A stretch of DNA of 64,000 nucleotides from assembly GCA_950097015.1 (NCBI GenBank), contig CATNEN010000015.1:1302001-1366000 (forward strand), given 5' to 3'. The stretch's first letter is position 1, and each line of letters starts with the position of its first letter. The position numbers were made by a program, and so were the translations under genes. This document shows, piece by piece, positions 1 through 64,000 of this stretch. The notes beneath the pieces were generated by a model. The model had not been told where the DNA came from. It was given only the letters and a program-made list of their open reading frames with translations, and made no database searches. This stretch comes from Macrostomum hystrix. Its lineage: Eukaryota; Animalia; Platyhelminthes.

Positions 1-381
1 TGTGCAGTCTGAACAGTCTGTTATTCACTGTACAGTCTGTTATTCACTGTACAGTCTGTTATTCACTGTACAGTCTGTTATTCACTGTACAGTATGTTAT
101 TCACTGTACAGTCTGTTATTCACTGTACAGTCTGTTATTCACTGTACAGTATGTTATTCACTGTACAGTCTGTTATTCACTGTACAGTCTGTTATTCACT
201 GTACAGTCTGTTATTCACTGTACAGTCTGTTATTCACTGTACAGTCTGTTATTCACTGTACAGTCTGTTATTCACTGTACAGTCTGTTATTCACTGTACA
301 GTCTGTTATTCACAGTACAGTCTGTTATTCACTGTACAGTCTGTTATTCACTGTACAGTCTGTTATTCACTGTACAGTCTG
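1..381. repeat. 19-bp tandem minisatellite (CTGTACAGTCTGTTATTCA)n, about 20 copies, in a TPR intron
   Basis: Unit read directly; translation repeats every 19 aa (3 x 19 nt). Confidence 0.95.
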
Positions 382-484
382 TACTTCATGGTGCAGTCTA
401 TGGTTGAATACACCTGGTCTAGCCCTTTCTGATCACAATGCACACAGTAAATGACGATTCCCTTCGACTGGTCCCGCTGTCCAG

Positions 485-3400
485 GTGCTCGGAGCTGGCC
501 AGCGCTGCTGACGGCATGCGAGCCCGCCTGGCCGAGGCCGGCAGAGATCGCCAGCTGATGGAGCGCAGCTTTGCCAGCCAGCTGTCGGTGGCGGCCGAAC
601 GGCAGTCCGAGCTGGAGTCGACCATCGCTGAGTTGAAGTCGCGCCTAGCCGAGGCCGCCAGCGAGGTCGACAGGCTGCGCGCCGGCATCGGTGCCCTGTC
701 CGAGGCGGAGATCGAGCGCCTGGCACCCGCCGCCGCAGCCACCAGCCGCATGCTGAAGCGGGGAAAGACTCTCACGCAGATCTACGCTGAGCACGTGGAG
801 GTCCAGGGCCAGCTGTCCGCGGCACGCCTGGAGGCTGACAAAGCCAACTTGGCGGTGGCGCATATCCTTGAAGAGATTCAGGCCAAGGTGCCGCTGCTTC
901 GCCGGCGTCAGGATGAGTACCGGCGGGTCCGGCTGTCCGCCAGTGAGCTGGCCAAGCGGCTCGACGACTCCGTGGCCCAGATGTGCGATCTGAAGCGCGG
1001 CAATGAGGAGCTGGCAAGGAAGGCCGCCTTCTTTGAAAGGGAGAATGCTAGACTGAAGGCCAGGGCTAAAGATCTGGGCGAGCAGGTGAGGGGCTCGACT
1101 TTTGACTATTCTGTATGTTGCACGGTTCATTCTGTGTGTTGCACGGCTCATTCTGTGTGTTTCACGGCTCATTCTGTGTGTTGCACGGTTCATTCTGTGT
1201 GTTGCACGGTTCATTCTGTGTGTTGCACGGCTCATTCTGTGTGTTGCAAGGCTCATTCTGTGTTGCACGGCTCATTCTGTGTGTTGCACGGTTCATTCTG
1301 TGTGTTGCACGGTTCATTCTGTGTGTTGCACGGTTCATTCTGTGTGTTGCACGGCTGATTCTGTGTTGCACTCCACTTGACCATCTCAATCTGCGCAGGT
1401 GACTCACCTGCTCGCTGAGGTAGAAGCCGCACGCGGCCGCCCACTAGCCGGAGGTGCTGGGGACGCCAGCTCTGAGGCTGAGGCGGCCCAGCCTGACAGG
1501 TTAGATAACCAGCAGATGGATGAGGGCAGCGGAGGCGGCTCTCTGCTATCCGAGCAGCCTCAATCGACTCAAGATGTCATCAGTAGTTCGCTGCTGACCT
1601 TCTCGGACATTCGCCAGCTTCAGCAGCGCAACATCGGCCTGGTGGAGGCGTCGCGCGAGTTGGCCGCCAGGTTGGAGGTTCTGGAGCGGGAACGTAGCGA
1701 CGCTAGCGAGCTCCGGCTGCGGCTGGAGGCGGCCACATCCGAGCTGGAGTTGGCCCGCACCGCTGACAGGCAGCACCGAGACCTGCTGCGCGTGGCCAGT
1801 CAGCAGCGGGACATGTACAAGGTGAGCACTGCCTCCTCTTCTGGTGCTGAGTTCTTCATGCGGTTTCACCCTGAGCTCCCTAGGTTTCACCCTCAGTCCC
1901 CTAGGTTTCACCCTCAGTCCCCTAGGTTTCACCCTCAGTCCCCTAGGTTTCACCCTCAGTCCCCTAGGTTTCACCCTGAGTCCCCTAGGTTTCACCCTCA
2001 GTCCCCTAGGTTTCACCCTCAGTCCCCTAGGTTTCACCCTCAGTCCCCTAGGTTTCACCCTCAGTCCCCTAGGTTTAACCCTCAGTCCCCTAGGTTTCAC
2101 CCTGAGCCCCCTAGGTTTCACCCTCAGTCCCCTAGGTTTCACCCTCAGTCCCCTAGGTTTCACCCTGAGCCCCCTAGGTTTCATCCTGATCCCCCTTGGT
2201 TTCACCCTGAGCCCCCTAGGTTTAACCCTCAGTCCCCTAGGTTTCACCCTCAGTCCCCTAGGTTTCACCCTCAGTCCCCTAGGTTTCACCCTCAGTCCCC
2301 TAGGTTTCACCCTCAGTCCCCTAGGTTTCACCCTCAGTCCCCTAGGTTTCACCCTCAGTCCCCTAGGGTTCACCCTCAGTCCCTAGGTTTCACCCTGAGC
2401 CCCCCAGGTTTCATCCTGATCCCCCTTGGTTTCACCCTGAGCCCCCTAGGTTTCATCCTGATCCCCCTTGGTTTCACCCTGAGCCCCCTAGGTTTAACCC
2501 TCAGTCCCCTAGGTTTCACCCTCAGTCCCCTAGGTTTCACCCTCAGTCCCCTAGGGTTCACCCTCAGTCCCTAGGTTTCACCCTGAGCCCCCCAGGTTTC
2601 ATCCTGATCCCCCTTGGTTTCACCCTGAGCCCCCTAGGTTTCACCCTGAGCCCCCTAGGTTTCACCCTGAGCCCCCTAGGTTTCACCCTCAGTCCCCTTG
2701 GTTTCACCCTGAGCCCCCTAGGTTTCACCCTGAGCCCCCTAGGTTTCACCCTGAGCCCCCTAGGTTTCATCCTGAGCCCCCTAGGGTTCACCCTCAGTCC
2801 CCTAGGTTTCATCCTGAGCCCCCTAGGGTTCACCCTCAGTCCCCTAGGTTTCACCCTGAGCCCCCTAGGTTTCATCCTGAGCCCCCTAGGTTTCATCCTG
2901 AGCCCCCTAGGGTTCACCCTCAGTCCCCTAGGGTTCACCCTCAGTCCCCTAGGTTTCACCCTGAGCCCCCTAGGTTTCATCCTGAGCCCCCTAGGTTTCA
3001 TCCTGAGCCCCCTAGGGTTCACCCTCAGTCCCCTAGGGTTCACCCTCAGTCCCCTAGGTTTCACCCTGAGCCCCCTAGGTTTCACCCTGAGCCCCCTAGG
3101 TTTCATCCTGAGCCCCCTAGGTTTCATCCTGAGTTCATGAGGTTTCATCCTAAGTTCATAAGGTTTTATTCTGAGTTCATGAGGTTTCATTCTTTCCTGA
3201 TTTCCTCTCCTTGATTTCCGAAGCTTTTATTATCAGCATCAACGACCTCTATCTGATTTGTTAGAAAAAAATTCAAAAAGCGCATCGCTTTACTTATTAG
3301 CAGACTATCTAGCAAAAATTGTATTTGATAGCCAGCAATTCTCATATTCGTTCGCAGCTGCTACTGGAATCCGCCAAGAATTCTTCCGCCACTGATTCGG

Positions 3401-6400
3401 CTGCCGCTGCGGCTGCTGCGGCCCCAGTTGCCACAGAGGTGACCAGCCAGCAGCAGCAGCAGCAGTCCTCATCCTCGGCCAGCAGCGCAGCGCTCGTTGC
3501 CGCCCACGCCGAGCTGTCAGCCGTTCGCTCCCAGCTGGCTGAGCGGGATCGTCAGCGCGCCGTTGAGTTGGAGTGCGCCCGCGCCGAACTCCTCGAAGCG
3601 CGCCGCACCAGCTCCCGCCTGTCTGCCCGCCTAGAGGCCGCTCAGCGACGCGCCGAGCTTGGCGAGGCCGGCTGCGCGCGCTATCGCCGCGAGATTGACC
3701 TCTTGCGCGAGATGAACGAGAAGTACGCGGGCATGCTGGCCAGGCACGAGCGGGAGGCGGTGCAGCTGCAGGCCCAGCTCATTGACCGGGCCGAGTCCAG
3801 GGCCCGGCTGGAGGCCCAGCTGGAGTTGGCCCGCCAGCAGGCCAAGGCGCTGAGAGCTGCCGAGGCGAGGCTAACTGTGGAGTGCGAGCAGCTGAGGCAG
3901 GACCGGCTGAGGCAAGGCCTGCTCATGACCAGCCTGCAGGCTGTGCAGGTGAGTCTGCTGAGAGTCAGCCAGGACGTCTGGCCTTCTTGCACCTGTGCGG
4001 CGTGGGTTGCATAGAACTCAATTAGTGAGAATGTAGCACAGTGTTTAAATGTGCGAAATTCAGACCGATAGGTCATGGGTTCGAATCCATGTTTTTAACA
4101 GTAGAAAGACCACTGGAGTATTTCAAATATCCACTGCCTACTTCGCGACAGCTCCCAAATCTAATGACCGATTTTTGCGAAAGTTTTCCGCCCTCAAAGC
4201 CGTCCGAGTCAGCATCGTCGAGATATTCAGCGATTCTTGTCGAAGAACCGGTTGGCAAGGACAACTAATGTAGCTCTGCATAAACCTCTGTGGCGAATCC
4301 AATTTCGGCTTCATCAGTGAAATTAGAGAAATTCGCGTCAGGGTGTCCATAGTAGTCTATTTCCACCTGTTGTAGCCCTTGAAGGTCCAGCAAATCCGTC
4401 TAAATAAAGGTCGGTGACCGCCGAAGACGGAGATGATGCAAGCACATTCGGGTGACATGCTGATAAAGTTTAAAGGTCTGGAAAGGCCACACTGAGTCGC
4501 AGTGCAAATCCGTGTATAGGGGTGTATGAAATACACTAGCTCTTATGCGAAAAATCTGACCTTCGGCCAGAAACATTGAATATCTCGCCGGTCTGAAGAG
4601 CTGGCGACTTGTTTCTTGTTTCAGAAGATGCGCAACAAAAAGTTGGCCCGTGTTCTTGAGTTTCGTGTGCTTGCATTGTTCCGTTCGGGTGCAGCAAATA
4701 ATTGTCAGAGGGGGGGGGTAAAACTGGTGCCAACGTCAGCTGCAGTTTTGCGGCTGGCTGTACATCTCGTGAACCCTTCTTCAGGGCGCCTTCCGCTTGT
4801 TTTCCTACACACAATGTGGCGCAGTTCATCGCTTATGAATTATATGCAAAATTAGCCTCGTCGGAATTCCCGAGGTCGGGAGGTCGGTGGCAGAGCGGTT
4901 AGCGCGGCTGCCTCTCGCACCACGGTCCCTAAGTTCGATTCCACGGCGAGGGCACATTTATTTGGGGCGCAGCCGCGGAGAGAAGGCTTGTGGGGCTTGT
5001 CGTGCAATTTACGCCCTTGAGGGCCAACCTCCAAGGCACAGTGAAATGTACACTGCCTGACAATGAGAAAGTCAGGCAGATGTACACACCTGTGTGAGCT
5101 TATGCCTGCGTACAGTATCTGTGTGCGTGTGCGCTCAGGAGTCAGCGAAATGGGCAAAATTGCCTCCTCGCTGGCTGCGGGTCTAGTGTCACTAAATGAT
5201 GTGCCATTGCCCGCAGCCCTCCTGCAATTATTATTATTATTCCCCAGGTCAACCTGGAGAAACGCGACCAAGAAGTTCGCCTGGCTGCCGAAGCTCGAGT
5301 GTCGGCAGCTGCAGAGCGGGCCGCCTCCCTGGAACGCCGGTTGGCCGATGCCGTGTCCGCAGCGTCAGCCGAGCGGTCAGCCGCCGAGGCAGCGGCTGCC
5401 AACTCCGCCAAGCAGCTGGCAGAGCTCTCCGAGCGCCTGGCCGCAGCTCAGGCCCGGCTGAAATCTGCCGAGGAGCTGGTCGCCAACTCTGCGGCCGCAG
5501 CTGCCGCCGCCGCCGGAGTCAAGTCTGCCGCTGCCGAGGAGGACTCGGCGTCAGCGGAGCAGCCGGAGCCTGTCGACGCTTCGGGCCAGACTGCTTCCGC
5601 TCTCGCCAGCGAGCAGGAGCTGGGGGCCCTGCGGGAGCGAGTGCAGGCCCTGGAGCGAGACTGCGACTTCCTCAGAGGCCAGGTGGACAATTATCGGGCC
5701 ATGGCGGAGGGCGCCGAAGCTCGCCTCACTCAGCAAGCCGAGGAGCACGCGGCGGCTCTGGCCGAAGCCGAGAGTCGTCTCAAAGAGAGGCAGGAGTCCA
5801 TTGACTACTATCGGTGAGCTGCGCCTTGGACTAACTTCTTTTATGATACTAATGCTGCTGGATATTTTGTTGTTCTTCCCAATGTCTGTCAGTGCAGTCT
5901 ATCGCGTTCGCGTATCGCGCACCAAGGTCGATTCTGCGGCGACGCCACATGACGTCAAGAAGGCTTGAAGGCTTGTCGAGAAATTTAGGCACAATGAGAG
6001 TATACACTGCCTGATGATGAGAATTCAGGTACACACCTTTGTGAGGGTGTGTTCAGGAGTCGGCGAAGAGGGCAGAATTGCCTCGTCGCTTACTGCGGGT
6101 CTAGTGTCACCCAATGATGAGCTATTGTCCACAGCCCTTCTGAAATTATTGTTTTTATTATTGTATTATATTTTATAAAATTTACTTGTCCTCTTCTGCA
6201 ATATCCTTCTCCTACTCCCTCTGCGAAGCTTTCTTGTTCCCCAATCCCATGTGTGATGAGATTTCTCTAACCACAGTGTTCCTCACCGCTGAACCCGAAG
6301 CGCCCAGCTGGACAGCCTGGAGCGGGAGCGCCAGTCGCTGGTGAGCGATCGCTTCAAGCAGACCGAGGAGGCCCACGCCATGAACGCCGACCTGCGTAAG

Positions 6401-9400
6401 CAGCTGCACGACCGGCAGCAGGAGCTGCAGGCGGCTCTGGATCGCCGCAACGCCGCTGTCGGAGCCGAGGAGCGGGCGAAGGCGCGGGCTGCTAGAGAGG
6501 CCGCCAAAGCAGCGGAGGCCGACAATAAGTACCAACAGGAGCTGCTGCTGCACGCCGCCGATGCCCAGGCGATGCAGGCGGTGCGCAAGGAGCTGGCCGA
6601 AGCTGAGCGGCGCTGCCAGGAGGCTGGCGAATCGGCGCGCCGTGCCAGCGCCGAGGCACAGCAGAGAATCGCGACCTTGACAGCCGAGGTCGATCGGCTT
6701 AAGGCGGCCAAGGCGGACGCTGAGGCGAAGCTCACTCAGCTGGCGGGCGACTTCAGCGAAGCCAGGAAGCGACTGCTGGCGACTGAAGAGGGGACCGCCC
6801 AGTCAGCTGCTTCAACAGGCGCAGGTCGCGGGGGTGTTGCCAAGGAGCTGGCTGGCCAGCTGCAGGTGAGACGATATTGCCCTAAAAATAAACAATCAGC
6901 AAATAGGACAATATGGTTCATAGTCATTCACTTATTCAGCATGTTCACCACCATTGTCCTTGCCGACGATGCGCCAGGCCTCTGGTTCCGGTACCCACGC
7001 TCTTGAGTCCGCATTGCGTACCGCTCCATTGCAAGCAGCTTCGTTGTGCTCAATGCTGTCGAATCGATTGACCCGAAGGGGCTTCTTCACAGTTGGAAAT
7101 AGATACTTGTCACAAACGTGAGAAGTCATGCGAATAGGGTGGATGCTGAAGCACTTCCCAGCCCCATCTAGTTAGAAGATCCACGAAATTGTGCTTGCGA
7201 TGTGCTGGTGCATTATCATGCAACAGACCACACCAGATTCCAGCAAGCCAGGACGCTTCTTTCGAATCGCTGGACGCAACTTCTGCTGGATCCACTTGAG
7301 TAGTGCCCATTGACGGTGGTTCCATGGGGCACTGCCCAGTTGAGATAGACTCCGTGGGCATCAAAAAACATAATGTGCATGACCTTCAGCGCGCCCTGCT
7401 TCCTGATTGCCTTCTGTGGCCTCGGAGAATCAGCCGGAAACCATTCAGCAGACTGGGCCTGTGTTTCAGGATCCCAGCTGTAAATCCACGTTTCATTTCC
7501 GGCCACAATTCTCAGAAGAAATTTGTCTCTGTGAAAGCGACGCAGGTGGTTAGTGGCAGCTAGAGCTCGCTGCATCTTCTGCTCACCTGTCAGAAGGTGC
7601 GGCACCCACTTGCAAAACTTCTTCTACGGGTCGAGACGCTCAGTCCGAATGGTATATATACTGCCAACTGTCACTCCTACCTCTTCTGCCAGCTCTTCGC
7701 ATGTCTGTCACCGATTATTATCCAGGAGCTCTTGGACTTTCTTCATCTTGGTTGCTGGCAGTCATTGGCTTTCCTGAACGATCATTGTTTTCAATGCTTT
7801 CTCTCCGTAAACAGCCGGCACCACTTGCTGCAAAAAACTTGCTGAAGCTCTCGGAACATCTCCGGAGGCTTTTCCTTTTGCAGAAATTGAAACTTCATGA
7901 CAATTCTAACGTCTTGTTTCGAGAATGATTCCGCCATTGCCAATAATTCAATGGGTAGCAGTAAAGAAGAGAGCGAAGCTCAGGCATGGTTGCAAGCTAA
8001 GGCTTAAAGTCTTAAACCGAAAATAGCTTTTTTAATGTACGCCGTAAATTTTAAAACCTTCTTTTAGGGGCTTCGGCTAGGACACGCGGGCCCGCGGGCC
8101 TGGTGCGGCACTTAAAGCTCCCCTGTCTCAACCCTCCCCTGTCTCATCTCTCCCCCGTCTCATCTCTCCCCTGTCTCATCTCTCCCCTGTCTCATCTCTG
8201 CCTGTCTCATCTCTCTCCTGTCTCATCTCTCCCCTGTCTCATCTCTCCCCTGTCTCAACCCTCCCCTGTCTCATCTCTCCCCTGTCTCATCTCTCCCCTG
8301 TCTCATCTCTCCCCTGTCTCATCTCTCCCCTGTCTCATCTCTCCCCTGTCTCATCTCTCCCCTGTCTCATCTCTCCCCTGTCTCATCTCTGCCTGTCTCA
8401 TCTCTCCCCTGTCTCATCTCTCCCCTGTCTCATCTCTCCCGTCTCATCTCTCCCCTGTCTCATCTCTCCCCTGTCTCATCTCTCTCCTGTCTCATCTCTC
8501 TCCTGTCTCATCTCTCCCTGTCTCAACCTTGTGTCTATCACACTGGGAGTTAATGAGAATCATTTAGAGTGGTTCATTCATTCACAGCACAACATAAAAA
8601 AATTCATCACCCTAAGCTATTATTCTCGAGGCACACAGTGACAGTTGGAGTGCTCAAGTGTAGTATGATTATTATGGTAATTATCGCCAATCGCTAAATA
8701 GCTAAAATCCCAAATCCCACGCAGGATCGAGTCCGTCAGGTGGCGGAGTTCCAGGCTGCCGCGGCCCGCGCCGAGTCAGCGCGTCTCGCGCGCCAGCTCG
8801 AGTCCACTCGCGCCGCCCTGGACGAGGCCCGTTCCGCGTTGGTGGCCTCAGCCGCGGTGCCCTCTCGCCAGCTGGTGGACGCCGATGAGCGCGCCGAGCT
8901 GGTCCGCGCCCGCGAGCAGATCAGCCTGCTGACGGAGAGCAACCGGCTGCTGCGGCAGGAGGAGGCCAGGTGGCGCTCCCGCACCGCCGAGCTCACCAGC
9001 CGGGCTGACGAGCTGGCGAATCAGCTGGCTCCGCTTCGAGCTCAGCTGGCGGCGGCTGCCAGTCAACAGACCGAAGCCGAGGAATCTGCCAGGCTGCTCA
9101 CCGAGGAGCGAAATCGGTGGCGCGATCGCTGCCAGGAGCTGCTTGAGAAGACTGAGCGCATGGACGCTGATCAGTACAAGCAGGCCTGCGCTGAGAGGGA
9201 CGCCCTGCAGGTTGGTTAGAGCTGGAGACCTGGGAGCGTCGATGATTCCAACCTTCTTAGAAGCACTTGAGAAGATCTTGAGCATACCCTCAACCCCCGC
9301 TACAGATTCAGGTCGAGAGCCTCAAGGAGGAGGTGGAAGGCCTGAACGCGGACATCGCCGACTTGAACAACCAGCTAGAGGAGACGACCGAGAAATTCGA

Positions 9401-12300
9401 CGCGCTGACAGTCGAGCAGGAGTCGGCCAAGGCTCGCCTAGCTTCCGTCATTAGCGAACGGGACGACATCGACCAGGTGCTGGCGCAGAAAGTCAAGGAG
9501 CTTGAGGAGCTGACCGCCGACCGTGACAGGCTGGCTCGAACGGTGGAGGAGCAGCGGGAGAGGTACAAGCGGGTGCAGGAGGTTGCCAGGAAGTACAAGC
9601 AGGAGGCCGTGGACCTGCGCACAGGCAAGGACGGCGGCGATACTGAGGTGGCTCGGCTTCGGGAGCGGGTGAGCTGGCTGACATTGGCCTAATAATGATA
9701 ATAATAATAATAATTGCAGGAGGGCTGCGGGCAATGGCACACATCATTTGGTGACACTAGACCCGCAGCCAACGAGAAGGCAATTCTGCCACTCCTGAGC
9801 ACACACGCACACAGATGCTGTACGCAGGCACGCACTCAAACATGTGTGCACATCTGCCCTGACTCTCTCATCGTCAGGCAGTGTACGATCTCACTGTGCT
9901 TTGAAGGTTGCCCTTCATTGGCCTAAATTTCACGACAAGCCCCCAAGTAAATGTGACCTCGAACTTAGGGGCCTTGGAGCGAGAGGCAAATGCGTTAGAC
10001 CACTCTGCCGCCGACCCCTGGTGACGGCTTCCATGGTCATTGTCTAGGAACCAGTTGTCTGAGAATCCGCGCATCCCCGCCCTAACCCCGCAGGTGTCAG
10101 AGATGGAGGCCGCCGTTAACTCCGCTCGCGCCGAGTCCCAGACCGAAGTCGACCGCTTCAAAGACGAAGCCGCAGAGGCCCGCATGCGCACGGCTGCCAT
10201 TGAGAATCACTCCAAGAAGCTGCAGGCTGACAATGCCGCTCTGCGATCTCGGGTGGCGGAGCTCGAGGCTCAGCTCAAGGAGCTGCAGCAACAGCAGCAA
10301 CAGCAAAAAGTCAGCCTCAAGCGCCCATCTTCAATGCCATCCGGCGACAGAGGAGACGAACAGGCAGGCGACTTGGGTGACGATGATGACGAGTCGACAA
10401 AGCCCAAGCGAGCCCGTCAGGAAACTGACGATGCGGAACCGGAACAGCGCTCCGTCGCACCGAATGTGTTGGAGACAAATCGAGACACCAAGGCAGTAAT
10501 GGAAACTGGTCCGGAAGTTCAGGAAGTTCAGGAAGTTCAGGAAGTTCAGCCTGAGCTTCAGACTGAAGTGGAAGCGCAAATGCAGCCAGCGGAGGAAAAT
10601 CTGGAACAACAAGTTAAAGGCAATGAGGAAACACCAGCTGAGGACGAGCAGCCAGCCGAAGGCGAGGAAGTTGAGCCCGAATCTGAGCAGGAAATCGAGC
10701 AGCAGGCTGCTGTCGAGGAGGCGGTACAGTCGGTCGACTTCTTCGAAGAAGCCGCAACAGGTGACTTCGCCGAGGACGCAGGTGACTTCATCGAAGCCAA
10801 CGACGCTGAGCAGGCGGATGCTGAGGCCGCTGTGGACGTGATCTGTATTGATGAATCTGTCAGCGTGGAGGATGAGACTGAAGCTGAAGGTCAGAACCAA
10901 ATTGAGGATCTGCAGCAGCAGCAGCAGGAGGAAGATCAGCAGCAGCAGGAGGATGAGCAGCAGGAGGAGGAAGATCAGCAGCAGCAGGAGGAGTATGAGC
11001 AGCAGCAGGAGGATGAGCAGAAGCAGCAGGAGGAGGATGAGCAGCAGCAGGAGGAGGAGGATGAGCAGCAGCAGCAGCAGCAGCAGGAGGAGGATGAGCA
11101 GCAGCAGCAGGAGGAGGAGGATGAGCAGCAGCAGGAGGATGAGCAGCAGCAGGAGGATGAGCAGCAGCAGGAGGATGAGCAGCAACAGGAGGAGGATGAG
11201 CAGAAGCAGCAGGAGGAGGATGAGCAGCAGCAGCAGCAGGAGGCACAACAACATGAAAATTTCGGTGGCGAAGTGTGCTTAACTCCCAGTCAGGCTGATG
11301 ATGCATCGAAGGAGGAAACTCAGCCTTCTACCGACGCGGTAGTTTCGTCGGCCTCCGATACGCTCAAGACAGCTTCGCCGGCTCTTGCAGCTGTCGCTAC
11401 CGTTGGCCTTACTTTACTTAATTGCAGGGGGGCCTGGGGCACTTGACGCACAAGCGCAGGAACGGCATGCCCCCAGGCCGGCGAACTAGGCGGGAGTCGC
11501 CCATCGCGCCATCTAGACCCCTGAACACAGGCACCTCATACACAGCCGCAAGCCAAGCGGGGAAGGGGGCGGCTGCCGGAGTGCCTCTCACCCCAGGCCC
11601 GCACACGCACAGAGCCGACCAAACCAGGGGAGGACTTAGATGCCTGAAGGGTAGGGACGAGAGGACCAAGCCACGCGCGCAGACGGCTGGTGAAACCTCG
11701 CCGCTCAGAGCACGCATGGCTGGTGCACACCCGCCCCACCCCCATACAACGCCTCACACCCGGCCCAACGCACAAACACAAACACAAACAAGCAGGCATG
11801 CAGAAGGCAGGAGCGAAGCTATTATTTCAAGCTTTAATTGCACGAAATATGGTGCACCTCCGCCGGTCGCTACTGTCCATACCCCCCCAACAAGTACCGA
11901 AATTAATCGTGACTTGAAGGGTGAATCGAACTAGCGTCCTTTGGAGTGCGAGGCAGCGACGTTAGCCGCTGACCCCACTCGCCCCTCTACCGTTGGCCAG
12001 TCATCGTCTACTCAACGACCTCGCATTGAGCCGATCGTCTGGTCCTTGTCTTCTGAACCTGGAGCCGCCGCCGCCACCGCACCCGCTTCTGCCGCGCCTT
12101 CACTATCCAGCAGGTCGCTTCCGGCTCCGCGTCGTGCCTGGGGGCAGCAGCAGCAGCATGTTGTGCCCACCATCGCCAGCACCCGGGGCGCCTTTGTCGG
12201 TGGTGCCGGACATCGCGGCAGAGGGCAGCAGCAGCAGGGTGCAACTGGAGTCGCTCGCCGCCAAAGTCGGCTGACCATTCAGCGGAAGCCGCTGCCGTGA
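485..12300 (+). CDS. TPR: Nucleoporin TPR/Megator/Mlp1 homolog, 5'-partial. Exons 485-1085, 1399-1821, 3358-3948, 5248-5813, 6301-6865, 8725-9210, 9312-9668, 10094-11401, 12001-12300 (about 1730 aa in window)
   Basis: Long coiled-coil exons with TPR-like motifs: QVTHLLAEVEAARG, LLTFSDIRQLQQRN, QQRDMYK|LLL, LLMTSLQAVQ, KYQQELLLHAADAQAMQA (TPR/MLP1 domain), YKRVQEVARKYK, then an acidic tail. All junctions are GT-AG and phase-consistent. The acceptors at 8725 and 9312 have nearby in-frame alternatives, and the last intron is a hypothesis (see findings). Confidence 0.9.
1108..1370. repeat. 21-bp tandem minisatellite (TTGCACGGTTCATTCTGTGTG)n, about 12 copies, intronic
   Basis: Unit read directly; lies inside intron 1086-1398. 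Confidence 0.95.
1860..3190. repeat. 21-bp tandem minisatellite (CCTAGGTTTCACCCTCAGTCC)n, about 60 copies, intronic
   Basis: Unit read directly, with CTGAGCCC variants; lies inside intron 1822-3357. Confidence 0.95.
4430..4720 (-). mobile_element. Degenerate interspersed repeat, probable DNA-transposon remnant; related copies at 35990-36300 (-) and 40660-40760 (+)
   Basis: Shared blocks such as GCTGATAAAGTTT-AAGG, TCTGAAG-GCTGGCGACTT and CAGAAGATGCGCAA occur at three loci; no intact ORF. Confidence 0.45.
4882..5241 (+). mobile_element. tRNA-derived SINE (family A), full length
   Basis: Pol III A box GGTGGCAGAGCGG, B box GTTCGATTCC, (ATT)n tail; homologous copies at 5920-6170, 9690-10018 and 52118-52430. 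Confidence 0.85.
5920..6170 (+). mobile_element. Older 5'-degraded copy of SINE family A
   Basis: Shares TACACTGCCTGA..TGAGAA, GGCAGAATTGCCTC and TGCGGGTCTAGTGTCAC plus a T/A tail with 4882-5241. Confidence 0.7.
6870..7930 (-). mobile_element. Degenerate mariner (Tc1/mariner, DD34D-type) transposase remnant in a TPR intron
   Basis: HTH-like TCEELAEEVGVTVGSIYTI, KWVPHLLT, IVAGNETWIYSWDPET (first catalytic D changed to N), LHDNAPAH and HPPYS motifs; stops and frameshifts; no matching TIR pair found. Confidence 0.88.
8120..8530. repeat. 16-bp tandem minisatellite (CTCCCCTGTCTCATCT)n, about 25 copies, intronic
   Basis: Unit read directly. Confidence 0.95.
9690..10018 (-). mobile_element. SINE family A, antisense, filling most of TPR intron 9669-10093
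   Basis: Reverse complement of 4882-5241: (AAT)n at 9690, head GGGGTCGGCGGCAGAGTGG ending at 10018. Confidence 0.85.
11409..11986 (-). mobile_element. tRNA-derived SINE (family B, 578 bp) inserted in the TPR terminal coding region with a 12-bp TSD
   Basis: TSD CTACCGTTGGCC at 11397-11408 and 11987-11998. Minus-strand head GGGGCGAGTGGGGTCAGCGG...GTTCGATTC; 3' tail TTAAGTAAAGTAA. Confidence 0.8.
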
Positions 12301-12784
12301 CCAAAGCAATGTCTTGATACCAAAATCTTATCCCAGTTCTAGTTTTAGAAGTTCCCAAAGAAGATACCTCCTGTGTTGTCTTATTAGGTCTGACTGTAAC
12401 AACACCGGTTCTGCCATATTCAACAATCCTTCAAAAAGTGCCATCAGTTAGTATAAATAATGCCATTTTTCCTAAAGCAACACAATTATCCCAATGCCTA
12501 ATCTGTTCGCATTTACGTTAATAATGAAAGCAGCCCATCTTATTATTATAATTTATTGATTCTATTTGATCCCGTACTGCTCCCTAGGATTCGTATATTG
12601 CTGCCATCATGAGCTGTTTAGCATTCTTCTATAAATAATTGTTCAACTGGGTGTGTTTGCCAACATACTTGCATATTAAAGTGCAAATGCCTGTGAATCT
12701 TATTCAACTTATCTTATTATTTTTTGTCAGATCTTTTTCGTTATTTGTCTGTTATCAGCGATCCCTTTCTTACCACACAGTCTC

Positions 12785-13345
12785 AGATTCCTGATTCAGG
12801 CATTCCTTATCCCATGCTCAAGCATTCCTGATCCCATGCTCAGGTATTCCTGATCCCATGCTCAGGCATTTCTGATCCCATGCTCAGACATTCCTTATCC
12901 CATGCTCAGGTATTCCTGATCCCATGCTCAGGTATTCCTTATCCCATGCTCAGGGATTTCTGATCCCATGCTCAGGCATTCCTGATCCCATGCTCAGGTA
13001 TTCCTTATCCCATGCTCAGGTATTCCTTATCCCATGCTCAGGCATTCCTTATCCCATGCTCAGGCATTTCTGATCCCATGCTCAGGTATTCCTGATCCCA
13101 TGCTCAAGCATTCCTGATCCCATGCTCAGGTATTCCTGATCCCATGCTCAGGTATTCCTGATCCCATGCTCAGGTATTCCTGATCCCATGCTCAGGTATT
13201 CCTGATCCCATGCTCAGGCATTTCTGATCCCATGCTCAGACATTCCTTATCCCATGCTCAGGTATTCCTGATCCCATGCTCAGGTATTCCTGATCCCATG
13301 CTCAGGGATTTCTGATCCCATGCTCAAGCATTTCTGATCCCATGC
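12785..13345. repeat. 22-bp tandem minisatellite (TATTCCTGATCCCATGCTCAGG)n, about 25 copies
   Basis: Period of 22 measured directly (12901 to 12923). Confidence 0.95.
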
Positions 13346-13464
13346 CCAGGAATGCAGCTACACTAGTCTAGTATTGACCTCCTCAGTTGCAGTTCCATAG
13401 CCAAGTGCAGACCCAACAGAGGTTGTCATGGCAACACCAGTGAAACCCAATCGCTAACCCGCAG

Positions 13465-14772
13465 CTTACCGCAGCGATCCCAGCAGCCGCAGCTCCAGTG
13501 AGCGGCTGCAGCGAGCCGCCGGCCGCAGCCCCGGCTGCAGTGGTGGAGCCGGAGGAGCCAGACTTCACCAGCGCGGTGCCCGACAGGCTGAAGTGTCCGA
13601 TCTGTCTGGGCCATCTCAAAGCCCCGCTGCAAACCTGCTGCGGCCACCGCTTCTGCCGCGGCTGCTTTTTCTCGGCTGCGGCAGCCACAGTCAGCACCCC
13701 GTCAGCTGCGTCGGCAGTTCAGCATCCCCAGCTGCACCATCACCAGCACCAATTCCAGCAGCCCTTGCCAGCCACTGCCGCAGCCGCAGCCGCCGCAGCA
13801 GCTGCCGTGCCCTCCTCGATACTCAGCACCCGCCGGGCATGTCCGCTGTGTCGCTCGCCGATTCTCGACGTCGGACCGTCTGCCGCCGGTCGCGGTGGCC
13901 TGACAGCTGGCGTATTCAACGATCTGGCCACTGAACGAGAAGTTCAACAGCTAACTGTGCGCTGCCCGCGGCCCGGCTGTGATGCCACCATGGAGCTGGG
14001 CGGACTGAGAGCTCACCTATCCAGCAACTGCCAGTTTGTGGAGGAGACCTGCCCAGAGCAGTGCCAGGTAATAAATGCACTTATTTCACACTTCATTGTC
14101 AATTGCACACTGCCGCCAATGTACACTTACTGAATAAACATTGTCAAGTACATACACCGAATGTACATTGCCCTAGATGTACACTGACCCGAACCCAACC
14201 TCTGTCTCCGGCAGTCGCGCGTCCGCCGCTGCGACCTGGCCGCTCACCGCACCGCCTGCCGCGACCGCCAAGTGGCCTGCCTATTCTGCTCCACCTGTGT
14301 GCCCTATCGCCAGCTGAACTTTCACTACCTGTTCGGCTGCTCCAACTTCCCCATGCCCTGCCCCCACCGCTGCGGCCGCGTGCTGGCCGGCCACCAGCGC
14401 CTTCAGGAACACCTGGACCGCGCCTGCCCGCTCACCCTCGTCCTCTGCCCGTTCGCCAGCTTCGGCTGCGCCGCGGCGAGCCGGCATCGGCGGGACCTCG
14501 GCCGCCACGTGGCTGAGGCGCACAGCTATCACTTGCAGTTGCTGTGGCAGCAGCAGCAGCAGCAGCAAGTGCAGCCTCTACAACAGCAGCAACAGCAGCA
14601 GCAGCGAGCCACCACTGCTGATTTGAATTGCATGCTGGACAAGCTGGTGGTGAACCTTCAACAACAGCCACTTCCATCGCAGCAGCAGCAGCAGCAGCTG
14701 TTTGCTGCTCAGCAGCAGCAAGCCCTGAGAAATCTGCTCTACCAGCAGCAGCAGTTCCAGCCAAGGCGTTGA
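13465..14772 (+). CDS. TRAF6-like RING plus TRAF-type zinc-finger protein with polyQ tail; exons about 13465-14067 and 14215-14772; start codon probably in an unidentified upstream exon; no MATH domain seen
   Basis: RING CPICLGHLKAPLQTCCGHRFCRGC...CPLC, then EREVQQLTVRCP..GC...MEL...H..NC and successive TRAF zinc fingers ending CPFASFGC...HRRDLGRHV...HLQLL. Phase-0 intron 14068-14214 (GT-AG). Confidence 0.85.
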
Positions 14773-16289
14773 TCTTCATCAGATGGGATCAACTGGAATG
14801 AGGATTTAAAACTGTGCCGGGGCTGGGGATTCGCTTGCGCATTATCAATGCCAGTTTCCTTTGTTTTAGCCTGGCTTCTGTGTTGTATTTTTCATTAGTC
14901 AGCGTCAACTAGAGTTTATGGGCTTGTGTTTGCAATTTTACAGCTTTTACCTGTGCTTCAACGGATTAGCATCAACGGAGAGACGGACTGAGAATATGGA
15001 CTCAATCCGATATCTGAAATCACTATCTGATCTATCTGAAAGCAATGATCAGCTCACCCAGCTAATCTCTCTCTGTCTCTCCGCCAATTATAATTGGTTG
15101 CTACGCGGTCTCCAGGACTATTGTGCAGTGTTTTGTGTCCCAACTCTGGCCAATGGTTTCCGCCTTATTTAGCTTACTCAATAGTTTTGCGGCTACTCAC
15201 AGCAGGTGTTCGATTCCTCACCCTGAGCTGAGCCAGCTGCTGCTGCTGCTGTTTCTCACCCCCGCTTAGCAATCCACTTATTTACAGGCTCTGCATCACT
15301 TCATTAACTGTAGTATTAAGGAAGGCTCTATTGTTGATTTTATTGTTGCCATGCAAGACTCTCATTGCAAGCATGCTTCTTATTCATTAATATGCTGCTA
15401 TCTGTGGTTTCCTTTAGCTTGCTGATTTTAGTTGCGCAACACCTGTTTCTGAATGCCTCATAAAGTGTCTGGTTGCGCTTTCCTCTCCGTGTCTAGCTGA
15501 GTCTCAGAATGGTCTTTGTCACTCTCTATCCGCTACCCCAGCTGCCTGCTTGGGCCTCAGGTGTTTGCGACTTTGATTAATTATCCGAATACTTTCCTTG
15601 ATTATCGATTTTAGACTTTGTAGTAATGACAGTTTTATTGGAACTCGCAAACCACCCGCCTAGCCTACTTACTCCTCCATTGGTGAGTAGTGTGACGCGG
15701 CTTTTATTGTCTATTCATTCTCAGCGCGACAGAATGGGAATCATTTTTTCACTTCGGTGCAGTGTTTCAATCAACTGTGTAGCGTCTGTCTGCTGATTAG
15801 TGATATTTTAGCCTGTGCTTTATCGATTTGACATAACAGTTTTACTCCATTTTACTACTTATATTAGTAGCTAACAACCTGTAAGCCGTGTGTAATTCTA
15901 GTTATTGTGTAGCCATTAAGTTTTTAGGCCTTGTATTTTATCTTCTGGTTAGGTCTTCTGTGTGCGCATCGATATTGTCGGTTTTGTTTTACTCAATACC
16001 TTTGTGTATTTTAACTGTGCGTTCGGAGACCTGAGAAATGAATTGGCATCATACTACTGCTGTTTGCGGTGAGTAGTAGGATAAGTGTAGCTTATCACCA
16101 GCTTTCCTCAGCGCTTTGGCAGCTGGATCAGTTTATTGGCAGCATTGGATTTCTGATAGACTTTGATTACTGATTTTCCACTCTACCTACTGAGCCTCAG
16201 TAGCGTGATGCGCGTGATTGTCGGTTTTAATCAAGACGTCATGAGTATTAGCGTCATGACGGTATTAGCGTCATGAGCGGTCGATGTGC

Positions 16290-16864
16290 TGTAAGACGCT
16301 GGTTTGTCAGGTAGCATGCACATAAAACGCGAAGAGCCGTACTGGCTTGCTTTGTTGGCCAGAAACACTGGGGTGGGTGTACCCACCCCCAATCACGCCA
16401 CGCAACCACGCACGCAGGCGTGTACGCTCTACCCGCCGCAGTGTACATGTAGAAAAAATGAAGTCTGTTAATACTTTGAGTCGATAGGTCAGTAAAAACA
16501 AAGACATGTCGGCCTTGCCTCGGGCCTTTCTGAATATTATATTATTTGAAAGGCTAGGGCAGAAAGGGGGGTCCACAGCGAGGAGAGACAAATGATGGTA
16601 TGAAAACCCTGGAGGGATGTACAATGGGGTTAACAGGCGATAACGCGCGCAGGGGGAAGGAAAACAAAATTGGTGCTGACGCTAGACTGGAGGGAGACAG
16701 ATGAAATGGACACGAGGGAAAATCGATAATAGATAGAAAGGGCGGGGCTGGCAGGTAAGAAAAAATATATTACCACACGGGTGAACAGAGAACAGGATTG
16801 GCTAATAATAACTCACGATTTTCGCGACAGTACACTGCGGGCCGAGAACTCTAAGCTGCTTACA
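16290..16864. mobile_element. Solo LTR (575 bp) with 4-bp TSD GTGC
   Basis: Termini TGTAAG...CTTACA, TSD at 16286-16289 and 16865-16868. The empty site ATGTGCAATTAAATGC is present in the paralogous flank near 62680. Confidence 0.85.
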
Positions 16865-17354
16865 GTGCAATTAAATGCTCAGACTAATGAGTTCCAGGTG
16901 GCCTGAGCAGGCTTTTATTTCAGAAGGGCAGAGTTCCTTACTCACAGCTAAAGAAGGACTCTCATATGATACAGGTTTCCATTTTATTGGGCTTTCTCAC
17001 AAGACGTGAGCTACTTCATTGTATTGTTCGCTAACTTCGGTTTCGAGCTGTCTTCGAAAGTCTTAAATCTCATTAAAACAAACGGATTATTGAGCAGGGT
17101 GAGCACAGAGTTAAATATATTTACTCCGATCTTACTGAATTAACCATGCAATATAATCAATTCACAAGTTTAATTGTGCATTCAGCAAGCAGAATAAACA
17201 TGGATTTTTTCTGAATATTATTGCAGCTATTTACTTGTTTCAGATAAGGCTGGTGAATATATTGTTACAGCACAGTGGAAATTGAGTTGCCACTGGCTGA
17301 AGCGGAGAAGTTCAGTTTTCTGCAGTCCATGGCTGATTCCTCAGCTGCTGCTGA

Positions 17355-19762
17355 TCACAGCTCCAGCAGAAGACTCACTGAGCGGAGAGTCAACACCTGG
17401 CGGAAGTTGTTGTACCATACCATGTTTGGTGTCTTTCTTTGGGGGAAGAGTCCGTTAGGATTGAGATTGAAGTAATTGCAATCGTTGAACCACCACCCAC
17501 CTGCCTGAAAAACATTCGGGCACGATATGTTGGCTCTGTCATTGTCCATGGTGGAGAAGCCTCCTCCTTTGCTCCTCTTCATAGCATCAAATCCGACACT
17601 GGACCTGTTCGTCAGCATCTCTCGGTACGTCATCTCATATTTGTTGCTGGCGTCTCCAACCTGGAACCCAGCATACTCAGCATGCAGCTCAGTCCCATCC
17701 CACAGCTTCATCTCCACTCTGAGTGTGGCACCGCCTGTGCTCAGCGAGTGGATGGCGGAGAGACCTGCGGGGTCGGACAGATGTGAATGGCCAGATTCAG
17801 CTGAAAATCTATAAATTGATTTGCTGTGAAACTGTTTGCAGGTAATAAATAATATATCGAGCTAAAATATAATTTGAATTGTGAAAACTCTAGCCTTAAA
17901 TGAAAGGCAACTGCGAGAAATTCACTATTTTATTTACTTACGCGCGCTTAGCTCATCAAGCCCTACACTTCTCGCATCGTTTAATTATTGACAATTCTTT
18001 CAAGATGTTAACAAAAGTCAGACTTTTTTACCGTCTCAGCAGTCTAACTTGCATCACCCTCACATTAGATCCGCAATTCCCAATATTCTTAAGCCTCCAA
18101 CTCCCAACACCCGGCATCTCTCGTTCAGTCCTTGAAGGCTAACGAGACTAAAATCAGCTGTCTGACCTGTCCAGAAGTCGGAGTTGTCGCCGAAGCCAGT
18201 CTCGTACTCAGTCCAGTTGCGCTGGAAGCTCACAGTCCCAGTGAGTCGCTGCTGAATCTTTACGAAGCATCTGCCGTCACGCCTGACTAGAAGCGCTTCA
18301 GTTTCAGAGATCGGACCACAGTTAGTAGTGCAGCACAGCTTGAGGCACTGCTTGAGACTTGAGCAGCTCACTGCTCTCGTGGATGGCTTCATTCGCCAGG
18401 GCAATAATTCGACACTCGATTCAACGCTGCAGTTGTCGGGTAAGAGAAAAGTCGCTCGCCATTTCGTGTGACGCCAGAAATCGGCTGGCTCCGACTCCAG
18501 CGATGATCTGAAACCAGAGGAAAGCTTACTGGCTTTAACGTAAAATAATTAAGTTACTAGCGTTTGACATTGCTATTTGAGCTTAACAAAAGAAGTCTTA
18601 GAAAGTTCCAGTACCTCAACCCGCGGCATTGTTCCAAAGTTTGGCAATGCACAAGCAGCTGTGCAGTCTTCCAGTCTGCCGACACCATCAGTGAACCAAT
18701 TAAGAAGCGAGAACTCAAGACCGAGCTCACAATGCTCTGAGCACTCCACAGTTTCATGAAGGTGACCGAGCGAGGATACAGATCAGCCAGCTGAGACTTC
18801 ACTGCTTCCAGTGTGGCCTCATCTTGCAGTACTACATCCAGCTTGAGGTAGTACATGCTACGGCTGTAGTCATACATGACTGACTCGCTGCTCAAGCTGC
18901 TGATGTTGTGGCAGAGCAGAGGCTCGATGACTAGGTAGCCCTTTTTGTCGAGTCTCTGATGCACTCGAGCAGTGCAGTTCCCGAGATTGATCGAGCGAAC
19001 GAAACGCAGTGGACGACACGAGGAAATGTTGTACCGGCGTCTGTTCAGTTCTGGCTCAAAGAAGATGTCATTCTTTTGCAACACATTATAGCTGAAACTG
19101 TGGCAGTCTCCGTTCGCCACAATGGATGCTGAGAGCCGCACTCGAGATAAAGCAAGTCGTGGATTTGAGCTGATGTTTGAGCTGAAGACCACATGTGGCT
19201 CGATTGATTGCAGAAATCGCATTGACGAAAATCCCTGCAGCCACGTGTCATAGGAGGCTCTGTAGGCACTGCTGTCGCTGCCAGGGCGTTCTTTGAATCC
19301 GAGTCTCAGAGTTGCGATGGGTTCGTCAGGACTCCACAAGAGTCCAACACCAACTATTGATGAGTTGGGGTCAAACGAGAGGCTAATGTCTCTGACTGCC
19401 GCAAAACTCACAGACCTCGGTGACAGATGCCTGAGCTGACGTTGAACCTCTTCAAGCATGTTGGCATCCCTCAGGACAACAGGCACACTCACGTACAGCT
19501 GTTGAGTGACTGGGTCGAGTCTCAGAAGCAATCTTTCAAGCCTGTCCGTCACGCACATGACCGGCTCGACTGCCAAGTGAGGACCGTCGCTCGCTCCCGT
19601 GTCGTGCACGAACAGCGCGCAGCCGTTCACATTGAGCTGGGCGACGAAGCGGAGCTTCGGTGAGCCTGTGGCTGCGCACTGTGAGACCTGGCCAGCTGCC
19701 AGCGAGCAGAGCAGCAGAGCCAGCGCTGCAGTTTCCACAACTTGCACACTGAAGGATTTCAT
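17355..19762 (-). CDS. Secreted fibrinogen-related protein, copy A: signal peptide, two copies of an unrecognised domain, C-terminal FReD; exons 19762-18615, 18507-18167, 17764-17355 (632 aa)
   Basis: Hydrophobic N-terminus AALALLLCSLAAG. FReD motifs IQQR..G.VSFQRNW.EY..GFG, FWTG|LSAIH.L...LRVE, FSTMDND, GGWWFNDC...NPNG. Spliced length 1899 nt, in frame, GT-AG junctions. Confidence 0.85.
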
Positions 19763-21639
19763 TGCATTGCACAGAGATTTAGTTTGAAAGCTTTCTGTTT
19801 TGAGTTATGAGGTTGCAGTTTGTGCAGAGTGTGAGGCAGTCGGGACAATCCGTGTCTGAGCTACTGTTAAATACTCTCTGCTAGGCATGGGGTGATCGCT
19901 GCAGCTAGTGATGCGTTCGCAAGGACTTGGCGGATTGGTTTGTTTTCTAACCCGTGACAAAGTTCCATTAAGTGCTCGAGTACTTTCTTCAGTCCTTGTG
20001 ATTGCATATTGGTAGGCATGGCCAGAATTTAGTAAAAAATCATTAACCTTCAGCCCCACAAGGTAGCAAAGCAAAGGCAAAGCAAATAGAAGGTGAAAGA
20101 GAAAGCGAAAGCGCGAGCAGCGAGGAGGGGAAGGCGATCCGAACTCCGAAAAGAGGAGGGAGAAAGGGAAATAAGAGAGGTCGAAAAAGGCACAGAAGGC
20201 ACAGAAAGGCAGAGTCAGCTAGACCGCCAGTCGCCGAGGCAGCGGATGCCGTCCCCGGAGAGGCCGCTCTGGATGGCAGCGCTGGCTTCTCCTCTGCGCA
20301 GAATGTGCGTACAATGAACCGTTTATTGTAAGCGCTTTATATTAGGTAATATAGAGGCAAATATTGTTATATTTATTATCACTATTCTTGATTTATTAAA
20401 AAAAACTTTTTTTCGAGTGCAGCAGCGTTTTTCGATACAAAACTAAGAAATGTATTTTCGATCATATAGCTGCCAGCGTTACTAAATTTAGAAATCAAAG
20501 AAATTATTTTGAGCAATAGGTCTTAGCGTCGTTCATGTTAAATTTCAACGTTTTTTCAAACATTGTCGCAAGCATTATTCAATTGGATTCAAAACTAAAT
20601 GATTTTCATCATTTAGTAAACTAAATAACATTTCATATTCATTTAGAAAACTAAATGATGATAATGCACTTTCTGTTTTCACCAGAAAGTGCCGATTCAT
20701 CTAAGGATTAGACTGATCAATTTTCATTATTCAATGTTCGTTATTCGATGCGAAATGAGATAAAATGAGATATGAGATATTATGATATATTGCCACGGTA
20801 GCATTGGAAAACACCTGTAAAATCATGCTACTGCATTGAAAAAATCACAACTTGTAGCATGATTAATGAAAAGCGTAGCATAAAATTATTTACGGGCTAA
20901 GTTTTCGAGGAAACAGCTAGCTATTATCAGTAAGAGAAGTATATTTATCGAGGGTTATGTATCATTATTGGTAAGTACCTGCTTTCCATTTCATTTTTGA
21001 TAAGCTCTTTTTGAGTAAGAGTGTTAATACAGTAAGAAAAACTGTTTTTCAAGTGTCTCAGCAAGCGTTGTTCAGTATAAAACAAAGGAAAGATTATTCG
21101 AGCATAGCTGCAAGAGTAATCCAGATTTAGAACTATGAGATAATGTTTGAAGCATAGCTATAAGCGTTATTCTTTTTAAATTGTTAAGTTTTCAGCACGG
21201 CTGTTATCACTATTCTTCGAGTAATTAACGCTAGAGAAAACTTTTTGTTGATTGCTTCAATCATTACTATATTCAAAAGTAAAAAAATTGAGAATGACTA
21301 ACGGCCTTATTTTTTTCTTCAAATTTTCATGTTTCTTTCAAATATAGCTCTAGCACTATTCGAATTGACGCTAATGAAAAGTTTTTCTAGCATTTCGGCA
21401 ATCGTTATTATGTAAAAAAAATAAATAGTTTCAAGGGTACCAAACAGCCGTATTATTTTTAATTAAGCGTTTTTTGAGCATAGCAGCTAGCATTATTTGC
21501 TCGATATTTTGAGAGCAGAAGATTCAACAAAAAAATCATGAAAGTAGATAATATAGCTCAAAAAAGTTATATCAATGGATAGCATCTGCTATAGGTGAAT
21601 GGCATAAGGTTTATAAAGAAAAGCATTATACTTCCAGGA

Positions 21640-21760
21640 GAAAGCATGAGATTTTCAGGGAATAGCATGAGATTTTCAGGGAATAGCATGAGATTTTCAG
21701 GGAATAGCATGAGATTTTCAGGGAATAGCATGAGATTTTCAGGGAATAGCATGAGATTTG
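21640..21760. repeat. 21-bp tandem repeat (AGCATGAGATTTTCAGGGAAT)n, 5-6 copies, within a degenerate AGCATGA satellite field (about 21600-22800 and 25210-25590)
   Basis: Unit read directly; related degenerate units surround it. Confidence 0.85.
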
Positions 21761-23609
21761 CGGGGAAAGGTATTAAGTTAATGACATAATATTTATGTAG
21801 AAAATAATTTGATTTCCAGGAAACAGCATGAGATACCCGGGTGTAGTATGAGATTTTCAGGGGATAACATGATATTTCCGGTGCATAGCATTAGGATTCA
21901 ATGTGGGAGCATGAATTATCAAGAAGGAGATATCATGTATCCATGTAAAAGCATGAATTATCCAGGGAAGCATGAAATAACGAGGGAAAAGTATGAATTA
22001 TCGACGGAAAAGCATGACTTTTCAAAGTGACAGCATGGATTATCAATGGAGTAGCACAAATTATCGATGGAGAAGCATGAATAATCAATGGGGTTGCATA
22101 ATTTTTCAAGGGAAAAGCATGCATTTTCATGTGGGAAGCATCAATTATCGAGGGGGTAATATTAATTATTGATTGGTATAATAAATAATTGAGGTTAGGT
22201 ATAAATTATCGAGATGAAAACATGAATTAACGGAAGGAAAACTATGAATTATACAGGGGAAGCATGATTTAGCGAGGGCAAAGCATGACTTATCGATAGG
22301 AAGCATGAATTATCAACAAAATTGTATGATTTGTAGAGAGGGTAGAATAAATATGGAGGTTGGTAGCATTTATTAATGAGGGGAAGTATGAATTAACATT
22401 TGAATTATCAACGGGGTAGCCTGAATTATCGTAGGTAAAGCATATATAAAGTTGGTAGCATAAATTTTTGAGCGGATAGCAAGATTTGTCCAGGGATAGC
22501 ATGATATAACAAAGTGGTAGCATGAATTATTGAGGAGAAAGCATACCGGTAGATTATCAAAGAGAAAGCATGAAATATCGACGATGTGTCATGCATTTTT
22601 GAAGAAAAACCATTATTATCAATTGGGTAGCTTGAATTATCTAGGGAAAAGCGTTAAATATCGAGGAGCTAGCATGAATTTTTAGGGGAAGCTGAATTAT
22701 CGAGGGGAGTCATGCATTTTTTAGGGGAAAGCATGAATTATTAATGAAAAATTATGAATTATGGAGGTGGAAACATAATTTATCAAGGGCGTGGAATGAT
22801 TTATTCACTGGCTTGCACAAATTGGTTTATTGAGGGGCAGCATTATATATTGAGTAATGTTCTATCATCAACAGTTAAAAACTTAAGTACTGTTCGTGTA
22901 AGCTTTTATTTTTGGATTTTCGGCTTTTTGGGTACAGCTAACTATTAATAGTAAGAGCTATTGATTAGCTACTGTCAAAGCAAATATTTTTGTTTAATTG
23001 CTCTTCTCGCTCTGAGAAAATAATAATCTTTTTTAGCGCAGCAGCAAGTTTTTTTGATACAAAATTTTCGAGCATTTCTGTCAGCGTTTTTAGATTCGGA
23101 AATATAAGAAAGGACTTTGAGCAAAGCTATTAGCGTAGATCATTTTAAATTTTAACCCCTTTTCAAGCATTCTTACAAGCAGTATTCAATAGGATTAAAA
23201 ACTATTAAAGATAAAATGTTATACTCGTATTCCAAACTAACAACAATTTTCCAGCATATCTGCAAGCGTAATCAGATTCAGAACTAGAAAACATATGTTG
23301 AGCATAGCTAAAAGCGATATTATTTTTTATACATTTTTCGATCATTTCGAGCGGTATCGATTCAAAAGCTAATGAGGACTGTTTGAACATATGTAGCTGT
23401 TTAGCATTCTTTTATTTTCAAATCTAAAGAAAATTGTTTCGAGCATTGCTGTAATCTTTATTAGAAAACTAGGAGACAATGTTTTAATCCTAGTTAATAG
23501 CACTAATCTAAAAAACTTTGCGTTTTTTCGTGCAGGGAAGCATTTATTGTTGTTTTGTGATGAATTTTATGAATTATGGTTGTGAAAACATGACTTATTG
23601 AGAGTGTAG

Positions 23610-24006
23610 TGTATGGGGTTTGATTCCCAAAAAGGGTAGGAGCGAGGCGGTGGATTTCTCTTTTGTTGATTATCAATGAGAGCGTGAGCTCGAAGTGTTG
23701 AAGAAAATGACGTCGATTGTGGCTCTATATTTATAGATTAAAACATGCATTTCCGGAAAATTCTGGAAAAATGCAAGAGTTATAACAAAGCTGATGCAAT
23801 ATAGTTTAAGTATCTTTAATATTGTAGCGCGAGATGATGTTATTTACATGTATGATATTTGATTATAGTTATTATGTGCTTTACAGATCATTTGTTCTTA
23901 GAGTGAAAGTTTCTAGAAAAATATCGAAAAGTCAATTTGTAGTTTTACGGCGAAATTTCTGGAATGGCAAGTACGGTACGATGGAAGGTCACGATGAGAC
24001 GCTACA
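23610..24006. mobile_element. Solo LTR (397 bp) with 4-bp TSD GTAG
   Basis: Termini TGTA...TACA, TSD at 23606-23609 and 24007-24010. Confidence 0.75.
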
Positions 24007-24055
24007 GTAGCATGAATTATCAGGAGGGTTGTCTAAATTATCGAGGGGAAGCATG

Positions 24056-25212
24056 TGTGATATTTTGACTTAGGTCTCTCTTTACGTTGAGATTCCTAAA
24101 TGAGGTCGGGTGTCCTACTCTTTGTGAGAGATTCCCTTTTCGCAACTCGAAAATAACGAAGACAAGACGATTCAAATCCCAAGCTAAACAGCTGATATTT
24201 AAGTGTTAATCAGTAAATAAGAGAAAGCTATGATCACTGATCAACTCCCCTGGCAGCGCTCTTTTCGTCCCCTGCCAGGTACTGTACTTAATTCAATCCA
24301 ATTCACAATTCGCACTAACAAAATCTCGATAACCGCAACACAAAACACGAACTCTACTCGATAATACGACACGATAAATAACACAAATAAATCCTAGACA
24401 AACAGATAGTCCCTATAACAAACAAGACAAATAACGCGAAACCTAACCAAAATCCCTAACATAAAACCGAGGCGACCAGCAAGCACTTCTGCACTATGGC
24501 ACAACGATAGTTCTATCGTGCCACACCTAATGTCTGTTCGACGGCGTCCCACCGATGATTGTCGGCGATATGGAGAGTGCTTCCGTGCTTGCCAATCCCT
24601 ATCTAACACTCCGTCAGCAGTTGGCCAGACGTACCGAGCTCAGCGCAAGCTACTTACTGACGTGGGGTTGAGTGTGGGGGTTTTCTTTGACTAACTAGTT
24701 GGACCGGTTTACCTGTCCCGGTATCTATTTACTAGGATGCGTAACACGAATGAGAACAATATCAAGATCAAGAGCAAGAGCAAGGTCGAACGCGAGACCA
24801 GAATCACATGAGAACAATATTTCAGCGCAATAGTCAGTTTTATAGTCAAGCGCCCGCCCCAGCCCTCATCAAAGCCTGGGTGCCGGCCGCGCCGCTTGTT
24901 CTTCTGCCAGGTCGACCCTGCCGGATAACGAACCGGCTGCTGATTGGCCCGGCTCGGGGTGTCGCACTTAAGTCGGTTCACTTCAATCGGCTAGCCGTCC
25001 TCCCATTGGTTGGGCCCACCAGACCAGGGCTAGTCTGATGCCTTGGCTGTAGAGCAGGGGTGACCGGCCGGTCGCGTGTTAGGCCTGGCTGGGGTGCGCA
25101 TGTACAAACAACTAACCTATAAGATACATTAAAATAATTCATAATATTGACGTGCGCGAATAAGTTACTACAAGTAGAAATATACGCATTATAAAAACAT
25201 GCCGACACTACA
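24056..25212. mobile_element. Solo LTR-like insertion (1157 bp) with 4-bp TSD CATG
   Basis: Termini TGT...ACA interrupt the satellite unit GAAGCATG|AATT; TSD at 24052-24055 and 25213-25216. Confidence 0.75.
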
Positions 25213-25984
25213 CATGAATTGTCGAGGGTAGAATAAATTATTGAGGGGGTAGCTTGATTTATCAAGGGGGAATCATGAATTGCCGAGAGGAAGCATGAAT
25301 TATCTGTGGATATAGCATTTATTAACGAGGGGGGAGCATTAATCAATGAGGGGAGCATGAATTACCGAGGGGAAAGTATGAGTTGAGGGTTAGGGGGTTA
25401 GCATTCTCGATGGCGTAGAATAAATTATTGAGGGGATAGTTTGATTCATCAAGGGGGTAGCATGAATTATCTGGGGGTCGCATATATTTACGATGGGGAG
25501 CCTGACTTATCATGGGGAAAGCATAAATTGAGTGAGGGCTTTGTCAGGAGATAGCATGATGTATCAAAGGGGTAGTATGATTTTTCACGGAGATTTTAAG
25601 AAAAGATAATCATACTATTGAAGTTGCATATTTTAAGCTTTTCTTCTTCCTAAGGCTGTAAAGCGTGATTTGCTTTCCCCAATGGGGGTCTTGGTTGCTA
25701 GTCAATTATACTAAAAATGAAAAGTGTCTATATATATATATGCACACAACTATTTCTGTGTCGGCTTATCAATTGAAACAATGTAAAAAGTGGTCATGTC
25801 GTTGTTCTAGCGTACGCGTTGTCCGATTTTCGCAATTCTTTCACTAAAATATTCGCTTCTCTTAAGAATAAGTCCTCTTAGGAATAGAGCGCGACACTGT
25901 CAGTTTTATTAGATTGCATCGGTGCTTTTTCTCGCCCGCACGTGCGTTTGTAGCACAGAGGGCCGATTCTCTCAACGGAATATC

Positions 25985-26140
25985 TTTCTCTTTTCTTTTC
26001 TTTCTCTTTTCTTTTCTTTCTCTTTTCTTTCTCTTTTCTTTTCTTTCTCTTTTCTTTTCTTTCTCTTTTCTTTTCTTTTTCTTTTCTTTCTCTTTTCTTT
26101 TCTTTCTCTTTTCTTTTCTTTTTCTTTTCTTTCTCTTTTC
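25985..26140. repeat. Pyrimidine-rich (TTTTC/TTTCTC)n simple repeat
   Basis: Read directly. Confidence 0.95.
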
Positions 26141-27064
26141 TGTGCTAGCAGAACACAGAGGTCCCGATACCGCCAATTGAATAGGATTGCGTCACTGCTT
26201 TCAGCACACGTACGTGCGTTTACACATGGCGATAGTGATGTTGGTCTCACGGCTCATTGAGTGTTCTGATTTGAATAAGTAAAATGTGCATTAGCAGATT
26301 AGTCTTTTATGATGCGCAATGCTAACGAGATCTCTCCTTCTGCCTTAAGGAGAGATAAATCCATAAAACTGCAGCATTTATATTGTCAAACCCTGTCTCG
26401 ACTTTGATCATTGTGTTTCTTTCTTTTCATCTAGCTCCGAAGTACTTTTATTATTTTGCAGAATGCTGGTAAAATTTCAGCATCAGTTTTGTTACTGCTT
26501 CTTTTTCTTCTAATCTTCTATCACCAACAGTTAAAAGCAAGTTCCCGTTAATTTTTTTTTATCTGGCATTTTTGGGTTCGAGTATAAGTTGCAAGCGTTT
26601 TTTATTAACTATTTCAAAGCAAATATTTGTTTGCTTTATTATTACTCTTCTTGCTGTTAGAAAGGAATATACGCAGCAAGTGTTCTTCGATACTAAGGCC
26701 AAGGAAAGTTTTTTGAGAATACCTGAAAGCGTTCAGAAGTCAGATTCAGAAGTAGAAGAAAATATGTTTCGAGCAATGGTTCAAGCATTATCCGATTCAA
26801 CACTAAATGTAGACTGTTCGAGCACACGTGTAGCTTTTAGCGTTGTTTTTATCAAAACGAAAGGAAGAAAACTATTCAAGCATGGCTGTAATCGCTAATA
26901 GATTCAAAACTAGAAGAAAATATTTTAGTCGGAGCAAATGGCATTAAATCTTTTTAAATGAGGGTAAAATGTTTCATCCAGGTATTGTCCGAATTTAATT
27001 CAGGAGTTACGAGCGTATTGAGGGTGCAGCATGAATTACTATCAAGGGGTTTCATAAATTATCG

Positions 27065-29605
27065 ACGTAAAGCATGACTTATCGAGGGTGTAGCATGAAC
27101 TATTGACGGAAGCATGACTTATCGAGGGTGTAGCATGAAATATTGACGGAAGCATGACTTATCGAGGGTGTAGCATGAACTATTGACGGAAGCATGACTT
27201 ATCGAGGGTGTAGCATGAAATATTGACGGAAGCATGACTTATCGAGGGTGTAGCATGAACTATTGACGGAAGCATGACTTATCGAAGGTGTAGCATGAAC
27301 TATTGACGGAAGCATGACTTATCGAGGGTGTAGCATGAACTATTGACGGAAGCATGACTTATCGAAGGTGTAGCATGAACTATTGACGGAAGCATGACTT
27401 ATCGAGGGTGTAGCATGAAATATTGACGGAAGCATGAACTATCGAGGGTGTAGCATGAAATATTGACGGAAGCATGACTTATCGAGGGTGTAGCATGAAA
27501 TATTGACGGAAGCATGACTTATCGAAGGTGTAGCATGAAATATTGACGGAAGCATGACTTATCGAGGGTTTAGCATGAACTATTGACGGAAGCATGACTT
27601 ATCGAGGGTTTAGCATGAAATATTGACGGAAGCATGACTTATCGAAGGTGTAGCATGAACTATTGACGGAAGCATGACTTATCGAAGGTGTAGCATGAAC
27701 TATTGACGGAAGCATGACTTATCGAAGGTGTAGCATGAACTATTGACGGAAGCATGACTTATCGAAGGTGTAGCATGAACTATTGACGGAAGCATGACTT
27801 ATCGAGGGTGTAGCATGAAATATTGACGGAAGAGTGACTTATCGAGGGTGTAGCATGAACTATTGACGGAAGCATGACTTATCGAGGGTGTAGCATGAAA
27901 CATTGACGGAAGCATGACTTATCGAGGGTGTAGCATGAAACATTGACGGAAGCATGACTTATCGAGGGTGTAGCATGAAACATTGACGGAAGCATGACTT
28001 ATCGAGGGTGTAGCATGAAACATTGACGGAAGCATGACTTATCGAGGGTGTAGCATGAAACATTGACGGAAGCATGACTTATCGAGGGTGTAGCATGAAA
28101 TATTGACGGAAGCATGAACTATCGAGGGTGTAGCATGAAATATTGACGGAAGCATGACTCATCGAAGGTGTAGCATGAACTATTGACAGAAGCATGACTT
28201 ATCGAAGGTGTAGCATGAACTATTGACGGAAGCATGACTTATCGAAGGTGTAGCATGAACTATTGACGGAAGCATGACTTATCGAAGGTGTAGCATGAAC
28301 TATTGACGGAAGCATGACTTATCGAAGGTGTAGCATGAACTATTGACGGAAGCATGACTTATCGAGGGTGTAGCATGAAATATTGACGGAAGAGTGACTT
28401 ATCGAGGGTGTAGCATGAACTATTGACGGAAGCATGACTTATCGAGGGTGTAGCATGAAACATTGACGGAAGCATGACTTATCGAGGGTGTAGCATGAAA
28501 CATTGACGGAAGCATGACTTATCGAGGGTGTAGCATGAAACATTGACGGAAGCATGACTTATCGAGGGTGTAGCATGAAACATTGACGGAAGCATGACTT
28601 ATCGAGGGTGTAGCATGAAACATTGACGGAAGCATGACTTATCGAGGGTGTAGCATGAAACATTGACGGAAGCATGACTTATCGAAGGTGTAGCATGAAA
28701 CATTGACGGAAGCATGACTTATCGAGGGTGTAGCATGAACTATTGACGGAAGCATGACTTATCGAGGGTGTAGCATGAAACATTGACGGAAGCATGACTT
28801 ATCGAGGGTGTAGCATGAAACATTGACGGAAGCATGACTTATCGAGGGTGTAGCATGAACTATTGACGGAAGCATGACTTATCGAAGGTGTAGCATGAAC
28901 TATTGACGGAAGCATGACTTATCGAGGGTGTAGCATGAAACATTGACGGAAGCATGACTTATCGAGGGTGTAGCATGAAACATCGACGGAAGCATGACTT
29001 ATCGAGGGTGTAGCATGAAATATTGACGGAAGCATGACTTATCGGAGGTGTAGCATGAAACATTGACGGAAGCATGACTTATCGAAGGTGTAGCATGAAC
29101 TATTGACGGAAGCATGACTTATCGAAGGTGTAGCATGAACTATTGACGGAAGCATGACTTATCGAGGGTGTAGCATGAAATATTGACGGAAGCATGAACT
29201 ATTGAGGGTGTAGCATGAAATATTGACGGAAGCATGACTCATCGAAGGTGTAGCATGAACTATTGACAGAAGCATGACTCATCGAAGGTGTAGCATGAAA
29301 TATTGACGGAAGCATGACTTATCGAGGGTGTAGCATGAAATATTGACGGAAGCATGACTTATCGAAGGTGTAGCATGAACTATTGACGGAAGCATGACTT
29401 ATCGAAGGTGTAGCATGAACTATTGACGGAAGCATGACTTATCGAGGGTGTAGCATGAAATATTGACGGAAGCATGAACTATCGAGGGTGTAGCATGAAC
29501 TATTGACGGAAGCAAGAACTATCGAGGGTTTAGCATGAAACATTGACGGAAGCATGAACTATCGAGAGGGTAGCATGAAATATTGACGGAAGCATGAACT
29601 ATCGA
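27065..29605. repeat. 40-bp satellite array (AGCATGACTTATCGAGGGTGTAGCATGAAATATTGACGGA)n, about 63 copies
   Basis: Exact 40-bp period; the unit is a dimer of 21-bp and 19-bp subunits that both begin AGCATGA. Confidence 0.97.
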
Positions 29606-29949
29606 GAGGGCAGCATGTGTTTTCAATGGGGTTGCATAATTAATTTCGGGTGTAGCATAAATTATTGACCGGAAGGATAAATTTTTCGAGTGAACTTCAA
29701 TAAAGTGTATTATTCCGGGAGCTTCGGTAAATATTGAGAGTAGCATGATTGACTGGGGGTAGCATATCAATGGGGGGCAGGCTTTCTTCAGAAGGTGGCA
29801 TGCCTTGTCGAGGGGGTTTATGTTTTATCCAATGATGGCAGGATATCAAAGAGGTAGCATGTTAATTTCAAGGAGATATCAAGACAATATAAGTAGGGCA
29901 TTAGAGTTGAATCATCTTAATGATTTTTATTCTCAGGTCTTTAATGTGT

Positions 29950-30609
29950 TGTGACGATTAAATGACGAAGACAGAGTCCGTGGCGGCGGCAATTAAGTTC
30001 ACTTCAGTCTGGAGTCAGTTCAATTATGTGGTGTAGCGGTAGCACTTTATTAACGTGGTGCACTGGGACGCACGACAGGCAGGGCGAAGAAAGTAAGGTG
30101 CAGGAGCTCAATAATAGTAATAGCAATGACAGCACGGCGAGGCGAAGTGGACAACGAGAAGATAAGGCGAGATAACAAGAACTAGAACCGGACAGGACAG
30201 GACAAGCACGAGAACCAGAACGAGAACCAGAACAGACTCAGAACCAGAACCAGAACCAGTGGGGCGCGAGCGGGCCTAAAGCCCTTAATTAAATAAGCTT
30301 AGTAAACTGCAGAACAGGGCGATCGATAACTCTAGAAACTGGCCTTAGCCAATGAGCGTGTAAGTACACTGGTCCGGGCAGACGACAATTTAAACATTAG
30401 CAAAACCAAGCTGTGGCGGCGCGATGTGCACTAACGCCTACTAACAGTAACACTCTAAGAATTACAGCTTAACCATACGAACTGAGAAATGGATGAAAAC
30501 CAGATGACATCAGTAAAACGGCCCTAGTTAGTACACACGTAAATTAGCTATGTAAATTAACACGTAAAGTAAATTGCTAGGGGCGCTCTCAACAAGTGAC
30601 AACGTCACA
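29950..30609. mobile_element. Solo LTR (660 bp) with 4-bp TSD GTGT
   Basis: Terminal inverted TGTGACG...CGTCACA, TSD at 29946-29949 and 30610-30613. Confidence 0.85.
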
Positions 30610-31282
30610 GTGTGTTCTTCTTCCTCAAAAGGGAGTTTTGGTTACTAGAAAAAAGTACTTAAAAAATTTTTTTTAAGTAAAACTGATCATCTTTAACACG
30701 TATTGTTTATAAATATCACTTAATTTTCATTTAAAAGTAGTAGAAACACTTTGCTACTAAACTTTTATGAGGCATACTTCATTGGATAGATGATTTGTAA
30801 ACACTAGCGCTTTATGCATTGGTCTGTTTATTAATACTTAAAATATACTTAAGTGGGAACATATTATGATGTCAAAAATGGGGAAGTACGACTTAAATAG
30901 AGAACATTAATAAACACAAAAAATCTTAATGGAGGGTCTGCACATAAAGTTTAAACTGAAACTGGGAAATAAAAGACATTTTGATCATGAAAAAGGAACA
31001 GGAGATCAGTAGCACACTGATCTACTACTGAGATCAGTAGTACTATTGATTTACTAATTGGGATTTAATTAGTAAATATTAAAATTAAAAGGACAAGTGG
31101 CATTGTTGCTTCCAATTGAAGAATTCTTTCTACGAAGCCCGGAATCTTCCTGATATTTCCGAGCATGCCTGATAAGACAGGCAAATATATTGTTATAGAA
31201 CAGCGCAAATTTAGTTGTCTCTGGCAGCAGCGGAGAAGTTTAATTTTATGCAGTCCTTGACCGATTTCTCAGCTGCTGCTGA

Positions 31283-31626
31283 TCACAGCTCCAGCAGAAG
31301 CCGCACTGAGCGGAGAGTCAGCAACTGGTAGTCTGTCCACCATGACATGTAGCTCGATTTTGGTGTCTCTCTTGAGGGAACGAGTCCGTTTGGATTGAAA
31401 TGGACCACCACCCACCTGTCTTCAAATCATTCGAGCACGATATGTTGCTGTGTATGTCATTGTCGCTGTCCATAGTGGAGAAGCGCGCTCCGTTGTGGTA
31501 CTCCATAGCATCGAATCCGACAGTGGACCTGTCCCTCAGCATCTCTCGGTACGTCATCTCATATTTGGTGCTGGCGTTTCCCACCTGGAATCCAGCATAC
31601 TCAGCATGCAGCTCAGTCCCATTCTA
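31283..31626 (-). pseudogene. FReD gene copy C, truncated last-exon fragment with frameshift
   Basis: YAGFQVGNASTKYEMTY...FSTMDSDND. A deletion after GGWW shifts the frame; the 5' part of the exon is replaced by unrelated sequence at 31627. Confidence 0.85.
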
Positions 31627-31816
31627 GAGTAAAAAATAATTAAATATATATAATAAATTATTAAATACAAATATAGAAAATTTATTACACCTGCCCCAAT
31701 CAGGCCCGATGTTCAGCCGACAGCACAGCCACAGCTTTCGCGTGGCGCACCTGAAGGCTGCGTACAGCTGTTCAGTCCATGGACTGGAGCCTGGGGGGAC
31801 GCCCCACCCACCTGGA

Positions 31817-32720
31817 GTTGAAAGCTCCAGAAAAATATTTTTCGCTGCGACTCTAACCCTGGCCTGTGCGCTCTCAGCAACTGTTGCCAGGCAGTTCCAG
31901 CTCACGAGTGTCGGCTGCTTCATCGACCTGACGACTGGCGGAAGAGACGTCAACGAGCTGAAAGACTTCGGCTTCACCCGGTTTGGCCAAGCCAGCCTGC
32001 AGCAGGGAACATTCGAGAACTTCCAGTCCAATGTGTCTGTGCGCAGTTCCACAATGACCCACGACCTCTGCGGAAGCGTGTGCACTCTGGGCGGCTTCCA
32101 GTACATTGCGCTGCAGTCCTGGTAGTGGTGCTATTGTGGCAACGTCTATGGCCGGCAGGGCAGCGCTGCCAGCACTGACTGTAATACGGCATGCTCAGGC
32201 AATGCAACCCAGAACTGCGGAGCTAACTACAGAAACTTCGTGCTCAAGCTGAACTACATCTGCAGTGACTGTGAGCTGCTTCTTTACTGCAAATTTGTAC
32301 TTTTTAACAAACAAAGCCGGAAGTCTGTTGCGATTATGGTTTCAGCAAGCTGAGGCGAACATCTGTCTGTTTCGAAATATACTATCGTTAGCTTTGCTTT
32401 TACGTACCTTTACATGATTTGAGTTCACAAACAAATGGTGCTCTATTTTACTGTGCCTGAGTCAATGTCTGAGTCTCCCCCATTCAATCACAGGCTTTGT
32501 CCTCGGCAACCGCACCCTGGTCGGCATCAGCAAGCCGAATGCGCCGGCCTTGTGGAGTCTCAAAGCTCGTGGACCTATCGAGTGCCTCATCCTGTGCGGT
32601 GTCGGCTGCGAGGCGGTGGTCTTCAACCATGAGCAGGGCCTCTGCCACCTGCTGGAGTTCGCTGTGGTGTCAGCTGCTCTCGACAGCGCCGGCAGCGGCG
32701 AGTTCTTCGTCCGTGGCTGA
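31817..32720 (+). pseudogene. WSC+PAN gene copy 2, pseudogene (exons about 31817-32270 and 32494-32720)
   Basis: Near-identical to 38224-39933, but ATGCCC is replaced by foreign sequence and GAG (E) is TAG at 32123-32125. Confidence 0.85.
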
Positions 32721-32843
32721 GCCTGAGACAAGCTTTTGAATGCGGTGCAGACGCTGGAGCACAAACATTGTGCACCAGCGATTATCGGAACCACGAACAA
32801 AACCGCGTGTGGTGTCCTTTATTAACTAATTAATACGGCTATT

Positions 32844-35221
32844 TGATGTGGAGTGTGCTGCGGGAATCGAGCGGGAATGTGAGCCAGCATAATTTTTCAA
32901 ATTTTTAAGTAACTAATAATTGCGACCCACATAGCAGCTGGCCACAAAACAAGATCATTAATCTTAGGGCCGGGTTTGAGGCGGCGGTGAATCAAGTAGC
33001 TGTCGAATCCTCTCTCTCCGGAGTTGTCTAGACTCCCCGTAGGAATGACTGATCGCGGCCATAATGTTACTGTATGAACTAGTTTAGGTCATAATTCCCC
33101 TCCAAACCGCGATCAGATATAGGGGCTCACTCGCGCGTTATGAGTGATCATTAAATTCTTCATGTCCCCTCTTCTTTACAGTATTCGAGCCCAGCTCGAC
33201 TTTATGATCTCCCCCTTGTAGATACTCGTAAATGTCACTGTAGGCAGGTCGGCGCCTGCGCTTCCATTGTCCCGGCGGAGTAACAATTGTTGGCCGTCTG
33301 CCGATGGCTGCTCTCGATGAGCACCTGTCGTTTCCCGCCGCCGGTTCATTGGGCAATTGGGGCGGCCTGTCGTCGCTTCGATTCCGCGTTGACAGGCGGG
33401 CGCGAATGTGGGTTGCTTTGATGGATGTCGGGGTTGGCGTGCTGCAAGGCCTATTTAAGCAAGCGCGCTGCGCTGCTCCCTCTAGAACCTCTTTTCTCCC
33501 ACCGGCTCTTCCCCTTCTTCCCTGCCGGACTTACTTTTGCCGGGCCGGACTCCCACCGGACCCAGAGCACCTTTCCGGACCCACTTAGGGCATAGACCCT
33601 AGAGCTCATAGCTCCACAGTTAGCGCAGGCCCATTGCCTGTCCCCATTCCCCCTGAGCGCGAGCCACCTCTTTAGGTGAGCCGTTTAAATTGAGCCTTGA
33701 GCTCCAAGCGTGTTGGCCCCTGCCGACTCGCAGCATCTTTCCCTTCCCGGCCTTTGCTGTCTTACCCCATCCTCTTCCCCGAGAACAACGGGATTGCAGC
33801 ACGCAGCCGAAGCGACTTCAGCTAAGTAACCCGCGCAGCGGTTTTTGCAATTATTGCTCCTAAGGGGCTTTCTGTTAATTAGGCGGCTATTAGTGGGCAC
33901 GAGCTTAGGATTCGAGGCTTAATATACGGACTATTCATTCGCCAATTATTAAAACATTAGGCCAAACTTAATAACAATTTAAATCTTTTCCGCCATGCTG
34001 TTATTTCCTCTTTATTTTCTCATTAGACAGCGCTCTACCATGAGTGGCTAATCTATTAGGGGAATGGGCTCTGGCACAGCCGAGCTGAAAGCTGCGGCAG
34101 GAAGGCAATTGTGAGCGCGCATGAGAGTAATATGGAGCTAGGGATGTGCAAGTACCATGCGGAGTGTAGCACGTGTTTTCTTTCTGCCCAGGGGTGGGAA
34201 TTCCTTGGCGGGTTATTCCTCTCTTCCTGGCGGATCGAGGAGTGCGTGTCAAACTCCCCTGCCGATTGAGTCTTCCTTCTGTTCCCCGCCTCTCGCATCC
34301 GCCGGGCGGGGACACTCGCGGGGCGTGTACCCATGGGTCAGCTGACGGGACAGCGTGGAGGGATTCCTGCACCCGAAGGCACAGGTCTCCTTCCTGCCAA
34401 GCCTGCTCAAAAAGCGACTGCAGGTGTGAGGCATCGCAGACCTTAGCCCGTGGGCCTGGTCTGACTCATACCTCACAGGCACTGTGTCCCGCCGGTGCGA
34501 GCCTTAATGTACAGAATGTGTCTGATGTCCCATGAGTGGGATTCTGGCTATGGATTTCTCTTTCGGGTTCTGAGTACCACCTTTCTAGACCACTGTAGCG
34601 CAAATTCAGGAATCCCCTGGTGAGGCGTGTCTCGATCCATTCTGGGGTCTTCACCCTAGTCTAAAACGGAAGTTACAGAAGGCTCTATTTTTTCGGCTTG
34701 TCTAAGATCTGTGTGACAAACTAGGAGCTGCGAGCTCCGGGGACCCAAGTTCCCAAATGTCTGCGGTGGCAACGTAGGCGCATTGGGTGGTGGCGCTACC
34801 CTAGATCATTTTTCCGCTTTGCCGATAGCCTTTCCGCATTTCTAAGACAAGAGCCTAGGCCGAGTCGACCACTGCTACCAAGGTTAGGGGTCAGTTACGA
34901 ACATGCTACTGATGACAGTAGGCTACCTAGCCCTGTCCTATCCGCTTGCGGGTAGCCCGACATCTATTTAGACTTTTAGCCGGTTTCGAGCACTGCTTGG
35001 GGTAGGCACGGCAGTCATGCCTGTGGCCTATGGGTTGAGTGGGACTGGCCAGCCTGAGGCCGAGAGGACCACTCCCTGCATCCACTGTCTCTCCCTTCAT
35101 CTCTCCCTTCATCCCTCTTTCCGCGGCAACTCGCGAGACTTTGCGGTACGACTTCTGACTCTATCGCCATCCCCACACCCCTTTCCTTCACGAGGACAGA
35201 TCATCGGATTGCAAACCCGCA
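32844..35221. mobile_element. Unclassified 2.4-kb insertion, TG...CA, flanked by GCTATT duplication
   Basis: GCTATT at 32838-32843 and 35222-35227. Absent from the paralogous 3' flank of the WSC+PAN gene at about 40020-40130. No recognisable protein domains. Confidence 0.6.
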
Positions 35222-36689
35222 GCTATTTCATATTGAATCTCAATAATTCTTTACTGTGATTTAGAGACCGAACTTTAAGAGGCTTAGCAGTGTGATCAAC
35301 TAGTCGCAAAAATAGCCAACAAAAGTATACTCAGCAACATTTCAAAAGTGTGACACCCGTGACGAGAGGCGATAATTTGTCTCAGTTGAGACGCGAATAG
35401 CAAGCTAAAAACCGCCAAAATTTGCCAGCAGTTTAGGTACTCTCACTGATGCAAGCATCAACCCGCGTCCCCAGTACCGCAGTCTCCGATGCATGGAGCG
35501 AGTCCCGTCATTCTAGACTCAAGTGAGAGAAATTTTCACTGAGTCTGTTGCTGAGTATATTTGATTTGACAAAACATTTGTGTGTTTATTTACTAGAAAT
35601 TGAGCTTCTTGAGAATTATACTCGTATATCTCTGGTTATAAAAGCGAGAGAAATTGCATGAACACAAATGTTGTACATTATTTGCGCCTTAGCGAGCAAT
35701 GTACTGTAAGCTCCCTTAACTCCCTTGTGCAGAATGTAGAAATAAAATAAGGTGTCTTCGTCTGCAGCTGTGCTAAATCGGCTTTTTGGATGCTCATCTC
35801 ACTGGATCTCACCAGGGTTCAACTGAATGGTGTGTTGACCAGCTTTCTACTCGGTTGCGACTGATTGGTTGACGCACTAGGCGAGGATCCTGTGGTCCCA
35901 TCCATATTAAGGCTCGATCAGTGAAATGGGAGAAATTTTTATCAGTGTGTCCATATTTGGCTGGTTGCACTCGTTGAAGGTTCAGCAGCTCCGTCTAGAT
36001 AAAGATGCATGACTACCGAAGTTGGAGATGATGCAGGAACATTCAGGTGATGAGCTGATAAAGTTTGAAGGCTTGGCAAGGCCGCACTGAGGCGCAGAGC
36101 GAGTTCGTTTATACGGGTATGAAATTTTCCAGCTCTTATTGGAAAAAGCTGACCCTCGGCCAGAACCGATGACCTATCCCGACGGTCTGAAGGGCTGGCG
36201 ACTTTTGATTCAGAAGATGCGCAATAAAACGTTGGCCCGTGTACTTGAGCTTCGTGTGCTGGCGTTTCTCCGTTCGGATTCAGCAAAGAATAGTCAGCGG
36301 GGGATTTTTCCTTGGTAATTTTTTTCTTGGTATAAAAATGGGCGAGAAGATGGCCAGGTAGTCCTACTGTTAACTTTCCTAACGAGAGTCCAAATTTGAA
36401 GCTGTCACTCTAGTTGCGAATACAAAAGAAGCAATATGCAACCAATATGAATATTTTTAAACCGTGGTCTTCAAACTCTGAATGGTAAGTTGTCAGACAG
36501 ATGGAGAAAATGTACTAAGTTCTGAGGAAAATTGAGCTATGACAGCCACTTAGTCACTGCACGCGCTCAAATAGATTTCGTCACAGCATAGACCTACCAT
36601 CATGTCCCTCGGATTCTCTCCCTTTCTGCATGCAGAAGGCCTATGGTATAGATTCCCTCATTATCATTTGTCGTCTTCACCTTGCCAGT

Positions 36690-37207
36690 CATCTTAAGAG
36701 CGATGCATTCGCGGCCGCTTTCGAGTCTTGGAGGCTGGAGCTGGCCGATACGGAGATGCCAGCCGAGCTGTGCTCTCTGGTGTGAAGGACGGCTTCCGTA
36801 TTCGCAATGTCTGCGGCGCCTTCAAAGTGGTTGATCAGGAGAACCACGGCTCCATCCGTCATGCTGCTGTCCAAGCCCTGATCCAAGAAGAGTTACGGAC
36901 TGGGAGGTACCGCGTTTGTAGTCAGCCGACTATCGTCAGAGCCATTGGCGCCATTCCCAAGCCTGTTGGACGCATCCGGCTCATCCATGACTGCAGCCAG
37001 CCACGGGGCGCCGCTGTCAACCACATGTTCGCGGGCCAGCAGCATTTGCCAGGAGGCTGCGCAGGGGCATGTGCAAGGTGGACTTGAGTCAAGCCTATCG
37101 CTCCTGCGGCATCCACCCGAGTAATCACTGCCTTACCGGCTCAAAGTTCACCTTTGATGGCGATTTCAAGCCGACCTACGTGGTGGACATCCGGCTGCAG
37201 TTTGGCA
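36690..37207 (+). mobile_element. DIRS/Ngaro-like (tyrosine-recombinase retrotransposon) reverse transcriptase fragment
   Basis: GVKDGFRI, AIGAIPKP.GRIRLIHDCSQP, and after a frameshift KVDLSQAYRSCGIHP...YVVDIRLQFG. Confidence 0.75.
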
Positions 37208-38223
37208 GTAAAAGATGCTAGAAACTGCTGCTGATATCACCACCTTGTATAGAATTCAGGCGAGCAGGTCATGTTCTTTTTATCGTAAGGCAGGAAGTGA
37301 AAATAAATATTGGAAGTAGAACCCAGAAAAGTTAGCTCTGCTTAACTTTAACTGAAAGAATAACTTTGATGACAGACAACTAAAACTGAATTAAACTAGT
37401 CAGAATTTCTGGAAATGGACTATTTTACAAACTGGAAAAACAGGCTGACAACCAAGTTAGCGTTGAGTTCCTTAGAATTCTTTCTCTCGGACAGAGAAAT
37501 AACGTTTCTGCCCGCCCACCCGCCCGCCCACCCGCCCGCCCACCCGCCCGCCCGCCTGTCCGCGGTGCCGCCCTAGAACCACGCACCAGTTTGCCGTGAA
37601 TGCATTGCATTCAATATGACTGGCAAGGAGAAGGCGAAAAATGCTGAGAATCTGATAGCCAATAAGCAGAATTAAGCGAGCGCAACTGACAAGACCAATT
37701 GGCCAGGTGCAGCTGTTTGCCAGGCCATGTACAGGATCAGTAACAAAAAGACAGGCTATATTTTACCTCTCTCCATTGCATATCCGTTTCCTTGGTGACA
37801 TGTCGTAGAGTGTTTGCTCATCCCACTTTCTGCCAATAACTATGCATTTGTTTTAATATAATGGAAAGAACTGCTAGGTCACTCCTCACTCCCACTTGCC
37901 ATGCGAGCACCAGCTGGGATGCAAGCAAGAACGCAGCCCAGGATAAAATGTTGCAATTCTATAAAAATCTATTTTTCATGTGCGGCAACTCATTCCAAGT
38001 TTCTTTTTTTTAACAAAAAATACTTGGCGCATTTAGTCTGGAGCGGTCCATATAAAAAGCCTTTCTTATTGAAGACCTGGACCAGACTTGCTATCGCAAC
38101 CACCAATCAGAAATTTCCATTCCCACTACTAGCATAAAGGCAGTTGTCGATTTTCCTCTTTCAGAATTCTGTAGCCCGAGTGTAGCCTGAGATTTCAGCT
38201 GTTAGTGAGCTGGAACTTCTAAA

Positions 38224-39933
38224 ATGCCCGTTGAAAGCTCCAGAAAAATATTTTTCGCTGCGACTCTAACCCTGGCCTGTGCGCTCTCAGCAACTGTTGC
38301 CAGGCAGTTCCAGCTCACGAGTGTCGGCTGCTTCATCGACCTGACGACTGGCGGAAGAGACGTCAACGAGCTGAAAGACTTCGGCTTCACCCGGTTTGGC
38401 CAAGCCAGCCTGCAGCAGGGAACATACGAGTACTTCCAGTCCAATGTGTCTGTGCGCAGTTCCACAATGACCCACGACCTCTGCGGCAGCGTGTGCGCTC
38501 TGGGCGGCTTCCAGTACATTGCGCTGCAGTCCTGGGAGTGGTGCTTTTGTGGCAACGTCTATGGCCGGCAGGGCAGCGCTGCCAGCACTGACTGTAATAC
38601 GGCATGCTTCGGCAATGCAACCCAGAACTGCGGAGCTAACTACAGAAACTTCGTGCTCAAGCTGAACTACATCTGCAGTGACTGTGAGCTGCTTCTTTAC
38701 TGCAAATTTGTACTTTTTAACAAACAAAGCCGGAAGTCTGTTACGATTATGGTTTCAGCAAGCTGAGGCGAACATCTGTTGTGAGCTGCGACTCACAATT
38801 CCCTTGCACCGACCCCAGAATTCTTTTAGCCTTTCACCCCAGCCATCTGGGCGATAAATAGAAGACAACAATAGAATCGTTGCGTTTTTCGCTGCTTTGA
38901 CTCGTTTGACCCCTGCCAGTAAGATACGCGTTTAACGATTCATTCATTTCCTGCTCTCTTCATCATACACTTGCTTAACCTTCCCGACCTCAGTGTCCTC
39001 TGATTGGACACGAGTGGCCAACCGCTCATCCAAAGATCCTCTATCCTTCCGCGTCTGCCCTCGAGTCTGCGAAGTGTCGGTACGCCTCCAGACCGCTACC
39101 CACATCACTCTGGTGCTGTTGAGTGGCCGCCTGCTCAGTCATCCGCGTATCCTTCTCGCAGGGCTAAGCGAGTGTCTGTCCGCTCCTAGCCCCTCATCTC
39201 TACCTCGGAGTGTCATTACGCCTCGAGGGTCGCCGCTCCCCTTCCCTCCTCCACGGCAAGCTCTAGGCAGTCCGGACCCGAACCCCGACTACCCGTCTGC
39301 TGTCCGCTCGACGGTAACGGATATTACAGCACATCTGTCTATGCAGCAATGCAAATCGAATTGACTATCGTGATCTTTATAGCTAGCTTCGAGTTCACAA
39401 ATGGTGCTCATTTTTGTTACAACTTGAATTGATGAGGAAGACTAAGACAGCATCTGATAGTTTGCACTGTATAATGCGCTGCTTGGTGGATGTTATTCCT
39501 CCCATCGATCGGCTCTTGTATTTCTTCTTTGAGCTGAGATGTCTCGATCTACTAAGCTGTAGCTGCACTTGCTACGGAGTCATTGACATTAGACAGAAGA
39601 CAAAGTTGGGCTTTGTGCCAACTAAATAAATAAAAGTTCAAAGCCAAAACCACAACAATTTTATTACTGTGCCTGAGTCAATTCCTGAGACTCCTCTGCT
39701 CAATCACAGGCTTTGTCCTCGGCAACCGCACCCTGGTCGGCATCAGCAAGCCGAATGCACCGGCCTTCTCGAGTCTCAAAGCTCGTAGACTCACTGAGTG
39801 CATCTTTCTCTGCGGTGTCGGCTGCGAGGCGGTGGTCTTCAACCATGAGCAGGGCCTCTGCCACCTGCTGGAGTTCGCAGTGGTGCCAGCTGCTCTCGAC
39901 AGCGCCAGCAGCGAGTTCTTCGTCCGCGGCTGA
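38224..39933 (+). CDS. Secreted WSC-domain plus PAN/Apple-like protein, copy 1 (exons 38224-38683 and 39710-39933; 227 aa)
   Basis: Signal peptide IFFAATLTLACALSATVA. WSC pattern VGCF.D...MTHDLCGSVC...FQYIALQ..EWCFCGN...STDCNTACFGNATQNCGA. PAN-like C...ECIFLCGVGCEAVVFN..QGLCHLL. Phase-1 GT-AG intron gives an open frame of 684 nt. Confidence 0.82.
38777..39331. mobile_element. Solo LTR (555 bp) with 4-bp TSD CATC, in the WSC+PAN intron
   Basis: Termini TGTTGT...ACAGCA, TSD at 38773-38776 and 39332-39335. The empty site is in the copy-2 intron near 32360. Confidence 0.8.
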
Positions 39934-41049
39934 GCCTGAGGCAAGCTTTTGAGTGCGGTACAAATGCTCGAGCACGAACATTGTGTGTGCACCTAGGATT
40001 GTCGGGATCACCAATCATGTCGCGTGTGGTGTCCTTTAAACTAGTTACTAGAGATATTTAATCTCGTTCTTAACTGTGATTTTGAAACCGAGCAGTGAAC
40101 TTTAAGAGGCCTAGCAGACTGTGATGAACTAGTGAGGTTCGCAAGCGAAAGTGTTATTTTTTAAGGCATTGTGCCCGTGGCGCATTCTTTCGCTCCTTTT
40201 TGTGTTGCGCCTACCTTCGCCGCGTGCCCCCCGGCTCTGCACCTTTGGCTGCTCACCTGCTTTGCTCTCTGCACGCGCTTGCCAAAATATTTTTTTCCGC
40301 TGTTACTGAGCTCAAAAACCTGCGTTCTCATTTCATTTTAATCTTCGACTTACCGTTAAAGCATCATTTTAGCCACTGATTTTCATAACACTGTATGCTA
40401 TCGCTATCCAAATACATGTCTTGGTGAGGGGATCGCCCCACTCCTCCCTGCTCGTGCCTTCGCAATTTTTCGCAAGGATAAACACATTGGTTGTCTTTAT
40501 CAAAGCAGATAAGCAGTTGGCTGTCCCTGTGAAAGCAGATAAGCATATTGGCTGTCCCTGTGAAAGCAGATAAGCATATTGGCTGCCTCTGTGATAAGCA
40601 TACCTGTCAGATTATTAATCGCAATCACCGACTAACAGTATAACTACAAAGGGGTGATTTTGTTCGGCACCCGAACGGAACAAGGCAAGCACACGAAACT
40701 CAAGAAAACAGGCCAATTTTTTGCGCATCTTCTAAAAACAAGAATCAAGTCGCCAGCTCAGATTTTTTAGACAAAGTCAGATTTGTCTCATAATATTTGT
40801 ATTCACAAATTATCACTGCAGATGTACACGCCTGAGTGAGCGTGTGCCCCATTGTGCTGCAGGAGGTGCGAGATGGTAGGCAACACCGTGAAGTGCACTG
40901 CTGAACCGCCGGATGGCAAATCAACTCCGTCTCTAAAAATAAACTGCAATATATGAGGAGGAAGAACTGAAGCGACTTTCGCGAAGACCACCGCTGGCAC
41001 TAGCTCTACAATTTTCCAGAACGGAGTTCTTGCTACCAGCTCCTGCGTC

Positions 41050-41160
41050 CTGAGGGAACTGCAGGGCTGAGCGGGGGGAGCTGCAGGACTGAGCGGAGGG
41101 AACTGCAGGACTGAGCGGAGGGAACTGCGGGACTGAGCGGAGGGAACTGCAGGACTGTTG
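41050..41160 (-). repeat. 22-bp minisatellite (CTGCAGTTCCCTCCGCTCAGTC), about 5 copies, inverted relative to 41760-42120
   Basis: GACTGAGCGGAGGGAACTGCAG units read directly. Confidence 0.9.
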
Positions 41161-41759
41161 CTGCCGGTCGTCGAGGCATTCACTGACGGCCGGCCGGTCC
41201 ATTTCCCGAGTACCGGCAGGGCTGTTCACATCGCAGGCTGTGGCCAAGAGCTGTTCGAAAACTCCACAAAGATGCCTTCCGGCCGTTTCCAGCCATTAGA
41301 AAATTATCTAGATTATTGTAAAGCATTGCAAGGCGACTCTAAAATAAAAGTTTGCTCCATATTTGACAATGTGCCTTACATATTATAAAGTTCCTTTTTC
41401 TACTTAGATTAGTAGCCACTATATTTTTTTTTATTCGAATGTGCTTTTACAATCGATATTATCCAGACTACCTTTTTATGTATTTTAGCACAGATTGCGT
41501 CCCGTATTACTGTCCACTGCCAGTACCAGTAGTATTGCCCGCCTCCTGATTCCGTGGCTTATCTTTCGAAGATTCAAGTAAGAAATAATTAGACAAGTAA
41601 ATATACAGTGATTTAGACAAAATGGCCAACAGTTAGTCATATATTTATCAATATCTGCGATTCGGGCCTTCCTCCCACGTGACCAAACTGTCATCTTCTG
41701 TGTACTGAAATTATTCACTTCCAGCACCACTTCTTTACGCTGACTAACTCCGTCCCAGC

Positions 41760-42120
41760 AGCAGAGCTGCAGTTCCCTCCGCTCAGTCCTGCAGTTCCCT
41801 CCGCTCAGTCCTGCAGTTCCCTCCGCTCAGTCCTGCAGTTCCCTCCGCTCAGTCCTGCAGTTCCCTCCGCTCAGTCCTGCAGTTCCCTCCGCTCAGTCCT
41901 GCAGTTCCCTCCGCTCAGTCCTGCAGTTCCCTCCGCTCAGTCCTGCAGTTCCCATCGGCTCAGTCCTGCAGTTCCCTCCGCTCAGTCCTGCAGTTCCCTC
42001 CGCTCAGTCCTGCAGTTCCCCTCGGCTCAGTCCTGCAGTTCCCTCCGCTCAGTCCTGCAGTTCCCTCCGCTCAGTCCTGCAGTTCCCTCCGCTCAGTCCT
42101 GCAGTTCCTCTCGGCTCAGT
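41760..42120 (+). repeat. 22-bp minisatellite (CTGCAGTTCCCTCCGCTCAGTC)n, about 16 copies
   Basis: Unit read directly; abuts the Gypsy protease fragment. Confidence 0.95.
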
Positions 42121-42805
42121 CTCCTGCTCATCCCCGACCTGGCCGCCGGCCGGCGTTTCCTGGTCGACACTAGCGCAAAGGTGAGTATTTTTCCGGTCTC
42201 AGGGGCCGACGCCCGCACGCACTCACCTGGCCCGCCACTTTTCGGGGCCAACGGCAGCCTGATCCGTACCTTCGGCAGCCAGACGCTCACAATTGACCTT
42301 GGCGTCAAGACCTGTACCTGGCCGTTCATCCTTGCCGAGGTGACCCGGCCGTTGATCGGCGCCGATTTTCTGCGGCATCCTCTTGGTGGACCTGCCGAAC
42401 CGTCGCTTGCTGGACGCTAGCTCGTTGTCCAGTGTCCACCGACATCCGGCTCTTTGCGGGCAAAGACATCCGGTGGCCGACGCTCTGTCCCGTTGCACCG
42501 TTGCCTCCGTGCAGCCGCTGCTTCCTGGTATCGTGCGCAGACTTAAGACGACCCTGCGCTTGCGGACACCGGTCTTAGGCTAGAACGAGTGGCGCTTGGC
42601 CCCGGCCTGGAGGTTCTCTGCGACACAGTAACCGGCCGTCCACGACCGCTCGTGCCCGCCGACTTCCGCCGTGCCGTCTTCGCGACGCCATCCTCAGCCT
42701 GGCGCACCCGTCAGTCTGCAGCAAATGGCGCCTTGTGTCCGAGAAGTTCGTGGCCCGGACTCAAGAGGAACGTCGGCCAGTGGGCACGCAGCTGCATCAC
42801 CATCA
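42118..42805 (+). mobile_element. Gypsy/Ty3 pol remnant, internally deleted: protease, RNase H end, integrase N-terminus
   Basis: FLVDTSAKVS...GANGSLIRTFG...PLIGADFLRH, VDLPNRRL, PVADALSR, RPLVPADFRRAVF...WPGLKRNVGQWARSC; frameshifted. Confidence 0.85.
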
Positions 42806-43634
42806 ACTTTTTAGGACTTGCTTTTTATCTTCTGGTTAGGTCTTCTGTGTACGCAGTGGTATTGTCGGTTTTGTTTTACTCAATGCCTTTGTGTATTTTA
42901 ACTGTGCGTTCGGAGACCTGAGAAATGAATTAGCATCATACTACTGCAGTTTGCGGTGAGAAGTAGGATAAGTGTAGCTTATCACCAGCTTTCCTCAGCG
43001 CTTTGGCAGCTGGATCAGTTTATTGGCAGCATTGGCTTTCTGATAGACTTTGATTACTGATTTTCCACTCTACCTACTGAGCCTCAGTAGCGTGATGCGC
43101 GTGATTGTCGGTTTTAATCAAGACAGTATTAGCGTCGTGAGCAGTCAGTGTGCAATTAAATGCTCAGACTAATGAGTTCGAGGTGGCATGAGCAGGCTTT
43201 TATTTCAGAAGGGCAGAGTTCCTTACTCACAGCTAAAGAAGGACTCTCATATGATACAGGTTTCCATTTTATTGGGCTTTCTCACAAGACGTGAGCTACT
43301 TCATTGTATTGTTCGCTAACTTCGGTTTTGAGCTGTCTTCGAAAGTCTTAAATCTCAATAAAACAAATGGATTATTGAGCAGGGTGAGCACAGAGTTAAA
43401 TATATTTACTCCGATCTTACTGAATTAACCATGCAATATAATCAATTCACACGTTTAATTGTGCATTCAGCAAGCTGATTAAATGGGGATTTTTTCTGAA
43501 TATTATTGCTGCTTTTATTTCAAATAAGGCTGGTGAATATATTGTTAGAGCACAGTGGAAATTGAGTTGCCACTGGCTGAAGCGGAGAAGTTCAGTTTTC
43601 TGCGGTCCATGGCCGATTCATCAGCTGCTGCTGA

Positions 43635-46324
43635 TCACAGCTCCAGCAGAAGCCGCACTGAGCGGAGAGTCAAAGCCCCGGAGCCTGAGTTCCATATCAT
43701 GTAGCTCGCGCGTGTTGTCTGTCCTGAAGGATATAGTCCGTTTGGATAGAAATGGTGGCATTCGTTGAACCACCACCCACCCTTGCCCCAAATATTCGAG
43801 CACGATCCGTCAATGAAGAGTCCTTCAATTTCGGGTTCCAGGGCTGAGGCTTTGTCGTTGTCGTTGTCGAAAGTGGAGAAGCGCGCTCCTTTGCTCTTCT
43901 CCATAGCATCGAATTCGACATTGGACCTCTTCCTCAGCATCTCTCGGTACGTCATCTCATATTTGGTGCTGGCGTTTCCCACCTGGAATCCAGCATACTC
44001 AGCATGCAGCTCAGTCCCATTCCACAGCTCCATCTCCACTCTGAGTGTGGTACCGCCAGCGCTCAGCGAGTGGATGGCGGAGAGACCTGCGGGATCGGAC
44101 AGAAGTCAAAGGCGCTGATGTGAATGGCCAGATTTAGCTGACAATCGATAAACAAATTGTAACACTGCAATAAATTGTAACAAGGTAACACTTGCATTCT
44201 CACATCGAAATTCTACCAGCTGTCTGATGATCAAATTCATACAATCTGAGTTTTTCTGTTCAACTGGAACAAACCTGTTTTCGAGAAAACTTGTTTTCTA
44301 ATACAAGTCCCTGAGAACTCAAAAGTTATTAGATTTAGAGAGTCCATTGAAGATGTACCTATAAGTCAGGTCTAAAGACCCACAGATCCAATTAAGTTTC
44401 CTGTGCTCCAGAAAGCAAAAGGCAACCACCCATCTTCAGCACCCAGTTGCCTCCCCTAAATACAACAAATGGGCTAGACAATTCTCGCCGCATGGGCAGT
44501 CCGTTTCATTATTTCATCATGAGGTCGACCTCACTAAAAATGGGTCAAACCATCTGGCTTGTCAGCCGATTGCTGCACTCTTCTCCGGACTGTTCTTGCA
44601 AGAGATTGATTGTTGAAATGTGATCGTCTTAATTCACCTTATTGTTTTCAACGCCTCACTTTACCAGTAAGATTGCTTTGTAACTCGCCTCGATTTAAAA
44701 GTACATCTTTCCTCCTCTCGTTCACTTCTGAATGAGATTCAGAGTTTCATTTCCGGAAAAAAACGGATAAATTTACTCACCAATCCAGAAATCTGTTTCG
44801 TCGCCGAAACCCGCCTCATACTCAACCCAGGTGCGTTGGAAACTGACGTTCCCTGTGTACCTCTGCTGGATCTTGATGAAGTACTGGCCAGCCTGGTTCA
44901 GACTGAGAAACTTCGAGGAGCCTTTTAGTAAGACAGAGCGTGGGTTCATATCACAATTGAGCCCAGCCCGCTCACAAACTTCTCCAGTTCGTCTCGTCCG
45001 CGGCTCGTCCGCCTTGGCAAGGCACAGCTGACTCGTCATGGACGTCACCTGCCACCCAATCAGGCAGGACAAGTTAAGTGGCTCGAAGCTCATAGTGGGT
45101 CTGAAAGAAAACGTTAAAAACATTTTTTATTTTTACTTTCCAAAAGAAAGTACATCTTTTCACAAACCTCAGCACATGGCATTGTTTCGCGAATCTGCAG
45201 AACAACTGAAGCTGAGCAGTCTTCCAGTCTGCTGACACCCTCAGCGGACCAATTAAGAAGCGAGAACTCAAGGCCGAGCTCACAATGCTCTGAGCACTCC
45301 ACAGTTTCATGAAGGTGACCGAGCGAGTAGAGAGATTAGCAAGCTGAGACCTCACAGCTTCCAATGTGGCCTCATCTTCCAGCACCAGATCCAGCTTGAG
45401 GTAGTACATGCTACTGCTGTTGTCATACATGACTGACTCGCTACCCCAGCTGCTGATGTTGTGGCAGAGCAGAGGCTCGATGAGGAAGTGGCCAATGATG
45501 TCGAGTCTCTGGTGCACTCGAGCAGTGCAGTTCCCGAGGTTGATCGAGCGGATGAACCGCAGCTGACGGCATGCCGGAAGGGAGTATTTCTGTCTCACCT
45601 CTTTCAGATCAAAGAAGGTCTGGTTCTGCAGCATCGGGCGGTAGCTAAGTTGATGGCAGGTGTAATTCACGGTCAGCATCAGGTTATTTAATATCACTGA
45701 TGGATCTGATCGAATTTTTGATCTGCGGAAAAGGTCGTGAGCTCCGATTTGCATTGTTGTGGGGCCAAATCGAATCTGCTCCCTACTTATCTGCACGAGC
45801 TTATTACTTGGAACTTACGCAAACTCCCCAGTGTCTTCGGCACGTGTACTTTGAAATCGGATGACACCCTTTGATTTGTTAGGGCTCCAAATGAATCTTT
45901 TAACGTTCACTGTGCCGAAAGTGGTTTCCATGGATGCTTGGATGCTTGAAATGGTCAGGAAGCTCACTGACCTCGGTGACAGGTGCTGCAGCTGGCGCTG
46001 AGCTGTTGCGAGCATTCCGGCATCCCTCAGCAGCACAGGGATACTCACGTACAGCTCGATAGTGGGAGATTCATAAATGATTTCTGGACTTAAGTTTTTA
46101 AGACTGTCCGTCACGCACATGACCGGCTCGACTGCCAAGTGAGGACCGTCGCTCGCTCCCGTGTCGTGCACGAACAGCGCGCAGCCGTTCACATTGAGCT
46201 GGGCGACGAAGCGGAGCTTCGGTGAGCCTGTGGCTGCGCACTGGGAGACCTGGCCAGCTGCCAGCGAGCAGAGCAGCAGAGCCAGCGCTGCAGTTTCCAC
46301 AACTTGCACACTGAAGGATTTCAT
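43635..46324 (-). pseudogene. Fibrinogen-related protein copy B (exons 46324-45168, 45100-44781, 44086-43635) with one in-frame TAA at 45815-45817
   Basis: Same architecture and intron phases as copy A; spliced length 1929 nt in frame. ORFs 45815-46324 and 45074-45796 share a frame and are separated only by the TAA. Confidence 0.8.
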
Positions 46325-46859
46325 TGCATTGCACAGAGATTTAGTTTGAAATCTTTCTATTTAGAGTTATGACGTTGCAGTTTGTGCAGAGCGTGAGGTC
46401 AATCTGTTTTTGAACGAGTGTTAAATACTCTCTGCTAAGTATGGGGTGATCGCTGCAGCACATTATTCATTCGCAAGGACTTGGCGGCTTGGTTTACGCT
46501 GTACCCGTGACAAACAATCCATTAAGTGCTGGAGTACTTTCTTCAGTCCTTGTGATTGTATATTGGTGCAAAGCAACTTGGACTGTGGACTGTCTAGCAA
46601 GCAGTTCAGCCCTGCTACACCGGAGTCTAGTGCACGGGTCCAAACTTTAGCTTTCTGTTTGATAACACATTCCCGCCGAGGCTTCCAACTGCGATCTTTC
46701 ATGTGAAGATTTTCCATCCAGTACAGTCTTTCTACGTTGAGAAAGGTTTCCTACCGAGACCCTTACAGTGATATTTTACCACAGCAGGAATTAGCTCGTA
46801 AAGCTGTGAAAGCCTAGGCTGGAAGTCATGGTGGTAAAAACTGCTGCGGAATGTCTCGG

Positions 46860-47310
46860 TGCGGGAAAAGCTTGACAGGAACAGGTCCTGTACTGTGGAA
46901 AAGTCTCGCAGACCCCAAAAACAGTAGGGAAAAGCTTGACGGGAACAGGTCCTGTACTGTGGGAAAGTCTCGCAGACCCAAAAAACAGTAGGGAAAAGCT
47001 TGACGGGAACAGGTCCTGTACTGTGGGAAAGTCTCGCAGACCCAAAAAACAGTAGGGAAAAGCTTGACGGGAACAGGTCCTGTACTGTGGGAAAGTCTCG
47101 CAGACCCAAAAAACAGTAGGGAAAAGCTTGACGGGAACAGGTCCTGTACTGTGGGAAAGTCTCGCAGACCCCAAAAACAGTAGGGAAAAGCTTGACGGGA
47201 ACAGGTCCTGTACTGTGGGAAAGTCTCGCAGACCCAAAAAACAGTAGGGAAAAGCTTGACGGGAACAGGTCCTGTACTGTGGGAAAGTCTCGCAGACCCA
47301 AAAACAGTAG
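46860..47310. repeat. 64-bp tandem repeat, about 7 copies
   Basis: Period of 64 measured at 46926, 46990, 47054 and 47118. Confidence 0.95.
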
Positions 47311-47923
47311 GCTAGACCCAAGCTCATTAAAGCTCATTAAAGGCCTGAAAATTTGATACTCGAATGACCTTTCTGTGACACAGGAACTACCTGCTTTAAG
47401 TGCTGAAGTACCTCAGATCTCAGATCCACAACATGCATTAGCAATCCACAGGCCGAGAAAATCGTTCTCACGTTCAGAGATGACGGAGCCAGAGACAGTC
47501 AGACAGGCAAACAGACAGGCAAACAGACAGGTGCACAGGCAGACAGTCAGACAGACAGGCGCTCAGGCAGACGGTCAGACAGTTTTTTTCGTTTCAGAGT
47601 TTTTATTTATAATGTATCAATAAGTTTTTTATCACTGAATCAAATTGCGCTGGTTTATGCTAAACATTTGAACTGCATTTTTAAAGTTACTAAATGTACT
47701 AAGAACGAATTTGATGTAATTTGCATACACGAGTCATCACAGTTTCAGTGCTGCTGAAACTTTTGTGCACGCGTTGCACTTTGCAATTTGCACTTTTCTC
47801 CACTTTAGCTAGCCCATCTATTAGGACACCTATTTAAATGACAGGAATGGTCAAGAGGTCGTTCTGGAAGCACTAAACACTGTTAGCTTTTTGTTTTGAA
47901 TTATTTTATTTTAATTTATTGAC

Positions 47924-50069
47924 TGTCTTGAATTCTTATGCAACAAATTGAGTCCTCGCAGTAAGAGCCCGTTCATACGGCTGTGAGCCAATTCAGGCCG
48001 AGAGTCAAAATATATTTAAGTTTAACAGAGCGATAAGGAAGGGGGGTTGGCGGTACGATAACAAGAGTGCGCGACTGAGGTTAGGAGAGGAGGCTAGAAC
48101 GTGAGCGGCGGACCAATCAGAGAGGAGGAAAGAAAGAAAGGATAGAGAATGAGAGATCAGCCGCAGAGATAACGAGAGAGAAAGAACTAGATTGAACTGG
48201 ACGATGTAAACAAGAAAAGTGCAGAGAACCAAAGAGTGAATAGAGGACAGAAGGCAGAGACGAAAGTCGCGACACTCCCCCAAAAAATGCAACATTTTTT
48301 AGAACAAGAGATTAGAAATAACTTAGTTAGATTCTCCATAGATTTACATTCTGATCTGCAAAACAGGCAAATTAAAGCAGAGATCAGACACTGAAGAGCT
48401 TCAAACAAATAGAGGTTGTTGGTTGAGAGTAAAATATAATACACCAATGGTTGTGAATACACAAAACTAAAACTTTTACGAATTCTTGCAGACGTTGATT
48501 TTACACACAAGCCTCGACGCGTAGAGTAGAGCCACAACTCTCCCCCCGAAAATGAAGAATGTTTTAATCGAAACTTTCAAATTTAAAAACTAATTTAACG
48601 AGAGAATTTCGCCCTATAAGGAAAAAACAAAATAATGCATTTAACGAACAAATATCAATTGATGTCTACAATATTATACTCGTGCAGACTATTGCGAAAC
48701 GAGGGAAGGCTAACGAGACAGACACCAACATAGGTTCTTCGATAAGTTAAACAAATTTTACTTTTTGAAACAACGAAGCATTTCTTGTAGAAAATGATAA
48801 AAAGATTTTTTTTCGAGCGTCCACAAACAAATAACGAAATGGAGAATATGAAACTCCTGCCGGCACTGCCAACGTAATGTAATGAAAACGAGCGAATGAA
48901 TCGTGCGGCAATCCCGAAGAACGAATGTGAGACTAGGAACCGGCGGTCACCACACGGGACGAAACTGAGGCGAGAAAAGATGAGACGAGACGAGGCTAGA
49001 CGAGGCGAGTCCTGTGGCGATCCCGGCGAACGAATGAGACCAGGAACCGGCGGTCGCCACATGGGACGAACTGAGGCGAGACGAGACGAGCTGAGACGAG
49101 ACGAGTCCTGTGGCGATCCCGGCGAACGAATGAGAGACCAGGAACCGGCGGTCGCCACATGGGACGAACTGAGGCGAGACGAGACGAGCTGAGACGAGAC
49201 GAGTCCTGTGGCGATCCCGGCGAACGAATGAGAGACCAGGAACCGGCGGTCACCACACGAGACGAAACTGAGGCGAGAAGAGATGAGACGAGACGAGGCT
49301 AGACGAGGCGAGTCCTGTGGCGATCCCGGCGAACGAATGAGAGACCAGGAACCGGCGGTCGCCACATGGGACGAACTGAGGCGAGACGAGACGAGCTGAG
49401 ACGAGACGAGTCCTGTGGCGATCCCGGCGAACGAATGAGAGACCAGGAACCGGCGGTCGCCACATGGGACGAACTGAGGCGAGACGAGACGAGCTGAGAC
49501 GAGACGAGTCCTGTGGCGATCCCGGCGAACGAATGAGACCAGGAACCGGCGGTCGCCACATGGGACGAACTGAGGCGAGACGAGACGAGACGAGACGAAG
49601 ATCGTTTTATGCAAAATCAATGCAGGCCGGCGGACGAGAACGACGCTGATGAGATGAAAGCCAGAAGGAGCTGGCAGAAAATAATTCTACATTTGGGTTC
49701 GATTTCGTTCGGGCGCCATGTCTTGAATTCTTATGCAACAAATTGAGTCCTCGCAGTAAGAGCCCGTTCATACGGCTGTGAGCCAATTCAGACCGAGAGT
49801 CAAAATATATTTAAGTTTAACAGAGCGATAAGGAAGGGGGGTTGGCGGTACGATAACAAGAGTGCGCGACTGAGGTTAGGAGAGGAGGCTAGAACGTGAG
49901 CGGCGGACCAATCAGAGAGGAGGAAAGAAAGAAAGGATAGAGAATGAGAGATCAGCCGCAGAGATAACGAGAGAGAAAGAACTAGATTGAACTGGACGAT
50001 GTAAACAAGAAAAGTGCAGAGAACCAAAGAGTGAATAGAGGACAGAAGGCAGAGACGAAAGTCGCGACA
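47924..50069 (-). mobile_element. Young non-autonomous LTR retroelement (2146 bp): 351-bp LTRs at 47924-48274 and 49719-50069, 5-bp TSD TTGAC
   Basis: LTRs TGTC...GACA differ by one substitution that I could see. Minus-strand PBS TGGCGCCCGAAC (49707-49718) directly follows the 5' LTR. Purine tract GGGGGAG precedes the 3' LTR. No gag or pol. Confidence 0.92.
48930..49600. repeat. About 98-bp tandem repeat (96-109 bp units, about 7 copies) inside the LTR element
   Basis: GTCCTGTGGCGATCCCGGCGAACG recurs at 49009, 49105, 49203, 49312, 49410 and 49508. Confidence 0.95.
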
Positions 50070-52117
50070 TTGACAAACAAGATATTATTGTACAAGTGTA
50101 TTTTCAACACATTTTTTAACAGAACTGAACACACCGGGGTGCGAAATAGTTAGACATTTACAAATAGCGCGCGTATATATTACGCGTACAATCAATAGTG
50201 AATAGTGAAAGCAGAAACAAAAGTTGATAAGCAATGAACAAGCATGGCAAAACGGAAACGTAAGCTTTCATTCCACGGCTCAGAGCACCCCACGGCTCAG
50301 AACCCCACGGCTCAGAGCACCCCACGGCTCAGAGCAGATTTTATGTATCTTGGCGACTATAAAAGGCCTGTGCTACGCGCACACACCTTTCCGTTCTGTT
50401 TCACGAAGTCTATTCCGCTCTCGTTCCCTCGCAAGTATTGAGAGAGCAATGGGGCAGTGTGTGCGAAGCCGCGCGTTGTAAGCATGTGGTCAGCCCGATT
50501 ACTTCTCTTGATCTCTCTTGCCTGACCGCAGCAGCCTCGCTGACGAAACGTTCCATCGGCACGGGTCGTCTAGAGGGATTGTTGTCGGGGAGCGCGTCTA
50601 GATAGGCACTGCTTGTTCTGCTGAGTACGCGACCTCGACCCCGAGGATCTCGCCGTTTGGCAAAGGAGAGGTACCGATAGGAATTGTCGGACCTTCGCAG
50701 AAACCACAGAACGGCTTCAACTGCAGAGAAGTCGCGGAATTAGGCCAGCTTAGGAATAATTATTGTACTACTTGTTGCTTGGTCATCTACCTCAGTAGTT
50801 TGGGATAGCAGAACACGGCCGACAGGGCGGAGATAGGAGGCGGGGTAATGCATTGAGTGGGTGCGCATATCTTTGCACTGGGTACGGCCATAGACTCCTA
50901 AATGAAAGCATCTGGACTGGAAGCGGAAAAATCATTTTTACTACATAGGGGCAACTTCTGTAACTTTATATGCATTATTATAATATTTAGGAATATTTAG
51001 GAGCTATTATTTAGATGCCAGTGTTTAGGAGTCTCTGGTACGGCGAACACAACAGAGATAGGAAGAGAGGCCGGCCTATCTATTTTCATTGGGGATGATA
51101 TGAAACTGCCGCATTAGCTCTGCGGAAATACGCGGTGACTGTGCTCACAGTCTCACCCTGCCCACTCCGCTAGTATATAAGGGTGGGGATTTTTTCTCGT
51201 TAAGAGAGGAAAGCTTTGTAAAATAACTATTTCGTCGAGGAAGTTTGAACTGCTGGCATGGATCTTAGCGATGGCTTGAAAGTTGAAGTGCAGGAATACG
51301 AAGGCAATAGAATCACCGGGAACTCAAGCCTGGAATCCCGGGATGTTTAACTTTAACTTTCGCCAATGGGAGAAGCTGGAGCAGCTGAAGCGTCAACTCG
51401 TTCAGTCTGCAGTCAACCGACAAAACGTCACTGCCAAGCTGGGCTCCGACAAGCTCGTGGAAGTCAGGCGAGGAGTCAATCTGGCTTAAACGCACGGAGG
51501 ATTTCCTGAGACGGAATGCCATCGAGATGACTCCCCGTCCGTGGCGAGCGCTGTGGTGCAATGCCGGCAGGCTCAGTAGTGGGAGCTGAGGGCAAACTCA
51601 CCGGGGTGCGAGTACGAGCTGGACCCTCGAGACATCGAGAACCATGTGAGCCAACACTCTAGTGAGGATGCGGACGATGAGAAGACGCTGCTGATCATCG
51701 AGTCAGCAACCTGCGAGCTGCTTTCACCTGCAGGTCAACTGTCGACACCCAAAGCATTCGGCTGCATCCCGCAGCAGGACAGCGACCTGTCTCAGGATCC
51801 TTGCTGTTGCTGGTACCAGCCATGCAGCTGCTGGGTTCAGTGGCAACTGCTTGATCGGAAGCTGCAAGCGCAAGCAGCCTGACCCATGCGTAGGAGCGAT
51901 GCGATCAAGTTTCCAAAGCTGACGGACGACTCAGATGAAAACAAGGACAACGAGTGAATCGGCAAGTGAAAAATATCAGGAAAAATATTTCATCAATACA
52001 GATTTTAGGCAGTTCTGCATTCAACAGGAAATCCTGGCCTTCCAAACAAATTGTGAGCAGAAAGCTGCAGTAATTGAGTGATTGAATAGAACATTGAAAA
52101 GTAAGATGTAGAGATAA

Positions 52118-52430
52118 GGGGTCGGTGGCAGAGCGGTTATCGCGTTTGCCTCTCGCACCACGGTCCCTAAGTTTGATTCCACGGCGAGGCCACATTTATT
52201 CAGGGCCCAGCCGCGGAGAGAAGGCTTGGGGGCTTGTCGTGCAATTTAAGCCTTTGACGGCCAACCTCCAAGGCACAGTGAAGTGTACATTGTCTGACGA
52301 TGAGAAAGTCAGGGCAGATGTATACACCGAAATGGGCAGAATTGCCTCCTCGCTGGCTGCGGGTCTAGTGTCACGAAATGATGTGCCATTGCCCGCAGCC
52401 CTCCTGCAATTATTTTTATTATTATTATTA
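52118..52430 (+). mobile_element. SINE family A, full length
   Basis: GGGTCGGTGGCAGAGCGGTT head, GTTTGATTCC B box, (ATT)n tail; homologous to 4882-5241. Confidence 0.85.
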
Positions 52431-53117
52431 AGAGTTGGAAATATTTTACTCACAAGAGCACACTGCACTGGATTGAAGTGTTGCCTAAGCTGGTGAAATC
52501 ATACAATACTTGCCACAGAAGCATCAAATGGCACCGTCTAGTGCTGGTTCGAGGTCTGGATGAATCTGTACGATAGCAAGGCAATCGAGACTGTACAGGG
52601 CCCCAAAAAGCCGAAGTTCAGTGAGCAACAGTCCGTGAGAATTTCAAATGCACCCATGCAGGCTGTTCCGAAAGGGATACAAGGCCAACTGGAGCGAAGT
52701 GGTGTACACTGTGGTGTGCAGGGCACCAAAGCACTACCCATGCATGAACAAGATCCTAAACATGAAGGGTGAAGAGATTGGCGGGCTCTTTCACGAGCAT
52801 GAGCTGCAGGCTGTTCCGGACTCGCTGCCGGCTACAACTCCACAGGCCGGGTGGATGAAAAGGACTTCAGAAAAGTGTAGATAAGCCGCAATTAAAGCAA
52901 CCAGATATAATGAGAAACATTGTCATCAACAGCAACCATGGTGAAGGTATTTCTATAGTGACTTTTTTTACCTTGCTTCTCCTCTTTACCTGGATCGCGA
53001 TGTGGACTATGAGGCAGCTCTTGGGGAAATCCATCTGCCTGCCGCATGGTTCAATCTTGACGAACCTTGCTGCATCTGTCTCAGATGGAAGAGAGCATGA
53101 TTCATGATTCATGATTC

Positions 53118-55493
53118 ATGATTCAGCTCTCTCGATTTGAATCGAGAGAGCTCGATTCAAATCACACTGTACTATTTGACAAACTATTGCAAACCACTCC
53201 TTGGGAGTCGCGACGATGCGTTATAAGAGGAATAGAGCACAATGAACCTCGCAGGACATTTGCTTATGGAAAGCCATACTCCTACTGTGGAGTAGAATGG
53301 AAAGAGAACAACAACTGGCCTGAGGAGCTGCTCCAGATTAAACAGTGCTTGTCAAAAGAATTTAATGTTGACTTCAACAGTGTCCTCCTAAATCTATATC
53401 GAGATGGACAAGACTCAATCCAGCTGCATCAGGATAATGAGAAGTGTCTCGGCATCAACCCAGTCATTGCCAGCCTGTCTCTTGGAGCTGAGAGATGCCT
53501 GACTGTTGAGAACACGGACGAAAAACGGCATTACTCATTAATAATGTCACCAGGCAGCATGCTGGTGATGCAAGGGGACTGTCAGACCAAGTTCAAACAT
53601 GGAGTCCTAAAGACGAGGGAAAGCGCACCACGCATCAACGTGACATTTCGCCACATTGTGCCTGAATTAAACGATGTACCAAGCCGCAACGAGCCGACGC
53701 CCTCAGAAACGAGTATGGACATTGCAGTAAAGACGCCTGAGCAGATAATCGATGAAAGGAAAAAATCTGAATCGACTGATGCAGCTGATGCCCACTTTGA
53801 CATCTCATTCCTCAGTCAGCCTCTTCAAGAAGCCAAGACGCGACTCGGGAAGCGGAAGCAAAAGCTGGCTGACAAAGAATCAGCTGCGTCCGCCGAAGAG
53901 ACGACCGTGTTAGAAGATGCGAGCTTTAAGGTCCCGAAGACCAAAAAGTTCCGAAAAAGGAGATCACCAATGAAGGGAGCTGACAAAAGCGATAAAGCCG
54001 TACAGACAGAGTTGATTCCAGTAGATGCAGCAACTAACACAGAGAACAACCTACTGATGGATACAGACTGGAAACGTTTGAAATCTCTCGAGGAAGGAGT
54101 CGCAGCGGTTCTCAGTGAAGTAAAACAACTGAAAAGTAGCTTGTCAATTGATGAGTACATTCAAAAGACTCGCAATGCGCTTCAATCCTTGACCACCGGT
54201 CTAATGCATCAGTTAGAGGCAAAAGCCAAAGAAAGTCAAACGGAACTACTGAAAGCGCTAAACATCACAAAATCCGACGTTGTGAACCATCTAAAGCAAA
54301 CAAGTAGCTCAACTAAGGATGCTATCATTAGCGAAGAAAGAGCAGTGAAGGCAGAAGTAATAAAAAGCCAACAAATCAGCCACAGCCTCGAGCAGAAGGT
54401 CGGTGAACTGGTCAGTCTGCAAGCGCTGGCGTTCACTAAGACGCAGAATGAAAGAGCAGGACGGGAAACATATGCTGAGAAGGCCTCGCGCTCAGTGAAC
54501 CCAACAGCATCTTCAAAAAATGTAACGATGGCAGTCAGTGCCAGTAAAAATGCAGAGAACGCATCAGGAGCTGTAGCAAGGGACTCGGAACCAGCTGAGG
54601 CAGAAAGCAACAGTTGTACCAAACAGAAAGTTAAAGAAGGCCTGAAAAAGCATGATATAGTCGTTGTCAGCTCAAAGCTAGGGAAAGCCCTTGACTATCG
54701 CAGACTCTTCCCGAATAGTACAATTCGAGTTGTCTACTACAACACTCAAGAAAGGCTCATTGAATTACTGCAAGAGCCAAACTTCAGTGCGCAAGAATGT
54801 CTGGTAATTGACTTAAACCATGAGCCATCAATGGAGGTGGCATATAAAGCTGTCACTGCAATTGACGCTGGGCAAAGGCAACACGGTGCGAATTGCCTGC
54901 ACCTACTCATCATCCCAGACAGTTCGACACGAACAGAACAACTCTTCGAGAAAGAACTGTGTGAGTATGGTGTTAAACATCAGCTTTTAACATTTAACTT
55001 TCATGAAATCCACTTCTACGACGGTGAACTCAACAGCAGCGGAGCGGACTTTTTGTTTGCGTTAATGTCCAAATGCATTCGAAATCTAAACCTGAAAGTA
55101 CGGCCGCATCCGGCTAACACAGAGAACCAGCGCCAGCAAACAGTGCATCACCGGCATCAACACAGCTACAGAGAGTCACGAGGCGGCGGTGCAACTGGCT
55201 ACAGGAACTATCGAGCGCATAGCAGCTACCCAGTTCGAGATGCCAATTACATCCGTAGCGAAATAGACCACCGCATCAGCACCAACGGCTATTTTGACAG
55301 AAGTCGTGCTAGCCGCTATCGAATCAGCAACGAGTACGACTACAACAAAAGAGACCGCAAAAACTTTATAAGTGGCTATCGCGCCAATATCGAGCCCAGC
55401 AACTACCGCAGAAGTAGCTTTGGGTACCGCAACAGATACCAACAAGTTGGTGTCAGGCGCCTCGACGACCGCCAGTTTCGTTGCGTCGACTAG
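53118..55493 (+). CDS. LINE ORF1 (791 aa): N-terminal AlkB-family 2OG-Fe(II) dioxygenase, basic linker, coiled coil, degenerate SGNH-like domain, R/Y-rich tail
   Basis: ALKBH2/3-type motifs EPRRT.AYG..YSY.G, FNSVLLNLYRDGQDSIQLHQD, PVIASLSLGAER, GSMLVMQG..Q..FKHGV, RINVTFR. N92, Y94, H104, D106, H161, R172 and R178 are all present. Confidence 0.88.
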   Translation: MIQLSRFESRELDSNHTVLFDKLLQTTPWESRRCVIRGIEHNEPRRTFAYGKPYSYCGVEWKENNNWPEELLQIKQCLSKEFNVDFNSVLLNLYRDGQDSIQLHQDNEKCLGINPVIASLSLGAERCLTVENTDEKRHYSLIMSPGSMLVMQGDCQTKFKHGVLKTRESAPRINVTFRHIVPELNDVPSRNEPTPSETSMDIAVKTPEQIIDERKKSESTDAADAHFDISFLSQPLQEAKTRLGKRKQKLADKESAASAEETTVLEDASFKVPKTKKFRKRRSPMKGADKSDKAVQTELIPVDAATNTENNLLMDTDWKRLKSLEEGVAAVLSEVKQLKSSLSIDEYIQKTRNALQSLTTGLMHQLEAKAKESQTELLKALNITKSDVVNHLKQTSSSTKDAIISEERAVKAEVIKSQQISHSLEQKVGELVSLQALAFTKTQNERAGRETYAEKASRSVNPTASSKNVTMAVSASKNAENASGAVARDSEPAEAESNSCTKQKVKEGLKKHDIVVVSSKLGKALDYRRLFPNSTIRVVYYNTQERLIELLQEPNFSAQECLVIDLNHEPSMEVAYKAVTAIDAGQRQHGANCLHLLIIPDSSTRTEQLFEKELCEYGVKHQLLTFNFHEIHFYDGELNSSGADFLFALMSKCIRNLNLKVRPHPANTENQRQQTVHHRHQHSYRESRGGGATGYRNYRAHSSYPVRDANYIRSEIDHRISTNGYFDRSRASRYRISNEYDYNKRDRKNFISGYRANIEPSNYRRSSFGYRNRYQQVGVRRLDDRQFRCVD

Positions 55494-55701
55494 GACCGCC
55501 TGTCCAAGCCTGTCCGGCAACAACTTCAATCGCCGGGGGGGTGGAGGAGTCATTTAGCTGCTCAACTCGGGTCCTCTAACTCCTTTGCCTAATAACTTTC
55601 TATTTTTGATACCGTCAATTCCCATACCGCGCAACAGGTTTTGAAGGTTTTGAACCCGTCGTGACTGACTCTAAGGACTACTACTCCCTCTTTCTACGAG
55701 T

Positions 55702-58700
55702 ATGTTAACTTCTACGCTAAATTTTAACTCCCGAATAGTCACTGAAACACAGGGCAGCTGCGAAAAGAAGGTTACTTATAATAAATCAGAGTTGATTATC
55801 ACCAGTTGGAACATAGATGGACTGATGCTCAGTGGAGAATGCAAAATGGAATCACCATGTTTCCACGAACATATTAGGAATAGAGACATAGTTTTCCTCT
55901 GTGAGACCCACGCCAAACAGGAGCAGCTAGACTCAAACACGCTGATAGATTTCACCTGCTTTGGAGCAGATGGAATCAAGGCAAGGGGAATCAACAAAGG
56001 TAGATTATCAAATGGCATGGTTTTCCTCGTTAAAAATAATATTGCAAAGAGAACCACATTAGTGCACAAATCTGACTTCGCTCTGGTACTAAAAATAAAG
56101 CAAAAGCAGTCTGAAGAACCCCTGTATATCTTAGGGTGTTATATCCCACCGGAAAATTCTAAATACTACAAAGAAGATATATGGGAGGAGATTAAATATC
56201 TCATCCAGCTCTTCTCAAGAGAGGGCTCCGTATTAACAGTAGGTGACTTCAATGCACGAACTGGCACATTACAGTCCAGCACTAGGGATAAGTTTCCCAG
56301 ACAGAATCAGGACTCTGAGAAAAACAAGCATGGACTAAGACTGATGGAAATGTGCTCCGAGACCAAGAGCACGATTCTGAACGGAATGACTCAGGGTGAC
56401 ATTGTGGGAAATTACACGTTTAGTAGCACACTAGGCCGAAGTACCATAGACTACGCTATTGCATCCATGGATAAAGTGGATATTATAAAAGACTTCTTTA
56501 TTCATCCTCAAAGCTTTCTGTCCAGACATTGCCCGCTAACAGTCACTCTGATTTTTCCTGATCATGTCCAACCAGAACACGCAAACCAGGAAAAACATGA
56601 ATCCTTCCCAATGCCTCCAAGATGGGACACTGAAACGCAGGGAAGTTACATTGAGGCATTGAATAACAAACAAAGCGAAGAAATAATTAGAAAGTTGCAA
56701 TCTATCGACGCACACGATGGAAAATCCCTGGAAAATTTGTTCTCGAGCTTGACCAACCTGCTTAGAGACTCAGTGGCAGAAAGCTGCGCAAAGACAATCA
56801 TTCCGAACAAGTTCTGGACAAATCGAGACGAGACACTAAGAAACTTGAGCAAATCATTAAAGTACGTGGCCAGGAAAAAAAGACGTAGACCAACTGACAG
56901 CGCGCTGGCATCAGAATATAATGGGCTAGCGAAAAAATACAAACAACAGCTCAAGAAACTTAAGCAGATGGACATAAATGACTGCATTCAGAAAATGGCG
57001 GCTAACGGAACCTCAAAGGGATTCTGGTCCGGTCTTAGAAGAGCAGAAGAGTTGCTGTTCCCCAGCAGGAGACTTAACAGATCTCAAGCCCCAATCGCTG
57101 ACATCGCGGACAACCTAACCAAAGTGTTTAACGCACATCCTTCTTCGGGAACCCAGCCGCATCGCACAGATGAAGCAGTTAGTCCCGAAGATTTAATTAG
57201 CTGCGTAGATCTCGATAGAGCAGTTAAAAAGCTAAAGAGAAGAAAGGCTGCAGGAATAGATGGTATAACAAATGAGCACATTATCTACGGACAAGAGAAG
57301 CTAAAACCCGTACTTCTGAAGCTTTTTAACGCAAGCGTAAGACTCGGCCAGACTCCTGCACAGTGGTCAAATGCCCTAATCACACCGATTTATAAAAAGG
57401 GTTCCCGTAGTGACCCCAAAAACTACAGACCCATAAGCGTGCTGCCTGCCCTGGCTCGCCTGTTTGCCTCACTTATCTATGAAAAGCTAGAAACTCATAT
57501 TCGCACCCTCGACTTGCTTTCAGCCAGTCAAATAGGAAATAGAAAGGGCTACCGAACTTCAGACCACATTGCCACTCTCTTGACGTTGATCCACAACAAA
57601 AAGCGTCGCAAAAGGCCATTTCACTTAGTGTTCTTTGACTTAAAAAGCGCATTTGACATGGTCCACCATCCAACACTTTTCCAACGACTTAGGGAGTTAA
57701 AGGTCAGCCCAGAAATAATCGAAGCAATACAAAGCATGTACTCAGGAGCTAAATTCCAACTGAAGATCTCAGATGGCCAAGCAACTAAGGCAAGGAGCAT
57801 AACAAATGGAGTAAGACAAGGCTGTCCCCTATCCCCTCTACTCTTCTCACTCTATATAGATCCTTTGAGCACAATGCTAAGGGATTCATTTCGCAGCGAC
57901 ACCTTCATTAAAGATGAACAAATCAACAACTTGCTATACTGCGATGATTTAGTGATCTTTGGAGAGAATCCTCGAGAGTTGCAGAAGGGCCTCGATAAAG
58001 TGTCAGAATTTTGTCAGAGCCACAAGCTAGAAATCAATATGCAAAAAACTAAGGTTATTAGCTGTTGCCCTGACCCATCAAAGACGGCTAACAAACTATT
58101 TCTGCAGGGACAACTGTTAGATAGCGTCAAAGAATGGAAATATCTTGGCTTTCACATCAATGCTAAAGGAACCGTGGATTCCCATGCCACAGAGATTAAC
58201 AAAAAATGTGGATATCCTATTCTTCTCTTAAGGAAATTAGCCAGCCATGGGGCGGTCAGATACAATCAGCTCATGCTGTACTGCACAGCAATGATAGAAA
58301 GCATAGCTCTGTACGCCTCTGAGGCCTGGGGGGCTTTTGTCTCGTGGAACCTGGGTCCTTGGGACCGCTGTCTTTTTGAAAGAGTAAACATCAGGTGCTG
58401 TAAAGCCATACTACAAGTCAGCCAAAATACGGATGGCAACGGGGCCCGCTCGGAGTTAGGCTGATTGCCTTTATTATACAACATCCAGAAAAGAAGCATT
58501 TCGTACTGGGCCTCCATAACAAGCCGGCCGGACTCCATAATTTCCAAGTTATTGGCGGACCAAACATACAGTGATGTTGGAATCAAAGCAAAGACCAACA
58601 ATGAGGTTATGCTGAACTGCAGAGGCATTAGTCCTGCAAAAGCAATTGGAAACCACAGGAAAAATTTCGTTTCTCAGTTCGATACCCATTGGAGACAAAG

Positions 58701-59136
58701 GACACAGAACTCAAGCAAGCTAAGTCACTTCTATTACTCCTTCAAGCAATATTATTCAGCCGAAAAATATTTACAACAAATATACAACCCGGAGTGGAGA
58801 CGTACCATAGCCTCGTTTAGACTAGGAAACCATAAGCTAGCTTGCGAAACATTGCGAACTGCGAGACCGAAAATTCCGTATGTAAATAGATTATGTAGTA
58901 AGTGCAAAACAGAAGTTGAAAACGAGGTCCACTTCCTTTTTAAGTGCACTTGGAATAAGTATAGCGCAGTACGTTCGAAATTTGAGACGGAAGTTTCTGG
59001 GAAAACCCCCAATTTCATATCCTTAACAGCAGAAGAAAAATCTAACTACATAATGGCTCAAGACGATAGGGAAACCGCTGAAGCTTTAGCAAAATACATC
59101 ATAGAAATATCTAAAATAAGGGAACAGCTGCCCTGA
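55702..59136 (+). CDS. LINE ORF2: APE endonuclease, reverse transcriptase, C-terminal Cys/His motif; interrupted by one TGA at 58462-58464
   Basis: EN motifs SWNIDGL, LCETH, YIPP, GDFNART, STIDY. RT motifs PIYKKG..DPKNYRPIS, FFDLKSAFD, GVRQGCPLSPLLF, YCDD, WKYLG. Tail RLCSKCKTEVENEVHFLFKC. Confidence 0.92.
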
Positions 59137-59378
59137 GACTGCGAGATTTTACTAGCATTCAACAATAGATATTTCATAATTTGTTTTATCCCTGGCGTCC
59201 CTTGTGTTTTTACTGCTCTTATTTTTAATACCTTTGCTTTCCCTTCCCAGCTCGATATTTGATTCCTACTTAACTTCGCTTTTTATGTTGCTTTTCGTTG
59301 TTCATTTAAATGTGTTGTTAAAAAATACGAGCTCGTATATATATAAAAAAATCAGCACCCATAGATGGCGTGCGCGTT

Positions 59379-59412
<34 letters not shown>

Positions 59413-60204
59413 AGCCCTGGTTCTTCCAATTGGACTCTTTGGCAGAGTGGAGTAGCTGGTGGAGTCTCTGAATGACGTGCCTGCCAACTCGGAGCTGCAC
59501 TTCTTCGATGCCAGAAGTGCCAGAAGATGCCGCAATGGAGGCTGATCAGTCAGGTCTGATGGGACATTCTGCACCTGCTGCGGACTTTGCAGAAAGGTTT
59601 GAATTTCACGGCTCAAGGACAGTGGTGCAGAACAACTCAGCTCAGGTGGAGCTGTATCTCCCGCCTCACTGGATTCTGTAGTGGCTTGGATTCGGCAGTC
59701 AAGGATTAAAAGTCCCACCTGGACGTCTCGTATCTGAGCAGTTCATCGGCTGCCCGCGCACCAACCTTATCAATTTGCACTGTAGCATCATTGAGTCAAC
59801 CAACTGCAACCATAGATCCCTGCTGAGAACTGTAAGAATGAGAGATGATATTGAATGGGGTGGCTGTGTGAGCAAAGTGTTTAAGAAATCGATCTTCTTC
59901 CCCATTCCGAGAGTCATCTATCAACATGGTAAAAATAATAAAAATAATTGATTACACATCTTACAATTGATTACACATTGATTACACAATTAAAAAGAGT
60001 TAATTGTCTTGGTAAAGGGCACAAATTGTTCCAGTGGAGTCGGGAATCGAACCCCGACCTTCAATGTGGAGTAGAGAACAGTGGAAGAGTAAATGTAAAT
60101 GACAATATAAAACGAACAGTGACAACTCATGCCATGAAGCTAAAGTGAATGAGAGAAATTCACTGTTGTATCACAATTTTTATTACATTTGCATCACAGT
60201 TGTA

Positions 60205-60500
60205 TCACATTTGTATCACGGTTGTATCACAGATGTATCACAGATGTATCACAGATGTATCACGGATGTATCACATTTGTATCACGGTTGTATCACAGAT
60301 GTATCACAGATGTATCACAGATGTATCACAGATGTATCACGGATGTATCACAGTTGTATCACAGATGTATCACGGATGTATCACAGTTGTATCACAGATG
60401 TATCACAGTTGTATCACAGTTCTATCACTTTTGTATCACAGTTGTATCACAGGTGTATCACAGTTATTTCGCAGTTACATCACAGTTGTATAAAAGTTGT
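60205..60500. repeat. 11-bp minisatellite (CAGATGTATCA)n with variants
   Basis: Read directly. Confidence 0.93.
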
Positions 60501-61092
60501 ATCACAGTACTATTTTACTATTACTACTATAGCAAAATAGTACTATTTTAGTTGTTGTAGCACTCGAAAAAGCGATTCAAGTTCATTAGCATTCGCAGAA
60601 AAATCTAGAGCAAAAAGTCATGCAACCAATTCTGCGCCACTGTGATAACGAAGTTAATCTTACGCTTACGTTTAAACAGAACTACTGTTGACGTACCCAG
60701 TTTTATCTCACCAAAGTTCTATTCAGCTCCTACAATCTGAATTTTACAGCTCAACTGGAAAAAACCTGTTTTAGGGGGAACTTGTCTTTTAATTCAAACC
60801 CTGTGAGACAGCTAAAATCATTGGATTTTAGAGAGCCCGTTGAATATGTACCTACTCAGGTCTGAGGAACCACAAGGGCGCTCTCCACAGATACGTTCAA
60901 GTTTCCGATGCTCCAGGAAGCCAAAGGCATTAACCCATCTGGAAAAACAGTTCCTGCTGCCACCAAGATTCATTTCTCAGCTCTTTCATATCATGAAAGT
61001 GATGAAAGCATCACTTTTTCCATTTGCTTGCACGAGTTTCACAGCGGCAAGACTTTCATTTCCGGAAATAAGAAACGGACAAATTCACACAC

Positions 61093-61330
61093 CGATCCAG
61101 AAGTCTGTCTCATCGCCGAATCCCGCCTCATACTCAGCCCAGGTGCGTTGGAAACTGACGCTCCCGGTGGACCTCTGCTGGATCTTGACGAAGTTCCGAC
61201 CAACCTGCTTCACGCTGAGAAACTTCGAGGAGCAAAATCCTTTCTGCAGTACTGAAAGGAAATCACAAATGAACCGAGCCTGCTGAAACTCTGCTCCAGT
61301 TTGTCTCACTCTCCACAGAATCTTCATCAA
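61093..61330 (-). pseudogene. FReD gene copy E, orphan middle-exon fragment
   Basis: FVKIQQRSTGSVSFQRTWAEYEAGFGDETDFWIG|GT donor. Flank 60700-61090 resembles copy-B intron 44200-44780. No matching last exon lies downstream. Confidence 0.8.
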
Positions 61331-62185
61331 GTCGGCACCTGGGGCAGACGGGAGGACTTCAGGGTCCAGATTCTACTGGTAGGTCGCGAGCAAGCGGTAA
61401 TGCCCGGACCTCAGCTGTGAGAGGGTGACCCTGACCTTCCGGCTTTAACTGCGCTCCGTAGTGCTGATGTTGGGGGCCGGCCTACCGAGGAGGCTGTGGG
61501 CAGGCCTGCTGTCGAGGTAGAGTTTGACACAGGCAGAGTGAATCGTGTTTAGATCGCTGATGGTAGAGAGTAGATAGTGGAGAGTGTTCCGGCTCGAATC
61601 GCTCAGGTGCGGGGCTCAGATCGTCTAACAGTAGTTGAGCATCGAGCGCCCAAGCGCTTTGTAGGTGACAGCCAAAGTTTCCTTACATGGCCTGCCCCCA
61701 GCTGCTGCCACTCAGAGCGCGGAGGATAGCAATTATTTTGGAGTGGACATGCAACTTGAGCAGAGGATCAAAAGTGACGCCGAGAATCTTGGGCGAGTTG
61801 CAGAAAGCCAGGCTGGTCCCGTTGAGATAGAGTGCAGGAGCAGCGAGTGTTCATGAGTAGTGCTGGTAAAAATTGTAATTGAATCAACTAAGCCAATTTT
61901 CGCTCTGAATGTAGGTTCAGAGGCGATCTAGGTAGGGCTGTAGGAAAATTCAGGAAGCCGGCTGACAAGAGGGCCGCTGGTAAGGATAGTAATATCGTCG
62001 GTGTACTGTACAATCGACGTAGGATGATCAGGCGGCCGCATGTCGGAGAGATAGAACGCGCAGAGAAGCGGAGAGAAGACATCACCTTGTGCGACGCCTG
62101 CTCGGAGAATCCGTGATTTTTTTGAGTCCCGAAACTCAACACGGGTAAATCTGCCATGGAGATAGGTATGCATTTCATCTGACGA
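61331..62185 (-). mobile_element. Degraded LINE RT and C-terminal fragment (I/Nimb-like group, tentative)
   Basis: GVAQGDVFSPLL..FYLSD, VQYTDDITI, TYKALGRSMLNY, RVTLSQLRSG; many stops and frameshifts. Confidence 0.7.
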
Positions 62186-63158
62186 AAGGCGTCTGTCTGC
62201 TGATTAGTGACATTTTAGCCTGTGCTTTATCGATTTGACATAACAGTTTTACTCCATTTTACTATTTATATTAGTAGCTAACAACCTGTAAGCCGTGTGT
62301 AATTCTAGTTATTGTGTAGCTATTAAGTTTTTAGGCCTTGCTTTTTATCTTCTGGTTAGGTCTTCTGTGTGCGCATCGATATTGTCGGTTTTGTTTTACT
62401 CAATACCTTTGTGTATTTTAACTGTGCGTTCTTTTCATTCGGAGACCTGAAAAATGAATTGGCATCATACTACTGCTGTTTGCAGTGAGTAGTAGGATAA
62501 GTGTAGCTTATCACCAGCTTTCCTCAGCGCTTTGGCAGCTGGATCAGTTTATTGGCAGCATTGGCTTTCTGATAGACTTTGATTACTGATTTTCCACTCT
62601 ACCTACTGAGCCTCAGTAGCGTGATGCGCGTGATTGTCGGTTTTAATCAAGACAGTATTAGCGTCATGAGCAGTCAATGTGCAATTAAATGCTCAGACTA
62701 ATGAGCTCGAGGTGGCCTGAGCAGGCTTTTATTTCAGAAGGGCAGAGTTCCTTACTCACAGCTAAAGTATAGACTCTCATATGAAACAGGTTTCCATTTT
62801 ATTGGGCTTTCTCACAAGACGAGCTACTTCATTGTACTTTTCGCTAACTTCGGTTTCGGGCTGTCTTCGAAAGCCTTAAATCTTATTAAAACAAACGGAT
62901 TATTGAGCAGCGTGAGCACAGAGTTAAATATATTTACTCCGATCTTACTGAATTAATCAATATAATCATTTCACTAGTGTAGTTGTGCATTCAGCAAGCT
63001 GAATAAGCATGGATTTTTTCTGAATATTATTGCTGCTATTATTTCAGATAAGGCTGGTGAATATATTGTTACAGCACAGTGGAAATTGAGTTGCCACTGG
63101 CTGAAGCGGAGCAGTTCAGTTTTCTGCAGTCCATGGCCGATTCATCAGCTGCTGCTGA

Positions 63159-63577
63159 TCACACCTCCAGCAGAAGCCGCACTGAGCGGAGAGACAACAT
63201 CTCGGATTTGGTGTACCATACCATGTAGGTCCAGTCTAATGTCTCTCTTGAGGGAAAAAGTCCGTTGGGACCGAAGTGATGGCAACGGTTGAACCACCAC
63301 CCTGCCTTGCCCCAAACATTCGAGCATGAGTCGCTGGAGTGTCTGTCATTGTCGCTGTCCATGGTGGAGAAGCGCGCTCTATTGCTGCTCGCCATAGCAT
63401 CGAATCCGACAGTGGACCTGTCCCACAGCATCTCTCGGTACGTCATCTCATATTTGGTGCTGGCGCCTCCCACCTGGAATCCAGCAAACTCAGCATGCAG
63501 CTCAGTCCCATTCCACAGCTTCATCTCCACTCTGAGTTTGGCACCGCCTGCGCTGAGCGAGTGGATGGCGGAGAGAC
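63159..63577 (-). CDS. FReD gene copy D, intact last exon; upstream exons lie beyond the window
   Basis: Acceptor CCCGCAG|GT as in copies A and B; GLSAIHSL...LRVEMKLW...FSTMDSDND...GWWFNRC..FGPNG...LRSVRLLLEV stop. Confidence 0.8.
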
Positions 63578-64000
63578 CTGCGGGATCGGACAGAAGTCGG
63601 AGGCGCTGATGTGAATAGCCAGATTCAGCTGACAATCGATAAACAGATTTTGCAGTGAAGCTGCTTGCGGCTTTGAGTTTCCCGTCCTGTTATACTACAG
63701 TGGTCCTTGTCTTGGAGGTGAGCCAAAATTACATCCTCTACGAGCGTATTTAGTCCCGTTTCATTAGGGTCAGTTGGCTTTGCTGTCCCCCTTGGACCTG
63801 TCTAGCAAATCATGCCTCTCACAACAGTGGTCTTCTTCCCTTGGTACCAGGTATCTTGGCCAATCAGTCTCACTCAAAGCTACCAAGTGCATCAGCGGTA
63901 GGGTAGTTGCGGAGAGATGAGGTCCAGTTCTCAATTTTCTAACTCTCGGATGCCGGTACCGCCTTCATGAGCTAGAGGCTGGAAAAGGGCGACATTAAAA

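What the first reader, a model, noticed from the sequence alone, without database searches (positions are those of the whole stretch)
53118..53660. LINE retrotransposon carrying a catalytically intact AlkB dioxygenase in ORF1
Seen: the first 180 aa of ORF1 form an ALKBH2/3-type domain with the full Fe(II) triad (H104-x-D106, H161), the 2-oxoglutarate residues (N92, Y94, R172, R178) and the substrate-lid motif (EPRRT.AYG..YSY). It is intronless, in one frame with a typical ORF1 coiled coil, and 208 nt upstream of an APE-RT ORF2. Known: AlkB enzymes oxidatively remove m1A/m3C and related methyl marks from ssDNA and RNA, such lesions block reverse transcription, and some plant RNA viruses carry AlkB in their replicase. 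Usual CR1/L2-group ORF1 modules are RRM, PHD, CCHC and esterase. Inference: the element packages its own repair or demethylase enzyme in the RNP, to protect its RNA or cDNA or to erase host methyl marks. I do not know this as a characterised LINE feature, but cannot exclude earlier repeat-database annotations.
Basis: partly seen in the sequence, partly recalled or inferred. Interest (0 to 1): 0.92.

Follow-up and report, generated by a model that had tools for sequence, protein, structure and literature searches.

The report
LINE whose ORF1 carries AlkB dioxygenase
A very young jumping gene (LINE) of a Macrostomum-type flatworm has a complete, conserved ALKBH3-like nucleic-acid demethylase fused to the front of its RNA-coating ORF1 protein; I found no paper describing this accessory enzyme in LINEs, and it suggests that methylated bases limit the element's copying.

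Summary
Window 53151-59410 (+) is a dead copy of a 7.0-kb APE-RT LINE. Five full-length copies elsewhere (99.3-99.96% alike) have open ORF1 (840 aa) and ORF2 (1144 aa).

ORF1 reads: AlkB, linker, long helices, small alpha/beta domain, Arg-rich tail. The AlkB part is ALKBH2/3-type (Pfam 4e-25; PDB ALKBH3 2e-26; model TM 0.84-0.86). It keeps the Fe(II) triad, the 2-oxoglutarate residues and all 24 near-invariant family positions.

AlkB is in every relative of this lineage that keeps its 5' part, and is the best-conserved ORF1 segment. It also sits in ORF1 of other LINE lineages of this genome (RT 25-29% identical; AlkB dN/dS 0.05-0.08). One LINE in an unrelated public run has an AlkB-OTU-CCCH ORF1.

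The host ALKBH3 is a separate multi-exon gene. Catalysis, substrate and expression are untested. The only retrotransposon AlkB in the searched literature is an ALKBH5-like one in an orchid Gypsy element.

This scan already noted AlkB-LINEs on other DNA of this genome.

The parts
53096..53150 (+). Flank and 5' junction: (CATGATT)4 repeat, then about 25 nt holding an inverted copy of the element's first 13 nt.
53151..59410 (+). 5'-truncated copy of a 7.0-kb APE-type LINE. It lacks about 784 nt: the 5'UTR and ORF1 codons 1-60.
   Evidence: blastn against five full-length copies, 99.3-99.7% identity
53151..53666 (+). AlkB (ALKBH2/3-type) 2OG/Fe(II) dioxygenase core, residues 61-232 of the full 840-aa ORF1p. 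Window numbering: H104, D106, H161, N92, Y94, R172, R178.
53667..54035 (+). Low-confidence, K/A/S/D/E-rich linker with basic patches.
   Evidence: AF2 pLDDT below 50 over most of it; composition
54036..54491 (+). Three long helices (full-length residues 356-507), the presumed coiled-coil multimerisation region.
   Evidence: AF2 helices 356-387, 393-441 and 446-507, pLDDT 62-86
54642..55145 (+). Small alpha/beta domain, possibly a degenerate SGNH-esterase-like domain. Not confirmed.
   Evidence: Atlas feature hits to GDSL-like lipase clusters at 0.88-0.89; alternating strand-helix pattern at low pLDDT; no Pfam, PDB or protein-database hit
55146..55493 (+). Arg/Ser/Tyr-rich C-terminal tail (R 20%) and the ORF1 stop codon; the likely RNA-binding arginine-rich motif.
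   Evidence: composition; architecture parallel in PMC3905857
55494..55701 (+). 208-nt ORF1-ORF2 spacer.
55702..59136 (+). ORF2: APE endonuclease (about 55804-56535), RT (about 57394-58158) and a Cys-His motif (58894-58959). Broken by one in-frame stop at 58462-58464.
59137..59410 (+). 3'UTR with a small hairpin (59348-59380, z -1.4, not remarkable), a 10-nt insertion private to this copy, and a (TAA)10 tail at 59380-59410.

Best explanation
The window holds a dead, 5'-truncated insert of a very recently active APE-RT LINE family of a Macrostomum-type flatworm.

Shown:
- The family's ORF1 protein (840 aa) begins with a complete ALKBH3-like Fe(II)/2-oxoglutarate dioxygenase.
- This domain is fused in frame to helices, a small alpha/beta domain and an Arg-rich tail.
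- AlkB is ancestral to this lineage, is its best-conserved ORF1 segment, and recurs in other LINE lineages.

Inferred:
- ORF1p coats the element's own RNA, which brings AlkB onto the template.
- There AlkB oxidatively removes N1-methyladenine, N3-methylcytosine and similar lesions or marks from the single-stranded RNA, and perhaps from the nascent single-stranded cDNA. These bases would otherwise stall or miscode reverse transcription at the target site.

My confidence in the architecture is about 0.95. My confidence in the repair-of-own-template mechanism is about 0.5.
For: Domain identity:
- Pfam E 4e-25. PDB ALKBH3 2e-26 against ALKBH2 9e-15; no ALKBH5 or FTO hit.
- The AF2 model has pLDDT 96-98 over residues 52-232.
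- Foldseek ranks ALKBH3 first at TM 0.81-0.86, then ALKBH2.
- All 24 positions that are at least 90% conserved among 103 AlkB sequences are kept, including H153, D155, H210, R221, R227, N141 and Y143.

Integral to the element:
- Five full-length copies, 99.3-99.96% alike, each have an open 840-aa ORF1 and an open 1144-aa ORF2.
- Four more ORF1-bearing copies are truncated at different 5' points.
- The 3' kb gave 244 first-look candidates, most of the 40 scored being at least 98% identical.
- Copies end in (TAA)n tails and have unrelated flanks.

Constraint:
- Within the family, ORF1 has 8 synonymous and 3 non-synonymous variable sites. That has roughly a 0.001 chance under a 3:1 neutral expectation (my arithmetic). 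The only AlkB variant is synonymous.
- Against the older relative L008, AlkB is 59% identical, while the linker is 48%, the helices 33% and the C-terminal domain 37-42%. Synonymous sites are saturated.
- In other AlkB-LINE families, AlkB dN/dS is 0.05-0.08.
- Every relative of the ORF1 backbone that keeps its 5' part has AlkB next to it.

Not the host gene: ALKBH3 is a separate multi-exon locus at C10:1690992-1694524, only about 41% identical.

Precedents: AlkB in plant RNA-virus replicases, and an active demethylase in an orchid Gypsy element (PMC9289625).
Against: - No enzymatic, expression or protein evidence. The public runs holding the element are contigs of unrecorded kind, so transcription is not shown.
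- AlkB-specific selection within this family has no power, with one variable site. The comparison with older relatives is against decayed copies.
- ALKBH3-type enzymes act on RNA and on single-stranded DNA, so the sequence does not name the substrate.
- Most LINEs retrotranspose without such a domain, so the benefit may be host-specific.
- That ORF1p of this type binds the RNA in cis is assumed from other LINEs.
Confidence: 0.6

Rival explanations
1. Eraser of host-imposed marks. The ORF1p AlkB removes regulatory or defensive RNA methyl marks (m6A, regulatory m1A or others) from the element's transcript, or from host RNAs. This would let it escape decay, silencing or reader-mediated restriction, rather than repair chemical damage.
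For: The orchid Gypsy AlkB demethylates m6A in vitro, and its authors propose epitranscriptomic evasion. Papers on L1 and m6A show that RNA methylation modulates retrotransposition (PMC7873242, listed). The repeated presence of AlkB in several LINE lineages of one genome would fit a host-specific pressure.
Against: The domain is ALKBH2/3-type, not ALKBH5/FTO/ALKBH9-10-type. PDB hits go to ALKBH3, ALKBH2 and weakly ALKBH7 only, and Foldseek ranks ALKBH3 and ALKBH2 first. By established knowledge, members of that subgroup mainly remove m1A and m3C. Nothing is known about RNA marks in this animal.
Confidence: 0.2
2. DNA-side function. AlkB acts on single-stranded DNA at the integration site or on the new cDNA, for example by removing 3mC made as an off-target product of host DNA methyltransferases or by alkylating agents. 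This would let second-strand synthesis and repair finish.
For: ALKBH3 is a single-stranded DNA and RNA enzyme; its solved complexes with 3mC ssDNA are the best structural matches. A review states that Macrostomum keeps DNMT1 and DNMT3 together with ALKB2, and that DNMTs generate 3mC (PMC9246332).
Against: ORF1 proteins are RNA-coating proteins, and whether they reach the target DNA is unknown for this class. No test was done here. This rival overlaps the best explanation, which already allows a cDNA substrate.
Confidence: 0.12
3. Non-catalytic module. The AlkB fold serves only as a single-strand nucleic-acid-binding domain, replacing the RRM that esterase-class ORF1 proteins lack.
For: No RRM or zinc knuckle is detected in this ORF1. 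The esterase-class ORF1ps described in PMC3905857 lack structured RNA-binding domains.
Against: Metal and cosubstrate ligands that binding does not need are kept in all LINE lineages examined, over divergences with saturated synonymous sites.
Confidence: 0.06
4. Chance fusion, host retrogene or assembly artefact: AlkB does not belong to the element.
For: The window copy alone, with a start codon in flank DNA, could look like a chance fusion.
Against: The same in-frame junction occurs in five full-length and four truncated copies on different contigs with unrelated flanks. It also occurs in older relatives and in independent public runs. The host ALKBH3 lies elsewhere and has introns.
Confidence: 0.01

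Closest known systems
Esterase-class LINE ORF1 proteins (ZfL2-1 of zebrafish, CR1/L2 group; Schneider et al. 2013, PMC3905857)
   Same: The backbone order is the same: coiled coil, poorly conserved linker, small alpha/beta domain, C-terminal arginine-rich motif. There is no RRM or zinc knuckle. The protein sits upstream of an APE-RT ORF2, and an enzyme domain is built into ORF1p.
   Different: An AlkB dioxygenase of about 230 aa precedes the coiled coil. The alpha/beta domain gives no detectable match to SGNH esterases, and the motifs I read by eye lack the catalytic His. The RT clade was not placed.
Orchid (Phalaenopsis) Ty3/Gypsy elements with an AlkB ORF (PMC9289625)
   Same: A retrotransposon that has fixed an AlkB-family dioxygenase. 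That one has demonstrated demethylase activity and is read as a counter to RNA methylation.
   Different: It is an LTR element of plants. Its AlkB is ALKBH5-like (an m6A eraser) and sits at the C-terminus of a separate extra ORF, in one recent lineage. Here AlkB is ALKBH2/3-type and fused to the N-terminus of a LINE ORF1p, in several old lineages of an animal.
AlkB domains in replicases of plant RNA viruses (Alpha- and Betaflexiviridae, Closteroviridae; cited in PMC9289625)
   Same: A selfish RNA replicon carries its own AlkB, reported to repair methyl damage in RNA. Same logic as the best explanation: protect a single-stranded template.
   Different: Those are RNA viruses, with the domain inside the replicase polyprotein. 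No reverse transcription is involved.
Human ALKBH3 (PDB 2IUW, 8JNK, 8JNR)
   Same: Best sequence and structure match. The Fe(II) triad, 2OG ligands and lid motif align.
   Different: About 29% identity over the structural alignment. The loop after the central strands is shorter. ALKBH3 is a stand-alone host repair enzyme, and the host's own orthologue is a different multi-exon gene.
Other AlkB-bearing LINEs: families elsewhere in this genome (earlier notes of this scan) and L028 from a public run
   Same: AlkB lies in ORF1, directly upstream of an APE-RT ORF2. Catalytic residues are kept and dN/dS is 0.05-0.08.
   Different: Their RTs are only 24-29% identical to this family's. In the other own-genome families AlkB follows an N-terminal extension of about 180 aa, and nothing beyond AlkB aligns. 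L028's ORF1 is AlkB + OTU protease + three CCCH fingers.

Membership tests
AlkB family, ALKBH2/3 subgroup | Double-stranded beta-helix fold with the N-terminal nucleotide-recognition lid | tested here: met
   AF2 model pLDDT 96-98 over residues 52-232; Foldseek TM 0.81-0.86 to ALKBH3 and 0.79-0.86 to ALKBH2
AlkB family, ALKBH2/3 subgroup | HxD...H Fe(II) triad and the Arg, Asn and Tyr ligands of 2-oxoglutarate | tested here: met
   H153, D155, H210, R221, R227, N141 and Y143 of the full ORF1p align to the ALKBH3 ligands and lie in columns at least 90% conserved
AlkB family, ALKBH2/3 subgroup | Closer to ALKBH2/3 than to other AlkB subfamilies | tested here: met
   phmmer E: ALKBH3 2e-26, ALKBH2 9e-15, ALKBH7 5e-4, no others. 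In the tree it groups with spider ALKBH3 and M. lignano ALKBH3
AlkB family, ALKBH2/3 subgroup | Oxidative demethylation of m1A/m3C in nucleic acid | not testable with these tools
   Needs an enzyme assay
APE-type non-LTR retrotransposon (LINE) | ORF2 with an N-terminal APE endonuclease and a central RT, no LTRs | tested here: met
   Pfam Exo_endo_phos and RVT_1; best PDB matches are L1 ORF2p and R2
APE-type non-LTR retrotransposon (LINE) | Dispersed copies with variable 5' truncation and a common 3' end with a simple-repeat tail | tested here: met
   5' ends at ORF1 nt 1, 181, 335, 631 and 794; many more 3' ends than 5' ends; (TAA)n tails and unrelated flanks
APE-type non-LTR retrotransposon (LINE) | Target-site duplications | tested here: inconclusive
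   Two copies lie in local tandem repeats that mimic a duplication; none is clear for the window copy
Esterase-class ORF1p (CC-ES-ARM) | Coiled coil preceding the enzyme domain, and a C-terminal Arg-rich motif | tested here: met
   Long helices at 356-507; tail 726-840 with R 20%; order as described in PMC3905857. Oligomerisation itself was not tested
Esterase-class ORF1p (CC-ES-ARM) | SGNH esterase domain | tested here: inconclusive
   No Pfam hit at E below 1; no PDB hit with sequence or profile; no database homologue; models at pLDDT about 50. The only leads are Atlas features at 0.88-0.89 and motifs I read by eye
CR1/L2 group of LINE clades | RT groups with reference CR1/L2 elements in a phylogeny | not tested
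   No reference set was available. Outside hits are 54% (one metagenome contig) and otherwise at most 36%. No RNase H domain

The most novel reading that the evidence does not exclude
AlkB-ORF1 is not a curiosity of one family but an unrecognised class of LINE ORF1 protein. An ALKBH3-derived repair or demethylase module has been joined to at least three unrelated ORF1 backbones: helices plus alpha/beta domain plus Arg tail; a second flatworm backbone; and OTU plus CCCH fingers. These sit in LINE lineages whose RTs are only 24-29% identical, in at least two organisms. That would mean base methylation of the RNA template or cDNA, by damage or by a host defence, is a general and selectable barrier to target-primed reverse transcription.
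Probability: 0.4. Interest if true: 0.85.

Novelty: new variant of a known kind. Interest (0 to 1): 0.72.

Why it matters
LINE ORF1 proteins are known as RNA chaperones or coats. The SGNH esterase is their only described enzyme module, and its role is still unclear.

A conserved nucleic-acid demethylase in ORF1p makes a specific, testable claim: methylated bases on the template or cDNA limit retrotransposition, and elements can carry the remedy. This links LINE biology to RNA/DNA alkylation repair and to epitranscriptomic defence. It parallels AlkB capture by plant RNA viruses and by one plant LTR element.

It also gives a natural system (several young families with open frames, in a transgenesis-capable flatworm genus) in which to test the claim.

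A practical point: TE-borne AlkB copies (at least 75 matches in this genome) can confound surveys that score presence or absence of ALKB2/3 genes across animals.

Tried and rejected
- Word-seeded protein search with ORF1 residues 1-240 found only two unrelated AlkB proteins. P0001 has AlkB in the middle of a non-LINE protein.
- The same search with the ORF1 C-terminal domain found nothing.
- The exhaustive representative search found 6418 AlkB proteins but none matching the ORF1 backbone, and none above 45% identity.
- ORF1 C-terminal domain: single-sequence AF2 was poor (pLDDT 49), and mixed-alignment AF2 was still low there. A PDB search with the sequence and with a 4-row profile gave nothing. 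The esterase identity is left open.
- ORF1 of the nearest outside RT relative with a long contig (L051) shares nothing with this ORF1.
- Long AlkB-containing proteins from sea cucumber and spider are not LINE-related.
- No 2A-like NPGP motif in ORF1.
Linkage was inferred from coordinates instead.
- The clade test on the 159-row tree did not finish, so a 57-row tree was used.
- Expression: the runs are contigs of unrecorded kind and cannot show RNA.
- The organism of run SRR10906881 could not be identified.
- The 3' hairpin is not better than shuffles (z -1.4).
- Host retrogene or chance fusion was rejected by the copy survey.
Full report
WHAT IS IN THE WINDOW

The + strand carries a 791-aa ORF (53118-55493). 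A second frame of 920 + 223 aa (55702-59136) follows 208 nt later and is interrupted by one stop at 58462-58464.
- The first ORF matches Pfam 2OG-FeII_Oxy_2 at residues 20-178 (E 4.1e-25).
- The second matches Exo_endo_phos, Exo_endo_phos_2 and RVT_1 (E 6e-43).
- The best solved relatives of the first 200 residues are human ALKBH3 (E 2e-26), then ALKBH2 (9e-15) and weakly ALKBH7. No ALKBH5 or FTO chain is hit.

THE WINDOW COPY IS A TRUNCATED, DEAD INSERT

Comparison with other copies in the same assembly shows that homology begins only at 53151 and ends in a (TAA)10 tail at 59380-59410.
- Full-length copies are 7.0 kb. In L021 (G000:C1) they comprise a 604-nt 5'UTR, ORF1 of 840 aa, the 208-nt spacer, ORF2 of 1144 aa and a 3'UTR of about 250 nt.
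- The window copy lacks about 784 nt. That includes the true start codon and ORF1 residues 1-60, which in the model contribute the first strands of the AlkB fold.

THE FAMILY

- Five full-length copies on five contigs are 99.3-99.96% identical. Each has both frames open.
- Four further copies keep part of ORF1, with 5' ends at ORF1 nt 181 (the window copy), 335, 631 and 794.
- The last kilobase gave 244 first-look candidates. Most of the 40 scored are at least 98% identical.
- Flanks are unrelated, so there is no obvious target specificity. Full-length copies start with a variable number of 9-nt ATCTGAGCC repeats.

This is the classic picture of a LINE family active until very recently.

THE AlkB DOMAIN

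In a 103-row alignment with AlkB proteins from the exhaustive search, all 24 columns conserved in at least 90% of rows are kept. These include the Fe(II) triad (H153, D155, H210 in full-length numbering) and the 2-oxoglutarate ligands (N141, Y143, R221, R227). With that alignment, AlphaFold models residues 52-232 at pLDDT 96-98. Foldseek ranks ALKBH3 complexes with single-stranded DNA first (TM 0.81-0.86), then ALKBH2, and only then ALKBH6, E. coli AlkB and NMAD-1.

THE REST OF ORF1

- After a low-confidence linker come three long helices (356-507, pLDDT 62-86).
- Then comes a small alternating strand-helix domain (about 558-725, low confidence).
- The tail has 20% Arg.
- This order (coiled coil, linker, enzyme-like domain, arginine-rich motif) is the one described for esterase-class ORF1 proteins (PMC3905857).
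- I could not show that the alpha/beta domain is an SGNH esterase. There was no Pfam, PDB or database hit. The only leads are language-model feature hits to GDSL-like lipase clusters at 0.88-0.89 and motifs read by eye that would lack the catalytic histidine.

SELECTION

- Within the young family, ORF1 has 8 synonymous and 3 non-synonymous variable sites, while ORF2 has 14 and 15. The single variable site in the 720 nt of AlkB is synonymous. This is too little to test AlkB alone.
- Older relatives (L008, L009, L010; 50-61% identical in AlkB) keep the same architecture. AlkB is their best-conserved ORF1 segment: in L008 it is 59% identical, against 48% in the linker, 33% in the helices and 37-42% in the C-terminal domain. 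Synonymous sites are saturated.
- Every genomic match to the C-terminal domain that still has its 5' part lies next to an AlkB match. I found no AlkB-less relative of this backbone.

OTHER LINEAGES

The genome holds at least 75 AlkB matches.
- Several groups only 38-40% identical to this AlkB lie 3.4-3.9 kb upstream of open RT frames. Those RTs are 25-29% identical to this family's RT.
- In these groups AlkB follows an N-terminal extension of about 180 aa in ORFs of at least 875 aa. Nothing beyond AlkB aligns with this ORF1.
- Between their subfamilies, AlkB dN/dS is 0.05-0.08 at dS 0.2-0.5. These are the families that earlier notes of this scan describe.
- Outside this genome, the exhaustive search turned up P0041. 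It sits on a 6.2-kb contig of run SRR10906881. Its ORF1 is AlkB + OTU protease + three CCCH fingers, and an APE-RT ORF2 starts 80 nt downstream. Its RT is 24% identical to this one.

ORIGIN

In a 57-row tree, the smallest group holding all LINE AlkBs also contains a spider ALKBH3-like protein and P0102, the ALKBH3 of Macrostomum lignano.
- The own-genome LINE AlkBs form one weakly supported clade.
- A single clade of all LINE AlkBs is not rejected (p-AU 0.97).
- The host orthologue of P0102 is a separate locus of at least four exon-like pieces (C10:1690992-1694524). It is 57-80% identical to the M. lignano protein, which also supports a Macrostomum-type host. It is only about 41% identical to the LINE AlkB.

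The data fit an old capture of an animal ALKBH3-type gene followed by module exchange among LINEs. The number of captures is not resolved.

EXPRESSION

Eight runs from two studies hold most of the element, but only as contigs of unrecorded kind. One 6.4-kb contig spans the 5'UTR to ORF2. An outdoor metagenome holds relatives at 90-96% identity, including AlkB parts. None of this shows RNA.

LITERATURE

Eight full-text searches found no description of AlkB in a LINE ORF1 (one search was for a run id).
- The nearest case is an ALKBH5-like m6A demethylase in a separate ORF of orchid Gypsy elements. That paper also cites AlkB in plant RNA viruses (PMC9289625).
- ORF1 domain surveys in the library hold no occurrence of AlkB.
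- Repbase and Dfam could not be searched.

MECHANISM AND ITS STANDING

Shown: architecture, copy history, conservation of catalytic residues, subgroup.

Inferred from established knowledge:
- ORF1 proteins coat their own RNA.
- ALKBH3-type enzymes remove m1A and m3C from single-stranded RNA and DNA.
- These bases block or miscode reverse transcriptases.

From these I infer that ORF1p delivers a repair or demethylase activity to the template or nascent cDNA during target-primed reverse transcription. The rivals are erasure of regulatory RNA marks, action on target-site DNA, and a purely binding role. A substrate assay and a metal-ligand mutant would separate them.

LIMITS

No reference RT phylogeny was possible, so the CR1/L2 placement is not tested.

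Noticed in passing
L028:362-6012 (Logan contig of run SRR10906881): A complete LINE from an unidentified organism. Its ORF1 (746 aa) combines AlkB, an OTU cysteine protease and three CCCH zinc fingers; an APE-RT ORF2 starts 80 nt downstream. I did not find an OTU-bearing LINE ORF1 in the papers searched.
   Followed up: partly
G000:C12:3679080-3692590 and C29:3903040-3934631: Copies of a different AlkB-LINE family (922-928-aa open frames) recur at about 6.3-6.5-kb spacing, i.e. in tandem arrays. This would fit earlier scan notes of site-specific insertion into tandem small-RNA genes, which I did not check.
   Followed up: no
G000:C10:304602-307658, C41:369206-372262, C38:29654769-29655389: Intronless open frames of 360-545 aa, 29-34% identical to the LINE AlkB and to host ALKBH3 (including its N-terminal part), present as paired neighbours on two contigs. 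Whether they are host paralogues or another mobile family is unknown.
   Followed up: no
G000:C10:1690992-1694524 (-): The host ALKBH3 orthologue in at least four exon-like pieces, 57-80% identical to M. lignano A0A1I8FX44. With at least 75 TE-borne AlkB matches in the genome, presence/absence surveys of ALKB2/3 in flatworms could be confounded.
   Followed up: partly
window 53126-53163: The 5' junction of the truncated copy holds a 13-nt inverted duplicate of the element's first bases, forming a perfect small palindrome. It looks like a snap-back or template-switch scar of 5' end formation.
   Followed up: partly
L022, L024, L025 5' ends: Full-length copies begin with two to five tandem 9-nt units (ATCTGAGCC) whose number differs between copies, suggesting repeat addition or slippage at the 5' end during integration.
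   Followed up: no
window about 59326-59336: A 10-nt palindromic insertion in the 3'UTR, private to the window copy among the seven copies aligned.
   Followed up: no
run X9 (outdoor metagenome), laid on L021:2217-8216: 112 contigs at mostly 90-95% identity cover parts of the element, including the AlkB region. A related worm or a diverged subfamily therefore occurs in an environmental sample.
   Followed up: partly
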